In this document: positions 1-64,000 of the stretch, one piece after another | Layout: each line of letters begins with the position of its first letter | How positions within the stretch are numbered: the first letter of the stretch is position 1 | From: Auanema rhodensis | Lineage: Eukaryota; Animalia; Nematoda | DNA length: 64,000 bases | NCBI GenBank assembly: GCA_964057225.1 | Contig: OZ059899.1 | Coordinates: forward strand, 15,004,001 to 15,068,000 | Reading direction: 5' to 3' | The notes under the pieces: generated by a model | The model's input: only the letters and a program-made list of their open reading frames with translations | Databases searched by the model: none | Told to the model about the DNA's origin: nothing | Made by a program: the position numbers and the translations under genes

Positions 1-911
1 TCTCTCTCACTTTCTCTCTCTTTCTTGTCTGTTTTTTTCTGTGTTTGGTGATGATGATGGCTTGTCTTTCAATCTTCTATGAATCATTATGAATCTTCAC
101 TTCATTCATTTCAATCCGATATATCAGCACTACTTTAAAGAGAAAAAAAAAAGATTTTTCTCTCAAAATAAATTAGTTCACTCTGAAAATTTATTTCGTC
201 TTTGCCTCACACGAATACTCTCACATGGCTATTCACATAGCTTTGTTCTCAGAAAATAAAATAAGAAAAAAGTTTCCCAAAAGTTCTTTCTCATCTTCAA
301 CCACCCTCTCAGTTTTTTTTTAATTTGCTTACCATCTTTTTGACAAACAATGTGCAACTACATGAAGAAAAGACTTCTTCGTCCGGTTGCTCGTTGTCAC
401 CATCGTTGTCATCGCTTTCTTCTTCTCGCATTCCTTCAATTCTTCTAATTGACAAAGCTTTAAGGCTTTAACAACTCAATCTTCCAACAACCAGTAAGAT
501 GTGTGTTTGACCTAATGTCATATGGTATTTCCTCTAAATCAGACTCGAAAGACTCGAGAGAAATGGAATATTCCATCTGATGACGTCTGTATATACGAGG
601 CAAGATGACGAATGCAAGAGAAACAACATCGCAGGCCACGTGCCTATCTTCGAATGTCGTCAGTAATTCAATGAACTATCTCATCATCGGCTGCTAGCCT
701 GTTTCCAAGCTTTCACTAAGCTGCATCAGACATGGAACAACAAACTTTTGCAAATAGCCAAATCCGGTGCATAATATCACAATGTATCTTATAGGCTACA
801 AACACTAAAGTATTTCTTTTCAAGACAATATGTTACTTAGGAAAATTTTTGGAAAATGAAGAGCATATAGATCTCAAACGTTTACATAATGATCTCAAAC
901 AAGTTTTATAG

Positions 912-1701
912 GTTTCTATGGGAGCCTTAGCTGAGAAAACTCTCACCTTAATTCGTGCTGATATTTCTCTAACACTCCAGGTAATTGGTCCATCAACCAC
1001 AGATCTAAAAGCTTTATCTTCTTTTAGTCCTTTGGAATATCTGCTGAAGAGGCCGACAAGATCGTTGTGAGTGGAGTTCCAGAAGCTAGTAATGGCTTGA
1101 CAGCTCCCGTGTGTGATCTCGTGAGCTTATTCAGTGAATTACGCGATATGGGTTTGAAGTTGGCACTCTGCACTGCTGACAGCAGGTAAGCATGCATATA
1201 GTTTAGAAGATCACAGTATAGAACTGGAAATAGACAATTATCGAAATAACAAATTGAATTACAGACGTGCAACTGAAGAACAGATGCGCATTCTTGGAAT
1301 TTCAACAATGCTGGATGATGTTGTTTGTGGAAATGATGCTGGAATCGTTCCAAAGCCTTCTCCTCACTGTGCTATGCAGATTTGCAAACGTATTGGTGTT
1401 CAACTTAACGTAAGTTTATCCGATTATGAATGCTAATAAACCAGAATCAAATTGCAGGAAGCTGTCATCGTTGGAGATACCATCGCAGATCTGAAGATGG
1501 GACGTGTTGCAGGGCTTCGAGCTAGCATTGCTGTACTCAGTGGAGTGGGAAATCGTGAAACGCTGTCAGAATTCTCTGACTACTTCGTAAGTTTATATTT
1601 CAAACATCAAGCTTAAGCTGTAATGTATTTAGATTGAGGACGTTGGTGAACTACCATCATTGATCAGTGACAAAATGAATGAAGATACCAAAAGAGGATA
1701 A
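912..1701 (+). CDS. HAD-superfamily hydrolase (phosphoglycolate phosphatase-like), 3' exons only; 5' end not resolved, probably upstream of the window
   Basis: Five GT-AG exons starting at 912, 1028, 1265, 1458 and 1633 translate to ...LKLALCTADSR...VCGNDAGIVPKPSP...IVGDTIADLKMGRVAG...VLSGVG...; these are HAD motifs II (T), III (KP) and IV (GDxxxD). Stop TAA at 1699-1701. Confidence 0.85.
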
Positions 1702-2385
1702 AAAGCTACAACTCACCGTTTCTCAGCATTCTTCATCACCTTGCATTTTAACAAAACCATATATTCACCCCTTTGATATTAAGAACAACATAGAATTTAG
1801 TTTTAATTTATGAAATTTGGCACACGATTCACTTCGTACCACAAATTTTTCAAATTTCTTTTAAAATATCTAATAGAGTTCAAAATATATATATATATAT
1901 ATTTATATTTAATGATTTTATAAAACAGGTAGATCTAATGCAAATTACGAAACATGAAGCAGCTTTTCGAAGTTTTCATATATTTAAAACAAAACATTTT
2001 ATAAAATTTGATATACGAAATAGATCTATCTATCTATATAACGTTTTTAAGTTTTTATTATTAAAAACTTAAACTTTCTTTTGTAGTCTCTGGATTTATA
2101 TGAGAAGTTTGAATCATTTCTTCTCACTCTGTCTCTAATTTCTCTTTAATTATGTGATTTTATGCTTTTAATTGCGACTTGAGCCAACGTATACCTTCTT
2201 TTCCCTTTTTTTTAGTATTGTTCTAATGTTTGCTAAACTTTTCTGATCTCATCAAATTACTTCAGCTATTGCTCGATTTCCCATTGTGTTTGATCTCTTC
2301 AGAATCACATTCTGTATACCATTCCAAACTAATTTTCTGGTCAAGCCTTCTAAATCAAAGCAATATACTTTATATTTTATAAATA

Positions 2386-2390
<5 letters not shown>

Positions 2391-2483
<93 letters not shown>
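2391..2483. repeat. (AT)n microsatellite, ~46 units with one interruption
   Basis: Directly visible; produces the spurious IYIYIY ORFs. Confidence 0.95.
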
Positions 2484-3072
2484 ATACTTTAAATGTTCCC
2501 ACTTTATAAGGAAACTCATTAAATATTTAAATAGAATTAATTTGAATTTCAACAAATGTAACAGCTTTCACGTATAAGAGTTTTTACCTGATATTCAATA
2601 TATTCAAAACATGCTTCATGAGCTGGGTGTTGCTTCGTGTTATTCCTTTGAATTTGGACTTAAAGGATTATAGCTCAAAGATGTACATATATCATTTCTG
2701 ATATACAAATTGATGCAAAAGGCAGTCTGCTCTTTGTGACTGAAAAAAGATGTAAGAACTAGAAATAGCTAGACACTACAAGCAGAAGAAGTTTTATAAA
2801 GAATCATGATCATGAAATACTGTTGAAGCAATGTATTCATAGAACATCTTCATCAAATCTTTGTCAAAGTACTTTAGAAGCATTGTGTTAAAGAATAGAA
2901 AACGCTTTATTAAACAGGTAAAAACACAAAGAAAAATGATTAAAGTGAATGTATATCAATCGAACGATTTTTTCTCTGGTAGCATGCATGCGGTAATAAT
3001 GTTGGATGGTAATATTGAAAAAATTGAGATTCTAGCTGGATGATTCTGAAGAAACGATAAAGATACAAATAT

Positions 3073-5204
3073 TTATAAACTATTTTTACCTTCCACATCA
3101 GGTACCAAGGACATATCCATGATATATTCTTTTGTAGTTCTTGCAAAATTGCTTACATTATTTTTAAACTCCACGGATTGAATGTAAGAAAATTTCTTCA
3201 GAAGTTTGGCTAATGTCATGATTAGCTTAGCTGAACTATTTGCAGCCTTGTGTGCTTTTGGCTTCATACAATATTCATACTTCTCTTGTGCAATAGTATA
3301 TGTTCTAGTTTCTACTACAGATACATAATAAAAGTGTATCTTATCTTGGAGTTTGCGTACAACTAATAAAAATTCCTCGATTTTGCCGTCAAGAATGTCA
3401 AGTTCCTCAATATTCCGTAGCTGTGACAAGCTGTTTATTTTCATTGCACATAACCTCTTCAAACAAACGGTTTGATTAATTGATTGTTCTAATGCAGCAT
3501 ACATATCGCTTTCATTCAATTTATCCATCAGAAATTGAATTTCTTTAAAGTCCCGAATATTCTGCTTAAGTAGTGTTAGATCTGATGTGAATTTGCAAAA
3601 TTCTTTAAAATACAACTGTTCCGCAAGTAAGGTGGCCCTATCAATCAGCTTTTCGTCCACAAAATCTCCATTCTGTTGTCTGTAGCCTTTTCGACATATG
3701 TTGTTCATAACTGTAGTTATTTGACTAAGTTTGCGAGTGTTGCTCAAGAATGGAACAGCAAAATTTGCATAGTCAACAGCGAGGTTAGAAAGTTTGATAG
3801 CGTGATCAGTAGAAATCTTGATGGCGGGATCATTATGTTTCTCTTCGAGTTCTTCGATTGTTTGCTTGGTAAGTACAGTTGCCGATTGAAAAAGAAGATT
3901 CATATTCTTTATGAAACTGCAAGAATCACAAATACGAACAAAATGTTTATGGACCAACGAAGTTTTTTCCATCAAAAGTTGTTCACAGTTTCGCAGCTGC
4001 GAACAGAGATGCTCCAAGACGTCAATAAATCCTTTAAAGCGTTCTAAAGCGTCAGACACGGTTGTATTTTTGTCGATCTTGTTGAACATGTAGAAGCGTA
4101 CTTGCTCTGTCATTAAATTTATTTGAAAACAGACGTCTAGTACGTCAGAGCCAAAGTAGTGAACAGATGCGTTATCATCCGAGACGATATCGTCGAATGC
4201 ATTACTTATGCTGCTAATCATGTCCATACTGTTTTGTAATGGTTGATATGCCGTATACATATACTTCATTATTTTATCCAGCATAGCTTTTATTTTCTCA
4301 ATCGGAAACTCAGAGTTCAAGCAGCAAATAGAATTAGTATTCATGGAACTAACGGCTATACTAAGCAAATGAAGTGCAACTTCTATATTTTTCGTTGCGC
4401 AATCCATATGATTTGGGTCATTGTGCAGACACCTGGTTCCAGAAATATCAGGAACCGATTGCTCCGCCTTCTCCATACAATCCCACTCGCAGTCTTCCAA
4501 GCTGATATCATGAAGAACACTGAAGGTAATCTTCTTTCCTCCTTTAGTATAATCCGTAGTGTACCATGCATTTTCGTCTTCATCATAGCGTAGATGAGGG
4601 TTGTCGCTTTGATCAATCCAATCAAGATATTTATTTTCTTCAGCAAATTTGAATTCTTCTTCTCCTTTTGTTAATAACAATCTTGTGTATTTGTGATGAT
4701 TTACAGATAGCCAAAAGTCATAATCCTTGAATCGATCTAACGGAACAAGTGCTCGATGATATTTCACTCCAGGTTTCCCATTGGATGGGTCAGCAGATGT
4801 AGTAGGTAAACTATCTTCGGATAGCGTTGTTGTGAAATTTCGTCCTTGCGAGTACACCAACGTACCAGAAATTCGAAGAGGCTATAGAAATGAAAATAAA
4901 TAAATAAAGATAAATATATATTATACAGAGCTTTCATATCTCTTCCTCTTCTTCCACTTTCTGAGACTACAGCTTAGGTTATTAAGTTGGATTTCAAGTT
5001 CGAAAAGCTAGACAAAAATCAAAACGTATGGTTTCAATAACCTTTTCAGAGTTTCATATCTTGAGTCGTCGAAAATCATGGAGATGGGATTCAGGAAAAC
5101 CATGTATATATATTTATTTATATATATTATACTATAGAACTTACTTCTGTTTCTGGTATATCAGTTACATGATAAGCGTACAAAGCTTTAGTGCCTGCCG
5201 GCAT
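3073..5204 (-). CDS. Lineage-specific ~649-aa protein: N-terminal PHYHIP-C-like domain plus long helical C-terminal region (gene B)
   Basis: TTTCAG upstream of ATG 5204. Exons 5204-5145 (MPAGTKALYAYHVTDIPETE, GTAAGT donor), 5007-4927 (less certain) and 4881-3073, in frame with the 595-aa ORF. Domain motifs KYHRALVPLDRFKDYDFWL, LLLTKG, NPHLRYD, WYTTDY and CEWD are shared with the neighbouring gene. Family call is from remembered motif resemblance. Confidence 0.75.
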
Positions 5205-6483
5205 TAGATATTCGAATATTTCTGAAATATAGAAAATTGGAATAAAAAATGAATACGTATTTTAAGAAATATATATAGATATGTAGAATAAGTTGTTATA
5301 TTAGTTAACGAATCAAGTTTTAAATCTACTACGATTGAAACTATTTCGTCTTATTGCGTATTGTAGCAAAAGTTTGTAAGAAATGAGTCAAAATTAGGAT
5401 AAATATAGAAATCGAAATGAAAACATATGAAATCAACTTATTCAATTTATATACATGAACATCTAATATAGACAAGTTCAATTGTATTTGATTTTAATGA
5501 AACTTTAGGATCTTGATATCAAACAATGCTCAGCATTTCTTGGTAAATGAGGTATTGAATGCCAGCAGTTTCATAATTGCTTGGCTGTTTGCTTCATTAC
5601 TTCACATGAGCTATCAATATTTTTATCAATTTCGTAATATTTTTGTGAAGACTATTGATATAGTTAGTAATTGCTATGAATATACGGAACTCAGATAAAT
5701 TGTTTGATAAATAAAGAATTTATACTTCTTTTAATAAGCTATTAGAAAATTATATTTGAAATATATAATAAGAATTTTCATTTTTTCATGTGAGTATCAC
5801 GTTTTTTGATATATTGATTTGAAATTTCATGAATAACAACAATGCAGCTCGAAAAGTTTGATTAAAGCCTTATTTAAACAAAAATGATGACAACGTTCTT
5901 ACTATCTTTAACGATGTAACAAAGTTTATTTGGATTTTGCTTTTATATTATATATTCAATTGCAAAACAATATAATAAAGATTTTAAGACATTACATGAA
6001 CAATGAAATCAAATTGCTTTGTATTTAGCAGCGAATTGTGCCAAAGTAACAGCATTGTTTGTGTACTTTTCGACGATCGCTATGATACTCCTTGTGTATC
6101 TTCACCGGAAATGAATTCTGAACAAGTATTCCGGTGTGTTATTACACGATTTGAAAATATCTTAAGAAGAAGGTACCTTCATACCATCAGAGGAAGCATA
6201 GTTGGTAGTTCAATTTTTCTCGTTCGGTATGAATTAGCCACTATTGTCTCCTGAGTTGGAACATTAGGTGCGTATTGTAAGTTCCTTCCCACAGCCATCT
6301 CTGTAAGAACTGGGAAGAATCGCGAAATTTCAAAATACAATGAAACAATAATTAATATTATTTATTTATATTTATAATTATATCTTTATAGTTTATACAA
6401 TTAATACAAAATGCTCTTACAACGATTTCGGGACAATCATTTGGTCTGAATTTCATAATTAAACCCAAAGGTGGAGGATGCAT

Positions 6484-7707
6484 TTACGAAGTTTCTTCAC
6501 ACTGCTTTACAACAGAATCCCATAGGCAATCATCATCTAATTTAACATTGTGAAATACGAAGAAATTGACGTGTATTCCATTAGTCGAAGAATCATTTGA
6601 ATACCAGGTATCTTCATTAGGATTATAGCGGAGATAAGGATTAATTATCCGATTTAGAGGTTGAATAACATCCAGCTTGGAAGCTTTTTCAAACTCAACC
6701 TCTCCTTTAGTAAGTAGCAACGTGATCCTATCGTCATATGTGGAAAGAAGCCAGAAGTCATAATCCTTGAATCGATGTAATGGAACCAGAACTCGATGGT
6801 ATTTTACTTCATCGGTGCTAGTTGTAACCGAATTCGAAGTAGAAGGTAGATCTCTTGCAGCCATTGACGTAGAGAATAAAATACATATATCTTCTTCTAA
6901 TTGAGTACAAAGTTCGGGTAACTCAGCTTTTTCTAATTGCAATTCTTCGTATTTCGGACAATCCTGAACAGTTTTCAACATGTAAGCATATTCAGTATGT
7001 ATTACCTGGGTTGTTGGTATATTCGTTACATGATAAGCATAACAAACGTTGTAATCTGCCAGTTTGCTGTCAATTTTCATGACTGAATCCCATATGCATT
7101 CTTCATCCAATTCAATATTATGAAGAATAGCCAAGTTTATGATTGTTCCATCTTTATAGAAATCATTGGAATACCATGTATCTTCCTTAAGATCATAACG
7201 AAGATAAGGATTTGCTTCCCTATTAAGTTTTTTCAAAGTAAGCTTTGAAGCTTTCTCTGCTTCTATATCTCCTTTCGTCAGAAGTAAATTCTTGATGAAG
7301 CCACCAGAACAAAGCCATAAGTTATAGTCTTGGAATCGATTCAAAGGGATGAGAATTCTATGATATTTAAATCCAATTTGACCAATTAGAGGATATAAAG
7401 AAGTAAGAGGTATTCGTCCTCCGTGTAATGAAATCGAAAAGAAGGTGCAGGATTCTCCATCTAATTGGGAATATCCTTTGAAGGAGTGTACTATTCGTCC
7501 TTCTAATTTGTTATATTTTGGACAAAGCTAAAAGATATTATTTGAGGAAACTGATTGTAAATCCATGCTACATCTGTGTTTTCAATTAAAACTAACAACA
7601 TTTCAAACTTTGAAGAATAAACTTACTTTTTCTGATTGTCCTAATTGATTTGATGCTGGTATATCAGTTACATAATACGCATATAAAACTTTAGTGTCTA
7701 CAGGCAT
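6484..7707 (-). CDS. Lineage-specific ~374-aa protein with two tandem PHYHIP-C-like domains (gene A)
   Basis: Exon 1 7707-7627 (MPVDTKVLYAYYVTDIPASNQLGQSEK, GTAAGT donor); exon 2 7527-6484 after a TTTTAG acceptor, in frame with the 286-aa ORF. Internal duplication: YAY[YH]VT[DN]IP...CPKY...FS...KYHR.L.PL.RF.DY..WL...LLLTKG...NPYLRY...WYSND...C.WDSV occurs twice. Confidence 0.8.
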
Positions 7708-9378
7708 TATAATTTAACTTTGAATAAGAAAATTCATTTGAATTAAATTAAAAAGATTTTAAAGTTATATGTTATGGAATTAAAATAATTTCTATTGACC
7801 AAAGTTATGACGTGAGTAACTGTGCACAAATCGGCAGAAAAGGCGTGGTCACGCCTGTCTCAGAGCAAATCTTCAAATGTTTATTGATGAATTGGTAATA
7901 GAGAATTGAAAAGGAATTACAAGATATATCTTTTCCTGAACAATAATCTTTTCATAATGCTTTAGTAGATTAATGGAAATTAATTTAAATTATTTAACAT
8001 ATTGACAGATTCTCCTACAACAACTATTTATATAATATTTCTATTAAATTATAAAATACAAATATATAATTTAATTATAAATACTGTAGTTTAATATATT
8101 TTTCTAAATGAATAATTAAAAATGATACTGTATTCATTGTTATTTGTGATGCATAGGCATTCGGTTGTTAATTTTTTAAATTTAATTGATTTTGATATGA
8201 TTTCAAATATTTTCAGAATATTCATGAAGCTGCAAATCAAATGTATTTGCCAAGAAAATCTTCTTCAACTTCAATTAAAGAATGATAATTGAATCAAAGT
8301 ATTCGTTAAGTTTGAATTTTTTTTATTTCATAAAAGTATTTCTGTTTCATTAATTATTCAAGCTTCTAACGTTCATTTTTGGAAACTAGAAGTTACTATA
8401 GAAGAGCTTCAACACCTTGCTTTGATCCTATTAACTCTCATAATCACTTGCTATTTCGTAATTTCTTTTTTTATTTCTTTTATTTGTTTGTATATATACT
8501 TTTTCATTTTTAATTTGAAAAATATAAAAAAATTATAAAAATATATTCATATTTGATAAGTTTTGTGTTATTTCTCATATCTAATATATAAAGACAATTC
8601 AATTAATAATGAATATAAAATATATAATGACATCAAAGAAACACAAAACTTATCTATGAAGAAGAAAAAAACAATTTCTATTTAACATTGAATTGAGAGA
8701 AGCTATGTTGTTAATCATATCATTAAGTTGAAAAAAATGCTCAAATATGTTCTAAATCATCTAAGCCGAGGTTTATAAGACTTTCACTTTACTACATTTC
8801 AAAAGAACTTAAGCTTACATTGCAAAGTAAGCAAAGGCAAGTTGTGAGATGTAGCATATGTTGGTATAGCATGAGCATGATGTTGCTAATGATTATGATA
8901 AACTGTCTAAGAATTGTCTTCTTCTAGCTCTCATTAAGCAGAAAATAGTCGTCATTATAGTTATGTATATGAACGACATTTGCTCTTGATCTATAGCATA
9001 TATAAGGTTTGTTGTCTTTTTTTTCTTTTCTTTTTCAAGTTTTAAAGTTTTTTTTACAAGATTTTTCCAAGAAAAAAATCAAAGTTGCAGCTAATTGTAT
9101 TGAAAAACTGTATTTTTTTGTACGTAAATGTAGACAGAACGACGACAGAAATGTAAAATGAAGATATATAAAGAGTCTGGAGACATTGACGAAGAGAGAG
9201 GAAGAGAGAGGAAGAGAGTGACAATGGCAAATAGACAAGAAATAGAGGGACTGTGAAGCAGCAGATTTCTTGGATCTAGCTGTGGTAAAGTAGCTTAGGA
9301 GGGTGATTTGGGGAAGGGGGCAGGGGGGATATAGTAGTAGTTGTAGTGTAGTTGTTGTATAGAGTAGATATAAGGAAA

Positions 9379-9461
9379 TCAATAGCCAGACAATTCTTGG
9401 AAAGTCTGATCGAGTTCCTCGGAGATGGTCTTGTACCTCTCCTTCTCGTGGACCAATTCGT
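9379..9461 (-). CDS. lev-11: Tropomyosin terminal exon 9c-type ([27 protein letters not shown])
   Basis: TTTTTAG acceptor, 83 nt, phase 1. Confidence 0.95.
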
Positions 9462-12400
9462 CTAAAAATAGTTGAAATTAGAAATAAAATTAATATTATT
9501 ATATTGATTTGATTAACTATATGTAATAGTTAAAGGAGGGATAGATAGAGAAGGGTATTTGCTTGTTTTTCAATGAGTTAGTAGTACGAAAAGGAATGAA
9601 TATCTGTACATATATTGAGGTAAAACTTGAAATTATTAAAGTTTTTTATGAAAAAAAAACAAATAGTATATAATAATGATAAAGTATATTATACATTTAT
9701 ATGTTATATATAACTATATATTCATATATAGTTATATATTTAGAAAAAATGACAGAAAAAGTGAAAATAAGGCTGACTGATGATGTAAAAACACAATGTA
9801 AGCAAGTCAATAATCATCCTGAAATTCCTATTTACTAGGAAAAACAGAGAAGATACAGAAGTAGAAGATGAAGGAATTATCGAAGTTACATCAAACCACG
9901 CAATACAATAATCAGAGTGTTTAGTTAGCTGGAAAGTAGTAGGAGAAACTCGGCACACCGGGGGTGGGGGGAGGGAGGAAAGGTTGTATGGATGATGCTT
10001 GAACAGTTCTTCGTATGAAGCATATCCGTAGTAGCATCTAGCAGTAGACTTCATCTTAACAGCTTTATCATTGAAAATAAAACTTTTAAGATGATTGGAT
10101 TACCGTTAGATGAGATATGAGTCATAGATGAAGAATGTTAAAGAAATATAAAGAGTATCATAACATTGCATTGGCTCTTGCTCCAAGAATTTTTTTGTCA
10201 AAATTTTCCAATTTGCTTGGAAAAAAAAAGATAAATAGGGATTCTGAAGCAGGAGAAGTAGGAAAAACCAGATTAGAAACATTAAATTCACATCATAATT
10301 CGATTAAATAAAACAATTCAAATCAATTAGAGCATTTCAGCTGACTGAATAAAGATTGAAGGTGATGATGATGATGAAAATCTGACGATAGCCAATATTC
10401 TGAAGATTTAGACGACGTTCAATTCGCAAATGAGATGATCCAATTCTTCTTGCAGCTTCTTGCTTTCACGAACAGATGTATCTTTCTCATCTGAAACTCA
10501 CATTCAAACACACGGCAAACATAAGTTTCAAGTTTTTAAAATGCTTTTGCAGTGAAATGCATAAAGATTAGTAAGGGTTGATATGATTAAAAGCTTTAAC
10601 TATGCTATTAGATCGTGCAATTAGAAAATTTATAATTTCGTTTAATGAGAGAAACAATGAAAATTCTATGATTTTCATTGTTATATCTCTAAATTAGTAT
10701 TTGGTTGAGTTTATAACACACAAACACACACAGAATGATCATCTGATTGAACATCATTTGAATCAACTTAACTCATGATGCTTCTAACTTGTAACATCTA
10801 AGCTTTACTACAAGTTCAAGTTATCATCTCATTACATCTCTTCAAAACAGTAAAGATGTGTGAATGAGCAAGATTCAGATGGGTTAGAATCAGAAGACAG
10901 GTAAAGAAGAGAGAAGACACACACACATAACTACGAGGACAAAACCGTTATCTTACATTTATGATCCTTGAATCTCCTGGACGGTTTGCTCAATCTCTTC
11001 CGTAAGATTACGGACACGTTCCTTCTCCAACAACAGCTCGTCTGTACAACACATGGACAATAGACATACACAGACATTTTGATATTTTATTTTCGATTTC
11101 TCTCATCAGGAATGATGTCGTGGTCGTGGTCGTCACCGTTATTACTATGGCATACTTCTGATTCTGATGATATTTTGTCCGAAGGTCTACGGTTGACGTC
11201 TTCCTCTTACACAGACAGATCAGAATACTTTCTAATCAGACGATCGAACAATGACAACGACAATGACATTCAGAATTTTGACGACGACAATCACAACTAA
11301 CACATAACATCAAATGATTTTATTATTCGGTTTTTCTACTTGTACGGCATTTTTACAAAATTATGAAAAATCCGATGTTACACCTCTTCTCAGCTTTGAT
11401 CACATTCCAAGTTTTTGTGGTTCATTTAACGTTTCTCTCAATTAAACTTTGGTTCTCTTTTAATGTTCCAAATTCAAATTTTTATCGAAAGTGTTTGAAA
11501 TCCAGATGCTGTTGCTGGCTTTTTCTTTTTCGCATTCCTCCCACACAGTTAGCAGTCGACAATGAGATGCTTTTCCACGAAATAATTCTCTTCTTCTCCT
11601 TCTCTCTCTCTCTCTCACTCTCTTCTCTTTTTCACGTTTCTCGCTATTGTTTTAGAGAGAGAGAAAGAGATAGAGAGAAAGAGAATGAAAAAGTATAAGA
11701 GATTAAGCTGATGTTTAGTCAGAAGCAACAGCAAGCAAAGCGAATGGAAGTCATCGTTGACTTTAAACTGTGAAAAGCTTCGCAGGGGTGTGTGTGTGGT
11801 ACACACAAAACAAGGCCTGAGAGAGGAAAGTGTAGGAGGATTTGCTCTTACCTCTCACTCTCTCCTGTTATCTTTCCCTCTCTCTCCTTTTCTCTCTCAT
11901 TCTATCAAAATAATGCACAATCTCGAGATAGGTGAGCAATGCTTAGCTGAGATCAGTGAAAAATCGTATCAGAGAAGAAAAACCGAATAATATATGACAG
12001 CAGCTGGTATAATATAAAGCAGCAGCTGCTTTTAAAATTTCTTTAATCGTAATCTTTAACGCATTTTAAGAAAATGTTTGGGTGATGAGCATAAGCTGTG
12101 ATAAGCATTGTTTGTATATAGTTGAATGACGTACCTTCGAGTCTGTCGACTTCCTTTTGGAGCTTCTGGACGGAACGCTCAGCGAATTCAGCACGAGTCT
12201 CAGCCTGGAACAAACATACTGTTAGTCTGATGGCATGTTGGATCAAGAGATTGGAGGTGAATGTGTACAATCGAATGACAACATGTCACAGAAACAAAAT
12301 GCTGAAAGTCAGATGACGTAATGCTCATCTGACTACGAAAGACAACAACGGACGAATTTAGACGACGATGCAAGATTTCTCTTTTCGACACAAGCACAAC

Positions 12401-15400
12401 GACGCAAGAAAATTTGAGAAACGAAAGTAAAAAAAAGGAAAATTCGAAATGAATTAAGGACGATATCATAGACAGAAAACAGAGGGAATGTTACCTCCTT
12501 CAGTCTGGCGGAGATGGTGCGGATTTGCTCCTCGTAAGAATCCTCACGTTGGAGGGCCTTCTCCTCAGAAACTTCGAGAGACTTCAAGTTGTTACCGACG
12601 ACACGGAGTTCCTCCTCGAGTTCGACGATCTTGCTGCACAAAATAGAGACACGTTAATAGAAAGAAAAGAAAAAATCATGAATAATCACATGACCACATA
12701 AGGATATTCACATATTTTTAATTTTTAAGTTTTTTGAAAGGGAGATAGATTAGATAGAAAAAGGTTCATATCATGCAAAGCTTATTCAGAACTGATGTCA
12801 CGATGTTACGACAGCATTACTACATATGCATCCAACTTAATGATTATTAAGATAAACCTGATTATCTTGAAAGCTTATGAATGAGCATGAGCTTCTTGAT
12901 AGTCAAGTTTCGTAATATCATTAAGCTGCATGAGTATGAGAAACCTGATTAACAGCTTGTTTCATAGCCTTCTTATAGGATTCAAAATGCAATTCCACTT
13001 GCGCAGATTTCTTTGCTGAACTTTCCATAATGCGTAACAGCTTGATAAGAGCATTAAGCTCAGTTTCAGCTTCATCAGCTCGTCTGTTAGTAAGTGAAAA
13101 CAAAGTATTTGGTTATATTATATTAATTATTTTAATTTATAGTTAGTTTAGATAATGAGGTATTAGAATCATATAAGGTTTCATATTAGGTTCTTTCAGT
13201 TTTCAGATTTTCCGTTTGGAACCATTTTTCATAGAATTCTTATAATGAATTTAAGTAAGAGTGAAACTGTTTCAATGATTCTATGGAAACGGATCCGGAA
13301 AATGATGACGTAGAGTTGACGACGAAGGAGTTGTTCTATGTATACAGAGGTCGAAGTATACAAGTATGAATTACACGTATTCAGTATTCTACCTCCTTCA
13401 ATCGGAAGTCCAATTGACGAATTTGCTCGGCGAAGATGTCCTCCTTTTCGAGGGCCTTCTCCTCGGACAGCTCGAGCGACTTCAAGTTGTTGCCGACGAC
13501 ACGAAGCTCTTCCTCAAGCTCGACGATCTTGCTAGATAGAACCCAGCCATGTTATAACCGTAGTTTAAGCAATAATCAAAGCCGAAATTCAACGAAAAAT
13601 ATAATCCAAAAAGCAATTTACGAAAGTACAGACTGCTGCGGTCTTATTGATAATAATCTGTTGAATTCCGGTTTTGAAATTTATGTTTTGAGCGCAAATT
13701 CTTTGTTTTTTCTTCTCAACCCCCTGGATTATGATGTGATCTGATGGAATTACTAACTTACTAACCAGGTTGGAGAAGAATCATCAAAAAGCATAATTAT
13801 TATATTATTAGAAGCTATATGGTGAGTAAAGCTTTGAGGTTATGCAAAAGTTTTTTTTCTCATTTTTTCTAAAAATAATTCTTCTTTTCTGCTTAATTGT
13901 TTGATTTGCTTCAATTTTTGTGTGAGATGATAAGACAACGTACTTCTCTCCGGCCTCAGCACGCTCTTCGGCTCTCTCAAGATCAGCTTCAACCATGGCC
14001 AACTTACGGGCGACCTGGAATATTGATGAAGTTAGTTAAAGTATTCTGAATCAACAGTATAGAGCGTCATCATCCGACAACATCAGATGAGAACGTTCAA
14101 TCACTTCAGTCTTTAACGATATGAGACGATATTTCAATGATAGAAACCATTGAAACATTCGAACGATGGACATATATAGATGATGTTAGAATCAAATTCA
14201 AGGCCAGTTATTCAGATTAGAAGATATGATGATTCAAGGATTTTCAATGATGTTAGACATATATGCAACTGTATATGGAGGATCAAAAAGGTTTTTTTGC
14301 TTATAGGTTGGAAGAAGGTTTGATAGATTGGGAGAAGGTTCGTGTTAGGTTAATCACTTCATATCAGTTATGTTCAAATCAGACACAAGAAAATAGGAAA
14401 ATCATTTCGGGACCTCGTCGTATTTGCGGTCAGCTTCTTCAGCGAGCATCTGAGCTTCCTTGAGCTGAGCCTCAATGGTGTTGGCACGCTCCTCATCTTG
14501 GAAGGAGCGGTTTTCCATGACCTTACGGACACTGAACTCACAAAGTTTTTTGGCGAAAAAAGAGAAAAATGGATGAAACGTAACCGGAAATCCTGTTAAG
14601 GATAGCTGGTTTGTATTTAGAATGTGTGAGAGTATGTGATGTATGAGCAGATGTAGATGGAAGAAGATGTGCATATTTGGAATTCTGATATGAAAACTCA
14701 ATATACAGCAGTATCTTCTGAAGTTACTGTCTGATAGCCATCTGATTCTCAAGAATGCTTTGTTTTTTTTAGAAATTTGACTTCGAAATTCAAAAGCAAA
14801 TCGAAATAACATATTCTGGCTTCAAAACAAAAAGTTAAATACATTGAAAACTGACATGAAAATTAGAAAAATCAGATGAAAAAGGAATATTTTTGTTGAA
14901 AAATGGTATTAGTATATAGAGCACAGCACCTCATCACTACGGGTCTCAGTTTCACGTAACAGTGATTGGGATTCACGTAGTTTCTGTTCTAACGCTGATG
15001 AACGATCTTCATCAATGTCCATTCGTGTTTCCAATGATCGTCGAGCCCTAAACACACAAGGAAACAAGTTAGTTATTCATGGTAATTAAGAAGAAAAATC
15101 TTTTTTTTGTTTAGAAAGGGGAACGTAATCGGATTTGAGATGGCTGAGGTATAGCTTCTCGTCATCTGGAGCTGGATCTGAAATGTGGTGAAAAGCAAGC
15201 AAGCACATGCAACTAGGTGTGAGAACATGGAGATTCATGCAGTTCAAACGGATATATCTATGTCTATCGTTGATGTCTTCAATAGTTGAAAAAACAAAGA
15301 AAACTGAAATGAAAACATAAAAAGCGGACCTCTTCGTATTTGCGGTCAGCATCCTCAGCGATAACCTTGGCATCGTCGACTTGAGTTTCTAAGAAGTTGG

Positions 15401-18400
15401 CACGCTCCTCATCCTGCTGGGAGCGGGTCTCCATGGATTTGCGGGCACTGCACGGAAAAAGACAACACGTATAAGACTATTTGGACATATTTGGACAAGT
15501 CTATTCTGATGTCAACAATGAATACTTGTTGACGTCACAAGAGACTTCTGTAGACGGACTACATACATAGCTAACTATGTAAGCTTCACGTAACACATAC
15601 TATACACCGAAAACGGATTACATTGAGACGGTTTAGATTTGTGACAACGAAGGACAACATCATTTTGAAGCCGACGAATGATTTGCGTGAAAACAATGTT
15701 TGGTGATGTTTTCGGTGATTTTCTTGAATTAGGCAATAGCGTGAAAAGCGTGTATGTGTAATGTGAATCAGGTGCTTTCAGAAGACTTCAGAAGAGGCTA
15801 CGTGTAACGAGTTTGACTTCCAATGCGAGTTATTCTATCCATCCAATCGTAATACCTCATGTATCTCACACATCCATATGGTGACACAGCTTTCCGTCAG
15901 AACAGTCAGGCTGATAGCTTGTATCGGTCTAAGTTGTTCGTCCTCCGGAAGTACTGGATACCGTTTACGTCTCGGATGTCAAAAACGCACCGCTCGGACT
16001 CGTCAACGTTGTGGGTAGCCTCCTCGAGCTTCTCAGTGGCGATCTTCAGGCGCTCTTCAGCACGCTCAAGCTCGTCCTCAAGAAGAGTCATACGACGGTT
16101 GAGGGCAGCAACCTCAGCCTCAGCCTGGAAAGGGAAAAAAATTCATAACATGTCTCACCGTTCAGCCTCATCAGCAGCCTTGGAGGCTTCTTCCAACTTC
16201 TGTGTGGCAATCTTCAGACGCTCCTCCGTACGCTCCAAATCCTCCTCCACAAGCACAATACGACGGTTCAAAGCAGCTACTTCAGCTTCAGCCTGTACAC
16301 AAGCCGTTTGGTTTTTTTTTTTTTAAATTTTGCAGTCAGGACCAGGTATGTATATAGCCCATTCTATAGAACGTGACCGAGAAGTTTTTGGGAGCAACCT
16401 TCATCATTTTTATTTTATTGATTCTTCTTTGGAGAAGTTTTTAGGCACACAAATTCCGATAATTTTCACCAGTTTTTGTGGAATTGTGCGCTCGAAATGT
16501 TTCTTCAGACGATTAACAAGCGAGGGGGCAGACATAACTTGTCCCTGAATAAGCTGCTTTGATTATCACTTTCAGGCGGCTCAATGGACAAACATTGTTT
16601 GGGAGCGAAAAGGAAGGTCGAGAATCAATTGATGTTGTTAAACAAGCTTAAAGCTTTTGTAATATATTATCAACAGCTGTCTATCTGTCTGTCGGTTGAA
16701 GCTGTTTCAGGCCAGACAACCTGAAGCTGCCGACAGCAACTGTGTGTTTTCAAAAAGGTTTTGAGATGCCTATGACTTCAAGACAAACCATACAGCTTTG
16801 ACACTTTTAGGCTCTCATAAGCTATCGTCTGTTGACGGTTCGTCGTGATTTACTGTCGGATCCACTCCAGAACATCGTGCACAGCCCACTTGAGTTGTGC
16901 GGATACGACGGCGTCGATGACGGTTGTGGCATCGACGGCTGATCATTTTTTTGTTAAAAAGCTCAAAGAATATTGCACGAAAATCAAGAAATAATTTCAT
17001 GTTTCTGCAGGTTTTGGATTTTCTACGAAAAAAACTAAAAAATTTTGACGATATCAAGAAGGGTAGCTATCGGTCACTTTCATCAGAATCTTATCCAGTA
17101 GCGCCATCTTCAAACGACATGAACTTCTGTATTAGAATCATCTGATAAGCATGGTCATAACGATGATGATGAACAGAGGATTCAGTTCATCGTCGTCATA
17201 ATCTGCCAGATAGATACAAACAACATCAAACGATGAATGATTTATGAGGACGAAGATGACGAACGCAACGATGTCGTCGACATCCTATTACTCCAATTCA
17301 GAAATTAAATCAATTTTTGTTCAAAAAAAAACTAATGATGATGATTGCAAGTCAAAAATTCTCATATTTCTATAGAAGAGGTGGTGAAATGATGAGGAAT
17401 GGGGGAATTTAATTGGGACTACGACTTACGTCTTCACGCTTCTTACGCTCTTCTTCGAGCTGTCTCTTGACCTCATCGGCCTCATCCTTAGCAGACTCAG
17501 CCTCCTCACGGGCCTGTCGCATCTTCTTCTTGAGCACATCAAGAAGAGATGTCTGCTGGGCACCTTCCTTATTAACCTTAGACATGGTTGTGGATGTTTG
17601 ATATGGAGGATCTAAGAGTATGAATGAAAAGACAGAATTTTCAATGCGAGAGAGATCGAAAACGAATAACTTCAAAGAGGGAAAACGATGAAAATGAAAG
17701 ATTTTCTCAGAACAATCAAAAAAAATCAAAAATGATATGAATGGCAAAGTATTGGAATTGTAGAAGGAATGCACGAACGAAGACAGTGAGCAAGTGGATT
17801 CAAGAAAAATGGATTGAAGTTGGCCGAAGGGGCTGGTTGAGTAGAAAAGAAGGAGGAGGGCGGACAAGAAGGGTGGAGAAGACGGCAAGAGAGCCGAGTG
17901 GTTGGTGCAAGAACTCAAACAGTCTGTGATTCCTGAGAGCTATAGAGAGAGAGGAAGAGAGAGAGTAGCAAAGGAGCAGAAAGGAATAACAGAGACTGTA
18001 CAGAGGGATGTGGGTCCAGAAGAGCAAAACGTGAGAGGACTCACGGCGAATGTGCAAAAGAAAGACGAAATGTATGAATATGAGAAGAGAGGTAAAAGAA
18101 AAAGAGACGACGTAGGCGCCACCTCCGTCGCTTCTAACCGGACCGGAAAGTAGCAAGATGAAAACGACGACGAGAGGGCAGGGCTGCCGAAGGCGCTGAC
18201 TCGACGAGGACGACGACCAGCTCCTTGAACACCTTCTTCCCCCGTTTTCTTCTTTCGTCTTTCGTTCCAACGTCTCTTTCAGCAAAACTGCTAAGGGCCG
18301 ACTGTTACGTTCTCTCAGTCTCTGTCTTTCTCTTAGAATCATATGCTTTTCATGTCGATTCTGAATTGTTTGCCGAAGTATGTCTAATCATCGGGCTATC

Positions 18401-19046
18401 TTACTACCTCTTGTGGATGCCTCTTTGTTTCGGCGAACTCATCGGAATGGCATTAGAAGCGCATGCAAGAGATGATTTGAACAGCTAATTGAGATACAAA
18501 GAGAGAAATCCAAGGGTCCAAAGGTGAACATTCGATTTGGAACTAGAGAATAATCCACAAGTAGAATGAGTACCGGCATTTAGTATTAACCTTTCCCAGA
18601 TCTCTCCGCGTTTTTTTTAACTTTTCGGTTTTTTTTTGAATATGTATACGTAGTACGTGAGATGAAGAGTATAGTATATGCTACTAAAACGAGAGAATAA
18701 GAGGAGGAGGGGGAGTATGATGTAGAGATTGAGGGATGACGACGTTTGATTGTACGATGTAAGAAGAGCGACTCAAGGGTTCTACCATCTCGTAGTCATC
18801 TTCACTACTCGTCCGTAACCATCATTGCCGGAAGTTGAAACATTGACGTGAAGATAAGAAGAAGAAGAAGCTCACAAAGAGTCATATATCAGAATTTCAT
18901 ATGACGGCGTGATCGAAAATAACAAACAACAAACATAATTTTGGAATAATTTTGACGATTTGATAACAGGCTGAGGAATAAAATGCCTGAATACACGATT
19001 GAATATGATCAGATGAGAAGAGAGTGAAAAGTGGGGAAGCGAAGGA

Positions 19047-19092
<46 letters not shown>

Positions 19093-22000
19093 ATCAGAAA
19101 CAAAATGTGTAGTTTGAAATCATAACAATAATGATTAAGAGATGATCATCATTCGTTTTTCGAAACATCTCGTGAAAAAAAACGCGAACAAGGAGAAAGG
19201 GGCGGTAGGCGGACGTCCGAAGTACTAATTCACCTGTTGATGATGATGACCATCACTTCTTATTGGACACAACAATAAGAAAGATACAAGATGGTTGACG
19301 ACGTGGAAATAAGCCGATGGAATGAAGAAGAAAGCAAAGCTGAATGAAGGGGATGGAGGAAGAGATTAAAAAACAACTGAAGTTCTTGGAGAACATATAA
19401 CAAGCTATATATGAGAAGAGAGTAAGAAAGCGAGAGAGATAGAGAAAGAAGAATGAAAAAGTTGATAAGCATAATGACTAAAACTGAAAAGGCGGTGTTC
19501 AATGAATTCATCTCAGCTAACGCTCATCAGCAGCTATGGATGCAACTTTTGGCGGTTACATCATGCAATAGCATCAGTTCATACGCATATACCTATAGAA
19601 GATAGCAAAACGATGTGTGCTGAGAGCGTTTGTACCTCGTTCTCTCTCTTTCTCTCATTTCGACTTTCTCTCTATCTCTCTTTCTCTCTCTATCTAGCCA
19701 AGCAAACTAGAATCTCGTCCTCCTCATGGTCAGTAATATGTGCTGGTGATGCTGACAAAAATCAATAATTTGAGATTTTCAAAATACAAAGAAAGAGAAA
19801 AGGAAGTTTCAAGGGATAGATTATCAATTAAAGGTCCAAATAAAAGATAAAAATGAAAAGAAATCAAATTCGAAGATTCACGTTTTTGAATTCGGTACAG
19901 AAGGTAGCGATTACATTGCTAATACTAAACTTTGATCCATCTGAATGATCGGAAGTGTGTGGGAAAAGCGGGGGTGGATTGGGGAAGAAGAAGAAGATAG
20001 AAGAAGTAGTTTTTTGAAAAAGGTTATATATAGGGAATTATGATACATGATTGAGTTATGATGAGTAAATGACATAGTGAATGCTCATGATGATGATGAC
20101 ATTTGCTTGTTTCAGATGATGATGATGATGATGATGATGCTAAGATTGAATTGTGAGTCAACTAACAGAGAAATGAAACAAGAGCAAGATTGGAAACATA
20201 GTTATGATGTTTGGGGATGAAGTGAACAGATGTATGTAGGGAGAGGGGGGGGAGAGAGAGGAAATACACAAAAGTCAGTCTAATTAGTTACAAAAGGAAT
20301 CAAAAGGAATGATTGAGGACAAGGTTCCGGTAGGATGACCCTGTATAGAGAGAAGAATCAAAAGAATGGTCCATCGTTTTGTTTTACTTATCCCCTCTTT
20401 TCACTTTTCAGAAATCATAATTTCAATAAACTTTACGGAATGTTGGGTGTTCGTGTGAAATTTCTTGATCAGCTTGGACCATGCGTTTACTAACGCACAG
20501 GGAGATGGCGGAGGACGCTGGGAAGGATGAGATACAAGAAGCATGTTTAAGTTGATCGGAAGGATGCTTATGAATGGGACGATATGAAAGAAAAATGTGC
20601 AAGTATATGCATCTAGCGATGTTGATGGAGAACTGTCCACGGCAGCGATTGCAGCTATCGTCGACGACGAAAACGCCGAAAGCTGATGATGCACAGCATG
20701 ACGAGGCAGTTTCATCGTCAATCGTTTCCACATTCTTCAGGAAAATATGGAAAACCGTATCTTGAGCATGATGGCAAGGAAAGGGAAGCAAAATAGGAAA
20801 AGGGAGGTATGAAAGTATTGAAATATCAGATACATTGAGAAGAATTACGAATGATAATGAAGAGGCAAAAGCTTTTTAGGTAACATTTTTGAATATAATG
20901 ATGAAGATATAGTGATATTATTGATTGGATGACAACTGAAGATCAGAGACTTTATGAAGGAATTCCGAAGAGATAGGTGATGTAGATGATATAGTCAGAT
21001 ATATATGAAGAAAGAGAGAGCGAAAGAGAGAGAGGGGGGGGGGGAGAAACGGAATGTATTCTTAGACGAAGTATATGATGACGTAGTTTATATGCCGTCG
21101 TACATATTTAGCAGATTCAACAAATAAAAGGTGTATCTCATATATGTAACTACCTGTATTATAAAAAGTAAAGAGGTATACATTGAGAGAGAAAGGGAGA
21201 CTAAGAGATATAATGGAGGGAAATAGATAGAAACGAGTTTGATCATCAGCTGCTTATCTAATATTATGAAGTTGTTGTCAGATTAAATCTGATTCATATC
21301 ATATCCTTTTAGCTTCATGTTGCGTAAATATCTATTTTGAAAAGGTGATGATGATTGTTGTTGTTCAATCATCATTCTATTCATTCGAATTTAATTCCTT
21401 TCTTCCGTTAAAATTTCTTTTTTTATTTTGAAAAAAAGGAAAAATGTAATTTCTATTGATAATGAAACATACGTCAATTGATGATGATGGGATTTTGATA
21501 ATAGGAGAAGAAGTAACAATGTACAACCGCTCAACTGCATTTCAGAAATAAGGATGAATGAATGAAAATATTCCAATTTCACGTGCCACGTGGAAATATA
21601 TTTTCATTTAGGACACTCAGATTGTATGAGATAGTAATGAAGGAGAAGAGAGAAAGAGACGGGGGTAAGATGGCATATCATCGTATGAAGATGTTAGGAT
21701 TTTGATAAATTCTGAAGCATTGTGGATACATTGTGATCGTGAAATGCATGATGACGTAATAATCCCTTAAAGTTATTTTTGAAATTATTCTAGCCATCGA
21801 AAACAATATATATATATATATATATGTATATATTTGAAATAGGAATAGAACATCACTTCTGGGGCCAACACCAAGCTGGCAACCCGAATGACCATCCGAC
21901 AACTACCATATATGCCAGCAAGGACAGATACAGGAAACCGGACAGCAGGAGAAGACTATTCGAACAACAAAAATCTAATGGATACCGATGATGATTCGGA

Positions 22001-22808
22001 TGAGGGTGAATGAATTATGTGACGACCACAAGATAGAGAAGACTACATCCATGAAATATGATGGTTACGTGTATATAGTTAATTGGCAACGGAAAAAGAG
22101 TATGTATGTGCGGATGGAACAGAAAGAAAAATGAGAATAAGCAGGTATACTTCGGGTTATAACTGACATTTAGAGAATGCTGGAGTGCTAGATGATGAGT
22201 ACGTCATCAAAGAACTGCAAGCATGTTCCAATTATGAATTTATGCTTGATGTAATGTTCTTGAACAAGCAAATGAGAAGCGAAAATGGAAAGAAATCAAG
22301 TTGTGACTCAAGATTCAGATACCACGAGATAGCGTCTGATGACAGGATTTAGATGAAACTGTCACATATGACGTACGTCTTGTGCCAAGCCGTCAGTCAG
22401 CAGGTGCCCGACAAGTTCGGCTTTAACTACATCAGAGATTGCTTGGTGGGCGACATGATGCATCTGGCAAATTAGCTGAAGAGTTACGAGAAAATAAAGA
22501 AGAGAGACAAGTTGGTTGAATAGGTGGATGAGAGAGTATCGCTTGTATGTTGTCTATCGCAAGATGGAATTCATGAAAAGGTCGAGACAAAGGTCGAATG
22601 TGTGTGGATGAGGTAAACAGTGCCGTGATGTTATACTCAGAAACCTCTGAATATTCTTTAGACAAAACGCGATGACAAACACAAACAGGAGTAAAGAGTA
22701 GTAAGTGGAGGTTGAAGACAGATAGTTCTTTCATTCAATTCATTGACTAGGAAGTGTTGTTCGAAACAACAAAAATATAAGAAAATTGCTCGAACTACAA
22801 AGAGAAAA

Positions 22809-22847
<39 letters not shown>

Positions 22848-25800
22848 AGAATTCATAGATTACAAGAGAGGACCGAAGAGGTTGTTTGTTATTAAGATTC
22901 TGAGCCAATAATACCAATATCATCACACATGTACACAACCTTAATACTGTTCAGTTCAAAATCTAGCACTTAGAACAGACCAGATTCCATTAAACGAACT
23001 CAATTCATAAGGAAAAGATTATTAAATATAGTTGTTGTTGACATGTGAAATGTGGTAGACGAAGTAGCTGAATGAATCTCCCTTCTAGTCCTCTCCTTTT
23101 TCCTCTCTCAATCTCCCTCTCTCTGTTTCGATGGGTGTTATGTATGACACCTCTCTTATCCAAATATGATTTTATAATGAACAATTGGAAATTCGTTTCA
23201 AGAGCCATAAATAGAAGTTTTTTTTGAGCAAAATCATCAGAATCTGTCACGATTCCATGATTATGACGAGGAATAATGAGATTTTCTAGTTGAGGGTAGC
23301 ATCAGCAAGATATTCAGAAGAGTATTTCATCTGACAACTTTCAGATGGAAGAATGTTAAAGAAAATGAAAATCTGTTTTCTTTTTCAAAAAGGACAATAG
23401 ATGAAGATGGAGAAGAAGAAAGAGCAAGCTGATGAGAGAAGGATGAGGGTGAACAGCTGGTGAAGACGATATTCCTATTAGTCAGCTGAAAAAGCCTCAT
23501 CTAAGGGAATGGCGAGAATGACCAAATTTCGATATTTCACTAAGCTTTGCTGAATATAATATCTTCGTGTCTCTTGTAAGCTTCAGCAAATCGTCAATTG
23601 TTTCTATCTCAGCTGGTATGCACTCGAAGGAAACAGTCAAGGTTGTCATTGAGCGTCTAACACGATACATCGTGAAGAACGAAGCTGTGCTTCAACTTAA
23701 TAAGTACTTTATGGTATTTGTGCAAAATAGAGCTGCATAAGCTGTATCTACAGTACAACATGAGGCTTGATAAGTTGTGAAAACACGATGAAAATCATAA
23801 TATCACGAGAGTATATGAAGAGAATATAAAGAAATTTAACGTCAACATCGACAACGTTTCAAGCACAATCAATAAATCTGATATGTCAATAAACTGGAGG
23901 AAGAAGTAGAAAACGGAAAGAATGCATGAAGTGAAGGATAGATAAAGAAATTGAAGACTTAATCTATGAATTATCTATCTGAATGTTTATAGATCTGATC
24001 AAGCTCAAGCTAAAGCAATAAGCTGTCAAGCCTTAATAAGAGAGCCTGAAGATCTGAATGATCATGGCGAAATGGAAAGAGGGTTGACCTCATCGATACG
24101 TGTCTGAGGTGTAACACGCCTTTTCACGTATAACAACACTAAACAAATTGAGGACACAACTGACAAGAATGAAAAAAATGAAGAAGAAAGACGAAAAGAA
24201 AAGGAGGTGAACAACAAAAACAATGGGCACTGTTTTTGCGTCAGACGTCAGAAGACATTAACAGTTAGAATGGAAAGAATTCTGAGGTGAATGAGAGAAG
24301 AGCAAAAGCAGAGAGATGAGTGAGAGAGTGAGACGAAGAGAGAATATAATCGTCTTCATTCAACATCTATTGGTAATCATCATCACATCATCCTCCAAGC
24401 TCAGGCAGAATCTCAAACATGCCTGTTATAGAACGATATTCATTGGCACAGTCAAACAACATGAGATTGGCAAATGTTGAGTCGGTTAGAAGAAGACACA
24501 TTGAATGGTCTAAAGAGAACAAGGGACAGTAATGGAGTAAAGGAGTCAAGACCTTGAAGACCTTGGGGTTGTGCTGAATCGACGTCGATTATGGTTTCGT
24601 GGATGTTCAACGAACATAACCACCTGATCGTCAAGCGTGTCTCCATCTGTCGGTCGTTGTCTCTTTACTCCTACTTTTCCCTTTTTTCCTTTTTTACGTC
24701 TTTCCTCGAAATTCCGTTGTACACTTCATCCACCTTTCATCTCTTTCTCTCATTTCAGCAGTCAGCCATATATTGTAATTCGTTGACTATTTCTGAGAAT
24801 TTCTAAACTTTGACAACTATTTGGCTAAGCAGTGTTCACAGTCAGAAGTTCAAATTGTGCTTCTAAAATTCAAATAACTTCATATCGTCCTCAGAATCAT
24901 ATAGTGCATTGACGCTGAAGAATTAGAAGATATCTATAATCCAGACCTCTATTGACATGATCACTTCACGTAAAATATCGCCAGAAGCCGTTTATCAACT
25001 TATCTTCTTCAGTTGTCGACACAAATCTAGTTCACTTGAACATTCATAATGTCTCAACTTCTGAATGGTTACGTAGAAGCAATTCATAAGGCTGAATCAG
25101 TCAGACAACCCATTTTCCATTACAAAACGATCGTTTGAAGACCGTTTAGGAATTACAGCTCAGGAAAGACATGTCCAATCAGAGGGATCATAATGTAAAG
25201 AAGTGTTAGTTGCACGCCGACTAGTTTTTCAGAAGTTAATCCGCCCTTCAGCATCAGCATCGTCTTAACGCCAATCAACGACAGCATTCGCGTGTCGTAG
25301 CGATCATGAAGGTGCAACTAATGGCACTGACGACGACGAGTGTCCTCATCATCTGTCTTCCGTATATTCTTAAACATTTTCATCTTCTTTTGTGTTTTTT
25401 GGTCGTTTTGGCAATGAAAACAAGATGAAAGTAAAGCATTTAGCGTTATGTTTGCTTATGGAAACCTTTAAATACGTCGGAGTTTCAAGTTATCAGTAAC
25501 GGAAACGAATACTTGTTGACCACTGACACACGACCACAGAATCATCGTCATTCAGCGTATGTCAATCAAACATATTTTGAAGTTTAATCTTCGTGTTTTC
25601 CTGATCAACTATAACGAGTGTGTAGGCGGATCGAAGTATAATTAGACTCTGTAATGGAAACAGATACATTTGCTGGTAATATTTAAGAGAAAATGATGAT
25701 CAAAATCAATTGGTGAATTGAAAAAAACCATTTTCCATCTTTTTTTCACAAAAGAAGTTTCCAGAAACATAATGAAATGCAGCAAAAGTAGGTGTAAGAG

Positions 25801-28800
25801 ATCATAGATGATGAGGAGGTGTATGAGATACGATAGAGAAATGCAAAAAGCTTCTAACTTCAGCACACTACTACGGTTGTTTGTTCGTCCGTTTCTCTTC
25901 GTATATTTAACTATTTCGTCTTGTTGTTTCATTCATTCATCTAACTATCCTTCTATCCTCTCTCTCAATCCTGAAAAACGTAGAATGTGAGGGGGGGAGG
26001 TAGGAAAGGAGCAGACGATAAGCTTTGATGAGAGACTCTAAATCGCACATGCCAATAGAATGTTTTAGAAAACAGCATCAGCGAAACAGCGAAAGAGCAT
26101 GGCTGATCTGAAATCTCTTTAACTTGATCTACTCCACTATCTATCGCTTATCCTCTCATTTTCATCCATTGGGCCATCTAGTTCTCAACGCTAGTCAACT
26201 CTCGTGGCACAACCTATGAAGCCTCGTTAACTCGTTCACTCTCTGTGTTGATTTCTTCTGATCGGCAGAAGAAGTCTCTCCTTAACGCATGTTGTCTGAT
26301 ACAGATGCGGGGGAGAGGGTAACGCGACTAAGAGAATGAAGAGAGAATAGAAAGAGGTTGGAGGGAGATATCAGAATTGACGAGAGAAAGATGAAGCGAA
26401 TAGTGTAAAGTAAATAGAAGAGCCGAAGAGCAGAAGAAGAACAAGAAGAAGAAGAAAAAGAAAAAGAAGAGAGAAGACACACACGGCTAATAATTATTGG
26501 TTGAAAAGAAGAAAATGAACAACTATTGAACGTAGCAAAAATCGGGGATCTTATATATGACTAAATCGGCTTCAAAATTATCAAATAAGGACAATGAATA
26601 ACATGGAGCCTCAATAATCATTGTTGTAATTTAATTATTTCTATCTTCTTCCTATCTATATTTATGTACTTTTAGAAAAGCTTTGGTAAAAGAGAAGATA
26701 CAAACTACGATGAATCAAGGTGTCAAAAGCCTCAAATTTCAAAGAAAAAACAGAAACGTAAGAAAGAGAATAACACTAAAATGGAAATATAGGAATGAGT
26801 AGTAGAGGTTCGTAATGTGATGATGAGAAGCATCATACAGTCGTTACACGGTCGACTAATTCAAATTCCTATCTTTGCCTTGCTGGTAAACGAATGATGA
26901 CTAGAAGACGTTCTATGATATGGCCCACATGAAGAGAGTTATCTAGAGAGAGCAGAGAAAAAACACTTTTCAACTATATGAGCATCATAAATGGAATTGA
27001 TTGATTTCAAAATGGAATGTCATCTTAGCTGGCTGACAAACATGGTACAAGATAAGACCATTTCATGTTCAGATGGAAGGCAGACGCCGGCCAGCTTACG
27101 ATTTGATAATAATTGAATGATATCATATTTTGAAGGCAGGACACGTAAGTCCAATAAACAAACCTTATTTGCATGTGTATTGTGCTTATGGCTCTGTGAG
27201 CGTACGAAGGATTCTGAAGATCTGTTGCACACAAAAAGTCAGAAGAATTCACGACGTTACGACGAGTATGTAATTCATAAGCAGAATCGTTTAATTTGAC
27301 TGTCGTCATCGTAACCTCGCTAACTGCTTCTGAGAGAACTTGGAAAACGAACTCACCTCTTGGACCTTCTTCTCCTTCTCTTCGAGTTGGGAAGTGGCAG
27401 CAGCGAGGTCTTCCTGCAATTCAAATTCAATCATATATGACTTCGATGACATAACTAACCTGGGCCTTGTCGAGATCATTCTCGGTTTGGACCATCTTCT
27501 TTTGGGTATCACGGAGTTCTTCCTCGGCTCTCTCGAGCTTCTCAGTGATTTGGCGGACTTTTTCTTCAGCGGCATCGGCCCGATCGAGAGCGTTGTCCTA
27601 AATCGAATTCATTATGAGAATTACAGTTTACATAAGTTCAAAACATCGATATAAACTCATCAAAACAACGAATATCATATGTTCAAGTATTCTCAAATAT
27701 ATTTCCTATAATCATATGTTCATTAGAGCTTGTCAAGTTTTCAAGTTGGATTACCCTTCTCTGTTCCCCCACGAGAGTATTTCGTACGATTATTATTATT
27801 ATATGATGAGGTGCCAGTAAAAAGCCAACAACACTTTGCTTTTTCAAAATTTTAAACTTTTCTCTTCAAAAAACTTTTTTTAATTGTATCTTTGTCCCTG
27901 TTCTACCTTCATACAACAAAAGCTTCTCTTTCTCTCATTATTCTCAGAATTTCTGGTTGCCAACAGCAGTAGTTGAATTCACCGAAGGCAGGAGCAGATC
28001 CCGGGCAGATGGGTCCCAAGATTCATCCCACAGAAACAGAAAAGAGAGCGATAATGTAAGAGACAAGGTAAAGAAAGCAAGAGAGAGGGAGGAATGGGAG
28101 TGAGAGAGAGAACGGGAGAGAAGGTGGATGAAGAAGTGAGGCATAGATTATGTTGTAACGAAGAAAAGATTACAACTCGTAGAGAGTTATTTCTTCTTCT
28201 TCACATCCCCCCCATTCCCAACATCTCTGGTTATCTCTCTCCCTCCATCCTTTAAACTGCTTCTTCGTTTTTGTCGGATAGTCAGAACCTCTTGCAATTC
28301 CTTGCTATTTCTGATCATTTCCCGATCATCAGAGAACAGATCGCCATCTTGGTTTAACGATTCCCTTAGGTGGCAATCCTAACTATCTCTTTGTCTTTGT
28401 CTTTGTCTTTATCTCACCTTTCAACATTTCCCTTCCTTTCACATTAATATCTCCTTGTTTCTCTCTTTCTCTCTCTCTATGTCTTTACCCCTCTCTCTCT
28501 CTTTACTTCTTATAACCTTAATACTTTTCTTCAATGAATACTACATAAAGCTTAAAAAGAATTGTGATCAATAGGTTATAAATGGGACAATTTGATATAA
28601 AAGATGAATGATCATCCACTTTCTTCTCATTCAACTCATCAATAACCGTATATATCAACACGTTCTAAGGGCTCAAAGAAAGCAAAGAAATCCGAACTTG
28701 GTTTAGTAAAGGTTCTCAGCCCCTTACCCTCCCACCAATCACTCTTTCGTATATATTCTTGAAGCGTTCGAGTTTGTCCTGCTAAAAACATATTTTTCCA

Positions 28801-30105
28801 ACGTTTTCCCTCCCTCATCCCTTGGATACATCACAACGATAATACAACAAAACTTTTGAGATGGCTATGATGCCGTGAAGACGAAGTGCACACTATTTCC
28901 ACACAAAAACTATTTTACAGCTTTTGTGGTAGCCATTGAGCCAATGAGCTCCAGCAGTAGCACATCTTGAAAACGAAATTTCACGCATGTAAAGTTAGAA
29001 AACGGATAATTCCCTCTCTCTCTCACCCTCTCTCTCTGTGAGAGTACCTTCCTCATGACAAAGTCTATCAGCCAGCTGGCTTGTGTTCGTTGTGTATTTC
29101 TCTTTACATACTACAAAAATTATTTTTGAAGGAGGAGAAGCACGATAGCTATTCGCTTCCCATCTAGCGTAGGCGTTCGTATGTTTCTTGATATTATGAT
29201 CTCACAGAGACATGGAAGAGAGAGCGAGAGACAGCGGGCTAAAGATGTAACCAGGCTCATACACCCCAGACAAACAGAGAGGGAGTAATGGCTGTTGCCG
29301 TTGGCAGTACCGATGATAAAGAAAAGATGAGTTTGTGGATGTCTTAGCTTAAAGACTGAACATGATTCTCTTTCATTTCTATCTATCTCTCACTCTCTCT
29401 CTAGCATATCAAAACGAAAGACGACGTCGGTGAAAAGCAGACCCGGCAGGCAAGAGACACAGGGCCAACAGCAGCTGCTGAATCACAATCCGACACACAC
29501 ATACAAAAAAACCAGAGATAGGAAGAGAGAAACAAAAGCAAAATCAAGGACTAAATCGTACTAGGGCCATGTTCAGTAGACAATCCAATCAAAATCGGTA
29601 TTCTTGTGTGGTGCAAATGTTCAATGAAATCAAGAATAGAAGACCCCACACCCCTATATATGATTTGGCCAAGGTCTATCTTGAATAGTGATATCTCTTA
29701 ATGCTTATTAAAAACTTGAGAATAAACATTAAAATAAATTTAAAAGTTTTGTAAAATAAGTAGAAAATAAGCCGTTCATTGATAAACTGAGCATATTTCA
29801 AAGGCTATTCTGTAAGAGTACCGAAAATTTAGAAGTAAATTTCGGTCACAGTTTACAGAAAAATGGATTATCGAAAAATTACAGAATATAGTTTTGATAA
29901 AACAATTGCATTTCTGAATTTTTTGATTCTAAACCCTCACAAGCTCCCGAAAAATACTTGAGAATATTGAAAATACCGATATTTTTGCTTCAAAAGATAC
30001 AGAATGAAAAAAATAAAAGAAAAAACACGAAATCCCATATTTGGTATAACTTTCGCTGACCTTCTCGATCTTCATGGCCTGCATCTTCTTCTTAATGGCG
30101 TCCAT
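9379..30105 (-). CDS. lev-11: Tropomyosin gene, alternatively spliced (long isoform 284 aa)
   Basis: Exons 30105-30061 ([15 protein letters not shown]), 27597-27460, 27413-27357, 16124-15991, 14531-14414, 14014-13944, 12633-12495, 12204-12135 and 9461-9379 ([27 protein letters not shown]). All GT-AG and phase-compatible. Confidence 0.98.
10408..10490 (-). CDS. lev-11: Tropomyosin alternative terminal exon 9b-type ([27 protein letters not shown])
   Basis: TTTCAG acceptor, 83 nt, same phase and length as the other exon 9 variants. Confidence 0.9.
10959..11041 (-). CDS. lev-11: Tropomyosin alternative terminal exon 9a-type ([27 protein letters not shown])
   Basis: GTACAG acceptor, 83 nt, phase 1. 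Confidence 0.92.
12495..12633 (-). CDS. lev-11: Tropomyosin mutually exclusive exon 7b-type ([46 protein letters not shown])
   Basis: 139 nt, CAG/GT boundaries. Confidence 0.95.
12945..13083 (-). CDS. lev-11: Putative third mutually exclusive tropomyosin exon 7 ([46 protein letters not shown])
   Basis: Exactly 139 nt and same phase as 7a/7b; TTACTAACAG acceptor, CAG|GTTTCT donor; heptad a/d positions and E218 retained. Confidence 0.8.
13393..13531 (-). CDS. lev-11: Tropomyosin mutually exclusive exon 7a-type ([46 protein letters not shown])
   Basis: 139 nt, TAG/GT boundaries. Confidence 0.93.
14414..15447 (-). CDS. lev-11: Tropomyosin three mutually exclusive exon 5 variants (15447-15330, 15047-14930, 14531-14414)
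   Basis: Each is 118 nt, same phase: [39 protein letters not shown] / [39 protein letters not shown] / [39 protein letters not shown]. Confidence 0.92.
15991..16292 (-). CDS. lev-11: Tropomyosin two mutually exclusive exon 4 variants (16292-16159, 16124-15991)
   Basis: Each is 134 nt: [26 protein letters not shown]... and [26 protein letters not shown]...; separated by only 34 nt. Confidence 0.95.
16470..16535 (-). CDS. Candidate additional short first coding exon of tropomyosin ([22 protein letters not shown])
   Basis: TTATTCAG acceptor 9 nt before the ATG; phase-0 donor CTG|GTGAAA compatible with exon 4; [10 protein letters not shown] resembles [10 protein letters not shown] of the short-isoform N-terminus. 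Confidence 0.45.
17430..17585 (-). CDS. lev-11: Tropomyosin short (low-MW) isoform first coding exon ([52 protein letters not shown])
   Basis: 52 codons, GTAAGT donor, phase 0 into exon 4. CTTAG acceptor at ~17612 and a GCC|GTGAGT donor at 18044 suggest a non-coding upstream exon. Confidence 0.93.
19053..19089. repeat. (AG)n microsatellite
   Basis: Directly visible; a similar tract lies at ~22814-22843. Confidence 0.9.
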
Positions 30106-31381
30106 TTTGGCGGTTTGTTAGGTAGATTGGGGGTGCAGCTGCAAACGACACAAGCGGAGACACTGGTTAGAAACCGGGTGGAATAGCCGGAGGGCATCGG
30201 CAGCATCAAGCTCCGCCCATAGGCATCCGGAGTTTGTCTGTTACCCTATCTCAACTTCTATGCTATCTCGTGACCAGACATCCTGCCATACCGTATGCCA
30301 GTTGGCATCTTTAACTGTCAAATTCTCCACATTTACACAATCTTTTGCACCAAATCCATTTCTTCGGACTCTGGGTCCAACAGCCGTGCTCTCTTAAGCT
30401 GACTATCTATCTCGATTCTTTTTTCCCTGTATCCGTGCCGAAGCAAAAGAAGAAGAATAAGAAAAGTCTGAGGAGGAGAATGAGGAGGAGGTAGTGATGT
30501 TAGAGCTACTGATGTTAGGGAGCATCCAATCAGGCTCAGAACATCTTGGCTAGGCTTAGAGGCAACAGATAACACGGGGGTGGTTTCTCTGGTATTCTCT
30601 CCCATTTTTTCCCTTATCTCCATCTCCCTCACCTCTCTGTCAAGAAATACATCTACACAGCAATAGCTCGTGCACATTCGTCTTTCCAACTACGTTCTAC
30701 ATCTCTATCACTCTCCAGATTTGTTGAAACTCGGTGGATTATTTTCATCTCGCTACTTCTTCGAGCCTTCCTCCCACACCTCCGCCTCCTCAATATCTAA
30801 CCGTCTGGTTCATAGGAGCTCATTGGTCTAGATAGTGGGGGCTTTGATGAACAAGACCAAATTTCAGCACTACGTAAAATAAGAAAAGAATCGTCACTTT
30901 CAAGATAAGATAGAGGGAATTGGAGGGATATAGAGAGATAGAAGAATTAGATTGAAAGAGATAGACAGATGCTAATATCTTCAAAAAAAGAGGGATTTCG
31001 AGCTTCGAACGTCAGATGTGTCCACCTCAAATGTACGATTACTTCGAAACTTAATCAAATGATTTCAGAATACAGAAATATGAAAATAACCAGATACCTG
31101 TAGCCTTAATTACTTTGGAAACACACTAATCACAATTAATATTAAATACTTCTTATTTAATAAGCAAAACTTGAACATGATTCTTAAACTTAACATACTT
31201 AACTTGAAGATATATTTATTACTACAAGTGATAACTTGCTTTTTCTTTTTAAAATACAATACAAAGTATGAAAATAGAAGTAATAATTTCGATAAATAAT
31301 AAGTTGTTTCTATATTAAACCATATTGTGCAGCTGTTTACATCTTCTGAACTAATGTATATCAAGCTACAGAACACTATTT

Positions 31382-34300
31382 TCAACTTCTCTGATATTTT
31401 CTTCCCTAAAAGGTTGTTAATTACTTTATAAAAAGACTAAGAAGTATATAACTCTTACCAAAACATGACCATCTCCTTCAAAATGAAGCGGACGACAGAA
31501 TATCAACCCGGCTTGTCCACCACAAACAACTATCGGACTATAAGTTTGGAAATTACCTTCCATGAAATCAAATGTCAAAGACTTACTTTTCAAATTTATT
31601 TGTACCTACAGCGTTCAAAGATTCAATTCTAGAATCAATAGCTGCATATTCCATAAGTGAACCATCCTGAAAACAGAATTCATTTCAACTCGACATAAGC
31701 TATAGTTCGAAAAAGGCCAAACAACCCGAGAAACAATACGTCGTATGCGTAAAATATTGCGAAAAAAAACACGTTCGAAGTTTCAAATATGAGAACAAGG
31801 CATTACAGATATGGTGATTGTTCTGACTCAAGTGATGAGAATACCCTTCGTGAGCTGAGCAATATATTCCGTTTCAGTATAACACATTGCATATCACCAT
31901 ATTTGTACGATGATTCTCCTATTTTCTCTTTAACTCTCTTACTATCTCTTCTCTCATTTTCGCTCTCTTCTTATTCTCTATGTTTCTTCCTGTAAAGCGA
32001 GAGAAAAGAAATATTTTCTAGTACTTTATCAGAACAGGCGCGTTGCCACCTGCTTATAGGCCTCGATTCCTCACGGCAAACGCCTGACAGGGACTAACAC
32101 AGACAAACAGAAAAAGCTAAAGCCATCACAAAGATGTGTGACGAATACATGAACCAATACATACCTTAGGAACATCTGCTTGCATCTCCAGCCACAGATT
32201 TTCACAGATATCATCGTGAGATATTATGCTTTCTTTGATGTTAGTACTTTTCTCTTCATCGCTCGGCTTCATCAACCTTTTTCTGAAGACGTTCATTCAA
32301 ATTCTTTTAATACTAATTACGCTATCAAACCTCGTTAAGTGAAAAGATGTCTTCTTAAGACTGAACCCACAATCTATAATACTCCGATTGGCCGCCATCT
32401 TTCCATTAGCAGCAACTTGAAGCTAAAGCCATAGTAAAATTGTTCGCCGAACATACAGCAGATGACTAACCTGTCCATCAGCTCCACATGAGGCAACTAT
32501 ACCATTTATGGGTGATATAGATACATCCCATGTTTGCAAAAAATGGCTATAAAATCAACCACTGTTATAACTAATTTATAGCTTTGAGTCTCACGAACCT
32601 GTTCGCTAATGGAACAACGAAATACCCTTGTGATTGATTATCAGTAGATATATATGCTACTCCTGTTGTTTGAACATCTCCTGAAGCAGCATATTCAGAT
32701 TGGAATGCCAGCAGCCCTGGGAAAGTTCGTGGCTCACACATAACACGAGAACCTATACATGGTATCAATGCTCAGTCTGTTTTTTTTTGCGGTTTACATA
32801 CCAGCTGTTCGAACAGTTCCTTCTTCCAGTACACATTCCCAAGATCTTATATCATAAACTCTAACTAAGCGTTCTCGGAATGCTACCACCACTATAAAAT
32901 ATAGAAAAAAAGAATTACACTGTAAAAATCTAAAAATTACATTCGTATCCCTTTTGAAAGCAAACATCGATGGCAGGTGATCCCCAATCTGGATCTCGTA
33001 ATATGTGCGGTTCTTTAAAACTTGACGACAAGTCCCATGAAACTACTTCTCCTACATAGTAGTTAAACAGTTGTTATTATTTGTATGATGTAAAAAAATT
33101 ACCCGCAGCATTTGCAGCACAAACATGCTGAGATGCACCTTGTACACACCATGCAATCCGTACTATGGGGGGTTGATATGACTAAAAAATATAACAAGAA
33201 TTAAATAATGAAATATTCTGGAAATTACTTACTTCGCTCACCTCTGAGAGGTTATGTGAGTTGTTTCCAGCATTAACTTTTTCATTCGGCCTATTTTCCA
33301 CAGTGAGAATGATGTCAGGATTATGATAAACTACAGGCACATACTCACAATTCGCAGTATCAACACAATCCCTAGATATCCTGAAAAACATTTTGAATTC
33401 TAAGACAAGAAAGCCTAATTACCTATAAATTAAAACACATCCTTGAACTGTTCCTAATGCTATATATCCTATTAATTTATCATCTGAGTCAGTTTTTTTC
33501 CGATCTAGCCAAGTTCCGGATAAGATTTGACCGCGTTCTGATCGTAATATGAACCAAGGTTTGAAACCGGCCCTGAAAAAGTAAAATAATTTGAGATATG
33601 AATATGAAACTCAACTGTTTAGTAGAAGAATCGTGTGATAGTATCCAAAATTGGCAAAATCCGTAATCAGTTTTCCATGTCGGGGTTATTAAATCAACAT
33701 CACATTTGTAATTTAGAGTGAAAAATACTTCTTTTTCTTAAAAATTATATTTTATTATAAGATAAAATTATAAAATATGAAACATACTATCTTCAAATAA
33801 GTTAGGGGCAAATTTAATAGTATGCACAGGACCACCTACATAGCCGATTTTGGTAAAGCCTTCTTCGCCTTTTTCAGAATGGTCAATGGAAGTAGTTTCA
33901 AACAGTTTAAGCCTTTTAGCGCCTGGTGGGATACAATCTTCTGATGTAGCCTGAATTGTAATTAAAAGAATTAATTCATGATAATGAAACATACAGCAGC
34001 ATTCGGTGAAACATTCTTAAATGACACAGAAGTTTTACTTGTATCGAGGTAATAGCTAGGACTAAATGACAAATATTATTAAATTATAATAAAGAAGATG
34101 ACCTTACTTTTCAAGTTTGTCAGTCCATACATCGTTTATGTTTTTCAACGCATCACAAAGTTCTCCTTTGCCTTTGTCTGAGTCACTATACGATGCTGAT
34201 TTTGAGACGAAATCCGTATATCGTACCCAATCAGAAATACACGGAGGATTTGCTGAAATACCCGATTGAAGCTTCATAAATTATATCATGTCTCACAAGT

Positions 34301-35708
34301 TATTTCACTTTTTCGGAAACGGAAACGCAGGGCTCCCGAGGTTGACACCCGAACACGAGAAGATTCTGGCGGTATATATCCAGCAGATAAGGAAACTGGA
34401 GGCTTCCTTCGCCGACCCATTCGAGTAGCCTTAATTAAAAACAATGTTGTTCAAAAGTAGAATGAATAGAACATACAGACTCGGGAGTTTTTAATATGAT
34501 GGATAAGGCTTTCTGTGTAGCCACATCATCTGGAGTCTGAAATTCTTTACTAGTTGAGGGCTGCCCATTTGCATCCTGATATGAAACAATTTAAGAGAAA
34601 TTGCTTATAATGCACAGTACCTCTAAAGAATCATTACGATCAGTCCTATGAGCATCTAATGCTATTAAAACTTCTTTACGGACTATATCATTACTGAAAT
34701 AAATCCAAAACTGTGAATTAAGTTAATTCAAACTTACTTTTCGTAAAGTTCATCGAATTCTTTCTTAATTTGAATTTCTTCATGACTCAAACCACAAAAA
34801 TTCAAATGTAAGTCTGACTGATCTTGAGTTGTGCAAAAGCCGCATTTGTAACATTTCCATGGTCTTTCCTGTATTATATTATTGTTTAATAAAGTATAAA
34901 TAAAGGAAGTCACTTTCTCCTCAACATTGCACCTATCTAAATGATATTGAAGCCCATAGTGATGTGAAAATGTTCGTGAACATGATAAACAAGGTAGATC
35001 TCGAATAGCATGTAAGCCTTCTTTGATATAACGTGATTTAAGCTTGGGATCTAATGCGCGAAAAACGCTACTTCTTCCATTCTTAAGTTACAATGTAAAA
35101 TATTAGAAAAATTGAAAAGCAAACCAAAAAAGTCATATACATAGGCTTAATACACCGATTACAATGACTTACAGCATCACTCATAGTTGAAAAAGAAGTG
35201 CAAGGCTGAAATGAATAAAACTATTAAGGTATAAGGGTAGTTAGTACCTCATCATTTTCACCTTTAATGCTGAAGCAAAAATATGGTCCATCACCATAAA
35301 GCCTTTTCAGTGCTTTGAACTTATCTACATCATTTAATCGTACCCATAATGAAGGTTCTTCCTTAAAATATCCCAAATACTATTCTAATATAGTGAAGTT
35401 GCTAACCTTTAGCATATCAACTGAGTCTAATTCCAAGGCAGAGCCTTTCTTAGGTGTTCCTCGTTTGCAGTCAAGAGAAGGTAACCCTTTCATAACCAAC
35501 TAAACTATATACGTTACTAAAATTACAATTACATTCAATACCAGATGAATTGGTTTTCCATCGTCAATAAAATGTTCGTCATCAGCATCTTCTACTTTGG
35601 CAACGCTCTTACGTTTAGTTGTCTAAATTAGGCATTTAGCTATATTGTTTTTGCAGATTTTGTTACTGTAGTTGCACCTGAACTCCTTGTTCGTACAGTT
35701 CTACCCAT
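31382..35708 (-). CDS. GTF3C2: General transcription factor IIIC subunit 2-like protein (zinc-finger/AT-hook-like N-terminus, WD40 C-terminus)
   Basis: Multi-exon. MGRTVRTRSS start; CLSCSRTFSHHYGLQYHLDRC and WKCYKCGFC Cys/His motifs; basic GRRRKPP; GYVGGPVHTIKFAP; WDVSISPINGIVASCGADG; C-terminal VVCGGQAGLIF resembling the GGQSGLV terminus of TFIIIC110. Internal exon boundaries not all mapped. Confidence 0.72.
31806..31905. mobile_element. Putative 100-bp MITE or structured element in a GTF3C2 intron
   Basis: TA|CAGATATGGTGAT ... ATCACCATATTTG|TA: 13-bp terminal inverted repeat with one mismatch, flanked by TA. Confidence 0.4.
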
Positions 35709-36918
35709 TTCAAGCAGTCAGTACCGAACAGGACGGAAATACTTTCACCGTCACGATATTGTGATAAAAAAACTGGAAAAATCGTAGTAAACTATATATA
35801 GTGAAACAAGGCAATTAGCATTACATAAAAAGTTATGTTTCAACTTCAATTTCCAATCTTTATATTTCGAAAGCCAGGAAAACAATCATATTCAAATTAA
35901 CAATAAAAAATATTCAAACTGCGCGCTTTTGCTAAAAAAAGCTGTTGGCAATTCTCACGGCAGAGACGCAAAGATGGAAGGAAACCAACATGTCATTACC
36001 GTAATACCAAAGGAATGTATAATTTTTAAAACATACATAGCTATTAATTTTAAATCCTGTTTTTTTTATTCTAAATTATTGTATATTCATTCTAACTTAC
36101 GAGGAATTCATTAATTGTTCAATTATCTTTTTGAAATTGTTCATGATCAAAGCTGAAATAACGAAAATCAAAACTTGTAGCAATTTATTTGCTAGAACAA
36201 CCGCACTATATGTTAACCAGAGCAAAAATGAAATTCATATTCGAGATAATTTGAATTGCACGTGACGCTTTTGCATCATTTTCAATAATTACGTGAACGT
36301 GTAAATAGTCACCGTACATATCACGAAACTTTAGATGTCTTTTTGATATTCAACATTCCTTTTCCTTCGGCGTTAATTTTAATTTTTTAATATTAAAAAT
36401 ATTTCTTCCCTTGCCTTACTTTCTTTAATAACATTAATAATATTTTGGTAAATCATAACTGCTTTGTTATTCTTACATAAACACAAAGTCAAACTACAAA
36501 TAAAATTTATATTTAAGTTTATTTAAAATGATTTTCAACTTTAATTATACAAGTCGTAATTAAAAATTAAAAAAAAAAAAGTATTTATTGTTAACTAAAA
36601 CTTTATTAAAATTAATTGAACGAAAAAGGCAAGTCTTCTCTATTTGGAATTTTGTTCTTACAACTCTATGTTAAAAGATAAATGTGATTATTTTTAATTT
36701 TCTATCATTTAAGTAAATTCATGCGTAAATTGTATAAAGCGATGAAAAAAAAAGTAAGATCTAACACATTAATGTGAGCAAGAAATTCTTTGAACATAAA
36801 TCTCAATAAAAAAACATAGAATGTATAACAAAATACCATATAGGATCGGAAAGAAAATAGAATTATGTATATTGATACCATAAATAGCTATACAATATCT
36901 TAATTAGAATGGAATAAG

Positions 36919-38123
36919 TTACTTTGTATGAACAAGGTCAGGAGCTAAACCTTTTCTCTTGATGGCATCAAGAACATCATCAGGAATGGCATGGTTTTTT
37001 GTAGGAGCTTGTAATGTTTCACGTTGATTTGTGAAAAGATTTAACTGTTCCTGTAAGAAAAATCCCAATTAATTTAAAACTAAATCAAAAAACAACCTTA
37101 TAATGATGTAAAATATCTTGATCTGCGGGGCAACTTTCAATAAAAGCTGCAGTACGGTAAGCAGTAAGAATATAATTCCACAAGTATACAAGATTATGAG
37201 GAATTTCAAAACTACAATAAAATTAAAATAAAGATAATCAATAAATCACAATCTTACCTCAATAATCTCTGTCCAACTATCCTCATATGATGAAGACGTG
37301 GCATAAGTTCGCAATCATACTCAGTCATAGAAGTTCCAAGCAAATATCTTGAATTTCTTTCGAATAGAAGCTTGAAATGTTCAAAAATAGAATGAGAATC
37401 AAAATTGGATGTGAATACCTGATCAATACCAGAAAGTTGTTCAACAATTCTGTTATAATGTGTCTTAATATTAGGAGGTAATGTTTCAACTGGACTAGGT
37501 TCCTTCTTTCCTTTGTCAAAATCAGTTTTAGCTCTCAAGAACAGTTTGAAATTCTTAAAACAATAATTAATTTGAAAAAACTGAGGAAATATATAACTTA
37601 CTCTGTACAAGCTTTCAATAGTTTTTTCAGCAACAGGATCTTTTTCGAATAAAGGTACATTGAACTCTTTAGCTAAATGGAAGATTCTGCCTTCAATTTC
37701 GCGATTATCAGAATAAGTAATTCCCCTGAAAACACAATTTATATCCAGGATTTCACAAGTTTTGAGCTTACTTCTCTTCTTCGATCATAATAGGTGGTTG
37801 AGCCCCAAGGAAATTCTTCTTGAAAGCTTCAGAATTAACATTGACAGTTTTAACCTAATATTGAAAAACATCGAAGCAGATTCATTATGATGTTATTACC
37901 TCTACTCTTGCTACCCCAATCTCATAAAGAGCAAATAGTTCCATCCAGAATTCTTGACAGAACAAGCAAGCTCCAATACGTCTACTATCAATACCAGATG
38001 CCTAAGCATTCAGTTTCAAACGAGAATAAACAAATTGAAAAATACCTTGACATAGAGGTCAAGCAATGGTTTCTTCTGAAGATCTCCATTGCTGTTGGCC
38101 TGAACCTGATAGTCGTCAGCCAT
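36919..38123 (-). CDS. exc-4: Chloride intracellular channel (CLIC) EXC-4
   Basis: TTTTCCAG 5 nt before ATG. MADDYQVQANSNGDLQKKPLLDLYVK|ASGIDSRRIGACLFCQEFWMEL...FLGAQPPIMIE...MTEYDCELMPRLHH...FIESCPADQDILHHYKEQ...; stop TAA at 36921-36919. Confidence 0.95.
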
Positions 38124-39464
38124 TCTAACTGGAAAATTAGATATGAATAATAAATAAAACCAAAACAAATAATAGAAATATTAAAGAATTCAAAATATTT
38201 GATCAACAACAATTCCAAATTGATATTACATGTTACAATCAAAGGTACCCGTATCCGGAAATGCTCAGGTTGTGACTTATAGTTAGAAATTTAGAAAATC
38301 AATATATGAAATTACATAATTTATAGAAGAACTTATAGATTTCAAATTATATAGTGAGCGCGCCTAAAAACATGCGTAATTTCTGAGATGAACGGAATTG
38401 AAAATGATATTAATAGCCATAAGCCTGTCAAAGGACATATGGTTTATATGTCTTTTCTTCTCGGGCAAGATGTCTTAAACGAAATGAGATTATACTCGGA
38501 GGAACAAAGATAACGGTAAGACTATAATTGACTATACAACTACTAACAAGGGTGTGTTGTACTGAAAGTTGGCCGATTGAAACATCGTAAAACTAGCTAT
38601 TTTGATGGCTGTAGATCTATCCATCGGAGGGAAACAAAACGAGAAATGGGAATAGAGAGAGTTAGTGGATGAGAGTGAGAGAGAGAGAAAGGGAGAGATA
38701 AAGGTGAACAAAATGAACACATACATATGTGGTAAAAGAAAATGAAGAACATCAGAGGAGGAGCGTGAATCAATATGTGGAATTGACCTTAACCTTGACA
38801 ATCAGATGGCTGGTATCGGGCAGAATCACAATTGCATTGTACCCACTCAAGCCATATCCGCCTGTCCTGATTGATATTTTTTGACAATTTTTATGTTTTA
38901 GTAAGTAAGATTATTAGATATAATAAGTGCAAAGGTGAATGATGTAATTTCTTGTTCACAGCAAGCTGATCAATTAAACGAATCTATGAGTTGTAAGAAC
39001 TATAGGCATATATGTTCAGCATTTTATATATTGTATCAGGTTACCCAATTACAATGCTTGAGCTATATAAAATTAGATCTAGAGTGGTATTACAGGATGA
39101 GAGAAGAATAGCTAAAAGAACGAAGTACTTAACAATAGCATATTACTTTTTTTTGATTAAGAAATACTATACTATAATATTATCTCTTCCAATAAAAATA
39201 TTATATGATATTATAAATATATGTATATATGTATATAGGAATATTCTATTTTTATGACGAATATGTGAATGTATGAATAGTGCTGCTATATAGGTATAAT
39301 TAAGCTATATGAAGTTGAACCAAAGTGGACTGTTTAATGTTAACAAAGTCTCGACTGACTTGCGCATAAGCGGATTTGTATGAGAATTATATTAGAACAG
39401 ATTTAACTGATGGAAGACAGAGGGAGAGGTAAAGCGACAAAGGCTTACAAAAGCGATAGAGAGA

Positions 39465-39471
<7 letters not shown>

Positions 39472-39553
<82 letters not shown>
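39472..39553. repeat. (AG)n microsatellite, interrupted
   Basis: Directly visible. Confidence 0.9.
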
Positions 39554-39554
<1 letters not shown>

Positions 39555-41431
39555 CATTGAAAAGAGAATCAACCGTTCTATAGGTCTATTGAAAGCAAAA
39601 TGAAACGTGTCGTTAGTTTACGTGCGTTTTCACGTTATGCTAATACGCTTCATGTGAAAATTATGCTGAAAAGATAACAAAATTGCAGATGGGCGTTCTA
39701 GTTCACATATAAAGCCTGGACAACTACTTCTATTACTTTTTGTGATGAGAAAGTGAATGAGAAATAGGTTCGTAATTTAGAATGACAACAAATGAAACAA
39801 ACAATGATAAACATGTCATCCCAGAGGCTAATGGAAAAGTCTCTTCAGATGACAAATATGGACATGTGTCATCAAATCGGTTGAAAAAGACCGACAAAAA
39901 GCAATATACGCAACTTATGTCTGTTCTTTTTGAAATGATTAATATATTTTCTCTATCTCTTTCAAACTCTCACCCTTACTCCCCCTCTCCCTTTCTCTCT
40001 CTCTCTCTCTTCTTTGCCTTATATTCGTGTCATTTTTTTCTTTTTTTTTAAACATATTTTAGTCCACATGATTTGATCCTGAACCATATAGGCGACATGA
40101 AATGACTCACTCACTCTTTTACATTCATAATTGAATTCCATATCGTTATCCATATTCTCAATGTTCGAACATTTATGTGATTGAGAAGGAGGGACAGAGA
40201 GAATGAGGAAGACTCAGAGATGTGACAGTCACATTCAGTAGTCTTTGCTGCTGTCAACCATTCATGGTCAAGTAAAATCAAGAGGGTAGAATAAGGAAAT
40301 ATATGATAGAAGTGAGGAAGGGAAAGCAAGTAAGTAAGTGTGGTCCAAACAAGAGGAGCGTGAAAAGGAGTTTTTAAGAAAAAGAGGGAGAGGCAACAGA
40401 ATGAGATAAAGGGAAAAACGGCGATGGATGAAGAAGGAGATGCAAGAGAAAGAGATAAAGAGTTCCGAATCTCTGAAAGGTGTCAGGGGAAATGGTTATA
40501 TATTCTACATCTCTATGTATCTCTAACAATGATAGTAAACGGTTACAGTCATAGAATAAAGACATTAATCTATAGGACAATTGTTTCTTCTATTCGTTTT
40601 TCCTTTATTCTCTCTCTTTCCTCTCTCTTTCTCTCTTTATATTTTTCTTTTAATTTCTGCCAGAAAAGGACTGAAGTGTGGCACATAGTTTGACGTCAAA
40701 AAGTCCACAACAATGGAATTGAAAATGAGAAAGATCTTTTTTAAAAAAAAAGAAGGGAAATGTATAGCGATTTCCAGGAAAATTTACAGCAACTTTATGA
40801 TATGAAAAGAACGAAAAGTATAAAATAGAGCGCGAAACATCGAATATAGCAGTGTGATTGGATGACTTTTCATATGATGGATCCAAGATTGGACCAAAAA
40901 AGCTTCTGCCTAGTCTGAATCCGCGAGAGAAAAGTTGTGAATAGTTAGAATTGCGTGTCATGTCTTTGTATGAATCTACGTGAAATTAGAACAGACCCGA
41001 TAAGTTTTGGGGGACATAAACTGTTTGATGAAGAATGGCTGAAGAGAGCAATGCAAGTTAAGAGATTAGGTAGAGATAATAACAAGAGAGATGATGATCG
41101 GAGATATGAATACAGGCATGGAGTAGCAGCAGGCTATAGAGGTATTTCTATCTATTCTCTCTCAAAATTACACGTATAATGGTCCAAAATGATAATTGAG
41201 AAGTACTAGATATACAGTAGAAAAGAGAAGTAGTGTGGGGGTGAGAAATCGGAAAAACTATGGAAGACGTCGGCTTGGGTTCGGTTGATCGTTCAGTATT
41301 CTATAATCTCTCTTCTCTGCACTATAGCTGTATCAATAATTTGCGAATTGAGAACAAAAAGAAATATAATAACTACATAAATACAAAATTTGATCCAATT
41401 TTGAATAAATATGGTAAACATATATATATAT

Positions 41432-41433
<2 letters not shown>

Positions 41434-41486
<53 letters not shown>
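41434..41486. repeat. (AG)n microsatellite preceded by (AT)n
   Basis: Directly visible. Confidence 0.9.
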
Positions 41487-41491
<5 letters not shown>

Positions 41492-44400
41492 TCAATTTCA
41501 TGCAAAAAAACAACAAAAGAATTAAGATTATACAATTATAAATTATATCAAAAAACAACAAGAAAAATCTTGATCAAAGTGGTTCAAGAATACGTTCCAA
41601 TAATGTTTTTTTGAGGAAGTTTTAACAGGTGAGATTGGAAAACTGAAAAAAACTGAGCTAATCGGCTAGCTGCAGGCTTAGGCAACAACTATTGACACAA
41701 AGATAAAAAGACAATAACGGCTGGACAGGCAAGAAAGATGTGGGACGCTGATACATATAAAGCAGATCTATGACACGGCTCATGAAAACTGTCGTTAATA
41801 TATAAATATACTAGTCGCTAAGTGGAAAAAAAAAAGAAAAACTATTAATTGTAGAAATTAGAAGAAAAAGAAGAAATACAACCGTTCAACATGCCAAAAA
41901 ATATGAAAATGAGAGAGATTACACGCGCCGTTTGGGCTCATACTGGCGTCGTCCTAGGAATCTGTTTATGACAAAAAAGCTGCGGTCTACTTTCTTCCAT
42001 TGAATTCAGAAAAAAAGTAAAGTGAACTACTAGAAAAGGTTAATTGTAAAGAATAATATGGAGTAATCGATGTTTTTTGCCTTAGATCTTCCGCTCCAGT
42101 TACCAGAATTTGCAGATTCACAAAAATCATGAAAATTAGGCAGCGATCGTCGAACAAAGAAGATATTACATATGAAGCATTTGGCTATATATAATATATA
42201 TAATTAGAAAATAAGGTTGTATGATGGGTAAGAAAGATAAAAAGTATATTAAACGTATGAAATACAGACACAATTGACAAAATTATGAAAAATGATGAAC
42301 AAAGATAAACAGAAACCCAAAGTTGTTGTTTAGAAAATAGGTGCGAAATTGGAACAACGTAAACAAGTAATATGAGAAGTGCAAAAACCAAAGCAAATGA
42401 CGCATACAACGCTCATCGTCGAAGGTTTTTTTTTAGTTTCTCACATCCAAACATGTATGAATGTATCTAATCTAGGATGAGGAAATGTTCATATAAACCA
42501 TCGTAGACATACAATATGTCATCGCTGGTTATGATCATAGAGATGATCGTACATACATATAACATAAAAGAAAATTAGTAATAATTAAGATTTATTCACA
42601 TAGTTAAAGTGAAAACTAATGTCCTTCTTAAATTTCGTGTTCATACCATTCAAAACGGAAATTGTATATTTTGAGGCGAGTTTTTCAGTCTTCTTCCTAT
42701 TGAAAGGCAAGCCTTAGCCTGTTTGCATAGCGAAGTTTGCTGGGAAAAGGCAAAGCAATTGATTGGACGAGCCGACAAAACGAACATGATTCCCTTGAAA
42801 AAGTGCTTTTTAACGGCTCCGACGATGGTCTTCTGTATTTTTCAAATCATTATTGTTATAGGAATGTTTAATAGTCATCACATAAGAGACTATACTTCGA
42901 TGACATGTGTGTATGTAAGTGGCTATATGACACTAAGAACTCTACGGAAAGAAAAGAAGATTGCATTTTCAAAGATTTGAATCACCACCTGCCTCGATAA
43001 GATAAGAGAATTTATGCGAAAAAAAGAAAAAGCAAGCACAAGTTTGTTTATAATCTGGGAACTTGAAGCTATTTCTAGCTATTTGTTATCACATATGACT
43101 TGGACAAATCAATAATAGGCTATTATAGGAGCTACTGTAGAGATTTCAAAAACGGTGGAAAAAGCAGAAGAAGAAGAAGAAGTGGAAAGAAGGAAGTGGA
43201 AAGAAGGAAGAAGGAAGAGGGTGCAAAGTGGTTAAGAATCAAAATCATGTTATTGTGCAAACGATATATTCTTATGAATATTCTTCTTCAAATTCATGAA
43301 ATAAAGTTGTAAATTCTTATAGATACATAGCCGTTTTCAAGAAATATATTACTTACAGCGACACATCTTCAGATTTGTAAATTTCGAATAAATAAAACAT
43401 GAAATATGATTGATGGGAATGAATGAGGTAGAGAGATCGAAGGAGAAACGATTGATTATCATAAAACTCTCAACCAAATTTGCACGAGAATGCCGCAAAA
43501 CCTGATCAAACAGGCTGTATCAGATGATACAACAACAAAAATTTATTTTCGTTGCTATTCTCGTTCAGAATATTAATTCATATGATTATGATAATCAGAA
43601 GAATGATATATCACTACATCATCACACAGCTATATCACCAAAATACCATAGCTATGAAACAAAAAGACTATAGAGAGCTAGCTTTTCTTTTATATCTCAT
43701 CTTCGGTCATCTCATTTCTTCATCAGCATAAGCATAAACAGCTCAAACCTGAAACTCGCACAAATGGTGGCGATGCGTGAAACTGCTAACATCACCAACG
43801 GTGCAACCCACAACGGCTACAACATCAATATTGCCTATGACCTCTACGACAACAACAGTGAAAGGAAAGGAAAACGAAAAGGTGAAGAGAAAGTATATGA
43901 AGTGAATGGAGAGACTGTCGCAAAGAAGACGAACGAAGTGAGATAGAAAGAGGATCAGCCAACAGTTGAGTAAATAGAACAATTCGAAAAATCATCAAAG
44001 CCATCGATCGCATGACCATTGCTGATTGTGATAGAAGCAATATCCAGTCATAATCAGAAGATTTAGGATATCTATTTGAATTAAAAGCCAAGAAAAAGCA
44101 TATGTGAGAGAAGGAATAATTAAACAAAGAATTCGAAATAATTCAGAAACATTTGATGCAGTTGAAAACAACAATAACAACAACAGCAAAAAAACTAAAA
44201 TATAATAACTTGTATAAATAATAAAGATAAGAAGATCTTCAAATAAGCTGACAAATACTAAAAAAATGTGGAAAATCCATGTGTTATATTCATTTAATCA
44301 GATTTCTAACTTTACATTTCATTTTTGTGTTATTATTAGCAAATAAATAAAAGGTTTTTGATACTATTTCACAGCTTAAATCTTATAATATCAAGTAAAA

Positions 44401-44514
44401 ATTATTAGATAAACAAAAACAATAACTATGTTGAAACTTATAGTTGTTATATAAGAAGTTTCAGTAACATTTAATCAATGTGGTATAATGAAATGCTAAC
44501 TATCCGAACTTACA

Positions 44515-44628
44515 TAGCCGCTATACGTGAACTATGACGTCTGCATTGCCGCCGTACGTGAACTTTTAGCCGTGCACACCTGGCATACGTGAACTTTCAG
44601 CCATGCACACCTGGCTTACGTGAACTTT
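44515..44628. repeat. 31-bp minisatellite, ~3.5 degenerate units with invariant TACGTGAACT core
   Basis: Core starts at 44524, 44555, 44586 and 44617. Confidence 0.85.
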
Positions 44629-45291
44629 CTGTTGTTTATTGATTGTTTTTTACTTCTTTATCTTTCTTACCAAGTCATTTTCAGTATAAAATACTAATTT
44701 CTCTTTCTAATACTATGTTTTCTTATAATATATATTATAAATGAATAGTGGTTAACTTGATAGATCTAATCTAATCAATATTTCATAACAAATAATATTA
44801 TTGTATTGTATTGTGATTAGAATAAAAATCTAATTTCAATGAGTTAAAGTAATAATTTTGATTCACAAATAATATTATAACATATTTATTTCAAATATTG
44901 TAAAACACTGGGAGAATATTTTCATCATTCAATAGATGAGTTAAGGATATGTTTATTATATACAATTAATTTATAAAATAATTATTAGAAATGGTATGTA
45001 TGTTAATTCAAAAAAATTACCAAACAAGTGTAATTAACAGTGCCTATTATAACATACATAATCTGCATGTGAATATATATTATATAATATATTGGTTTGA
45101 TAACTACATATTCTGGATATACATATACTGATTATTATAAGTAATTTCATGTACGGCTAATAGATGAGGTTTTTATGTATTATGTATAGTATAAGATTTT
45201 ATAAATTAAGCATATTTTGATTTGAATACACTTGCCCTTAATCTTGTCTTATCCACAACTTCCTCCTAAATAATTTCATATGAAAAGAGTC

Positions 45292-46872
45292 TTAAACATT
45301 TGACCTTCGTACTTCCTCTGTCTCTTCACTAGCCATACGGTTACTTCTTAACGGTACACTACCAACTGAAACGGTTATAGTTAGTATTTATGATTTCTTT
45401 CAATTCATATCAAAGAATGTAGAGTTATAACATACGGGACATGCAATAGCTATGTTTCTTGTTTTGCCTTCCAGTAACATCTCGTAAAAATTCAACCTAT
45501 AAAGAATTACGTATTATATTCATTTTTCCTATAAAACTTGAAACATATTTAACATATTCATTAAACAACGAAGTTGTTATCTACTTCACAAACCTGATAA
45601 GAGCCATTTCCTTCCGAGATTGCATTAGCTGCACTACAGCCAAGTAAAGCGCATTTACGTGTGGCTGAGTCAACTGTTTCTCCGGATGATTTCCCCAATA
45701 CAAAGCCATTACAGGCCTTGAATACAAAGTTACGTGAGGTTACATATCTATGCACATCTTACCTGATTGTAATAAGTGACGAAATTCTTGCTACTTTGAC
45801 TATTTACTGGATCTTCTCTGAAGACAGCTAAGTATTCATCACTCTCAGATACATGATTACTAGATGAGACCTAAACGATCATTTATATGAATGAGAGACT
45901 GAATTGGTTTTTTTCGTTTTCTTTATTTCCCAACTTTTGAAATTCAAATTTTCTTTTTTTCTAAAATATGGCTTATACGTGCTTTATAGAACGATTAGGA
46001 ATGAATTAGTCAGCTAAACTAATCTTATGTCAAAATTTTATACTCAAAAATTGATCCGCCTACTTGAATTTGGCCAGGGGCGCTATATCCCGAAGTCTGA
46101 GTCAGAGGAGCCATCGAGTATCCGAAGACCGGTTTCGTACTGGCTACGGTATAAGTTTCGGATGATTCGTCAGCTGGTTCACTAGTTACTGGCTGTTCTG
46201 AAAGGAAAACTTTCATAACTTCCTTATATTCCTTTCATGTCACGAACCATATCCTGCAGGAGCAATTGCAACGGAAGTCTCAGTTTCATGAGTTTCAATG
46301 GATTTCTGATTTACGGGTTGACTTGGAATATTGGGTTGTGGATGTTGCTTATGTGGAACCATTTTGAAAATAGGGGAGGAGAGATAAGAGTTTGTAGAAG
46401 CAACACGAGCTGGGATTAGAACTGGTGGAGCAACTGGAGGAGGAATAGCAATTGGAGCTGGTGGTGGAGCTATATATCCTTCATATGGCTTGATATATGA
46501 AGATGGAGCAGCATTAACGGAATAATCAACAGAGTGATCCTAAATACAAATGAATATGAAGATATTTCTTTTTAGGGTTACCGGATAACTTTGAACATAT
46601 GAAGGTTGCTGTTGAACGGAGAAGGAAGTTATAGCTGGAGCAGCGGCTGGGTAAGCCACAGGTGCAGGATAAGCAACTGGGGCAGAAGCTCCACAAGGAC
46701 AACTACTGCAACCACATCCAGCTCCCAAACCTAGAAAACCCATGAATTAGATTGAGTTCATTGTATTGGAAGTTTTTTTTCTTTAGTAAGTCTTCAGTAA
46801 GAGAAACGAACCGTTTGAAAAGCATCCAAATGCTGTTGATGATAACATGAGTAGAATGAGAACCTGAACCAT
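45292..46872 (-). CDS. Secreted Pro/Ala/Tyr-rich protein with CGCSSCPC motif and a small C-terminal Cys domain (possibly cuticle/apical ECM)
   Basis: Signal peptide MVQVLILLMLSSTAFG; FLGLGAGCGCSSCPCGASAPVAYPAPVAYPAAAP; PPPAPIAIPPPVAPP; C-terminal ACNGFVLGKSSGETVDSATRKCALLGCSAANA...YCMSL; stop TAA at 45294-45292. Confidence 0.75.
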
Positions 46873-49187
46873 GATGTAGTTCAAAAAGACTTGAAAGTAG
46901 TTGAGTATTCTGAAAACAGAAAGAAAATAAGCATAACTAAGAATAGCATCATAAGAGAAGCATAAGATAAGTGTCATTCATATCAATGTAACGAGCTAAA
47001 CTGAAAAGTTGAAAGTCCAGATAGGGGGCGGAGCAACATCTGAGGTTAGTGGGCCATTTGTAATGGCATCTGAAGACATACGTCAACACCATTTAATAAT
47101 CAAAACCGGATTGGATGTCGGAAGGCGGAAAGAGATATAGTATCCATAACATCCTACGGTCGAAGCTTGATTTCACACCACATTTTTCAATTTGACGACG
47201 TTAATCGGATGTATACAGTAAAAATTGGTTAAAATCTCACAGATGTTTGTCCAAATACAATTCGTGTTAACCATTTTAAGCGTAGCTTGGCTGATATATG
47301 AAACTAGTACCAGGAAATATATTGAAAGAAAGTCTGTATCAACATATGAATACAATTCTATTTCATCTCAGAATCCTTTTTTCGCAATACCGGATTGATG
47401 CAGATATGAACATTAATCTTGGAACATGGTCAAGGTGTGAAAAATGCAGAGAAAAAAAAACGGATCTAATGAGGATGAAGAACATTATACATGAATGTTA
47501 GGATTACTCCAAAGAGTTATCTTCTTTTATATTCGAATATAGTTAGTAGTATGGGATAGAATAGCTGACGATAATCAAGTTCAGAGGTACATCAACGCTG
47601 CCTAGATGATTACTTGGTATGAATATGCGAGAAGTAGATAGAAAGACGATAAGCGGAATTGTACAATAACTAACAGAAAGTACAACTTTACAAAAAAAAT
47701 CGAAAACTGATAGAATAATCTATGACATCAACTGTATTTGATATTTTAAAAAATTTCTGTGAAGAAAATGAACGTCAAGGAGATACATGATGTCAACTAC
47801 ATTTAGATGAAGAGTAATAATAAAAGTGAAAGAAGGATGTTAAAGTGCAAAAAGGGATAAACGAATAGTGAACAGTCAGAAACATTGAAAAAACGAGGCT
47901 ACTTCATTGAGGATTAGGTGAAATGGTCGAAGGTGAATTGGAGGCATCGTTCAGTGGGATTAGCCAACGAAGATATAGTCTATATACTTCCTTTGATTCA
48001 TGTCCATCTTATGTTCCTATGAAATATAAGTATGAATATATGAAGAAAAAGTGAAAAAATACAAAATAAAATAATCGAAAGGTTTGGAAACAATTGGTGA
48101 TGAATTGAAAATAGGGGGGGGGGAGTTAACTGTTAGATTACCGTCGTATATATTTTTTCTTTTTAACTTTACGTCCACTCAATTCAAATCCCCGAGCATC
48201 TCAAATCAAACTTGAGAATTTTTTTAAAAGATGCAATAGATTTAAAAGCTTGATTTCATAATTGCTTTGTCTTTTTGGCATGCATGTGGCCGAAGAACAG
48301 ACAGTATTCATCTTCATCCTCAACCCCAAAAACGTTATAATTGCTAAGCATGTAACGTAAAAGGAAACCAGCCTGATGAAATACACCTGATGGTTCGAAA
48401 GTAAAAAGAACACTAAAAACTTGAATCTTAGCATTCTTTATGTTATTGTTATAACTTCTACAATTTTTTTGTTCAAAATAAAACACACGGATCGCATATA
48501 TGTATTGGATATCTTGTGTTCAATGATCCATAGCTGGTAAGAAATTTCATCAGAAGTTAGCAAGCAACATAGCTATCCTTATACAATCGTACAAATCTCC
48601 AAACTGGTTTACACTATTTGTAAATTCAGTACTTTGACTTCTAGAAAGGACATGAGTATAAATCAATTAGTTTAAAAGTTCCAAATTGCTTCACCGTGTT
48701 CCGCTAAACTTAGAAACTAGTCTTAGACTTGCCATATATATCTTAAGTTAGTAAAAGCGGATTATCAATTCTTCTAATGCCGAGCATATTGTTTAATACC
48801 TTTCGAAAAATATTAGAGTACTTTCTCAAAATACTTGGAAGTTGAAAGATTTTTTGCTTCCCTTTTCTATGAAACTTAGTCAACCCTTCTTATTGAACCT
48901 ACTGACAATAATTTCATATAGAACGAAAACATAATTATTATGTCAAACCTATGAAGATTCTGTTTATCACTAATTTGTGGCATGAAATGTTTGAAAGAAC
49001 TCTTTGAATAAACGACTATTTTTAAATTTCCTTTGAAAAATAGTACTCCCAAGCACTTTTTATCAATCAACAACAGTTCAAAGTAACAAAGATGAATATT
49101 TTGATATATATAAAGTGAAATTGTTTTTTATCAGTGCTTTATGAAAAGAGCAAAAACAATCTAGTTATATTCAAAAAACAAAACTTT

Positions 49188-49260
49188 CGACCCTGGCAGG
49201 ACTCGAACCTGCAATCTTCGGATCCGAAGTCCGACGCCTTATCCATTAGGCCACAAGGCC
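49188..49260 (-). tRNA. tRNA-Arg (anticodon TCG)
   Basis: GGCCTTGTGGCCTAATGGATAAGGCGTCGGACTTCGGATCCGAAGATTGCAGGTTCGAGTCCTGCCAGGGTCG: 73 nt, A/B boxes, oligo-T terminator downstream. Confidence 0.97.
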
Positions 49261-49574
49261 ACGTTGTACAAGTTACTCCGAGCGGAGAAGACGCCAGTGA
49301 CCTATAGTACAGCAGTAAGACTATTGCCCCCGAACAAGTCGTAGACATAGACAGAACAAAGATTTTTAAAAATTTTTTATTCATCAAACTATCATACAAT
49401 TTAAAAAACAAAAAATTATCAACAAGATCTAACAACAAGAAGCCTATAGCCTACACATCTATTAAAAAAATCTAATCACCCGTATTCGTTTTATAACAAA
49501 ACACTTTGTTAAAAAAGTTTCCTATAACCTTAGTTTGGAAAGTAAATAGCTACTACTGCATTTTTCAAAAAGAT

Positions 49575-51416
49575 TTAAACAGCTAGAGCTGCTTCTTGCA
49601 TATGAACTTCCAATAATTTCCAGGCAACAGCTGGATTGTATTCTTCCATGTCACGACACATTACCCATACGTGATGAACCCTAACTGGATTTGTCTGGAA
49701 TAAACAGTAAATAGATCAGAATTTTTTGTAGCTGAAACTAACCGCATCTCCTTGGACAACTTTGCCTTCAGAATTTTTAACAACATTGATCATGAAAGCT
49801 TGGAATGTAATAATGAGTACTGGACCTTGTTCCATCATTTTACCGGAAACCATCTGTTAAAATGGAATATGAATGAATATTAAGAAACTACCTTACCTCG
49901 ACTTTATGAATATCAATAATTTTAGAATCAGCCGTTGAGAACTTAATTTTTTCATATTCCTTAACCACAGTAGCAAGAGCATTGTATGCCTTAGAAAAAA
50001 AAGTTTAGTACTAAAAGTACAGAAAGAAGCATACTCTCTCGTGGCACCAATCTTGAAGAATTTCCAAATTTCCGCCAATGAATGCTTCCAGAATGTTAGG
50101 GATAACTTCACGTTCACAGAACTTAAGCCATTCTCCCTTGTCGAAAGATGGATCAACCTTGGCAATCTCAGTTAGAACTTCAGAAACTTCGTTTTGGCCA
50201 GCTTAATAAACATAAATAGAAGATATAGCTGTTTCAAAAATACCGAAAACACTAGAAACGCGATCAGTCACATTCCTTAATATTCTAACAGCAACGTTGT
50301 CACTCTCTTCGTAACGAATCTTCCAGTCAAGAAGTTCTATAATATATGAATAATGAAAAAGAAGTTTTAATCTTCACGAACTATTATAATATGCATTTTC
50401 TTCAGAGAATTTTTTCCATCCAGCAGCCCACTTAGAATCTTTATGTAATGTAACATCGGTTGCATCACTTAATTTGAAAATAGAAAAAAGAAATATAGGC
50501 TCAGCTTACTCATTAGCTTCAACAGTACGCTTGGACCATTCACTGGATAAGAAACCTTCAGTTCTCTTTTTTAATTGAGCTGTAAATCATTAGCAGTTTA
50601 AAAAGATATATTTTGAGGAAAAGTAACTTACTTGGTCTACTGTACATTCGTACATCAGCAATACTATCAATCTCTTCTTTCACATTTTGCATAGACTGAG
50701 ATGTCAAACATTAAATTATATTTCATGATAAATCTTACCGTTGAGACTTGCTTGTATACTTCGGTATCCCCAACTTTCTCAGCCATTTTTTCAACGTGTT
50801 CTGCAGCAACTCGAGCCTAAGTCGTAAGTTACACACACAAACCAAAAATAATTAAATTTTACTTGTTTTAATGCTTCTTCTCCAGCAGCAGTAATTTTCT
50901 TACCAGCCTCTGTCTTTTGAACTTCTTTCACCATCTGAAAGCAAATATATTTTTTTAAAGAAATAATAGTAGGTGTACCTTAGAAATCTGATCAGTAAGT
51001 TCTTCCATTCTCTGCTTCACAACTTCTGAACTTTTCAATGTTTGTTTCTCAACAATTTCCTTAATAGATGTACTGTAAACTATTCACAACTCATGCAACA
51101 TACAAATTTCTTTCTTGCTTCTTTTAGTTGTTCACTGTCGTTCAGCTCTTTCATTCTGTCTCTGAGTTGTGCTTGGTGATCCTAAATAAATTTGATTACT
51201 AAAGCAATTGATATCAGTGTTTACCTTCAATTCTTTATTTCTATCAAGTTCCTCTCTGACATTGTCAATCAAATTTCCAATAAAACCTTTCTTTTGGGGC
51301 TGACTATATTCACGAGAGGCAACAAGGGCGGCACATGATGGGATAATTTTGATTACAGAATTAAAAGGAGCATTTTTATTTGTTAAAATCTTAGAAACAC
51401 GGATAGCCCGAAACAT
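49575..51416 (-). CDS. tin-44: Mitochondrial inner membrane import translocase subunit TIM44
   Basis: TTTCAG directly before ATG; basic presequence; KKGFIGNLIDNVREELDRNKELK; TDVTLHKDSKWAAGWKKF; YEESDNVAVR; GKMMEQGPVLIITFQ; HHVWVMCRDMEEYNPAVAWKLLE. Confidence 0.93.
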
Positions 51417-51763
51417 CTGAAAGAAAAATGATGCAAGAATTTGAAAAACATTGAAAAATCACTCATGAAATCGACTATATTACTTGTGAAACTATTCATA
51501 ATTTTGAAAAACGCGCTCTTCCAAAATTTAACAACATAATAATTTAAGAAAGCTATTAACTCTATTCAAAAATAGTAAGCTTAGCTTACTACTTAAGGCT
51601 TAACTATGGCAAGGGTAGCCGGCGCCCCATGTTATTGTAAGGGTAATCTTGCCGGGACCTATTATTTTCAGAGGCGCGAGAATTAATTATACGAATGTTT
51701 ACAATATACCCTCAGTGGCTGTTCCTTGTTCGTTAAGTTTCAACTTTTTCACTCAGGAATACA
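51417..51763. promoter_or_regulatory. Compact bidirectional promoter between tin-44 and san-1
   Basis: 347 bp between divergent ATGs; GC-rich patch at 51608-51680 with AAGGGTA twice and an E2F-like GGCGCGAGAA. Confidence 0.5.
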
Positions 51764-53321
51764 ATGAGTGAAGAAAATACTATTGCTCCAGAAGAAAAGT
51801 CTTCTAATTCTTGTGATGATCAAGATTTTCAATGGGAGCTCAATATGGAAAATGTCAAACCTATCCGCCGTGGCAGAAGGGCAGAGGCTGTGAATCATGT
51901 AAGTTGACATTATAAGAAAATTTTTGAAATTAATTTTTAAAGGCATTTGCAAATGCTGCACCTCGTGCTGAAGTAACTGTAAAAGACAAATTTGATGAAA
52001 TAATGGAAGAATGTGCTTGCTCTGATGATCCTCTTCATCACTGTATTGAGTTTTGTGCATGGTTTGACGATACATTTCCAATTGCAAGACAACGTTTATA
52101 TTATAAATATTTATGGTTGATTATCAAAAGGTGAATTTTAATTTTCGGTTGGTGTTATTTCCCATATTTTGAAGATATGCTCACGAGGAGCGTTACCTCG
52201 AAGATAAACGTATGATGATCATTTGGGACAAATTAGCTGAAAACAGTCTTGGTCATGGATACGAGATTTATCAACATGCTCATTCAATGGGTTCATTAAC
52301 GCGGTATTTTTATATTTTAAGTATATATCATATTTAATTTGTTTTAGCTGTGCATCATTGTATATAAGATGGGCGGAAGATTTGGAGTTACGTGGGGCTA
52401 TTGAAGATGCTCGTGGAATATTTCGGAAAGCATTGTCTTATGCTGCTATGCCTTTAGAGGTTTGTAAATTTTTATTTCTGTGAAACCATATTTTTCAGGA
52501 AATTCATTCTGCTGAGGATAGTATGGAAATGAGAGAAATGCGTAGAGAAATGGAAAGGAATAATATGTCTGACGACGATGATGACATAGATGATAACGGG
52601 CATCGCGTAGCGCTAACAAGAATAACAAGTTGTTCATGAAAGGTTTCAATGATTGCTTATCTTTTGTTTTCTAGGAGACCTACCTGCCGCACCGATTGTC
52701 AGATTACCGTCAATTGTTGGTGAGCAGGGTAGTAGTAAACTAGACCGTGGCTTATCAGCTAAGAAAGATAATCAACAAAAAAGTAATACTGTGTTTGAGG
52801 TTAATATTATTAATAAGTGCCAATGATAAGCGACTTGTTACAGGTATTCGAGGATGACGCTCCACTCCACGAAGAAAATTATCTTGAGTCATTGTATGAT
52901 ATGCACATGGATAATCATATTGAACGACTAATGCTCACAGATCATGTTGGCGAAAAAATAAACAAAAACACCGTAAGTTACATTTATATTTTCTCTATTT
53001 TAACATTGTAAATTTAGAATTGCATTAAAAAAACTAGACACGCAGTGCCAGCATTCACTGTATGGAGTGATGACAAGGAAAACATTAATCCTTTAGAAGG
53101 CAAAGGGGCTATGCTTGATGCCCCGAAACCAAAACCTCGTCTTGCTTTACATAAATTCCTCATAGCTGAATACTCAATAGAGGTATGTTCTTCGATTCGT
53201 ATGTTTCCCTGTAGGACCCTTATTATTACAGGAGCATATGGCTAATCTATGGCAAGAGCAACAAGAGGAAAAGGCAAGATGTGGAGTACGGAAGCTCACA
53301 TTTGACGATGACAGCGATTAA
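51764..53321 (+). CDS. san-1: Spindle checkpoint protein Mad3/BubR1-type, kinase-less
   Basis: WELNMENVKPIRRGR; TPR region DDPL...YLEDKRMMIIWDKLAENS...ASLYIRWAEDLELRG; ABBA-like FEVFEDD and FTVWSDDKENINP; GLEBS-like EYSIEEHMA; stop TAA at 53319-53321 with no kinase domain. Confidence 0.85.
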
Positions 53322-53658
53322 ATCTTTAATCATAAAATTGTACAAAATTGCATATAAATTTAGTTAAGCTAGTATTCTTTATGTATTAACTAACATTTTT
53401 GTAAAAAAATTTATATCTAAATCCAATTTTTTTGAATGATATTACGTGTATGATTAAATCATATAAATTTGTCTCCTCTGTCTGTGCATATTAGTAATCA
53501 AAAGAAAACAATAGCAATGATTGTTTCGATTAACATAACAAATAGAATTGAAAAGAATGTTTAAGCACGTTTATCTCTGCCATAAAGATCTGAAAATCTG
53601 GCCGTCACAGAAAACCACTTCGTTCTGAGTAATCAAAGTTCTTCATCTGCAGACTAGG

Positions 53659-54468
53659 CTAGTTTTTCATGCGGAGTCTTGTTTGCTGGAATGAATACAT
53701 TCGAAGTTTCTTTTCAAGATAAGTTGTCAATAACAAAAAGAGATGTGTCTGAATACTTCAGGTAACCCTTAATTTTGTCTATAGATATTAAAAGCGAAAA
53801 AGGATAAAAAAGTTAATCTCATTTAAATAAAACCATCTGTTATTAAATATGTATGCATGTTTATATCATATGTAAAAAAGATGTAAAGTCCTTTCCGAAC
53901 CATTTCAAGTCTAAAGTGAGGAGCATATGGAACAGGTTACATCTGGTTCTCCACAAATATATTACAAACTAACAATTTAATTTGTTATTTTAGCCAATAT
54001 CACACTTTATGTGTTAAATGTTTTCCGAATATACTATTGTCATCTGTCACCACAGTCAGGTATAATCTGGAAGATTTTAACAATACTATTCAGTACTTTG
54101 AATATTTCTACTCCTATTGTCCTTTTAAACTGTAACAAATGGAAATTTTCGTTTTCATGATAGTCAGCAATGTTAAAACGTATTTGGTGGAATCTATAGG
54201 AATGGCCTGTCTGTAATAAAAGATCTCACTACAATAGCTCATCTCTTGTAATCTAAATACTACGCCATTTTCTAATACAGCAAGTCCCTGAAAAATGTGA
54301 CGACGATAATTATTTTATTGTTTGTGTGAATCGTTCTCTTATAAACAGTACTTGAAAACTACGATACTTATTGGGCCACTTACTTGGAACTTATCAACGT
54401 TTGAATTTTCAATCTCCTATATGTTTTCATCAGTGCGGTCCAACGATACCGTCGCCATAAAGGACCAC
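53659..54468 (-). CDS. Putative small multi-exon protein, possibly profilin-like fold; model uncertain
   Basis: Short open segments bounded by GT/AG: EIENSNVDKFQ|GLAVLENG|TGHSYRFHQIRFNIADYHENENFHLLQFKRTIG|LYLTVVTDDNSIFGKHLTHK|FVIFVENQ|LEMVRKGLYIFFTYDINMHTYLITD|DKIKGYLKY...; start and stop not firmly fixed. Confidence 0.4.
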
Positions 54469-55408
54469 TGTAAAACAATGAGAACGTAAAAAAAAAAAAC
54501 AATAAAAATGATTTGTAGTTAGAAAACCATGCTCTAATCAATTTTTTGAGCTGATCCCTCCTACCTTTATTTTTTATTCCCGCTTTTCATACCATATTTT
54601 ATTACGTAAACGACGTTTATCACTAAATTTGGTAACTATTATTTATTTAAAATTTTCGTAATTTGTATTTCGTACGTATTTTATGATTATTTGGGTTTCA
54701 TTTCCGGATGATATTAATTTATTGACATATTAATATTTGTTTACTGTTTGCCTGAAATTTGAATGACGACAGTATTTTAAAATCTAGGAATCGATTAAAT
54801 TGTTTCAAAACACATAGATAGACCCTTGAACCATTTGTAATTGTTTCCGAATTCAATATTTATATCAATTAGAAGATTTTCTCATAAAATATGACTATGA
54901 GTTCATTTTGCCACTTGTGATGCCAGATAACTTCCTAATGCATTTTCATTTTTTATTTTTGAAACGAGATTACCGGCTGCCTATGACAGCCGTACGTATG
55001 AGAATGATAGCACTCTTCAGATTATTTCGCACGCTACGCAAAAATAATTTATATTCATAATCGGTAAAAGTGGCAAATTGTACTTCCAATCAAAATATTT
55101 ATTTCTTAAATTTGTTTAAAACTTCTGTTTATTTTTAGTGGTGCTTCAGCGAGTGCAGTTTTCTTCGTTATGAAGCATTCGCCGCAATGGACACAAACCG
55201 ATAAACTTGGGGATGGTAATATTATTGGATGCCTTTGGGAAATTTGTACTGGATGAAATTTCAGGCAATTCTCGAGAGCGCCGTCCATCAGGTGCATCGT
55301 CAAATCAATCCTTAACTTGTCGGCAGCGAGGTGGGCCTAAGGAATATGGAACTAGAAGTACTGCATAGTATAATATATTTATTAGAAACAACTTTGCAGT
55401 TTTTGAAA

Positions 55409-58400
55409 ATGGACGGCATTCACGAGCCTCATCACGAATATCGGAAGGTGAGGTTCACAGAATGCAGCATTTACCGTTCGAACTTCATCAGTCTTCTGAA
55501 CACATGTCTCAAGCCCAGTCAGTTCCTGTTGACGTAGAGTTTTTGCAGAGGTGTGTTTGGTGGTGCTTCCGGCGCCTTTTTTCTTTTCTTAATGTAAATT
55601 GTTCCAGGACGCAGTGGCCAGGCAATAATGTTCGGCAAACAAGTCATCGTTCACATTCAGCCACAAATCGAACAATCCATGTAAATGGAATAAATCGAGA
55701 TATTGATAGAGAACGTGACACATGTAAACATTTTTGTGTTTTCGTTCTAAAAGTTGAAGTCATTCTAGGTAGAAGAACTCCTAATACGGATGGTAATATT
55801 AAATTAGAAAATAAAAAGCAAGGTGGACCGGTGACGTATATCGCTGCAGGCACAGCTCCAGTTGCTAGGTAAATTTTTCCGATTTCTTTAGATGTCCATT
55901 AATTCATTTAGTTTTCGTAGCACAGTGTCACCGGTACCTACTTCTGTGGTCAGTTCCCCTTCTTCAGGCGGATATGCTAACTCAATGCATAGTATTAAGC
56001 GACCTATTTCTTTTTCACCTTCTTTATCTGTAGAAGATGTCAAGTGCGAACCTGTCACTTATCGGAAGCATAAGTAGTTAGAATAGTTCATTCTTTCCAC
56101 GCCATAATTATATGCATTTAGTTCTGGAATTGATATAGGCAAAGGACAGCATTCCATGTTCAATCATGATCCCAGGAATAACAGATATGGAGGACAAAAG
56201 GAGAAAAGAAGTCAGCTGTTTTATCAGGGTTTAGTTTTCATTTTTTTCTCTTCTAGCTATGGGAGCGTATCATACCAGCAGCGCGCGCCTTCCTTTTTCG
56301 CCTCCTGATTGTTTTGTATCTCCACGTGAAACTGAGAGGTATCCGAACTTCTCAATTGCGTTTGTTCAATTTCTTTTAAGAAATGCGTATAACAAAGTCA
56401 ACTTTTTCGAATCATCTCGTCATAATTTCTTAAAACGTAATTCGCGGTTATCTACTCGTATGTCCTATATATTCGAAGAGTTTTACTTTTAAAAATTTCA
56501 GGTGGACCTGGCAGTCTTTCGAGAGTTCTTGCCGAACTCGATATTCAACAAGCTTTGGAGAGAATGTCTACAATGAAGGATGAAAATTCCAAGGATGTTA
56601 ATTGGATTGAACGCCAGGGTGATGGAGCTCGTGCCGCATATCCGATTGCCGGAGGAGTAAAATCCAATCACAGGTTGCTACATTTTCTATTTTATGAAGG
56701 GACTGTCGGAGTGTTTTGGCAAGGGATTGGAGGCGATATTTATCCTTTCCCTCAGTCAGGTTTGGGGCTTCTGCAACTGGTATGGTTCTTCAGTTGTTAT
56801 CGATTGTGTGAAGATGTCTCCTCCCTTCGCTGTTTGGATCATTGTCATCTTCTTTGACTGTTCCGTATTTCTTTTTGTTCAACCAACGTGACGTCAGCCA
56901 CTTGCCGGTTCGCCATGGCCGAGTAGATCGGAATGCAATGCGCATTGACGACCGGTCCTTGGCGCAATGCTATCTCTATGCTTCAACCCGTTTACTGCCC
57001 TCTCGAGCTTCTAGCTTATGTCGATTTCTCAAAGAATATTCTTAACGCTGGGTCCTATCTTGTGGCTTTTTTCTTTTGTTGTCAGCTGTTTGCAGGCCTG
57101 GTGAGACAATTAGAGGGTGGATCGCCTGTGAACATGTATACGAATTGTGTTATGATCTTAATTGCTGTATTCTAGCATTGAAAAGCAAACAATTCTATAT
57201 GAATCTTAAACTGATCGTTGACTTCAACGCTGTCCTCTTCGCTTCGTCGTTATCATTGTCGTCTTCGGAGACGGCAGAACTGGCCGTAAACATTAAGAAT
57301 GTCTATTTGCTCGTAAATTTTCCTCTGCTTCTACGTAATCTCAGGAATTGAATCAACTATAAGTTTGACTCCTCTGTTGTTTTTTTGAACTACACTTTAC
57401 TATGCTTTAAAATTGTGTTCTTAGAACACCTCATGAAAGATAGCTAACTGCGATCAGCTGCGTGGCCTACTATTGCGCATATTTCATATCACGTGGTTAG
57501 CTTCTGCCATTTTTCCAGATGTTGTTTATTAGATTTGCTTTATAGTTTTCTTTTAAGTTTCATGAACTGAATGTCTTACGCATTCTATTTTAATTCGTGA
57601 CTGAGACTATCATTTGTTCTTAACTGTAGTGATCTTTAAACTTTTGATAGTTTTCTACAACGCTCATCAGATAGATAGATAGTTACTTAAGACTTCTGAA
57701 ACAAATACGACGATTCTTTATGACGTGGGATGCTGGCACTATACGTATTTTTCTCCACCCCTTCATCAGAATATTACTTTTTAACCTCCCAGTCTTATCA
57801 TTGAAAGCACAATTTATTTTTTCACTTTGACACACCATGTGTTTTCTTCTTGAACGTTATTTTTCCTTTTTCCTATTTCTTGGCTACCAATTTCAATCAT
57901 GCAGGTTTAATTGGTAACTTGATTACAATTTCTGTTAGATTATCTTATTTGGAATAATGTTTCGCATTTTCCTGTGGTCAATGATTATATCTGGTTGCTG
58001 TGAGAATAACCAGGAGACTGATTACGACAACGAAGAGGATGTAACCGCCGGAGCGCCGCTGTTCTTTCTTGTTCTGCTTAAATCTTTTCAACTGCTACAG
58101 CGTATCACGCAGATTGTTCATGCAACAAGCCACCATTTGATTTACCTCATGCCTCTATATTTTCACCCCTTATCATCCAGTCTCACTACTGTGTTTTCCT
58201 CGTCGTTTCTTTTTTTTATTCTGTATCCAATGGCTGTGGTGATTGACGAATATTTATAATTATATTTTTTTACACCCGATAAGCATATTGGTATATTATT
58301 TTCATTTTCTAATCAATGTGAACAACATATAGCTGCTTATCGTCCGATTAGACTGATGGAATTGTTTGCAAATATTAACCTTTATAACAAATTTTCATAT

Positions 58401-60442
58401 TAGTGAGAACTTCTTTCTATGCTAATATTGACAACAATTTAATTGTGGTTGTCCTAATTCAATAACTTAGTTTTCTTCATCACTCCATAAAGAATAGGCT
58501 ATACGTTATCATTCTTGTTATCTCAAAGCTGTTGCTATCTATTGGTTTCCATATTTCATCGCTATACTGGCCGGTTTCTATTTCAACCCCGTTCCTTATT
58601 ATATTTTATATCAACTTTCTATTTATTTACCGAATAGACTTTCATTATCTCTTCTGATCTTCAGGAATTCTTGGGCACGGTCCAACCATTTGAGTTTTGA
58701 CTTGCTTTCGCTGAATATTTGTGGAAGGCTCTCCTATGCCTTCATCTGCAGGTTCTTCAGACTCTGGATGTCCGGGCCTCCTGTCTAATTTCGACTCGAC
58801 CTTATGTGAACATTGCTCAGAGCCAACATCTCCAAGTAGTATTGGAACTGACGATGACGAACCGCTTTTTGAGAATTATTACCACGAACACTCGAAGAAT
58901 AGCCGTATAAACAAGAATCGTCGGCATCGGAAAAAAAATGCAATATATAGAGATTCTTCCTCGGTATCCTCTTCGACAAGCGAAGCGAACTCTGTTTTAA
59001 GTGATGAAGATCGTAAAGTTACCCTATCGCTCGATGACGTTGTTCACCAGATATATGTTTATTTCCAATCCTTATTGATTATTGTACGACGTCAGCAGGA
59101 ATTCTTCCAGCATATAGATGGCTTGGTAGCCGACGGAGATGCGCGTTGGGGTGCCTGCGATCATAGGAATGGATGGCGAACTGATCCATCCGGTTGTTTT
59201 GCCCCTATGGGCTACGGCGATCCGTCAAGGCCGGTATCGTTTCCAGGCTTGTGGGCCGTTCCTCATCCAGCCGTTCATTTGTCTATTCTTGCTACCTTTA
59301 TTCATGACTACTTGAATTTCTTAACGCGGTGAGCTTTTTCTCTTCAGAGCAAACCCATCGCTTGAAAGAAAGTTTTGACTGCGTCTCGTTTTTTGTTCCC
59401 TTTAGCAAAACCTCCTTCAGATCTAACGAACTATTGAGTTTTTAAATATCAGTTTTCTTTCAGTCTTCATCCCAGTCTGGCACCTCGTACGAATATTCCA
59501 CAGAACCATCTAGCTAATGGTCATGAAGATTCAAGCATTCTGGCTGGATCCAGAATGCAAAGAAGTAACCATTTATAATTATTTTAGTTTTTATTTGTTT
59601 TTTAACCAGATGCTACAGGGGAGATGATTCTTCCTGAAGAAATGATGCCAATGTTAATGAGAATAGTTCAAACTCAAGCTTTACCCCAAATACCAGCTGA
59701 AGATGGCCAAAATAGAGATGAAAATTCTTTAATCAATTCTGCAAAGTAAGCATTATTAACTTTTGCATGTGTTCAATGCTTATTAATAGTACATGGGCCG
59801 GGATGCCTCCTGCTATGATGCAACAGTTAGCTACAGTTTTGAACCAGCAAGTTCAAAGCCAAACTGGAGCACATTCCAATCCTTCTGCTTCAACGCCTTC
59901 GACTCCTGTAAGACAGGTAAATACACATAACTCTCCGATTGTGATGGTTCATTTTTCAGAATTATTCGTCGGTTGTAGCTCGGAACTCTCAGTCAAGTGA
60001 TAGCACTGCCATTTCTGAGAGTGGAAAAAATGCTCCTGTCGCTTATGCTGCAAAGGCTGCATTGCAACCAAAATGCAATGTTAAGCGAGAGGAAAAAGGT
60101 GAGCGTTTAAATTTTGTCGCGAAAAGGCAAGGTGACGACAACGTTATTCGTTATCATATACTTTGTAACAATCCTATCTTTTGAATTGTAATCAAGCTTA
60201 GTTTTCCTAAATTGGTCAAATTGAACCAAGTTAATCGATACTTGGTGGTGTTTTATAGCTTTTCTTTCTTCTTTTTACGTAGATGTAATAGAAAGGAAAA
60301 GCTGAAACAGAATGGAATTCAAGTATTTTTTATAACGTTGTTACAGCCGCCATTGCACCAATCTTGCTGCCTCTCGTTTCTGATAGGGAATCAAAAAGAT
60401 CTTCTGATGAGAAGAGCTTAAAAGTGGTGACTGGTGACACCG
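55409..60442 (+). CDS. 5' part of a large low-complexity (S/P/Q-rich) protein, probably regulatory; continues beyond the window
   Basis: TTTGCAG before ATG 55409. Exon chain MDGIHEPHHEYRK|SSEHMSQAQ...VEDVKCEP...|GGPGSLSRVLAELDIQQALERMS...KSNH|SLHPSLAPRTNIP (59464)...|STWAGMPPAMMQQLATVLNQQ|...VKREEK|AAIAPILLP...VTGDT|. SUMO-like psiKxE motifs; no domain recognised. Confidence 0.7.
58736..59328 (+). CDS. Alternative first coding exon of the 55409+ gene (MPSSAGSSDSGCPGLL...YLNFLTR)
   Basis: 593-nt ORF ending at a phase-2 CG|GTGAGC donor that matches the 59464 exon; upstream TCTTCAG acceptor at ~58664. Confidence 0.6.
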
Positions 60443-62136
60443 GTGAGTTCTTTTTTTTGTTACTTGCTGAAAGTGTATGAGAGCTGTCTTGAAAAAGTTA
60501 TTCCGCCTGAGAACATCACGCAGCTGACCAGTTGAAGGTCGCCCCTGGATGATCAGGTTTTATTGGTTAAGAACACCTACTGTCCAGGACTAACATGGAT
60601 TAATTTTAGTTTTTTTCCAATCATCTTTTCGTAATATGCACTATGCTCTAGATGAGTGGATTGTCTATCCGTTTGCTATCGCGGGGCTTTAAGAGCATGG
60701 TCCTAATGTTTTTTCTTTCACCGTGTTCTCTCCATGGGATTGTCAAAATTTTCTTTTCTGTCCGCGAGTATTGATTTTCTTCATTGTAACTTCCTGCCAT
60801 TATCTTGAACAGAATTCACCATCTGCTTACAGTTCACATATAAATAGTAGATAGTTATCAGTCCTACTTAACTATTTCTTGTCTTCAGCTGTAACATGAC
60901 CATCTTTCCATATAGTATGAGGTAGTAGAGAGACCTATAGATATAAAATGGTGAAGAGAGTGAGAGAAATAGAAAGGAATCAACAGAAACTGCGCTTCTT
61001 TGATCCAGATATATATGTATATGTACATACACACATATATATATATATATATATATGTGGATGAATGAATGACGAAACAGAGTGATGATTTCCATCGGCG
61101 ATCGTCATCATTATTATCCCTGACATTGCCGCTCTCAGGATCGAAAGAAACTTTAGAGAAAGCTAAAGAGACAGGAGGCTGAGAGAAATTGTAGACAAGC
61201 GCTTTACGTGCTCATTGCTTAGGGTCTGCTGTTTTTTTTCGACCCCATTGTTGCCAAATCATTTTCTATATGGAAACACATGAAGTTATTGCTATGTCAA
61301 TCTCATTTCGCTAACAGCATGTATGCATTCTTAGATAAGTAGTGGAAAGGGCGCATACCCTGTCAGATCAATAGTCGATATGTGTTGCGCGCCACAAACT
61401 GCGACGTATTGCTAGTGTATCGTTGATGAATCGCTTACCGTGAGCTGGTTTATCTAAGACTTTTTTCTACATTAAAAATGTTTTATTTAAGCCCGATTTA
61501 AGGAGCTCGTTGTTGCGCATATGTTCACAGCTGTTTCGAACTTTTCTAGCACTTTTTTTTGCCTCTAAAAAATTGGATTAGCTTGCTAATTACTTTTTTC
61601 GTTGTGATGCGAGTTGATTATTAGAAATTGTAATTGTTCTTTCACTTCTAATCGTTGTCTACTATAATCGTCATGACCTTCTCTATATTTTGCGTATTTT
61701 GAACGTAAAGATTTTGATGTCCGCAATCTTTATCTTCCCATCGCTGATGGTTTTGAACTGTTTCGTATTTAATCAAATGCTCTCTACGCTGGCTGTCATA
61801 GATCTTATACATCATTCGCTTATCAATTTTCTTATCCTCCTAGATGATTTCCTTTGTTTCTATTATTATTGCTTTTCTATCTGTCTTAATTAATCGCCAT
61901 TCAATCCTTATTTATTTCATTCAGGATTTCTTTTTCCTACCAGAACAACAGAGTTGTATTAGCCTAAGATTACGAAATTTCGTAGTACACTGCCATCCTC
62001 TCATCATATACGTTATTTTCTCTCGCACACGGACATTTCGCAGTCTGTTCTGACATTGCAGTATCTCAGCGAAGGACGCTTATGTCTAATAGAGATAAGA
62101 TACGAATAGTTAATAGTTATAATATTCGTGGCAGCT

Positions 62137-62617
62137 ATGTTAGCTGAGGATATAGGAAGTAATAGGAGAGATCTTCAGTTCGTACTCCCGGCTGTTTTAA
62201 ACCTTCCCTCCCGGTTATTTGCAAAACCGCATTTGCGCCATCCATTTCTTCGTAGTTTTCGATCTAACACCTTTGATCATGCCATTTCCGAACGAATTCG
62301 ATTGTCTTTGTCAAGTGGTGAAGATCTCAGTGGTGTATCAACGGAAGAATTAACGGAAATTATATGGCATTCGGAAGACATTGATGGCGTAGTAGATGAG
62401 GAAGAGGAATGGGAAGAAATTCCTGATTCGTCAGATAGCAGTGATGTGAGCCGAGAATGTCTTCCACATCGTTGTGAAGTTGTACCTATGTCTGATGAAG
62501 AGCTGGAATACTTGGAGCAAGCGCATTCGCGCAGCCGTCTGTTGTCTATATATAGGGAACCCAGTCTACGTTTCATCACCATTTCACCATTGACTTTTGT
62601 GACACCTCATATTTCAG
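62137..62617 (+). CDS. Second alternative first coding exon (MLAEDIGSNRRDLQFVLP...acidic...FVTPHIS)
   Basis: 481-nt ORF ending at a phase-1 CAG|GTAAAT donor, same phase as the 60442 donor. Confidence 0.55.
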
Positions 62618-64000
62618 GTAAATTTGTATAAGTTTTGGTAAAGTTCCAGGTATACATGTTCATTGCTTACTTTGCGGTAACATTGGACAAAACGCGGGGG
62701 AGATATCGAGGGGGATGTGTGCAATGCCAGTTGTATCAGCTGCTTTGTATGAGCCAGGAAGAATGGCTACCGCCGGACTAGATGTTGCTTTGTTCTAGAG
62801 AGAGATTGAGTGTGGTAGAGAGATGTTTGAGAGGAATGTGCTTTCTGACATTTGAAGCAGCACTGTTTTAAAGTCTGTCCAGCTTATTATATATATATTA
62901 TAGGAGAAAGTGGATATCAAAGCGAAAGCTCGCCTCCTGTAGCGGCTGTTTCTAGTAAGCCCAGATTCGGTTAGTTTCATTTTGCTTTCCATTTTTCTTC
63001 TCACTGTTTTATTTCCATATCTTTTCTCTCTCCTTCTCGCTTTCTTGATATATATGCTGCCTTCTTGAACCGCCTTCCGCCCGCCTTGCTAATTTTCTGT
63101 CCATGATCAGTTTCTATTATGTCAATTTTCTTCATACAACTAACATTTGAAAGTTAGCAGTTCCTATTTCGGCAAAGAGAAATTGAAATTTCTATTCCTT
63201 GCGCCATATTTACTAACTTTTACTATGTTTTTATGATTTTCGATTCTTCTTATATCCAAAACTTACCCCTTTTTTACGGAAAATATAATCTGCTCAAAGT
63301 TCTTAGCGACAAAATTAGCTGTTGTAATATGTTGCTGTCGGCGAAGTCTGATTCATGATCATTGAAATGACCAGGTACATTATTAAAATTCCCTTTAATT
63401 TAGTGATGTATTCATATTTCTTCTTCCTCTGATCTTCTATTTAGACGCTTTTATTCAACAATAGCTGAACCGTCTTTTCCTTTCACATTTTTCATAAGTT
63501 GTTATCTTCAATATTTGGATAGAACTTACTGTTGTTCTTTATGATCTGATAACAATAGTCAGGACATAAGTCATAACTTTAGATCTCACGCTATTAGGCT
63601 TGTGTTTTATATTTTTTGGATCAATGAGTATTGGCAGATCTTGTGCAGTGTTTGTTGTGTTATATCTATCCGTTTTTTGCGATGGCTTTAGCTTCTCGAA
63701 CACACCTATTTGCAATCGATGCGCACAGCTGTTGAAGTTATTTTCATTTTATTGGTTTTCAGTTATTTATCCAACTTCATATCCCTAATATCCTTAATTT
63801 TTGTTTGTTGCTTCTCTTTTCATGATGATTCTTCATGTTGCATTTGCTAATCGTATTTCATTGTACTAGTTGGCGGAACTGAGGAGTTGTTTCGATTTTT
63901 CACACCGATTCCGATTTTGTATACTTCTTCTGATTACGAGCTCTGGAATTTTATTATTGAGTGCATGTTTTGAGAATCGTGCATATGATTGATTCAGACA

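What the first reader, a model, noticed from the sequence alone, without database searches (positions are those of the whole stretch)
3073..7707. Tandem pair of lineage-specific genes carrying three copies of a PHYHIP-C-like, ADP-ribosyltransferase-like domain
Seen: once the missing first exons are spliced on, each ~180-aa copy reads YAY[HY]VT[DN]IP ... (F/L)FS or NFT ... P.TS..P ... KYHR.L.PL.RF.DY..WL ... LLLTKG ... NP.LRY ... WY..D ... C.WD. Gene A has two copies; gene B has one fused to a long helical tail. Both have unusually long exons (1.0 and 1.8 kb) in a region of tiny exons and sit between conserved genes. From memory, the FFS...P..S.Y..R...N..L layout matches the PHYHIP C-terminal domain, and an N-terminal Y-H-x-T strand followed by an aromatic-S strand is the ART/PARP-type NAD-binding signature. 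Inference: a fast-evolving ART-fold family, possibly immune effectors or a toxin/decoy (toxin-antidote-like) pair.
Basis: partly seen in the sequence, partly recalled or inferred. Interest (0 to 1): 0.8.

Follow-up and report, generated by a model that had tools for sequence, protein, structure and literature searches.

The report
PHYHIP-related, ART-like domain genes in a nematode
Two neighbouring, transcribed worm genes carry three copies of an uncharacterised domain that is a distant relative of the PHYHIP C-terminal domain. Its predicted shape most resembles NAD-using ADP-ribosyltransferases, but the usual catalytic glutamate is missing, so it is more likely an atypical enzyme or a binding module than a toxin.

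Summary
**Observation:** confirmed. Two adjacent minus-strand genes carry three copies of a ~165-aa domain that are 41-45% identical to each other. Spliced RNA contigs confirm both tiny first exons.

**Corrections to the gene models:**
- Gene A's "1.0-kb exon" is split by an in-frame 42-nt intron at the same domain position as the other introns.
- Gene B has a further 44-nt 3' intron, which gives it a different stop codon.

**Family size and range:**
- The genome holds two more intact paralogues and one decayed fragment, all on the same chromosome.
- The domain is not lineage-specific. A profile search found 84 relatives. All four that carry a name are from the nematode genera Panagrolaimus and Mesorhabditis.

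- PHYHIP_C: Pfam's model misses the window genes. Profile-profile comparison with three Pfam-certified PHYHIP_C proteins gives 97-98.5% probability, against 1.8% or less for reversed or shuffled controls.
- Motifs: H-x-T and S-T-[ST] fit ART strands 1 and 2. The expected glutamate position holds Asn or Thr, and two of the five copies have Tyr in place of His.

**Toxin-antidote or immune role:** no evidence either way.

**Verdict:** a real, uncharacterised, PHYHIP_C-related and probably ART-like family, most likely non-canonical or inactive in these copies.

The parts
7627..7707 (-). Gene A exon 1, coding part (27 aa, MPVDTKVLYAYYVTDIP...). It holds strand 1 of domain copy 1, with Tyr in place of the family's His. 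The 5' UTR runs beyond 7800.
   Evidence: Translation. RNA contigs join 7627 to 7527, and one contig continues to 7800 or beyond.
7528..7626 (-). Gene A intron 1 (99 nt, GT..AG, phase 0)
   Evidence: Joint seen in runs X1, X3 and X4.
7006..7527 (-). Gene A exon 2 (522 nt, 174 aa). It holds the rest of domain copy 1 and the first strand (CYAYHVTNIPTTQ) of copy 2.
   Evidence: Translation, alignment A1, contigs.
6964..7005 (-). Gene A intron 2 (42 nt, in frame, no stop codon). It sits at the same domain position as the intron after YAY[HY]VT in copy 1, gene B, L004 and L005.
   Evidence: Joint 6962/7005 with GT..AG ends in X1, X2 and X3, plus a loose end in X4. It reads VIHTEYAYMLKTVQ if not spliced.
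6484..6963 (-). Gene A exon 3, coding part (159 aa plus stop at 6486-6484), the body of domain copy 2. The 3' UTR runs to about 6413.
   Evidence: Translation. Contigs end at 6413-6416.
5145..5204 (-). Gene B exon 1, coding part (20 aa, MPAGTKALYAYHVTDIPETE). The 5' UTR runs to about 5227.
   Evidence: Translation. Contigs join 5145 to 4881.
4882..5144 (-). Gene B intron 1 (263 nt, phase 0)
   Evidence: Contig records 2, 9 and 22 skip it.
4435..4881 (-). Gene B exon 2, first part: the body of the single domain copy.
   Evidence: Translation, alignments A1 and A2.
3090..4434 (-). Gene B exon 2, second part: a ~448-aa tail with no family match. By language-model features it resembles long helical-bundle proteins.
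   Evidence: Pfam gives only a sub-threshold RasGEF match at E 0.038. The Atlas feature search lists DHC_N1 and WASH-4 look-alikes at low recognition. There is no similarity to the tail of L005.
3046..3089 (-). Gene B intron 2 (44 nt).
   Evidence: Joint 3045/3090 in all four runs.
3032..3045 (-). Gene B exon 3, coding part (completes a Glu codon, then SSS and the stop at 3034-3032). The 3' UTR continues below 3000.

Best explanation
Genes A and B are real, spliced, expressed members of a small gene family that arises and decays locally. The family comprises 4 intact genes with 5 domain copies, plus 1 decayed fragment, all within 3.6 Mb of one chromosome.

Their shared ~165-aa domain belongs to a wider, unannotated eukaryotic family. 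The hallmarks of that family are N-terminal AYHVT[ND], then FF[ST]TT, LP..S.YP, Y.R..VPL..F, QV.LLL, N.YL, W..N.Y, FVN and C.WD.V. The family is a remote homologue of the PHYHIP C-terminal domain.

The domain most probably adopts an ADP-ribosyltransferase-like split-sheet fold. In that fold the H-x-T strand and the S-T-[ST] strand would line a nucleotide (NAD+-like) pocket. This placement is inferred, not shown.

The position expected for the catalytic Glu holds a conserved Asn (Asn or Thr here). These worm copies have also lost further family-conserved polar residues: His to Tyr in 2 of 5 copies, the conserved Gln in the 3 window copies, and the YDG motif. I therefore take them to work as non-canonical or catalytically dead ART-like modules, that is, ligand- or partner-binding units. 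Gene A would be a tandem pseudo-dimer whose first unit lacks the His. Gene B and L005 attach the module to long helical scaffolds.

The proteins have no evident signal peptide, so an intracellular role is more likely than a secreted one.
For: - Gene reality and structure: spliced contigs in 4 runs, with the intergenic region uncovered.
- Family in the genome. All paralogues share the phase-0 intron right after the YAY[HY]VT strand. The two copies in gene A are sister to each other at 99/95 support.
- Wider family: 84 hits at E<=1e-3, 45 of them at E<=1e-10. Named members come from Panagrolaimus and Mesorhabditis.
- PHYHIP_C link: P0083, P0085 and P0086 are PF19281 members. hhalign gives Prob 97-98.5 with clean controls.
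- Motifs: the order and spacing fit the ART definition of beta1 R/H-G-T/S, beta2 S-x-S and beta5 x-x-E (PMC7955679).
- Conservation: H 41/41 (partly by selection), T 40/43, S-T-T 43-47/52, R 50/52, Q 44/52, N 42/52, D 45/50.
Against: - No ART family or solved ART matches by sequence.
- I could not see residue-level superpositions, so equating the FVN strand with ART strand 5 rests on order and spacing only.
- The folded query included 14 intron-coded residues (model residues 14-27, low pLDDT).
- Pfam's PHYHIP_C model does not score the window genes.
- The three PHYHIP_C proteins used for comparison were found through this family's own profile.
- Nothing here bears on NAD binding or on biological role.
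Confidence: 0.6

Rival explanations
1. The domain is a PHYHIP_C-type protein-interaction module with its own alpha/beta fold, and the ART resemblance is only a common strand arrangement. It would act purely as an adaptor, as reported for vertebrate PHYHIP. The helical tails add further binding surface.
Against: Thirty-three consecutive top rows out of 48,161 chains belong to one superfamily, in two independent models. A near-invariant set of polar residues (H, T, S/T-T, R, Q, N, D) across the wider family looks more like a ligand or active site than a protein-binding surface.
Confidence: 0.27
2. The domain is an active NAD+-using enzyme with an unusual H / S-T / N site. It would be a mono-ADP-ribosyltransferase or a Tpt1/DarT-like nucleic-acid modifier. 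The window genes would be effectors in defence or genetic conflict, possibly a toxin and decoy/antidote pair.
For: The nearest folds are DarT and Tpt1, both nucleic-acid-directed. Active human ARTs without the Glu exist, namely the H-Y-I/L/Y PARPs and the H-H-V enzyme TRPT1 (table in PMC7955679). The genes are adjacent and arise and decay locally, with one pseudogene. Gene A pairs a His-less copy with a His-bearing copy.
Against: There is no functional evidence. These worm copies have lost several residues that the wider family conserves. Both genes appear in all four runs with no sign of polymorphism. There is no signal peptide. Adjacent paralogues are common without any toxin-antidote relation.
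Confidence: 0.1
3. The genes are non-functional: recently decayed copies or annotation artefacts of open frames in AT-rich DNA.
For: One family fragment is clearly decayed (L014, 6 stops). There are no close homologues by word search.
Against: The open frames are intact at 360 and 621 codons. Precise GT..AG splicing is seen in four runs. The conserved motifs are shared with 84 distant relatives. The AlphaFold model is confident.
Confidence: 0.03

Closest known systems
PHYHIP_C (Pfam PF19281), the C-terminal domain of the phytanoyl-CoA hydroxylase-interacting proteins PHYHIP and PHYHIPL
   Same: Collinear profile-profile match over the whole domain, including an aromatic-H-x-T first strand, FF-x-x-N/T, LP..SPY, R..IP..KF, N.FL and WD.V. 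In the tree the worm copies group with the PHYHIP_C trio at 95/87 support, although long branches may contribute to that.
   Different: Pfam's model does not score the window genes, even at E<=10 in a whole-genome scan. That scan finds a separate canonical PHYHIP_C exon on another chromosome instead (L006). The architecture also differs: the domain starts at the N-terminus, is tandemly duplicated in gene A, and is fused to a long helical tail in gene B. No other Pfam domain is present.
ADP-ribosyltransferase superfamily, nearest DarT (ssDNA ADP-ribosylating toxin) and Tpt1/KptA (RNA 2'-phosphotransferase)
   Different: Scores are weak and there is no sequence-profile link. The expected Glu/Asp/Gln position holds Asn or Thr. 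The triad is a hybrid, with His as in the H-Y-E and H-H-h clades and S-T-T as in the R-S-E clade. The domain has extra strands. Two of the five worm copies have Tyr in place of His.
Pseudo-ART domains (PARP13/ZAP, TASOR pseudo-PARP, LRRC9 ART-like)
   Same: An ART-like fold with an incomplete catalytic triad. LRRC9 is a precedent for a eukaryotic ART-like family recognised only by remote methods (PMC7955679).
   Different: There is no detectable sequence relation. The wider family here keeps a strongly conserved polar constellation, unlike LRRC9, whose site is poorly conserved.
Nematode toxin-antidote pairs (for example peel-1/zeel-1, named from my own knowledge)
   Same: Two adjacent, fast-diverging genes without close relatives.
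   Different: Here the two genes are paralogues of each other. No polymorphism, toxicity or drive has been shown.

Membership tests
Pfam PHYHIP_C (PF19281) | Scores above the Pfam gathering threshold (27 bits) | tested here: not met
   No PF19281 hit at E<=1 for either long exon. The whole-genome scan at E<=10 finds only C3:8400218-8400391 (L006), not the window genes.
Pfam PHYHIP_C (PF19281) | Homology to certified members over the whole domain (profile-profile) | tested here: met
   hhalign against P0083, P0085 and P0086 (PF19281 at 64.5 bits) gives Prob 97.0, E 1.1e-10, 131 columns for the own copies and Prob 98.5, E 2.9e-15, 162 columns for the broad family. Reversed and shuffled controls give Prob 1.8 or less. 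Caveat: the trio was found through this family's own profile (E 8.6e-4 library-wide).
Pfam PHYHIP_C (PF19281) | Canonical PHYHIP architecture, an N-terminal fibronectin-III-like region followed by PHYHIP_C (architecture recalled from my own knowledge) | tested here: not met
   The domain begins at residue ~8 of each protein, and no other Pfam domain is detected.
ADP-ribosyltransferase (ART) superfamily | Split beta-sheet ART fold | tested here: inconclusive
ADP-ribosyltransferase (ART) superfamily | Strand-1 motif R/H-G-T/S | tested here: met
   Y-H-V-T in gene A copy 2, gene B and L005. Y-Y-V-T, with the His lost, in gene A copy 1 and L004. H-x-T is near-invariant in the wider family. Motif definition from PMC7955679.
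ADP-ribosyltransferase (ART) superfamily | Strand-2 motif S-x-S or Y-x-x | tested here: inconclusive
   F-S-T-S, F-S-I-S and F-T-T-T lie about 50 residues after the His, on a predicted strand. Structural equivalence to ART strand 2 was not verified residue by residue.
ADP-ribosyltransferase (ART) superfamily | Catalytic Glu (or Asp/Gln) at the front of strand 5 | tested here: not met
   The candidate strand reads (F/W)-V-N in 42/52 family rows. The five own copies read N, N, T, N, T. The assignment of this strand rests on order and spacing.
ADP-ribosyltransferase (ART) superfamily | Sequence-profile match to a known ART family or a solved ART | tested here: not met
   No ART Pfam family among 88 members at E<=0.01. 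PDB profile searches give only noise.
ADP-ribosyltransferase (ART) superfamily | NAD+ binding and ADP-ribosyl transfer | not testable with these tools
   Needs biochemistry.
Toxin-antidote selfish element | Tightly linked toxin and antidote genes with presence/absence polymorphism and drive | not tested
   Only adjacency is shown. No second strain or sister genome was available. The RNA contigs show no differences from the window.

The most novel reading that the evidence does not exclude
The 'AYHVTN' family, and by homology the PHYHIP_C domain of animals including vertebrate PHYHIP and PHYHIPL, would be a previously unrecognised clade of the ADP-ribosyltransferase superfamily with a hybrid H / S-T / N site. 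Some members would be active NAD+-using enzymes, possibly acting on nucleic acids as the nearest folds DarT and Tpt1 do. The worm cluster would be a rapidly turning-over offshoot used in conflict or defence.
Probability: 0.15. Interest if true: 0.8.

Novelty: new variant of a known kind. Interest (0 to 1): 0.55.

Why it matters
PHYHIP and PHYHIPL are conserved animal proteins with no known biochemical activity. In the paper library searched I found no work linking PHYHIP_C to the ART fold. The Pfam ART-clan list quoted in PMC7955679 does not include it either.

If the fold assignment holds, a whole unannotated eukaryotic family of at least 84 sequence clusters, together with PHYHIP_C, gains a testable hypothesis: an NAD-type ligand pocket, in either an enzyme or a pseudoenzyme.

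For this genome, the finding also corrects two gene models. It gives a clean example of an internal domain duplication that carried its intron along with it.

Tried and rejected
Searches that gave nothing:
- Pfam on both long exons: only noise (RasGEF 0.038, Thymosin 0.1).
- Word-index protein search with gene A exon 2+3: no hit.
- PDB sequence-profile searches with A2 and A4: only GFP and ICT1 noise.
- Foldseek against the PDB with both models: nothing at E<=0.001.
- ESM Atlas shape search: best TM 0.43, to an unnamed bacterial cluster.
- Atlas feature search on the domain: no usable hit. On gene B's tail it gave only generic helical-bundle look-alikes at low recognition.
- BLASTP of gene B's tail against L005's tail: no similarity.
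- Search with P0083 for more PHYHIP_C members: only 3 proteins, so the PHYHIP_C side of the profile comparison is shallow.
- Cluster look-ups for 30 relatives: only 4 named, all nematodes, so the family's taxonomic range stays open.
- Aravind's ART review could not be fetched.
- Earlier-findings word search: nothing.

Steps not run:
- Complex prediction of A with B, because I do not claim they bind.
- dN/dS, because the paralogues are about 45% identical (synonymous sites would be saturated) and no sister genome was available.

Readings rejected:
- The pseudogene or artefact reading.
- 'Single long 1.0-kb exon' for gene A.
Full report
**What is in the sequence**

The stretch 3032-7707 holds two genes on the minus strand.
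- Gene A begins at ATG 7707. Its first coding exon reads MPVDTKVLYAYYVTDIP... (27 aa).
- Gene B begins at ATG 5204. Its first coding exon reads MPAGTKALYAYHVTDIPETE (20 aa).
- The long open frames behind them hold three copies of one domain, two in A and one in B. The copies align at 41-45% identity with 42 invariant columns.

**Transcription and gene models**

Four runs from one study hold 54-66% of the sampled words of 3000-7800. Laid on the window, their contigs cover the exons and leave 5254-6380 empty. They skip GT..AG introns, so they behave as RNA. They confirm both first-exon junctions, 7627|7527 and 5145|4881, and they add two introns.

- Gene A has an in-frame, stop-free 42-nt intron at 7005-6964. 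It lies directly after the strand YAYHVTNIPTTQ of copy 2. That is the same domain position as the phase-0 intron of copy 1, of gene B and of the two distant paralogues. The internal duplication therefore carried its intron along.
- Gene B has a 44-nt intron at 3089-3046 that removes the stop at 3073. The protein ends ...PDVE-ESSS, with the stop at 3034-3032.

The resulting models are:
- Gene A: 3 exons, 360 aa.
- Gene B: 3 exons, 621 aa.

**The family in this genome**

A six-frame search of the 181-Mb assembly finds two further intact paralogues on the same chromosome:
- L004 lies 174 kb away and has a short tail.
- L005 lies 1.8 Mb away and has a long tail like gene B's.

With the broader profile, a stop-ridden fragment also appears 1.8 Mb to the other side (L014). 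All intact genes share the layout of a tiny first exon followed by a large exon. The tails of gene B and L005 show no similarity to each other. In a maximum-likelihood tree the two copies of gene A are sisters at 99/95 support.

**Relatives elsewhere**

- The word-index search found nothing, so no close relative is on record.
- HMMER with the five-copy profile against 1.84 billion representatives found 84 proteins at E<=1e-3 and 45 at E<=1e-10. One of these, P0074, is a repetitive bacterial protein that I take to be spurious.
- The hits share a strikingly conserved AYHVT[ND] strand at or near the N-terminus. They also share YDG.L.G, FF[ST]TT, LP..S.YP, Y.R..VPL..F, QV.LLL, N.YL, W..N.Y, FVN and C.WD.V.
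- The only named members are from Panagrolaimus superbus, Mesorhabditis belari and M. spiculigera. The rest come from unnamed assemblies.

The domain is therefore not lineage-specific, although these particular genes have no close kin.

**PHYHIP_C**

Pfam's model does not score the window genes. One of the 84 hits, P0083, is a bona fide PF19281 member at 64.5 bits against a 27-bit cut-off. Its two relatives are members as well.

hhalign results:
- Five own copies against this trio: Prob 97.0, E 1.1e-10, 131 columns.
- Broad family against the trio: Prob 98.5, E 2.9e-15, 162 columns. This alignment includes the N-terminal aromatic-H-x-T strand, which the searching profile barely modelled.

Reversed or column-shuffled trio alignments give Prob 1.8 or less. 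I accept remote homology to PHYHIP_C. The family lies outside Pfam's present boundary. The genome also carries a separate canonical PHYHIP_C exon on another chromosome (L006).

**Fold**

- With only the five paralogues as alignment, AlphaFold gave pLDDT 65.
- With 52 family sequences it gave pLDDT 89.1 and pTM 0.85.

The query was the unspliced reading of copy 2, so residues 14-27 are intron-coded. They fall in the only low-confidence stretch.

Foldseek found nothing for either model. The exhaustive VIA-align comparison with 48,161 PDB representatives ranked ART-superfamily chains in nearly every top row for both models.
- First model: PARP1 4.8, DarT 4.5, CopC 4.4, TASOR pseudo-PARP 4.2.
- Confident model: DarT 4.3/4.0/3.9/3.8, Tpt1 3.7, PltA 3.6, CC0527 3.4, CopC/OspC3 3.4. 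These are followed by CARDS, HopF, scabin, Arr, ParT, RES, tankyrase, diphtheria toxin, MbcT, PARP1, pertussis S1, TccC3 and LT. That makes 33 ART rows before the first unrelated one.

**Active site**

ARTs are defined by R/H-G-T/S on strand 1, S-x-S or Y-x-x on strand 2, and x-x-E on strand 5 (PMC7955679). In this domain:
- Y-H-V-T opens the domain.
- F-[ST]-T-[ST] follows about 50 residues later.
- The strand in the expected place for strand 5 reads F-V-N.

In the wider family, conservation is H 41/41 (partly by my selection of rows), T 40/43, R84 50/52, Q106 44/52, N160 42/52 and D176 45/50.

The worm copies are degenerate by comparison:
- His is Tyr in gene A copy 1 and in L004.
- Q106 is R, K and Y in the three window copies.
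- N160 is Thr in gene B and L005.
- The YDG motif is gone.

No sequence method links the family to any ART. I could not inspect residue-level superpositions, so the strand equivalences are inferred.

**Interpretation**

Shown:
- The genes are real and expressed.
- The domain is repeated.
- The intron position is conserved.
- The family arises and decays locally.
- There is remote homology to PHYHIP_C.

Probable: an ART-like fold.

Inferred:
- A nucleotide-type pocket formed by the H-x-T and S-T-T strands.
- Loss or change of canonical catalysis.
- Scaffold roles for the helical tails (one search gives only generic helical look-alikes).
- An intracellular location, since the N-termini show no signal peptide.

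The toxin-antidote or immune-effector idea remains untested speculation.

**Limits**

- The PHYHIP_C comparison rests on three related sequences.
- The taxonomic range of the family is largely unknown.

**Context**

The pair lies between a HAD-hydrolase-like gene at about 900-1620 on the plus strand (read from motifs only) and the tropomyosin gene from about 12000 on the minus strand (and earlier finding s1-420405).

Noticed in passing
window 6964-7005: A 42-nt intron that is in frame and free of stop codons, so it is invisible to ORF reading. Other 'long exons' in this genome may hide similar mini-introns.
   Followed up: yes
L014 (G000:C7:13191554-13191847), about L014:1650-1790: A decayed family fragment with 6 stop codons. 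It still reads ...NDY....FVNIATLHDI, closer to the wider family consensus than the intact copies are. A tRNA-like sequence lies about 130 bp downstream (L014:1920-2000).
   Followed up: partly
L004:377-565 (-) and L004:1110-1298 (+): Two identical 62-aa ORFs in opposite orientation form an inverted repeat of at least 189 bp. It ends 8 bp before the first exon of the L004 paralogue and may be a transposon remnant.
   Followed up: no
L006 (G000:C3:8400218-8400391): An exon of a canonical PHYHIP_C gene (31.7 bits, above the Pfam cut-off) on another chromosome. The worm therefore has both the canonical and the divergent type.
   Followed up: partly
P0040 (323 aa), P0001 (397 aa), P0021 (569 aa), P0045 (490 aa): Other architectures exist in the wider family. 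P0040 is a Thioredoxin_8 fusion. P0001 and two Mesorhabditis proteins have two-domain forms, so tandem duplication of this domain has probably happened more than once.
   Followed up: partly
L007 (ENA contig of 614,790 bp): Family members P0004 and P0026 lie on the same contig of an unnamed eukaryote. Around P0004, the called-gene pattern at 408-2453 recurs at 10160-12176, which points to a direct repeat of about 10 kb.
   Followed up: no
window 2370-2500: A long (TA/TATA)n microsatellite, read as YIYIYI... in ORFs, lies just downstream of gene B.
   Followed up: no
window ~900-1620 (+): The neighbouring gene has HAD-hydrolase-like motifs (...VIVGDTIADLKMGRVAGL...). This was read from the ORF list only and was not scanned against Pfam.
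   Followed up: no

What the first reader, a model, noticed from the sequence alone, without database searches (positions are those of the whole stretch)
12945..13083. Hidden third mutually exclusive exon 7 of tropomyosin, highly divergent
Seen: between exons 7a and 7b lies a segment of exactly the same length (139 nt) and phase, with TTACTAACAG acceptor and CAG|GT donor, encoding [46 protein letters not shown]. Only 11/46 residues match 7b, yet in tropomyosin numbering (189-234) the a/d core is A190 A193 L197 L200 L204 M207 A211 S214 E218 F221 K225 M228 V232, so the heptad and the hallmark core E218 are kept. Net charge moves from about -4 to +1. To my knowledge C. elegans lev-11 has only 7a and 7b. 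Inference: an undescribed isoform with altered actin, troponin or myosin contacts that homology annotation would miss.
Basis: partly seen in the sequence, partly recalled or inferred. Interest (0 to 1): 0.85.

Follow-up and report, generated by a model that had tools for sequence, protein, structure and literature searches.

The report
Tropomyosin exon 7c in another nematode
The segment is very probably a real third alternative exon 7 of this worm's tropomyosin gene, but the same kind of exon (7c) was described in C. elegans in 2023; the small new point is that this exon is old and widespread in nematodes and changes unusually fast.

Summary
On the minus strand, 13083-12945 is a 139-nt open segment in the same phase as exons 7a (13531-13393) and 7b (12633-12495). 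It has AG/GT borders, 11/46 in-register identity to 7b, a kept heptad and E218, and net charge +1 against -4.

The novelty claim fails. Ono et al. 2023 (PMC10512467) described C. elegans lev-11 exon 7c and its isoform LEV-11U, which binds actin poorly and is used about 1/5000 as often as 7b.

The window is not C. elegans, because the paper's genotyping primers mismatch. I fetched tropomyosin loci of other nematodes. C. auriculariae, Necator, Angiostrongylus, Toxocara and an unnamed soil nematode each have a 139-nt in-phase third exon 7: between 7a and 7b in the first four, upstream of 7b in Toxocara, which has no 7a. Ascaris has a protein record with such an exon between exons 6 and 8. These exons all begin with A or G (K188, where 7a/7b give N188), keep the heptad and are less acidic. 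The window's exon scores with this family, not with 7a/7b.

RNA contigs of this species confirm the 7a and 7b junctions. They show only intron-level cover and no junction for 7c, so its splicing here is not shown.

Verdict: an orthologue of a known kind of exon, of modest interest.

The parts
13944..14014 (-). Exon 6 of the tropomyosin (lev-11 orthologue) gene. It ends with the first two bases (AA) of the split codon 188.
   Evidence: Sequence. RNA joint 12633|13944, and loose ends at 13944 and 14016. Translation ...AEERAEAGE.
13393..13531 (-). Exon 7a, 139 nt. First base is C (N188).
   Evidence: RNA joint 12203|13392 to exon 8, and a loose end at 13531 carrying the end of exon 6. Depth is about 50-420, against 3000-10000 for 7b.
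13084..13094 (-). Acceptor region cttACTAACAG of the middle exon. The same ACTAACAG precedes the middle exon of C. auriculariae (L081).
12945..13083 (-). The finding: the middle exon 7 (7c type). It is 139 nt, in phase and open, with first base A (K188). It is followed by a GT donor (CAG|gtttct).
   Evidence: RNA contigs cover it only at depth 2.7-4.8 and run on into the flanking intron, with no joint.
12495..12633 (-). Exon 7b, 139 nt, the major form. First base is C (N188).
   Evidence: RNA joints 12203|12494 (three runs) and 12633|13944.
12135..12204 (-). Exon 8, shared by all forms.
   Evidence: (C. elegans reverse primer matches with 2 mismatches at 12149-12171).

Best explanation
The segment is this nematode's copy of the third alternative exon 7 of tropomyosin, the kind named exon 7c in C. 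elegans lev-11.

Like 7a and 7b it is 139 nt long and in the same phase. Choosing exactly one of the three keeps the reading frame. Joining two of them, or skipping all three, shifts the frame and gives early stops.

Splicing exon 6 to it and it to exon 8 replaces residues 188-234 of the coiled coil. The replacement keeps the heptad core and the core glutamate E218, but it has lost most of the conserved acidic surface residues (net charge +1 instead of -4).

By analogy with C. elegans LEV-11U, the product should be a rare tropomyosin isoform with weak affinity for actin filaments. The analogy is an inference for this species.

Shown here: the anatomy of the exon, its homology to middle exons of other nematodes, and transcription of the region as pre-mRNA.

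Inferred: that it is spliced in and translated in this species, and what the isoform does.
For: Anatomy and in-register similarity to 7a/7b.

Frame logic.

A 139-nt in-phase open AG..GT exon lies between 7a and 7b in C. auriculariae (L081 20671-20809), Angiostrongylus (L082 12110-12248), Necator (L083 12888-13026) and an unnamed soil nematode (L008 1322-1460). In Toxocara it lies upstream of 7b (L084 7469-7607).

All of these exons begin with A or G (K188), while all 7a/7b exons begin with C.

The window exon shares 15/46 residues with the Necator exon. Seven of these are not in its own 7a/7b (R189, A190, A193, A199, R205, H220, A227; permutation p = 0.02).

A profile built from the other middle exons scores the window exon at 10.5 bits, against 1.9 bits for the 7a/7b profile.

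The tree splits all middle exons from all 7a+7b exons at 100/100 support.

Every middle exon keeps 10-11 of 13 core positions hydrophobic in the right register, and has net charge -2 to +1 against -4/-5.

Between Necator and Angiostrongylus the middle exon has pN 0.157 against pS 0.719, which indicates purifying selection.

Ascaris suum protein F1KVZ5 (P0002) has this exon type joined cleanly between exons 6 and 8.

The C. elegans E7c residues named in the paper (K160 = K188, R177 = R205, E190 = E218) are matched here.

C. elegans E7c is a cloned cDNA exon with a mutant phenotype.
Against: No joint or loose end at 13083 or 12945 appeared in four RNA runs. The contigs over the exon have intron-like depth and continue into the intron. 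However, contigs drop rare forms, and C. elegans uses 7c only about 1/5000 as often as 7b.

The exon is extremely diverged: 8/46 identity to the C. auriculariae exon, and two of the five residues quoted for C. elegans E7c differ (N198 not R, K213 not Q). The 188-198 stretch is net negative here but strongly positive in C. elegans.

GC content is 0.39 against 0.53 in 7a/7b, and the donor GTTTCT is weak.

The middle exon is absent from the 7a-7b interval of a fairly close relative (L002) and of Heterodera, so lineages can lose it.

I could not obtain the C. elegans E7c sequence itself with these tools.
Confidence: 0.75

Rival explanations
1. It is a decaying relic. The middle exon was functional in the ancestor but is no longer used in this lineage. 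It drifts, and it is still open only because too little time has passed or by luck.
For: Very high divergence from every other middle exon, with nucleotide identity 0.28-0.47. Lower GC than 7a/7b and a weak donor. No junction in RNA contigs. The exon has been lost in L002 and Heterodera.
Against: After saturating divergence the segment still has exactly 139 nt, AG and GT borders, no stop (2.7% expected from its own composition), the heptad in the right register (p = 0.006), E218 and K188. The equally diverged C. auriculariae exon shows the same set of features. The flanking introns share nothing detectable with other species.
Confidence: 0.13
2. It is used, but mainly at the RNA level. It would act as a regulatory exon whose inclusion together with 7a or 7b sends transcripts to nonsense-mediated decay, and its protein product would be unimportant.
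For: Inclusion together with 7a or 7b gives early stops. Usage is very rare in C. elegans. In run X1 the contig over the exon ends 2 nt upstream of the acceptor (13085). That is where an unspliced form and a 7a-joined form (7a ends in AG) would part. This is only a hint.
Against: A purely regulatory exon does not need an open frame, a heptad or E218, yet these are kept in all species examined. C. elegans cDNA clones carry 7c alone, in frame.
Confidence: 0.08
3. It is a chance open reading frame in an intron, unrelated to tropomyosin exons.
For: A 139-nt in-phase AG..GT open segment arises in about 3% of simulated introns of this size.
Against: In-register identity to 7b (p = 0.001), heptad register (p = 0.006) and family profile score. 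The same slot is occupied in at least six other nematodes, and the tree split is 100/100.
Confidence: 0.02

Closest known systems
C. elegans lev-11 exon 7c (E7c), isoform LEV-11U, GenBank OQ473578 (Ono et al. 2023, PMC10512467)
   Same: It is a third alternative exon 7 encoding 47 residues including the split codon, with only about 17-24% identity to 7a/7b. The first residue is K, R is at 205, E218 is kept at a core position, and many conserved acidic residues are lost. In this window 4 of the 8 basic residues of 7b are not kept, the same count the paper gives for E7c.
   Different: It is in a different species and has a different sequence (N198 and K213 here; R and Q in C. elegans). The 188-198 stretch is net negative here, whereas C. 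elegans has a strong positive patch there. Splicing, weak actin binding and a phenotype are shown only for C. elegans. I could not compare the sequences directly.
Middle exon 7 of other nematode tropomyosin genes: Necator L083 12888-13026, Angiostrongylus L082 12110-12248, C. auriculariae L081 20671-20809, Toxocara L084 7469-7607, Ascaris F1KVZ5, Steinernema models P0008-P0010
   Same: Same slot, 139 nt, same phase, K188, heptad and E218 kept, less acidic than 7a/7b. The window exon and the C. auriculariae exon share an ACTAACAG acceptor.
   Different: The ascarid, Steinernema and strongylid versions still resemble 7a/7b (17-25 of 46 residues) and each other (up to 45/46). The window version is far more diverged (8-15/46). 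As far as the papers searched show, these exons are not described in the literature.
lev-11 exons 7a and 7b (Barnes et al. 2018, PMC5921574)
   Same: Same gene cluster, 139 nt, mutually exclusive, encoding residues 188-234.
   Different: 7a and 7b are 78% identical to each other and nearly invariant across nematodes, with N188 and net charge -4/-5. They bind actin and serve the head and body muscle. The middle exon evolves many times faster.
Vertebrate TPM exons 6a/6b (from general knowledge)
   Same: Mutually exclusive exons starting at about the same residue (189) and changing the actin-binding period 5/6 surface.
   Different: They are shorter (residues 189-213), both versions are well conserved, and both products bind actin.

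Membership tests
Nematode tropomyosin exon 7c (C. elegans lev-11 E7c) | 139-nt exon in the same phase as 7a/7b, inside the exon 7 cluster between exons 6 and 8 | tested here: met
Nematode tropomyosin exon 7c (C. elegans lev-11 E7c) | Low identity to 7a/7b (paper: 17-19%) with the core E218 (E190 in the short isoform) kept | tested here: met
   10/46 and 11/46 identity, with E218 present. Paper values.
Nematode tropomyosin exon 7c (C. elegans lev-11 E7c) | Residues the paper names for E7c: K160 (188), R170 (198), R177 (205), Q185 (213), and a positive patch over 188-198 | tested here: inconclusive
   K188 and R205 are met. N198 and K213 are not, and the 188-198 stretch is net negative. This fits a diverged orthologue, not an identical exon.
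Nematode tropomyosin exon 7c (C. elegans lev-11 E7c) | Direct sequence homology and same intron position as C. elegans E7c | not testable with these tools
   The E7c sequence appears only in a figure and in GenBank, and no C. elegans locus could be fetched. Indirect support comes from the paper's 851-bp amplicon with a cut at 346 bp, which fits an exon between 7a and 7b when laid on the C. auriculariae spacing.
Nematode tropomyosin exon 7c (C. elegans lev-11 E7c) | Spliced into mRNA as the only exon 7 | tested here: inconclusive
   Four RNA runs (contigs only) show the 6-7a, 6-7b, 7a-8 and 7b-8 junctions but none for the middle exon.
Nematode tropomyosin exon 7c (C. elegans lev-11 E7c) | Product binds actin filaments poorly | not testable with these tools
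   This needs co-sedimentation. Only the loss of acidic surface residues is seen here.
Middle exon 7 family of nematode tropomyosin genes (defined here) | Lies between 7a and 7b, first base A/G (K188), heptad kept, less acidic, and scores with the family profile rather than the 7a/7b profile | tested here: met
   10.5 against 1.9 bits; 100/100 split, with a long-branch caveat.

The most novel reading that the evidence does not exclude
The 7c-type exon is not a C. elegans oddity. It is an ancient alternative exon 7 shared by ascarids, Steinernema, strongylids and rhabditids, and it is older than the 7a/7b split (ascarids have it but no 7a, and 7a nests beside 7b in the tree). For that whole time it has kept its length, phase, K188, heptad, E218 and lowered acidity. 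Its surface residues turn over fast, extremely so in the Caenorhabditis and window lineages. That would argue for a conserved need for a weakly actin-binding tropomyosin. The papers searched do not discuss this.
Probability: 0.55. Interest if true: 0.5.

Novelty: new member of a known kind. Interest (0 to 1): 0.35.

Why it matters
For this genome, the result adds a probable coding exon and isoform that homology-based annotation would miss.

More broadly, the function of C. elegans LEV-11U is an open question: it is a tropomyosin that hardly binds actin, yet mutating its exon reduces motility and brood size. The same exon is kept open, in register and under purifying selection across distant nematodes, while its surface changes quickly. 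This argues that the isoform is used, and it identifies the few constrained positions (K188, the a/d core, E218, R205, H220) as targets for experiments.

Tried and rejected
- **Peptide search of protein representatives.** The 46-aa peptide searched against 1.84 billion representatives gave only an unrelated repeat protein (P0001).
- **ORF search.** The 60-aa ORF in the search for homologous proteins found nothing. The length filter makes this blank uninformative.
- **C. elegans primers.** The paper's genotyping primers showed that the window is not C. elegans and that none of the 80 metagenome loci is either.
- **Exact look-up of cDNA proteins.** Seven metatranscriptome tropomyosin ORFs were not in the collection.
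- **Canonical tropomyosins.** The homology searches did not list canonical 284-aa nematode tropomyosins, so no C. elegans or close Caenorhabditis locus could be fetched.
- **Loci that could not be fetched or used.** Steinernema and Trichinella models were not on record for locus retrieval. The Nippostrongylus locus (L085) gave no tblastn match to exons 6, 7 or 8.
- **Supplements.** No supplementary files of the two key papers are held as text.
- **Intron comparison.** Nucleotide comparison of the 7a-7b interval with other species found nothing. Divergence is saturated, so dN/dS for the window exon itself is not meaningful.
- **Chance ORF.** Considered and rejected; see the rival explanations.

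Full report
**1. Observation**

The tropomyosin gene lies on the minus strand. Exon 6 ends at 13944 with AA, the first two bases of codon 188. Three 139-nt segments follow: 13531-13393 (7a), 13083-12945 (the finding) and 12633-12495 (7b). Exon 8 starts at 12204.

The candidate is preceded by cttactaacAG and followed by GTttct. Its first base, A, completes the split codon as AAA (K). The other two frames contain stops.

- Identity to 7b is 11/46 and to 7a 10/46. In-register identity is the highest of all shifts from -14 to +14 (7 or fewer elsewhere), with permutation p = 0.001.
- In tropomyosin numbering, 10 of the 13 a/d positions are hydrophobic (p = 0.006) and E218 is kept.
- Net charge is +1, against -4 for 7b and -5 for 7a.
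- A 139-nt in-phase AG..GT open segment appears in 3.1% of simulated 760-nt introns.
- 46 codons of this composition stay open in 2.7% of shuffles.

**2. It is already a known kind of exon**

Ono et al. 2023 (PMC10512467) cloned a C. elegans lev-11 cDNA, LEV-11U (GenBank OQ473578), which carries a third alternative exon 7 named E7c.

- E7c encodes 47 residues and is 17.0% and 19.2% identical to 7a and 7b.
- It keeps E190 (= E218) and has lost four conserved basic and nine conserved acidic residues.
- Its product binds F-actin poorly.
- WormBase RNA-seq shows it used about 1/5000 as often as 7b.
- A stop cassette in the exon mildly lowers motility and brood size.
- A 2024 preprint counts seven lev-11 isoforms, including U.

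**3. The window is not C. elegans**

The paper's forward genotyping primer has no match within 3 mismatches. The reverse primer matches exon 8 with 2 mismatches. Unchecked notes of this scan place the genome outside Caenorhabditis. I did not determine the species.

**4. RNA evidence in this species**

Four runs of one study hold the exon. Laid on 12000-14100, they behave as RNA: exons 6, 7b and 8 have depth 3000-10000, 7a has 50-420, and introns have 0-9.

Joints or loose ends prove the 6-7b, 7b-8, 7a-8 and 6-7a junctions. None touches 13083 or 12945.

The candidate is covered only by low-depth contigs that run on into the intron:
- X1: 12861-13085, depth 4.8
- X3: 12929-13079, depth 2.7
- X4: 12975-13252, depth 3.8
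- X2: one unspliced contig, 12604-13531

The region is therefore transcribed as pre-mRNA. Splicing of the exon is neither shown nor excluded, because contigs drop rare forms and the expected usage is tiny.

**5. Relatives**

Peptide-only database searches were blank or spurious. I used an alignment of 7a and 7b (A1) to scan metagenome contigs. This returned many full-length nematode tropomyosin cDNAs and three genomic contigs.

One genomic contig, L008 (with L005 as a variant), has a 139-nt in-phase exon at 1322-1460, between its 7a and 7b.

A cDNA ORF used as a reference query then found over-long gene models:
- Ascaris suum F1KVZ5 (P0002) reads exon 6, then K, then an exon of the "AREMEREL...RENSF" type, then exon 8.
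- Steinernema models (P0008-P0010) carry 7a, a similar exon and 7b, in that order.

Fetching genomic loci and scanning them gave this picture:

| Species | Locus | Third exon 7 (139 nt, open, in phase, AG..GT) | Position |
|---|---|---|---|
| C. auriculariae | L081 | 20671-20809 | between 7a and 7b |
| Angiostrongylus cantonensis | L082 | 12110-12248 | between 7a and 7b |
| Necator americanus | L083 | 12888-13026 | between 7a and 7b |
| Toxocara canis | L084 | 7469-7607 | upstream of 7b; no 7a-type exon |
| Unnamed relative | L002 | none found | 371-nt 7a-7b interval |
| Heterodera | L086 | none found | |

**6. Does the window exon belong to this family?**

- Every middle exon starts with A or G, giving K188, and every 7a/7b starts with C, giving N188. 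The paper's K160 says the same for C. elegans E7c.
- The window exon shares 15/46 residues with the Necator exon and 14/46 with the Angiostrongylus exon, more than with its own 7a/7b. Seven of the matches to Necator are residues absent from 7a/7b: R189, A190, A193, A199, R205, H220 and A227 (p = 0.02).
- R205 is also the residue quoted for C. elegans E7c (R177).
- A profile of the middle exons, built without the window and C. auriculariae sequences, scores the window exon at 10.5 bits against 1.9 bits for a 7a/7b profile. C. auriculariae scores 12.5 against 0.4.
- A maximum-likelihood tree separates all middle exons from all 7a+7b exons at 100/100 support, with 7a nested beside 7b. The window and C. 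auriculariae branches are very long, so this split mainly shows that they are not 7a/7b-like.
- All middle exons keep 10-11 of 13 hydrophobic core positions in the correct register and E218, and they have net charge -2 to +1.
- Between Necator and Angiostrongylus the middle exon has pN 0.157 against pS 0.719. This indicates purifying selection, but with about four times the amino-acid change rate of 7a.
- The window and C. auriculariae exons share the unusual acceptor ACTAACAG.

Points against simple identity with C. elegans E7c: N198 and K213 here against R and Q there, and a net negative 188-198 stretch where C. elegans has a positive patch. The window exon also shares only 8/46 residues with the C. 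auriculariae exon. In these lineages the exon changes extremely fast.

**7. Mechanism**

139 is not a multiple of 3. Including two of the three exons, or none, shifts the frame and gives early stops. This is the usual way mutual exclusivity is enforced. The decay of such transcripts is inferred, not tested.

With the middle exon alone the frame is kept. Residues 188-234, which cover the second half of actin-binding period 5 and part of period 6, are replaced by a coiled-coil segment with a conserved core and a much less acidic surface. By analogy with LEV-11U, the product should bind actin weakly. Its cellular role is unknown even in C. elegans.

**8. Rivals**

- A decaying relic: 0.13.
- A mainly regulatory exon that triggers decay of transcripts: 0.08.
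- A chance ORF: 0.02.

The kept frame, length, splice sites, heptad, K188 and E218 after saturating divergence speak against the first and third. Loss of the exon in L002 and Heterodera shows that loss is possible.

**9. Novelty and score**

The kind of exon is known (2023), and this is an orthologue in another species. The papers searched do not report the wide and old distribution of this exon in nematodes or its fast-changing surface. I score interest at 0.35.

Noticed in passing
L084 6530-8614 (Toxocara canis); P0002 (Ascaris suum): Ascarids seem to have only two exon 7 versions, the middle (7c) type and 7b, with no 7a-type exon. With 7a nesting beside 7b in the tree, this suggests the 7c type is older than the 7a/7b duplication.
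   Followed up: partly
L002 1570-1940; L086 19326-19919: The 7a-7b interval of a fairly close relative (metagenome contig L002, 83-85% exon nucleotide identity to the window) and of Heterodera trifolii holds no middle exon. The exon has therefore been lost, or never gained, in some lineages.
   Followed up: partly
L086 19245-19325 and 19535-19609: In Heterodera trifolii the 7a-type exon appears split into two pieces by an extra intron.
   Followed up: no
window 12861-13085 (run X1): The low-depth RNA contig over the candidate ends 2 nt upstream of the acceptor, and nothing is covered further upstream in that run. Since 7a ends in AG, this is where an unspliced form and a 7a-joined form would part. 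It may equally be a coverage accident.
   Followed up: no
window 16295-15990, 15447-14414, 11042-9382 (minus strand): The other alternative exon sets typical of lev-11 are all present: two exon 4 versions, three 118-nt exon 5 versions (15447-15330, 15047-14930, 14531-14414) and at least three last-exon versions (about 11042-10965, 10497-10411, 9462-9382).
   Followed up: no
(database behaviour): Searches with a full-length nematode tropomyosin returned mostly over-long gene models that string mutually exclusive exons together, and did not list the canonical 284-aa nematode proteins. Such mis-joined models were useful here because they reveal hidden alternative exons.
   Followed up: no
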